The notes below the pieces were generated by a model that was given only the letters and a program-made list of their open reading frames with translations, searched no databases and had not been told where the DNA came from. Below are positions 1 to 15,637 of a stretch of DNA of 15,637 nt, in pieces. The position numbers and the translations under genes were made by a program. Source of the stretch: Acidobacteriota bacterium (GTDB lineage Bacteria; Acidobacteriota; UBA6911; JACQSX01); assembly GCA_036507075.1 (NCBI GenBank), contig DASXQR010000191.1:1-15637 (forward strand), read 5' to 3'. Position 1 is the first letter of the stretch; every line of letters begins with the position of its first letter.

Positions 1-129
1 AACCGGCGCAAATCCGCGTCGCGCGGGAAACTTTTCTACCGTCTCGTCCAGCAGGCCGTGCAGGTCGAGCCAGCTCCATTTTCAACTCTGATCAAACCAC
101 AACCTGTAGTACGTGGTGGAGTCAAGTAA
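1..129 (+). mobile_element. 3' end of an IS1595-family (ISXO2-like DDE) transposase gene, truncated by the window edge
   Basis: Frame +1 reads NRRKSASRGKLFYRLVQQAVQVEPAPFSTLIKPQPVVRGGVK* (TAA 127-129). The (F)NRR.S.SRGKLFYRL.QQAV motif is recognised from memory as the C-terminus of IS1595-family transposases. Not in the ORF track because the start lies outside the window. Confidence 0.75.
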
Positions 130-136
130 ATACCCC
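118..136 (+). repeat. Probable right terminal inverted repeat of the IS
   Basis: GGAGTCAAGTAAATACCCC overlaps the transposase stop, where an IS end is expected. The left end is outside the window, so it cannot be matched. Confidence 0.4.
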
Positions 137-141
137 TAATA

Positions 142-164
142 ACCAATGACCAATGACCGGTGAC
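142..164 (+). repeat. Short heptamer tandem repeat
   Basis: ACCAATG ACCAATG ACCGGTG AC directly after the IS end. Confidence 0.6.
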
Positions 165-234
165 GGTCCGCTTGCCGGATTCTGGCCGGCAGTGTGCGAT
201 TCTGCTATCATTGGCGATTCCAAGGAGGACTCCG

Positions 235-783
235 ATGAAAAGGCTAATAGCCAGCGTCGCACTTGTACTGTGTGTGGCCTTAACTTCGGTTCGCGGCCAT
301 GATCCGCGCACGACGGCCAAAACTTTTTCTCATGGGCTCGAAATCGAGGGAGCAGGCGAGTTGCAACTCACGTACAAAGGGATGCACTTCAACGAAACCG
401 CATACCAGCGCTTTCAAACCGATGCCAGTGTTCGCGATCGCGTCAATGCAGGAGTTTGGAATAATCTGGGCAAAGCCGACATCGGATTTGAGGTGTTGCT
501 CGGTGATCAGGCCGTTTCCAAGGGAAATTACACCTTTGGCCTCAACATTGAAGAAAAGGAGGGCTTCACGCTGCTGCTCAAATCGAGCGAAAGGACGGTC
601 AAGATTCCGCTCAAGGTTACAACCGGAAGTGTGGAAGTTCCCTTTTTGACCTTTGCCATTTTTCCGACCGACAAGACAGACACGTTCACGCTGGAAGGCC
701 GCTGCGGCAAATATCGGGGCACCACCCTTGTTAAGGTCCCCTATCTGGCAGAGCACAGTCACCCGGCCGCAGAAAAGAAGTAG
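235..783 (+). CDS. Secreted DUF2911-like beta-sandwich protein (182 aa)
   Basis: ATG 235 preceded by AAGGAGG (222-228). Signal peptide MKRLIASVALVLCVALTSVRG. The segment FEVLLGDQAVSKGNYTFGL resembles DUF2911 proteins, but the usual WRxGAN motif is not evident. Confidence 0.65.
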   Translation: MKRLIASVALVLCVALTSVRGHDPRTTAKTFSHGLEIEGAGELQLTYKGMHFNETAYQRFQTDASVRDRVNAGVWNNLGKADIGFEVLLGDQAVSKGNYTFGLNIEEKEGFTLLLKSSERTVKIPLKVTTGSVEVPFLTFAIFPTDKTDTFTLEGRCGKYRGTTLVKVPYLAEHSHPAAEKK

Positions 784-790
784 GCGCCCC

Positions 791-968
791 ACGTAGTGGA
801 GAGACGGCCTGCGGGCCGTCCCAGGCGCTGCAAAGCAGCGCCTGTGCAGGGGAGGCCGCGCCCTGCAGTTTGGACATTTACAAACGTAGCGCCGCGGCAT
901 GCCGCGTCTCTACACCAGAAAATGGCCAAACTCCAGGAGACGGCCGTCAGGCCGTCTCTCCACGACGT
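791..968. repeat. REP-like cluster: inverted pair of GTGGAGAGACGGCC hairpins with an internal GTAG-type palindrome
   Basis: ACGTAGTGGAGAGACGGCCTGCGGGCCGTCCC (791-822) is inverted relative to GGAGACGGCCGTCAGGCCGTCTCTCCACGACGT (936-968). GTAGCGCCGCGGCATGCCGCGTCTCTAC (886-913) lies between them. Located between convergent genes. Confidence 0.75.
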
Positions 969-992
969 AAACTGCCAGGCTGAGAGCGGCTG

Positions 993-1793
993 TCACGTCC
1001 CGACCCTCCCCAGAAACTGCAGCAGCTTTTCATTGAAAAACCCGGGGTTTTCCAGATTGCTCAGGTGCGCGGCGTTCGGGACAATGTAGAATTCCGAACC
1101 GGGAATGCGCCGCTGCATCGCGCGGCAGACATCGGGAGGCGTTATTGCATCGTGCTCGCCCACAAGGATCAGCACCGGAACGGAAAGGCGGCTCAGTGAT
1201 TCGGTGGTGTCGGTGCGTGCCGCCAGCGCCAGTTGCGTTCCGGCGATGGCAAGAGGCGACATGCCTTCGATGCCTTTTTGAATTCTCTCTACCCTCCCAG
1301 GATTGTTTTTGAGGGTCGCTGGAGCAAACACGGTCTTCACAAAATCGGAAGCAAACGGGCCGCTGCCTTCTCTTTTAACGCGAGCGATCGAGGCGGCGCG
1401 CTTCAATTTCACCTCATTTCCGTCCGATTCGCTGCGGGTGTCGCACAACACCGCGGCACTAAACCTTTCAGGGACGCGTTCCAGAGCTCGCAGCGCGACA
1501 TACCCGCCCATCGACAACCCAACCACCACTGCTGTGCCGATTTTCAGACGATCCATTACGGCGATTAGATCGTCGACAAACAACTCAATCGTGTATTGCC
1601 CGTCGCCCACGTCACTTGTGCCGTGCCCCCGTATGTCGTAACTGATGCCGCGGTAATCAGCGGCCAGTACAGGAAATTGCGGTTCCCACATTTGGTGGCT
1701 GAATGGAAAACCGTGCAATAGCACCACTGACGTCTTTGAGGCGATACCGGCTTCAATGCAGTTCAGCCTGGAGCCGTTGATATTCAGCAACAT
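993..1793 (-). CDS. Alpha/beta-fold hydrolase, 3-oxoadipate enol-lactonase (PcaD)-like (266 aa)
   Basis: HGFP oxyanion motif, GLSMGG nucleophile elbow, GEHD acid and AAHLSNLE histidine. Start set at MLLNING (ATG 1793). The upstream part of the 993..2153 ORF overlaps a + strand gene. Confidence 0.9.
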   Translation of the reverse strand: MLLNINGSRLNCIEAGIASKTSVVLLHGFPFSHQMWEPQFPVLAADYRGISYDIRGHGTSDVGDGQYTIELFVDDLIAVMDRLKIGTAVVVGLSMGGYVALRALERVPERFSAAVLCDTRSESDGNEVKLKRAASIARVKREGSGPFASDFVKTVFAPATLKNNPGRVERIQKGIEGMSPLAIAGTQLALAARTDTTESLSRLSVPVLILVGEHDAITPPDVCRAMQRRIPGSEFYIVPNAAHLSNLENPGFFNEKLLQFLGRVGT

Positions 1794-1875
1794 GGAAAAA
1801 ATTAAGGGCGCCCGCGGGTGCGCCACAACCCGGTCCTGCTCCGGATTGCCTCTCGGCGCCGCCACGGCTACGATT

Positions 1876-2163
1876 ATGTTTCTGGTGACAGGCTCAGGAA
1901 TCAGTATACAGAGTTTGAAAGAGTTTGCAGCCCGGAAGAACTCCACAGTACGGGTCTTCGGCCGTCTGGATATCCATTTTTTCAGCGTCAACCCGGCCGG
2001 CGAAATCAATGCGGCGGCGCTTGAGATGGTCCCCGACGAGAAAATGGATGCCTTTTTTGAAGATCTGCTGACCAATGCCGAGAAATTTCTAGTCGAAGGG
2101 CGATTCTGGAAGCGTGAGTTAAATCGGGCGGAACTGGTGAGGCAACTTGGCATGCAGAGCTAG
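1876..2163 (+). CDS. Hypothetical protein (~95 aa)
   Basis: Protein-like composition (MFLVTGSG...RELNRAELVRQLGMQS). Fills the gap divergent from the hydrolase. Start uncertain (ATG 1876 or GTG 1885). Confidence 0.55.
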   Translation: MFLVTGSGISIQSLKEFAARKNSTVRVFGRLDIHFFSVNPAGEINAAALEMVPDEKMDAFFEDLLTNAEKFLVEGRFWKRELNRAELVRQLGMQS

Positions 2164-2413
2164 TGCTTAATTGCAGAAATTCGCGTAATAGTTGCCGGTG
2201 CCGTCCGGTTATCGTGGGCGCCATTTTGCGACGCCCACGTAGAGTTTCTACATTTTTGCAGTGGAGAGAGGGCCCTCCACTCCCAAAGATTTAGAACTTC
2301 GACAGTCCAGCGGCGTCCCTGGCAGCGAGCGCCTCTTTTTGCAACCAAGGCGACTTCCTGGCATCTAACGCCCTGGGATTTCCGTTTCTAAGCGGCCATT
2401 TTCAACTGGCGGC

Positions 2414-2443
2414 TTGCCACCGCGGACTTGTCACTTGTATAGT
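2414..2443 (+). promoter_or_regulatory. Putative sigma70 promoter of the rhodanese gene
   Basis: TTGCCA (2414-2419), 18-nt spacer, TATAGT (2438-2443), ending 8 nt before ATG 2452. No Shine-Dalgarno sequence. Confidence 0.45.
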
Positions 2444-2451
2444 ATTTCTTT

Positions 2452-2946
2452 ATGAAAAGAGCACTCTTGTTTATTTTTTCCCTCGCCGCCTCCTGTATCA
2501 TTGCCGCGGCGCAATCGACTCCGGCAGCTCCTCAGGGGCAGACTCCCACCGGCGGTCGCGCGCCTCTGCCACAGGAGGTTTTCTCCAAGCAACCCAATCC
2601 AGACGAGCTGGCCTCCGCGCCGCGGGTCTCACTGGCCGACCTTAAGAAGCTCATCGATTCGAGCAAGGTGGTCATTGTCGACGTCCGTGGCTTGGATTCC
2701 TATAAAACCGGTCACATTCCAGGCGCAATCTCTGTTCCGTTGATTGACATTCCAACGCGTGGAAAAGAACTCGCGGGCAAGAAAACCGTCGTCACCTACT
2801 GCAGTTGAAGTCAGGAACACAGCAGCGCCCGTGCGGCGCTGATTCTCAAGGACATGGGCATTAAGGATGCGCGCGCCCTCCTCGGCGGTTACAACGAATG
2901 GGTCAAGGAAGGCAATACGGTGGCTACCGGCGAGGAAGCGAAGTAA
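2452..2946 (+). CDS. Exported rhodanese-like selenoprotein (164 aa; in-frame TGA 2806-2808 read as Sec)
   Basis: Signal peptide, then IVDVR and GHIPGA rhodanese motifs. After YCS-TGA the frame continues SQEHSSARAALILKDMGIKDARALLGGYNEWVKEGNTVATGEEAK* (TAA 2944-2946), supplying the rhodanese C-terminal LxGGxxxW motif. SECIS-like hairpin downstream of the TGA. Confidence 0.85.
2823..2841 (+). promoter_or_regulatory. Bacterial SECIS-like hairpin
   Basis: CAGCGCC (2823-2829), loop CGTGC, GGCGCTG (2835-2841): a perfect 7-bp stem with a GU-containing apical loop, 21 nt after the UGA. Confidence 0.7.
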
Positions 2947-2959
2947 AAGGGGGCCTGAA

Positions 2960-3289
2960 CTGAACTCGACTCTGGCTCAAAAGAAATGCATCCCCTGCCG
3001 TGGCGGAATCCCTCCGCTCACACCACAGCAGATCAAACCGCTTCAGCAGCAATTAAGAGGTTGGGAAGTGGTTGATAATCATCATCTTCGGAAACAATTC
3101 AAGCTGGCTGACTTCGGTTCTGCGCTCGATCTGGTAAACCGTGTCGCAGAAATTGCGGAGAAGGAAGACCACCATCCCGATATCTGTTTTGGCTGGGGCA
3201 AAGTCGAAATCACCATCTGGACTCATAAGATCAATGGCTTGACGGAGAGTGATTTTATCCTGGCGGCAAAGATCGACGCCATTTCCTAG
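2960..3289 (+). CDS. phhB: Pterin-4-alpha-carbinolamine dehydratase (109 aa), probable CTG start
   Basis: AEKEDHHPDI and WTHKINGLTESDFILAAKID motifs, with the N-terminal LAQKKCIPCRGG extension. There is no in-frame ATG/GTG/TTG between the rhodanese stop and the domain. CTG 2960 follows AAGGGGG (2947-2953). Confidence 0.9.
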   Translation: MNSTLAQKKCIPCRGGIPPLTPQQIKPLQQQLRGWEVVDNHHLRKQFKLADFGSALDLVNRVAEIAEKEDHHPDICFGWGKVEITIWTHKINGLTESDFILAAKIDAIS

Positions 3290-3312
3290 TCCCCGGAGCA
3301 TTCAAAAACTCA

Positions 3313-3477
3313 ACCGCAAAGAGCGCCAAGAACGCCAAGATGGCGCATGGGACGGGGCTGAAACTTCAAGTATGAAGGCACAGTACGCTAACGTTGGTCG
3401 TTTTGATGGGCCTTCATACTTCAAGTTTCAGCCCCGTCCTATGCGCTACTCTTAGCGCTCTTTGCGGTCTTGGCGGT
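3313..3477. repeat. ~165-bp composite palindrome (9-mer tandem arms around a 37-bp inverted repeat)
   Basis: Outer arms ACCGCAAAG AGCGCCAAG AACGCCAAG and CTTAGCGCT CTTTGCGGT CTTGGCGGT. Inner arms 3343-3379 and 3410-3446 match at 35/37 positions, with a 30-nt loop. Located between convergent genes. Confidence 0.9.
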
Positions 3478-3490
3478 GAAGATTTTTGAA

Positions 3491-4273
3491 TTATTCCAGA
3501 CCGGCGGCAGAGTCGGAATCCAGGAACAGGTGGGCGTTTGAATGCCGCCTTAAAATGGAAGCCGGACAAGACTCCTCAATCTTCCCCAGCAGTGTTCTGG
3601 CCACGGCCTCTGTTTTCCTTTCCCCGGGAACCGTGACCACAAGCCTGGGAATGGACATCAGCGCCGTTACGGTCGCAGTGATGGCACTGCGAGGCACCGC
3701 GGCGTTATTGGGAAACCAGCCCTCGTGCACCTGCTGAGCGCGACACTTCGAATCCAGGCTTACAATCTTGAACAGCTTTGGATCATTGAAGTCGGCCGGG
3801 GGATCATTAAAGGCGATATGCCCATTTTCTCCGATTCCCATAGCGCACAGTTCGGGCTTGCGGCTCTCGAAAAGTTCTGAATACCGGCGGATTTCCACTT
3901 TCGTATCGGCCGCGTCCCCCTCAATTCCACAAAATTCGATCCCGGGGGCCCGGTTTACCAGGTTGTCCTGCAGGTATTTGCGAAAGGACGCCGGATGGGT
4001 CGCCGGCAGACCGGCATATTCGTCCATGTGCAGCGCGCGGATGCGGCTCCACTCCAGTGTTTTATCGGCCGTGAGATAACGAAGAAATTCCATCTGCGAC
4101 ATACCCGTGGCAAACATCACCGCCGGCATCGGATGCTGCTTGAGCAACTCCCGCACCAGGCTTGCAAAATAGGAGGCTGCAGCTTTTGCCATTCCATCCC
4201 GGGACTGATAGATGCAAACCCGCAGCGAATCGAAGCTGGTTTCCCGAACAAGACCTTCACGGCTGACTGGCAT
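3491..4273 (-). CDS. nagB: Glucosamine-6-phosphate deaminase / isomerase family protein (~260 aa)
   Basis: FATGMSQ, HMDEYAGL, HPASFRKYL and MGIGENGHIAFNDPP motifs, with C-terminal CPASILRRH. Start taken at ATG 4273; the longer ORF runs through repeat DNA. Confidence 0.85.
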   Translation of the reverse strand: MPVSREGLVRETSFDSLRVCIYQSRDGMAKAAASYFASLVRELLKQHPMPAVMFATGMSQMEFLRYLTADKTLEWSRIRALHMDEYAGLPATHPASFRKYLQDNLVNRAPGIEFCGIEGDAADTKVEIRRYSELFESRKPELCAMGIGENGHIAFNDPPADFNDPKLFKIVSLDSKCRAQQVHEGWFPNNAAVPRSAITATVTALMSIPRLVVTVPGERKTEAVARTLLGKIEESCPASILRRHSNAHLFLDSDSAAGLE

Positions 4274-4371
4274 AGGCCTGACCCATATCTTAGCGCGCCT
4301 CCCCCGTTCTTGGAACGGGTGAAAAACCCACCACAACGGCTTAGCGCGGCGAAGCCACAACCAAAAGTCAA

Positions 4372-4442
4372 GGAGAGACGGCCTGGGGGCCGTCTCTCTG
4401 CGGTGTCCTGCCAAGCTGAGACGGCCCTCAGGCCGTCTCTCC
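4372..4442. repeat. Second inverted pair of GGAGAGACGGCC REP-like hairpins
   Basis: GGAGAGACGGCCTGGGGGCCGTCTCTC (4372-4398) and GAGACGGCCCTCAGGCCGTCTCTCC (4418-4442). Same family as 791-968. Confidence 0.75.
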
Positions 4443-4490
4443 GCTCCCGAATAATTTGCGCAGGCCGCGAAAATTCTCATGGTTAATAGT

Positions 4491-4539
4491 ACAGAGAACA
4501 CAAAGAGACCCCTTGTGCTCTTCGCGTCTTTGTGGTGAA
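4491..4539. repeat. Degenerate 8/9-mer inverted tandem element
   Basis: ACAGAGAACACAAAGAGA followed by CTTGTGCTCTTCGCGTCTTTGTGGTGAA. The missing left terminus CACCAC is found at 4329-4334. Confidence 0.5.
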
Positions 4540-4689
4540 TGGGTTTACAAAGAACGAAATCGATATTAACCTTACAGTGAATCCGCTGTTAGATCGACCG
4601 CTTCGAATCAGGTCTCGTCCAGCGACATCAACCGAGGTGATCACCCAGGCGATAGATTTCAACTCCGGCATTTTCAGGAGCAGACACAC

Positions 4690-4983
4690 ATGAACAAACT
4701 GTATGTTTCGAATCTGAATTTCAATCTGAATGAGGGAACACTGGAGAGTTTCATCAGGGATTTCGGCATTCAGGTTGAAAAGGTCGATATTATCCGGGAC
4801 ACTGCCTCGGGCCGCTCCCGCGGCTTTGGTTTTGTCCGTCTCAACGATGCTCAGGACGTGGATCAGGCCATTTCTCTGTTGAATGGAAAGAGCCTGGAAG
4901 GCCGCAGCCTCAAAGTTGAGCAGGCGCGCGAACGAACGGGCGCCATTGGCAGGCCGGAACGCAAGTTCGAAGAGCGCAGTTGA
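4690..4983 (+). CDS. RRM-domain RNA-binding protein (97 aa)
   Basis: RNP2 KLYVSNL and RNP1 RGFGFV motifs, plus LNGKSLEGRSLKVEQAR. AGGAG at 4676-4680. Confidence 0.95.
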   Translation: MNKLYVSNLNFNLNEGTLESFIRDFGIQVEKVDIIRDTASGRSRGFGFVRLNDAQDVDQAISLLNGKSLEGRSLKVEQARERTGAIGRPERKFEERS

Positions 4984-5306
4984 GTGGTACGGGAATTGCT
5001 TCGTTAATCGGTGTTATGCGGGACACGCAGACAGTACGACTCACAGATCCCAATGCGCATGAATTCGGATTTCACTTTACGGTGGGAGACCGCGTTAAAT
5101 CGACTCTGCCCAAAGGACTTAAAGGGATAGTGCGTGACGGCTGGACGGACACTCATTTCATGGGTGGTCAGGGTAAGGTTTATCTGATACGTCGCGATAA
5201 CGGAAAATATTTCAGCGCATTGGAAGAACACCTGGTAAGACTTGAGCCGGCAGAGTCTATCGAGGACCAGGAAGTGACCGAACTGGCCGGCGCAGAGAAG
5301 CAGTAA
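4980..5306 (+). CDS. Hypothetical protein with a possible SH3/KOW-like barrel
   Basis: TTG start overlaps the RRM stop (TTGA); alternative ATG at 5016. FTVGDRVK...KGIVRD...YLIRRDNG...EEHLVRL pattern suggests a small beta-barrel (inference). Confidence 0.6.
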   Translation: MSGTGIASLIGVMRDTQTVRLTDPNAHEFGFHFTVGDRVKSTLPKGLKGIVRDGWTDTHFMGGQGKVYLIRRDNGKYFSALEEHLVRLEPAESIEDQEVTELAGAEKQ

Positions 5307-5341
5307 ACCATTCTGAAAACCGATTTCAAGTTTTAAGCCCG

Positions 5342-5605
5342 CTACTTCCAGACCACCGATTTGGGTTGAACGTTTTCGCATTCAATCAGCTCGGTCATGC
5401 CACTGGAGAGCTGGCCGCAAGCGGTGGTCACCGCGGCGCGCAGTGCATCGTGCTTGTTGGAGCCGGAGGCGCGTGTCGTCACCGTCCGGCCTTTATACTG
5501 AAAGACAATTTCACACTCGTATCGTATGGGCGAGACGGTCATATAAAAAAACAGTGCGGCCACAGCCGCTAGAATCAGAAAGATGACAGCCAGTTTTCTA
5601 ATCAT
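5342..5605 (-). CDS. Small membrane-anchored or exported hypothetical protein (87 aa, 3 Cys)
   Basis: N-terminal hydrophobic helix, then YECEIV...ACGQL...IECENV. G-rich SD-like sequence upstream. Confidence 0.75.
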   Translation of the reverse strand: MIRKLAVIFLILAAVAALFFYMTVSPIRYECEIVFQYKGRTVTTRASGSNKHDALRAAVTTACGQLSSGMTELIECENVQPKSVVWK

Positions 5606-5950
5606 TCCCGCCCCCAGAAATTTATTGCATCTGAGGCCGAGTCATACTAGCATCGTTTCATGTCGTGAGTTGAGCATATTGCCGCGACATTAAAAAAGGA
5701 GCTAAAAAGCGAATGACGACTCACCCGTTATTTCCTTCCCTCCCAATCTGCTTGAAAAGGACGGGCATTGCCGTTGTTGCCGGTTCCTTTGATCGCCGTT
5801 GTTCTTTAAGTATTTCGAAACTTGCAAGCATTCTAACCGACGTGGGATTTGAGGCATATTGCAGCACACGTGATCCGCTGCTAAAAAGCCAGAGTCTTCA
5901 CCCGACTCTTCATTGGATGCCTCTTCCCCTCAGCGCGAAAAAGGAGAAGA

Positions 5951-6385
5951 GTGATGGCCGTCTCTCAAGCTAGACAATTCGTGTGGATCATGGAACGCGA
6001 AGCCACTGCCGATCATTCCGTCACGCGTGGCTTGGCAAACCCTTGTCCGCAGCGAGGCGATCCACCAGCATGCTCGCATCAACTTCCGGGATCACGGGAT
6101 GCCGCGCTCTCCGATGACCGCCTGTCACAACGCTGGGTCCCACCAGAGCAGGCGGCAGGAATCGATTTCACCTCCAGACGCTACTACACGGACATTCAAG
6201 TGGGGCTTGATTGCGGCTTGACGGTCTGGGCTCACATTGAACCCGGGTTAGGGTTGTATGTTGATGCCGACTTGACTGCAGAGCAGAAGACGGAAGCGAT
6301 TTCTAAGATTGAGGAATTTGAAGATTTGTTGTGCGCGCTCCTCGGCCGGGACTGCCACGAAGACACGAAGACACGAAAGGCTTGA
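5951..6385 (+). CDS. Hypothetical protein (~144 aa) whose C-terminus runs into a repeat element
   Basis: AAGGAG at 5941-5946 before GTG 5951/ATG 5954. The C-terminal half looks globular. The last residues CHEDTKTRKA are translated 8-mer repeat. No family recognised. Confidence 0.45.
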   Translation: MMAVSQARQFVWIMEREATADHSVTRGLANPCPQRGDPPACSHQLPGSRDAALSDDRLSQRWVPPEQAAGIDFTSRRYYTDIQVGLDCGLTVWAHIEPGLGLYVDADLTAEQKTEAISKIEEFEDLLCALLGRDCHEDTKTRKA

Positions 6386-6485
6386 TTTAGCTTATAGTGG
6401 CACTTCTCATGAATATCGATCATTTTTGCCGGAGTGTCACTTTGAATAGAACTGTTGAACTTCGTGCCTTCGTGACTTCGTGGCA
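6353..6485. repeat. MITE-like element with inverted 8-mer tandem arms (copy 1)
   Basis: TGCCACGAAGACACGAAGACACGAA ... TTCGTGCCTTCGTGACTTCGTGGCA. Confidence 0.85.
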
Positions 6486-6521
6486 AAGAATCTGGCAAGG
6501 CGCTGCGACCGAAAATCACCT

Positions 6522-7010
6522 ATGAGCGGAAAAATCCGTCACATCCACATTAAACCCGAAAGGCCTGGAGAGCGAGGGTTGCCGAAGTCCCCGGTCACGT
6601 CAGTGAAGATTACACGGGCAGGTGTCAATGGAGATTTTAATCGCTGGCGGCACGAACAGAGCGCAGACAATCCGGATCAGGCAGTGCTTCTTATGACGAT
6701 GGAAATGATTGACGTCTTAAACGGTGAGGGATGGCCGATCAAACCGGGTGACATCGGGGAAAACTTTACGATCGCGGGGATGAAGTACGATCACTTTGAG
6801 ATCGGCAGAGCCTATGCTCTGGGAAACGAAGCCCAAATTGAAATCTCCAAACCCTGTGATCCGTGCATTGTTCTGTATCAGTTGCCGTATGTAGGAACCG
6901 GGAAGGGCCCTGATTTTCTCAAAGCGATGCAGGGACGGCGCGGCTGGTTTGCCCGCGTCGTCAAACCGGGCCAGGTCCAGTTGGGTGACGTTATTACTTT
7001 GCTAGAATAG
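6522..7010 (+). CDS. MOSC-domain protein (YiiM-like, 162 aa)
   Basis: GLPK, GVNGD, PGDIGENFT, ISKPCDPC and RRGWFARVVKPGQVQLGD motifs typical of MOSC domains. ATG 6522. Confidence 0.9.
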   Translation: MSGKIRHIHIKPERPGERGLPKSPVTSVKITRAGVNGDFNRWRHEQSADNPDQAVLLMTMEMIDVLNGEGWPIKPGDIGENFTIAGMKYDHFEIGRAYALGNEAQIEISKPCDPCIVLYQLPYVGTGKGPDFLKAMQGRRGWFARVVKPGQVQLGDVITLLE

Positions 7011-7036
7011 CCCTGTTTCCCTTGTGTCTTTAAGCT

Positions 7037-7139
7037 GCCACGAAAACACGAAGGCCGGAAGTCAGGGATCTCTTTCGTCTTTGCCGGAGTGTCACTTCGA
7101 ATCGAATTGCTGAACTTCGTGACTTCGTGTCTTCGTGGC
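7037..7139. repeat. MITE-like element with inverted 8-mer tandem arms (copy 2)
   Basis: GCCACGAAAACACGAAG ... CTTCGTGACTTCGTGTCTTCGTGGC. Positions 7080-7139 match 6425-6484 at 54/60. Confidence 0.85.
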
Positions 7140-7196
7140 CGCTTTTTTGGCGCCACGCTAGTTTTTGTTTCGACAAAAAACCATTGGAGGTTTGAA

Positions 7197-8861
7197 ATGC
7201 GCGCGTACGGTCCTTATCTGCTCGTGCTGCTTACGCTGCCAACTTTCATTCAGTCTGCCAGCGCGGCGCCGTTGCTCCGCTCTTCCAAACCCGCCTACAA
7301 CGTAGGCGAGACCGTGGAACTGACCGTTGAAGGCACTAACGCGCCTGTTGCAATCCAGCTTCGCTTCGCGGGCGGACCCGCCGTCCAGTCGGCAAAACTG
7401 GAGCGGGGAAAGTGGACTCGCATCTGGACCATTCCGAAAGATGCGAAGCTCGGATTGTACGAGGCAGAAGTGGCTTCGGATCAGCCGGGTGGAGCTACAC
7501 AGGCCCGCTCCGCGCCGAAAAATGACGCTGCGGTACTCGGCGTCGTCGTTTACCGCCAGGACCTGGCAGTGGAAAACCTCCGAACGGAAAGAAACCTTTA
7601 CACGGCAGGCGATGTGGTGCGCGTTCGAGTGCGGCTGAAAAACCTATCTTCACGCCCACTGCAAAACCTGAAGCTCGTAATCGGCAGAGGTTACCCCTGG
7701 ATCAGCGGCTTCGGGCGAGGTTCGGCGATCTCAGGCGATCCGAGCGCCAAGGTTTATTACTATCCCAAACCGGTGACTCTGACGCCGGGACAGACCTTTG
7801 AAAGCGACTGGTTCGACACAATGACAGCGGCTCTCCCTACCGCGGACAAGCCGGACGTCTTTAACATGTTCTGCTGGATCAGCGACTCCTCCGGAAAAGA
7901 TCTTTACGATCTGGAGCTGACGGGAACTTTCGTGGTAGTGCCGCCGGGGTATCGCGGTCCCCTGCCCTATCACCCGCTTTATGCCCTCTACAAATTCCTT
8001 TCCGAATCGGATTATCACGGCGCCGCCTACGGGGAGTTGAACAGTTACAGTGATGAAATCCCCTCCGGCGCCCCGGCGCTTCACAATTGGATGGGTTTTG
8101 CGCCGCACTATGACGACGAGCTTTCCTTCTTGCCGCTGGTGCCCGTTTCACAGAAGGACAACGTTCCCTTTTATATCGTCCAAATGACCGCCGGCGACGG
8201 AAACGTCGATTCAATTCATCGCTATGTCGACGGAGTCAGCAATGCGCCCGACTGGCACACTCTGGGCCGGCTGCGAAGATTTGAAACCGTCCATGCGACT
8301 TCCATCTTTGGCCTGCAGGAAGGCCGGGATTTTACCCATCTGGGTATGCCGGATGGCGGTTTGCTGCCGATCTTCCAGGACAGCAGTGGGAAGGATTTTT
8401 ACATGTTCACCACAGCGTCGGATCGCACGCCGTACGATTTTGTCTTCCGGAAGAATCTGCCCTACAACCGCGAGGATATCATCAAGACCCTGGTTGAATT
8501 GATCCGGCAGAGAAAGCCCGAAGACATTTACACTCCTCATCCCGACGAGGGACACGGTGACCATCGAACCACCACGTGGTTTGTACTGGAAGCCTTGCGC
8601 CGACTGCGCGCCGAGAACGGTTATGCGCCCCGTGTTCATGTATATGTGGCTTACGGAGCCGGTGACTTTCCCAGGGCGAAGTACGAATATGAAGCCGAGC
8701 CGCCGCTTGCAATGAGCGACCGGACGCTGGTTAAGCTGCACTTTGCCACCTGGGCCCATCAGAGCCAGTTTTCCATTGCCGAACGCGGCGGAATTCGGCT
8801 GCCGCTTGAGGAATTACGGAAGCAGCCGGGGGTACGGTGGTATCTGTTGAAAGGCTGGTGA
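7197..8861 (+). CDS. Secreted PIG-L/LmbE-family deacetylase with N-terminal Ig-like domains (554 aa)
   Basis: GGAGG then ATG 7197. Signal peptide ending ASA. Two beta-rich repeats (YNVGETVELTV, YTAGDVVRVRV). PIG-L motifs APHYDDE, MTAGD, LGMPDGGL, HPDEGHGDH and AHQSQ. Confidence 0.85.
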   Translation: MRAYGPYLLVLLTLPTFIQSASAAPLLRSSKPAYNVGETVELTVEGTNAPVAIQLRFAGGPAVQSAKLERGKWTRIWTIPKDAKLGLYEAEVASDQPGGATQARSAPKNDAAVLGVVVYRQDLAVENLRTERNLYTAGDVVRVRVRLKNLSSRPLQNLKLVIGRGYPWISGFGRGSAISGDPSAKVYYYPKPVTLTPGQTFESDWFDTMTAALPTADKPDVFNMFCWISDSSGKDLYDLELTGTFVVVPPGYRGPLPYHPLYALYKFLSESDYHGAAYGELNSYSDEIPSGAPALHNWMGFAPHYDDELSFLPLVPVSQKDNVPFYIVQMTAGDGNVDSIHRYVDGVSNAPDWHTLGRLRRFETVHATSIFGLQEGRDFTHLGMPDGGLLPIFQDSSGKDFYMFTTASDRTPYDFVFRKNLPYNREDIIKTLVELIRQRKPEDIYTPHPDEGHGDHRTTTWFVLEALRRLRAENGYAPRVHVYVAYGAGDFPRAKYEYEAEPPLAMSDRTLVKLHFATWAHQSQFSIAERGGIRLPLEELRKQPGVRWYLLKGW

Positions 8862-8865
8862 AAAC

Positions 8866-8900
8866 GAATGCGGAATGTGGAATGCGGAATGTGGAATGAT
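8866..8900 (+). repeat. Heptamer tandem repeat (GAATGYG) x5
   Basis: GAATGCG GAATGTG GAATGCG GAATGTG GAATGAT. Confidence 0.9.
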
Positions 8901-8901
8901 G

Positions 8902-8940
8902 AAAAAAATGCGGAAGTCCGCATCCCGCATTTCTTTTTTT
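8902..8940. terminator. Possible bidirectional intrinsic terminator
   Basis: A-tract, then ATGCGG...CCGCAT stem (two alternative right arms, at 8918-8923 and 8925-8930), then T-tract. Located between convergent genes. Confidence 0.5.
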
Positions 8941-10426
8941 ATCTCACCGTGTATTCCACATAAAGATCCGTTTCTACCGCATTCTGCTGAAAATCCTTCC
9001 ACTCCTTGGAAGTCAGGGATTTGGGTTTTTTCTTTTCCTTCAACAGCGGAACGCCCCGGTCCGCGCGGAGCACGCGATCCTTGGCTTTCATGTTCAAGGT
9101 CCGCAACAGCGGGTCAAAGGGCATATCCCAGTGCTTGACTTCACGCGCAAATTTCTCGTTGACTGGAATCATGGCAACCATGTCAGGACTTTCCATCATT
9201 TCCAGTCCTTTTTCACGCAGCGTCGCATTGTGACTGGCATGATGGCCCACTTTGTAAAGGACCGTGCGGTTTAGCAGACTGCGAGCCACAATTTCACTTC
9301 CGTCGCTCTGGCGCCAGCTCAGGTTGTGCCACGACAGCCAGTTGCCCACCTGGGCGTCGCCGGGAAACAGAAGCACCCGTCCATTTGCACTCAGTTCGAT
9401 CGCCACGGCCACGCTGGTATTGTTGGTATCGCTGTCAAGCTTCAGCGCCAGCGTTCCTGCCGTGTTCAACCAGTCATCATCCACGCGGCGCCATCCCGGG
9501 GCCCGCTCTCCGCCCTCCCTGTCAAAGCCGTAATGCAGGCGAAAGAACCCATCGCAGGCTCCGGCCCTGGCTTCACTCCGGCTGAGGCGGAAGTGTGGCT
9601 CGAAGGGATAGCTCAACTCCAACTGATCTTTCTCGTCGAGGGTGAGCTGATCCTCAACGGCGCCAAAGTCCACGGCTGCGTAGAAGGCGGTGTCCGAATC
9701 AAGGGCCATCCCCTGCTCGTAGACTTCGCTGTGCGACTTGGACGGATCGGATCGCAACAGCAGCTTTCGATCTTCCGGCGGTCCCAGAACGAAAATCCGC
9801 ATATCCTCCACGCCGGACATCTTGATCGGCGGTTCCCCGGGATGCAGATAGCGCGGTGATTCCACTCGACCCAGGAGGGAATCCAAAGCAGCGCCCGTGT
9901 CGGACCCTCCTCCCTTTTTTGAGGCTCCAAAAAAATCAAGAATCTGCTGGATCTTGGCGGCCTGGTCCTTGTCTGTCGCCGCCAGGCGCTGCACGGCAAC
10001 TCGCAATGCGGCCAAACCGGCTTGCCTTTTCTTGCGCAGTTGGCGGGCCAGCTCATTGCGCGGATCTTCCGTCCAGGCCACCCACACTTGATCGATCTTG
10101 AGCGTGTCGAACAGCTCCCGCGCCTGTAAAAATCCAGAAACGTGATCCCAGTGTTCATGCGTTGCGACCACCGTGTGCACATGACCGGGTTTTGAGACAT
10201 TGCCGTGAGCGTCCACTTTTCCGCCGGTGGCCGAATGCAGATTGCGAGCGATGTCCTTCATCCGGCGGCCTGAGTCGGGGGATCCCAGGAACAGCCCGCA
10301 GTCAATGAGCATGTATCTCGGCTCACCGCTCTTTGTGTGGAAGGCGAGCAAAAAGCAGTCACCCAGACCCTGCCGGTACATTCGAACCCTCACTCCCGAT
10401 TCCGGTGCTGCCATCAGATCAGCCAT
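8939..10426 (-). CDS. MBL-fold (ComEC/Rec2-like) metallo-hydrolase with large internal insertions (495 aa)
   Basis: GLGDCFLL, LIDCG, THEHWDH (HxHxDH), NNTS, LLFPGDA and YKVGHHASHNAT motifs. AGGTG SD before ATG 10426. No signal peptide or transmembrane segment. Confidence 0.9.
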   Translation of the reverse strand: MADLMAAPESGVRVRMYRQGLGDCFLLAFHTKSGEPRYMLIDCGLFLGSPDSGRRMKDIARNLHSATGGKVDAHGNVSKPGHVHTVVATHEHWDHVSGFLQARELFDTLKIDQVWVAWTEDPRNELARQLRKKRQAGLAALRVAVQRLAATDKDQAAKIQQILDFFGASKKGGGSDTGAALDSLLGRVESPRYLHPGEPPIKMSGVEDMRIFVLGPPEDRKLLLRSDPSKSHSEVYEQGMALDSDTAFYAAVDFGAVEDQLTLDEKDQLELSYPFEPHFRLSRSEARAGACDGFFRLHYGFDREGGERAPGWRRVDDDWLNTAGTLALKLDSDTNNTSVAVAIELSANGRVLLFPGDAQVGNWLSWHNLSWRQSDGSEIVARSLLNRTVLYKVGHHASHNATLREKGLEMMESPDMVAMIPVNEKFAREVKHWDMPFDPLLRTLNMKAKDRVLRADRGVPLLKEKKKPKSLTSKEWKDFQQNAVETDLYVEYTVR

Positions 10427-10444
10427 TTATTCACCTAACGCCTC

Positions 10445-10591
10445 TGCCACGAAGGCACGAAGCCACGAAGAATTTACCTGCCCTTAGGAGTGACCTTTCT
10501 ACTGTGACTTCCTTGCTGTTGGTTTCTTGATCTGTAAGAAGTTCATGTTCAAGCCAATGAAAACCCTTCGTGGCTTCGTGGCTTTGTGGCA
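10445..10591. repeat. Element with inverted 8-mer tandem arms (copy 3, different interior)
   Basis: TGCCACGAAGGCACGAAGCCACGAAG ... CTTCGTGGCTTCGTGGCTTTGTGGCA. Fills most of the peptidase-MBL gap. Confidence 0.85.
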
Positions 10592-10594
10592 TTC

Positions 10595-12514
10595 TCAATA
10601 CCGGCTGTGCAGCACGGCAAACGGCTCGCGTGCGGCGCCGCTTCGCAGGCTGCCGAAATAAATCTCATGCAGCGACAAATCTGTCGGCCCGGTCAGATAG
10701 CTTCGCTGCCGCTCCAGTCTTCGCTCGTCGTTGATGTTTTTGCGGATGCGGTAACGAATTCTTCCGCTTTCCGGATCCACCAGCAACGTTGCTCCGCCGC
10801 GGAATTGAAAATCTTCCGTCGTGGCTTCGGAATGCTTGTCCGCTTTCTTCTGCGTTTCCGGATCAAAATACCCCCGCCGTCTTTGAGTTACTTCAATTAC
10901 CAGATCGATGATCGGTTCGCCCCTGAATCCCTGGCGGTATGTGGGGCGAACAGAATGTACTTCGAAAACCGGCGCGCCCCGCTTTCGCTCAATCGTCATG
11001 GGAGCTTTGTCGCGAAGGTCCAGCCCGACCAGTTCACCCAGCTTCGATCTATTGGGAGAGGATAGCAGCATGCGGTGCAGCGCCTGTGCGCTGCGACGCA
11101 CCTGCTCGCAAACCTTCATGCGATCTGTCGAGAGGCCCCAGTCAGGAAGCAGGCCCTTGATGCCGGCCGCCGACGGAAGAATCTCGATGAAGTTCTCATC
11201 CACGTCGGGCCAGCGCAGGTTCTCCTCGGAAAGGTTGCGCACCCGATCCGGATAAATGCCGCGACGCCGGAATGCCTCAATCACAGCGATTCGATACTCG
11301 CGTTCGTCAACCGGCACGACGTCAAAGTCGGCCGTTATGAGAGCCCGCAGATATTCACCAAACGTGATATCGACCGGCGGACAATAATCGAGCGCGCGGA
11401 TACACATCCTCAGGACGTGCTGGGCCGATTTGGAAGCCTCCATGGCCAGCCGCCCGACCAGGTCGGGATTCAATTCCCCGACGGGCAAAACGCCGCTCCC
11501 GCCTGTGGCAATCCGAAGCAGGTCGGGAATGCGCGACTTGTAGATGGAGAGAAAGGCGTCAAAGATCGCGGCCACCAGAATGGCGCCCCGATCATGCGGC
11601 TCAAAGGTCCTGGAGATCTCAGTCGGGTCGGGCTTCTTGGGTTCCCATCTTTTTGTTTCAGGATTGAAACCACCCAGGGCATCGCGCAACGCTCCATGCT
11701 GCTCGGTCGCCTGCCCGAACTGCTGGGCGAGCTGTCCCAAAAGGTTCTGGCTGGCCAGGTCCCCACGCGTCTTTGCAATCTGATGGCGGAGGACTTCCGG
11801 GAACGAAAAATGCTGAAATAGCGCGACGATATCAGCAAAAGCCTCATGAAACGCAAGAACATCTTCATTACTCGCCTCCGAGAAGCGTGGATGAAGGCCG
11901 TCCAGCAGCGCGTGAGTGGTTTCATGTGCCACAACATCGTGAGACAGGCAGGTGAAAACCGTGCCTCCGGGCAGATTGCTTCCCGGGTCGCTCGTCGAGG
12001 CGGGGAAATATCCAAAGAGCAGCGCCTTCTTTTCCGGGCTGTAATAGGCATTGGCTTCACGCAGAGCGTGGGGATAAACGCGAAGCCGCAACACCGGTTC
12101 TGACCTCATTCTGCCGTTACTTCTAAATACCCGCGACGACCATAATGCGCAGCGCCCCAATGCCTGCTCGAAGTTACCGATCGTGGTCATCACCACGGCA
12201 TAGACCATCTGCTGGTGAAACTTAGGGTTTCCCTCAGAGGGGTCCAGTCCGTCCTGAGCCAGCAGGAAGGGATGATTCAAATCGACGGGTGCGTAAAAGC
12301 ACTTGCTGGCCGGATCCACGTCCACAACTTCCACGTAATTGCCGACCGGCCCAAGCTCCAGCTTTTCTTCCCAGGGCACCTGAAACGTGATGCGATTGAC
12401 AACGGCCGTTTCCATTTGCACTGCCAGGCTGGGATCAAAGGAATATCCGCGCAGTCTTCGACGGGTAGGTTGAAGAATGCCGTCCACTTTTCTACGTTCG
12501 GTCAGGCGCGCCAC
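10595..12514 (-). CDS. Cytoplasmic gluzincin (thermolysin M4/M36-like) zinc metallopeptidase (639 aa)
   Basis: NAYY motif, HDVVAHETTHALLD (HExxH near residue 197), third-ligand HEAFAD and EPHDRGA. GAGGAG SD 7 nt before GTG 12514. No signal peptide. Confidence 0.85.
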   Translation of the reverse strand: MARLTERRKVDGILQPTRRRLRGYSFDPSLAVQMETAVVNRITFQVPWEEKLELGPVGNYVEVVDVDPASKCFYAPVDLNHPFLLAQDGLDPSEGNPKFHQQMVYAVVMTTIGNFEQALGRCALWSSRVFRSNGRMRSEPVLRLRVYPHALREANAYYSPEKKALLFGYFPASTSDPGSNLPGGTVFTCLSHDVVAHETTHALLDGLHPRFSEASNEDVLAFHEAFADIVALFQHFSFPEVLRHQIAKTRGDLASQNLLGQLAQQFGQATEQHGALRDALGGFNPETKRWEPKKPDPTEISRTFEPHDRGAILVAAIFDAFLSIYKSRIPDLLRIATGGSGVLPVGELNPDLVGRLAMEASKSAQHVLRMCIRALDYCPPVDITFGEYLRALITADFDVVPVDEREYRIAVIEAFRRRGIYPDRVRNLSEENLRWPDVDENFIEILPSAAGIKGLLPDWGLSTDRMKVCEQVRRSAQALHRMLLSSPNRSKLGELVGLDLRDKAPMTIERKRGAPVFEVHSVRPTYRQGFRGEPIIDLVIEVTQRRRGYFDPETQKKADKHSEATTEDFQFRGGATLLVDPESGRIRYRIRKNINDERRLERQRSYLTGPTDLSLHEIYFGSLRSGAAREPFAVLHSRY

Positions 12515-12617
12515 AAACTTGCTCCTCTCTCTGTTCGGTCTTTGGCTGCGCGTGTAGATTACCAGCCCGATGAATGCGAGACACGCAGTTTTGCAATAGC
12601 CAATAAATGGGGTCGAG

Positions 12618-12701
12618 CACGAATTTTCACGAATTCACACGAATTTTCACGAATCTTGTAAGTAATTTCGTGAAATTCGTGGAAATTCGTGTAAATTCGT
12701 G
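12618..12701. repeat. Palindrome of 10-mer tandem arms (CACGAATTTT x4 / AAATTCGTG x4)
   Basis: Left units start at 12618, 12628, 12638 and 12648. Right units end at 12672, 12681, 12691 and 12701. Confidence 0.9.
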
Positions 12702-12713
12702 ACATCGAAAAGG

Positions 12714-15554
12714 ATGCGAAAGAGTTTACTTTTTTTGATGATTGTCCTCGCGTGTGCCGCGTTTGCCGCCGAGCTTTGGGCTCTTGGTGACAAGGAGCCA
12801 AAACCACAATTCCAAACGCGCGAAGGCTTCACAGTGGAAGAGGTCTTTCCACCCGAGAAGAGCGGCTCGGTTGTCAACATGACCTTTGACAGCCAGGGCA
12901 GACTGGCTTACTCGCAGGAAAAGGGGCCGGTGTTCATTCTCGTCGACTCTAACCAGGATGGTCGGCCGGACAGGGCAGAAATCTTCACGGATAAAGTAAC
13001 CAACTGTCAGGGCCTTTGCTTTGACGGCCCCGATCTCTACGCCGTCGGCGAAGGGCCGGACGGCACAGGCCTCTATCGCGTCACCGACAGCAACGGAGAT
13101 GGCAAGGGCGATTACACGGTCACTCTTGCGCGCTTTACTCGTCAGATGGCCGAGCACGGACCGCATGCCGTCTTGTTTGGCCCGGATGGGATGTTGTATG
13201 TCGTGATGGGAAATCACACCGGACTTGTGGCCACTCCCGATCCCCTTTCCCCGTACAAGGACTTTACCGAGGGGCAGCTTCTTCCAATCTATACGGATCC
13301 GCGGGGCCACGCGGCAAATGTGCGCGCGCCTGGGGGCGTCATTATCCGCGGTTCGGTGCAGGGACAGCGTTGGGAGTTGATTACCGGCGGATATCGCAAC
13401 CAGTACGACGCCGGCTTCAATTTGATGGGTGAATTGTTTACCTTTGACTCGGACATGGAATGGGACATCAACCTTCCCTGGTACCGTCCGGTGCGCACTG
13501 TTCACGTCATCCCGGGCGGCGAATATGGATGGAGGACAGGTTCGGGACCCTGGCCGCCCTATTTTCCGGACAGCCTGCCTCCGATGACTGAACTCGGCCG
13601 TGGCTCTCCGGTGGGCGTCGCCTTTTACCAGGACGACGTTTATCCTCGTGAGTTCCGTGATTCCTGGTTTCTCGGAGATTGGTCACGCGGTCGTATTCTG
13701 GTCGGTTTTTTGAAAAAATCAGGCGCCACATACAGCGAAAAATTAGAAGACTTTGTGCTTGGAGAACCGTTAAACGTCACCGACCTTGCGGTGGGCCCCG
13801 ACGGATTTGTCTATTTTTCCAAGGGCGGGCGGTTCACCGAGTCAGGGATTTTCCGCGTGGTCTATGGCTCAAAGCCGGCCAACCCGGGTCGCGCTTCCCT
13901 TCCGCCACTGCAGCAGGCACTGTCACAACCGCAGCCGCGCTCATCCTTTGGGAGAGCGCAACTGAGAGCATTGCAGAACCGGCTCGGACCCGCGTGGAAG
14001 AAGGGACTGGTCGACGAGGTGAAGAACGCCCACAGCGAGCCGGAAAAACGAGTGCGGGCCCTTGAGCTGTTGCAGGTTCATGGTCCGGCCCCGGACGAAG
14101 AGCTGCTGATCTCGCTCGGCAAAGACGCGCAGTGGGAAATGCGCGCGGCTTCGACTTATTATCTGGGTCTTCACTCCACTGATTCTGCGCGGCGCGAGCT
14201 GGTGCAGCGTTTTCGTGACACAGACCCGCTGGTGGCGCGCCGCGCGTGCGAAGCGCTGGTGCGCACCGGCATTCACCCCGCCATAACCGTTCCGCTTTCG
14301 CCCGTACGCGACGTCTTTCCCCTCCTCAGCCATTCAGACAGATGGGTGCGATATTCGGCGCGCCAGCTTCTCAGAAGAACCAACCGCAATTTATGGCGGG
14401 ATGAGGCGTTCCGTCTGAGCAGCTATCCGGCCGCGACCGAGGCGCTGCTGGCACTGGCACAAACCGCCGGAGGCACCAATGATGTGCCCTATCTTCTGGA
14501 TCGGGAGCTCGAGCTTCTCAAGCGAAATCCTGACGACGCAAATCTGCTCGGCCTTCTGCGCGTTGTGCATCTGACTATGATCCAGGACGACGGCATGGAC
14601 ATTTCAAAGGTGTACGAGCCGATGGGCAAACTGCTTCTGGCGCGCTTTCCCGGCCAGAATGCGGCCCTGAATATCGAGATTGCCCGCACGCTGGCGCGTC
14701 TGGAAACCCCCGATGCTCGAAAGAAAATTCTCCAGGCGCTGGGGGATCCTAAAACGGACAACCCGCAGCAGATTCTATATGCCTACTTCCTGCGCGCCAT
14801 GCGCGCCGGATGGGATAAAGACCAGAAGGAAGCCTTCCTGCGCTGGTTTGAAAAAACACAAGATGAGCATTGGAAAGGCGGCGCCAGCTTCCTGGGCTAC
14901 ATAGAGAACATCTGGAATGATTTTCTCAAAGTGATGCCTGACAACGAACGGGAAATCGCCCAGCAGCGGATTCCTTCACTCAGCCCGGAAAAGGCGGCGG
15001 CCGGAGAAAAGATCAAGCCGGCATTCCGAAGAGCCACAGAAAACCAGACTGTGTCGGTAAAGGAACTGGAAGAGTTTCTGCTGTGGGATCCAATGAGCTA
15101 TTCCGGGAATATTCAGAAAGGCAAGGAATCGTTTGAAAAAGCGTTCTGCTCGAAATGTCATCTTTTGGGTGATATCGGCCTGTCGGCCGGGCCGGATTTA
15201 ACCGACATCGGAAAGAGATTTCAGAGAAAGGACATGGTGGATGCGCTTCTTTACCCGTCGAAAACCATTTCCGATCAATGGGCCGCGGTGGAAATCACGA
15301 TGAAAGACGATCAAACGGCGCTCGGTGTAATTACGCGTGACGATGCAAATGCCGTCACGCTGCTGACCGCCACCGGCGCCCTGCAGGTAATACCGAAAGC
15401 AGAGATCAAGGGTCGCGCCGTCTCCAAGACCTCCCTGATGCCGGAAGGATTAATGGAAAACCTGACGCAACAGGAAATGATCAATCTATTTGCCTTCCTC
15501 GAACAACGCACCAAGCCCCGAATCGACCCGACGGCAAAACCCCAGAAGAAGTGA
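12714..15554 (+). CDS. PVC-type heme-binding CxxCH protein: beta-propeller (putative membrane-bound dehydrogenase) domain + HEAT repeats + cytochrome c (946 aa)
   Basis: Signal peptide. Propeller motifs EHGPHAVLFGPDG, GYRNQYD, FTFDSDMEWD and GGEYGWR. Helical HEAT-like middle. CSKCH followed by GPDLT and SLMPEGL (distal Met ligand). Confidence 0.9.
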   Translation: MRKSLLFLMIVLACAAFAAELWALGDKEPKPQFQTREGFTVEEVFPPEKSGSVVNMTFDSQGRLAYSQEKGPVFILVDSNQDGRPDRAEIFTDKVTNCQGLCFDGPDLYAVGEGPDGTGLYRVTDSNGDGKGDYTVTLARFTRQMAEHGPHAVLFGPDGMLYVVMGNHTGLVATPDPLSPYKDFTEGQLLPIYTDPRGHAANVRAPGGVIIRGSVQGQRWELITGGYRNQYDAGFNLMGELFTFDSDMEWDINLPWYRPVRTVHVIPGGEYGWRTGSGPWPPYFPDSLPPMTELGRGSPVGVAFYQDDVYPREFRDSWFLGDWSRGRILVGFLKKSGATYSEKLEDFVLGEPLNVTDLAVGPDGFVYFSKGGRFTESGIFRVVYGSKPANPGRASLPPLQQALSQPQPRSSFGRAQLRALQNRLGPAWKKGLVDEVKNAHSEPEKRVRALELLQVHGPAPDEELLISLGKDAQWEMRAASTYYLGLHSTDSARRELVQRFRDTDPLVARRACEALVRTGIHPAITVPLSPVRDVFPLLSHSDRWVRYSARQLLRRTNRNLWRDEAFRLSSYPAATEALLALAQTAGGTNDVPYLLDRELELLKRNPDDANLLGLLRVVHLTMIQDDGMDISKVYEPMGKLLLARFPGQNAALNIEIARTLARLETPDARKKILQALGDPKTDNPQQILYAYFLRAMRAGWDKDQKEAFLRWFEKTQDEHWKGGASFLGYIENIWNDFLKVMPDNEREIAQQRIPSLSPEKAAAGEKIKPAFRRATENQTVSVKELEEFLLWDPMSYSGNIQKGKESFEKAFCSKCHLLGDIGLSAGPDLTDIGKRFQRKDMVDALLYPSKTISDQWAAVEITMKDDQTALGVITRDDANAVTLLTATGALQVIPKAEIKGRAVSKTSLMPEGLMENLTQQEMINLFAFLEQRTKPRIDPTAKPQKK

Positions 15555-15559
15555 GGAGG

Positions 15560-15615
15560 GCAGAAAGCAGAAGGCGGAAAGCGGAAGGCAGAAAGCGGAA
15601 GGCGGAAGGCAGAGG
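15560..15615 (+). repeat. Heptamer tandem repeat (GCRGAAR) x8
   Basis: GCAGAAA GCAGAAG GCGGAAA GCGGAAG GCAGAAA GCGGAAG GCGGAAG GCAGAGG, starting just after the stop codon. Confidence 0.9.
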
Positions 15616-15637
15616 AGCGTCTACGGCAGCTGAGTCG

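Follow-up and report, generated by a model that had tools for sequence, protein, structure and literature searches.

A predicted CxU rhodanese selenoprotein of probably exported type, cut short in annotation, from an Acidobacteriota bacterium

The rhodanese locus and its in-frame UGA

The window, i.e. the whole stretch of 15,637 nucleotides analysed here, belongs to an Acidobacteriota genome (G000, 95.7% complete) and carries a gene for a single-domain rhodanese, followed by a gene for pterin-4a-carbinolamine dehydratase (PCD). The features of this locus are as follows.

2414..2443, + strand: sigma-70-like promoter match (TTGCCA, 18 nt, TATAGT; 10/12 matches), 8 nt before the ATG
2452..2946, + strand: full rhodanese gene, 164 aa, with an in-frame UGA almost certainly read as selenocysteine (frame, Pfam match, homolog comparison)
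2452..2511, + strand: signal-peptide-like leader, Ala-Ala-Ala before Gln21 (heuristic)
2632..2907, + strand: Rhodanese domain PF00581, residues 61-152 (Pfam; AlphaFold pLDDT 92)
2800-2802, + strand: TGC codon of Cys117, at the strand end that is the canonical rhodanese catalytic position; invariant in 99/99 aligned proteins
2806..2808, + strand: UGA, predicted Sec119 of a C-x-U motif (homolog column comparison)
2823..2841, + strand: putative bSECIS upper stem of 7 bp with a 5-nt loop, CGUGC, and a conserved G at 2831 (folding and comparison)
2960..3289, + strand: PCD gene, probable CTG start; also beside the orthologs in G001-G003

The reading frame opens at ATG 2452 and reaches the TGA at 2806-2808 directly after Tyr-Cys-Ser, within the active-site loop, as a sequence-only reading of this DNA had stated. 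Beyond the TGA, the frame continues for 45 sense codons to a TAA at 2944-2946, and read-through gives a 164-aa product with a C117-S-U119 loop. The claim that these codons complete the fold holds: the truncated ORF matches the 102-position Pfam Rhodanese profile (gathering threshold 22.2 bits) at positions 2-69 with 48.9 bits, and the read-through product at positions 2-101 with 75.1 bits. The database entry for the gene is a 118-aa truncation (P0002), the very outcome that had been anticipated for standard annotation. In a single-sequence protein search, which returned 8 matches only, P0003, P0005 and P0006 stop at the same YCS residue, and P0004 has Cys there and continues. These shortened entries speak for the UGA being a true stop in a truncated gene or pseudogene. 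We regard this as very improbable, together with a sequencing error or decoding as Trp or Cys, because conservation across many families extends to the TGA, to the frame behind it and to the hairpin. The in-frame stop is almost certainly a selenocysteine (Sec) codon; therefore, the gene would yield a complete protein that is cut short by gene callers. As a result, the 118-aa stump and the three further matches ending at the same residue constitute a systematic annotation error that can now be corrected.

A genome-wide reassignment of UGA was considered and ruled out. TGA is the commonest stop in the source genome, closing 971 of the 1959 ORFs with 400 codons or more, which shows that the code is not reassigned; the RRM, PIG-L, 639-aa ORF and CxxCH protein genes of the window all end in TGA as well, confirming what had been noted for the surrounding genes.

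The proposed distance of 13 nt between the TAA and the next gene is correct if the PCD gene starts at CTG 2960 and wrong otherwise. This CTG lies behind an AAGGGGG ribosome-binding site, and orthologs carry ATG at that place. Within family f1, the rhodanese gene is followed by PCD in G000-G003, and then by a PIG3-type quinone oxidoreductase gene in G001-G003. This gene order gives no pointer to a function, and the PCD neighbour says nothing about sulfur. Upstream, the promoter match is weak, since one such match was found where 0.7 were expected, and a transcript initiated there would be very short-leadered or leaderless.

Several further ORFs of the window were recorded. On the minus strand, 8939-12514 holds the 639-aa ORF, which contains a stretch resembling HE-x-x-H and matches nothing in Pfam; it adjoins a 495-aa ORF of metallo-beta-lactamase fold with weak matches only. 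The ORFs at 160-783, 4980-5306, 5342-5605 and 5951-6385 are likewise devoid of Pfam matches. By eye, G001 has ORFs resembling 160-783 and 1756-2163 upstream of its rhodanese gene, and G003 has one resembling 1756-2163 alone.

Comparative evidence for selenocysteine

The five best matches among relatives (G001-G003, G005, G036) and locus L061 all carry TGA at the same column, followed by open frames of 42-48 codons; the closest named relatives returned were Acidobacteriota (L061, L062). A profile of 8 rows was next run against 301 genomes from the phylum and against metagenomes. Loci L024-L066 and L068-L175 yielded 155 domain matches, of which 16 without a Y/F-C-x motif were dropped and 139 distinct ones kept. 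At 70 bits or more (n=102), the Sec column holds TGA in 40 genes, Cys in 62 and nothing else; at 100 bits or more, the counts are 35 TGA and 32 Cys. The 40 TGA genes comprise the window gene and three paralogs from the source genome, and the metagenome loci are biased, as the pattern used for them required Cys. Among the 30 best genome loci, picked without this Cys pattern, 22 have TGA, including the window gene, and 8 have Cys. Frames of 39-50 codons follow the TGA in all 40 TGA genes. The expectation of Cys or TGA at this column is thus borne out, with a single exception among 99 aligned database proteins, a Ser in P0152: Cys117 is present in 99/99 and C/U119 in 98/99. None of the 99 has Trp there, which argues against decoding as Trp. 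A search of protein representatives was dominated by multi-domain rhodaneses.

On a quick, poorly resolved tree (98 rows, 113 columns), 15 changes between Sec and Cys are needed, four of them forced by strong branches; therefore, the residue has switched repeatedly. Six loci carry tandem Sec and Cys copies of the exported-type rhodanese (L088, L098, L099, L100, L104, L108), 450-510 nt apart, and L081 has two adjacent Sec copies; over all seven loci the spacing runs from 450 to 610 nt. Judged from the tree, the tandem copies look like the products of at least two separate duplications.

In bacterial Sec insertion, SelB with Sec-tRNA(Sec) binds a hairpin downstream of the UGA. Such a hairpin had been described 3' of the window's UGA and is indeed present: 2823-2829 pairs with 2835-2841, and the loop CGUGC (2830-2834) begins 21 nt past the UGA, with a folding energy of -13.4 kcal/mol. 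The available portion of PMC13188914 gives the bSECIS rules as a loop of 3-9 nt, a stem of 4-16 bp, a G in loop positions 1-2, a distance of 16-37 nt from the UGA and an MFE of at most -7.5, and the hairpin agrees with all four constraints published there (5 nt, 7 bp, G second, 21 nt, -13.4). Its stability, however, does not exceed chance (z -0.28 for 55 nt; z -1.60 for 36 nt, where 11 of 200 shuffles were equal). This can be counted in favour of a true stop, and we rejected hairpin energy as evidence since it is not significant; the case for Sec therefore rests on comparative evidence. A genome-wide scan for SECIS-like hairpins, intended to outline the selenoproteome, was also discarded as too unspecific: a loose motif matched 777 of 194,475 TGA triplets, and the filter that left 353 coding-like candidates failed to pick up the window gene itself.

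The comparison between TGA and Cys genes was made in a fixed register, with nucleotides 18-24 (counted from the U of UGA) paired with 30-36 and the loop G at position 26 (G26). Among matches of at least 70 bits, at least five of the seven pairs together with G26 are found in 38 of the 40 genes with TGA and in 10 of the 62 with Cys. Synonymous codons for one and the same amino acid divide likewise. Ala+7 is encoded by GCC in 39/39 TGA genes vs 13/34 Cys genes and Ala+9 by GCG in 28/28 vs 15/40, while CGC encodes Arg+8 in 0/29 TGA genes vs 8/12 Cys genes. Across 39 aligned TGA regions, 91% of cells pair, compared to 27-56% in slid controls, and in five of the seven pairs both partners have changed (18 cells), compensatory changes at a level reached by 0 of 500 shuffles; the structure used in this pairing test was taken from one of its own rows, which favours the hairpin.

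All four components of Sec decoding, whose presence had been proposed as a check, are encoded in the source genome. tRNA-Sec(UCA) scores 71.7 bits, over its cut-off, and SelA (529 bits), SelB (380 bits) and SelD (347 bits) exceed their curated cut-offs; the selD gene itself contains an in-frame TGA at its Cys-Ala-Gly-U site. A second match over the Rfam cut-off for tRNA-Sec was rejected as tRNA-Ser(UGA). The tRNA-Sec is the sole tRNA with a UCA anticodon found in the genome, a further point against decoding as Trp or Cys. Among the five closest genomes, selB is over the cut-off in three and partial in G001; it was not found in G003, a genome that is 63% complete. The other phylum genomes whose top match was fetched as a TGA form all have selA (21/21, with a background of 231/301; kin are not independent), and the genomes with a Cys form as top match are also selA-positive (8/8).

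The runs containing the stretch are soil metagenomes, with no RNA run listed among them. A metagenome contig from run X2, which belongs to another study, covers the stretch, and no change is listed for it at the codon; it is near-identical to the window and possibly not independent, and the read check of the codon rests on X2, as runs X3 and X4 do not cover it. The TGA is common to orthologs at 35-60% identity and is therefore neither a sequencing error nor a private nonsense mutation, in line with the unchanged X2 contig. As a whole, the interpretation as a hidden selenoprotein is supported on the three counts of decoding machinery, homolog column and read evidence.

Leader, fold and relation to known rhodaneses

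The leader shows a basic start and a hydrophobic core, with Kyte-Doolittle 11-mer values of up to 2.5, and a Pro/Gln/Gly-rich linker connects it (residues 1-20) to the rhodanese domain. The orthologs do not share the weak lipobox-like Cys15; some of them have lipobox-type leaders. We consider it likely from these features that the leader is cleaved by signal peptidase I after Ala20 and that the protein works outside the cytoplasm. Our home-made signal-peptide heuristic is passed by 29 of the 40 rows with TGA and 51 of the 58 with Cys. The failures among TGA rows include three DedA fusions and two proteins without a leader (L054, L056), and in several others a hydrophobic leader can be seen by eye or the gene is truncated at a contig end. 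According to the available text of PMC13510729, an exported bacterial selenoprotein has a precedent in the periplasmic MccSep.

An AlphaFold model of residues 47-164, built with 99 sequences and with U folded as C, adopts the rhodanese fold: it superposes on 3tp9 with Z 17.6 (rmsd 1.7, 111 residues) and on GlpE with Z 15.4. Cys117 directly follows the last strand residue. The active-site loop exceeds that of 3tp9 by two residues, and Sec119 would lie two residues inside it. All 99 aligned proteins have Glu or Asp at position 122, the loop contains no Arg or Lys, and His123 is present in 33/99 only. For a characterized thiosulfate-using rhodanese, the available part of PMC10925157 describes a positively charged pocket; lacking a basic loop residue and with an acidic position 122, the window rhodanese is therefore a doubtful candidate for thiosulfate:cyanide activity. 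The long active-site loop, and a structural neighbour titled 'possible tyrosine phosphatase' (2hhg), would also suit a phosphatase or arsenate reductase of the Cdc25/Acr2 type on a rhodanese fold. The mark of these enzymes is a CX5R loop. No such motif starts from either residue (C117+6 is His, U119+6 is Ser), which makes this assignment scarcely credible.

Rhodanese-like selenoproteins had been named as a known type, and the CxU form is in fact catalogued. 'Rhodanese form 3, CxU' corresponds to the NCBIfam model NF041203 rhodanese_LYCAU (representative TKB26178.1); the available part of PMC9312934 calls the form 'COG0607 form 2', and in the catalogued texts available it stands as predicted, not experimentally verified. 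A UxU variant in a rhodanese-related family is mentioned in the accessible text of PMC1976440. NF041203 is the best NCBIfam match of the window protein and shares its single rhodanese domain and Y-C-x-U loop; all 99 aligned homologs match it at E <= 1e-10. The window protein reaches 73.2 bits vs a cut-off of 115, and is therefore a sub-cut-off relative and not a member of the model. Furthermore, its subfamily keeps H-I-x-G-A (61 of 67 matches of at least 100 bits), whereas many top NF041203 matches in the phylum read K-I/L-x-G. NF041203 is over its cut-off in 2 of 301 phylum genomes. The best of these matches, L225, likewise carries a TGA and a signal-peptide-like leader; export therefore does not distinguish the window protein from NF041203. 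The CxU rhodanese selenoprotein type is thus not new, and specialists in selenoproteins will find the result unsurprising; the window protein belongs to a subfamily that is widespread in Acidobacteriota. This extends the predicted CxU form to a broad subfamily, mostly of exported type by the heuristic, below the current HMM cut-off. Our search of article texts returned no paper that deals with this subfamily or with a CxU rhodanese that is exported or from Acidobacteriota, and the word 'rhodanese' is absent from the deep-Sep text (PMC12013277).

PspE of E. coli, Sud of Wolinella and AQ1599 of Aquifex resemble the window protein in being exported single rhodanese domains with Cys at the strand end. 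In contrast, the parts of the texts available report no Sec for any of the three, and the window protein's loop is acidic and longer than in typical single-Cys rhodaneses. Its scores against PspE (29.9 bits) and GlpE (28 bits) stay below the cut-offs of 102. The top Foldseek match is BH2092 of Bacillus halodurans (PDB 3nhv/3o3w; E 2.6e-10, TM 0.78, 31% identity), whose loop has the same length and two Cys. However, its second Cys lies at +5 and not +2, and it has no Sec; this protein is a structural-genomics target with no function in its entry title. DedA-rhodanese fusions (COG0586), with one copy in the source genome, share the C-x-U/C loop and the SECIS register but differ by their membrane-bound DedA part, which is absent from the window gene.

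Further CxU rhodaneses were seen beyond the window. Three are encoded in the source genome (L054, L056 and L055, on C69, C177 and C187), one of them a DedA fusion and the other two leaderless, scoring 110 and 102 bits against NF041203; each has a hairpin at the window gene's register. In L232, L233 and L234, a C-x-U rhodanese ends frames of ~570 codons with a long upstream domain.

Possible functions and genomic context

We lean, with some reserve, towards an extracytoplasmic sulfane-sulfur carrier or transferase with Sec as its nucleophile. The analogy is with the periplasmic PspE (available parts of PMC10215317 and PMC2593051), which turns thiosulfate into sulfane sulfur (PMC10215317, same part), and with Sud (PMC10925157, in part). 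By the established bacterial mechanism, SelB carrying Sec-tRNA(Sec) would bind the hairpin that lies 21 nt past the UGA, and translation almost certainly completes the single rhodanese domain. Sec119, being more nucleophilic, would take sulfur from polysulfide or persulfide donors; Cys117 would either hold a persulfide or resolve the adduct as a Cys-Sec selenenylsulfide, and the sulfur would be handed to a thiol or to a membrane-bound acceptor. Cys replaces Sec in many homologs, and therefore Sec would tune rate or oxidation resistance and not be essential. As a small soluble protein with natural Sec/Cys pairs, the CxU rhodanese lends itself to a direct test of its role.

The same loop could instead serve an exported selenoprotein in which C-x-U acts as a redox switch, a thiol-disulfide catalyst or a binder of soft metals or metalloids (Cu, Hg, As), a role that we hold to be possible though rather unlikely. 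The near-invariance of both C117 (99/99) and C/U119 (98/99), the acidic position 122 in a loop free of basic residues, and a loop length exceeding that of 3tp9 by two residues and equal to that of the two-Cys BH2092 are all consistent with it, and the genome's Prx-like UxxC gene with a signal-peptide-like leader could recycle the rhodanese. Against this role stand a fold that is that of a rhodanese and not of a thioredoxin, the poor conservation of His123 (33/99) and the neighbourhoods, whose commonest gene clusters (top 22 clusters, 62 loci) include no recurring metal-resistance gene.

Selenium itself might be the cargo, with the protein catching selenite-derived selenide outside the cytoplasm and passing it on, possibly to the DedA-rhodanese(CxU) paralog. 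The four CxU rhodaneses of the genome, one of them fused to DedA, would fit such a carrier. A link between DedA and selenite has reportedly been published, and ExtH, a rhodanese-like lipoprotein of Geobacter, is said to be tied to selenite uptake. We nevertheless judge a selenium carrier improbable: Cys forms are common, no linkage to sel genes recurs among the same top neighbour clusters of the 62 rhodanese loci, and the role of the DedA-rhodanese fusion is called unclear in the available part of PMC10127716.

The 62 loci show no family-wide conserved neighbourhood and lineage-specific arrangements only. Eleven loci were checked more closely, comprising ten of family f41 and L061 (Pyrinomonadaceae), which groups with f41 on the tree. 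In four of them, the rhodanese is head-to-head with an NrfC/TtrB-like Fe-S gene, which is followed by a molybdoenzyme gene (product of ~950-1000 aa); in the two that were scanned, the best match is PhsA, below its cut-off. An MBL-rhodanese gene falls within the fetched stretch in three of these four loci. L218-L221 (family f41) show the Sec rhodanese gene in divergent orientation to an NrfC-type Fe-S/membrane gene and to one for a PhsA-like molybdoenzyme, with an MBL-rhodanese gene in three of the four. The source genome contains no close homolog of the f41 molybdoenzyme (best 26% identity). This molybdoenzyme/Fe-S neighbourhood is the only functional hint, and the linkage to a sulfur cluster, as read from gene order, is restricted to a single family and may represent one inherited arrangement.

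More speculatively, and at present as an unlikely reading, soil Acidobacteriota might run an unrecognized selenium-dependent sulfur traffic outside the cytoplasm, in which the exported CxU rhodanese would collect polysulfide or persulfide and feed PhsA/Psr-like molybdoenzymes or DedA-rhodanese proteins. The adjacent Sec and Cys copies of some lineages would then form a selenium-dependent/independent pair or a heterodimer. If true, such pairs would allow the contribution of Sec to a rhodanese to be compared naturally within one operon.

Other candidate selenoproteins of the source genome were chosen by eye from motifs. An unrelated gene, for an RtcB RNA ligase (L176:2331-3782; G000:C100:16330-17781), ~12.6 kb from selA on the same contig, carries TGA in place of the conserved D-I-N-C-G Cys, which we take to be the metal-binding Cys, and shows a 7/7 hairpin with G26 at the rhodanese's register. 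Among the RtcB loci read, 8 of 35 have TGA (3 of 38 without a motif match were excluded); all eight TGA forms carry G26, and the 5-pair test is passed by 4/8 vs 1/27 Cys forms. The text of the 119-family selenoprotein catalogue does not mention RtcB, and our search of article texts returned no paper on a Sec-RtcB. Probable selenoproteins by motif are further encoded at C88:38392 (Prx-like UxxC with leader), C187:4374 (Bcp-like), C167:10060 (thioredoxin-TPR UxxC), C157:5243 (FdhA, UHxP) and C59:4866 (SelD).
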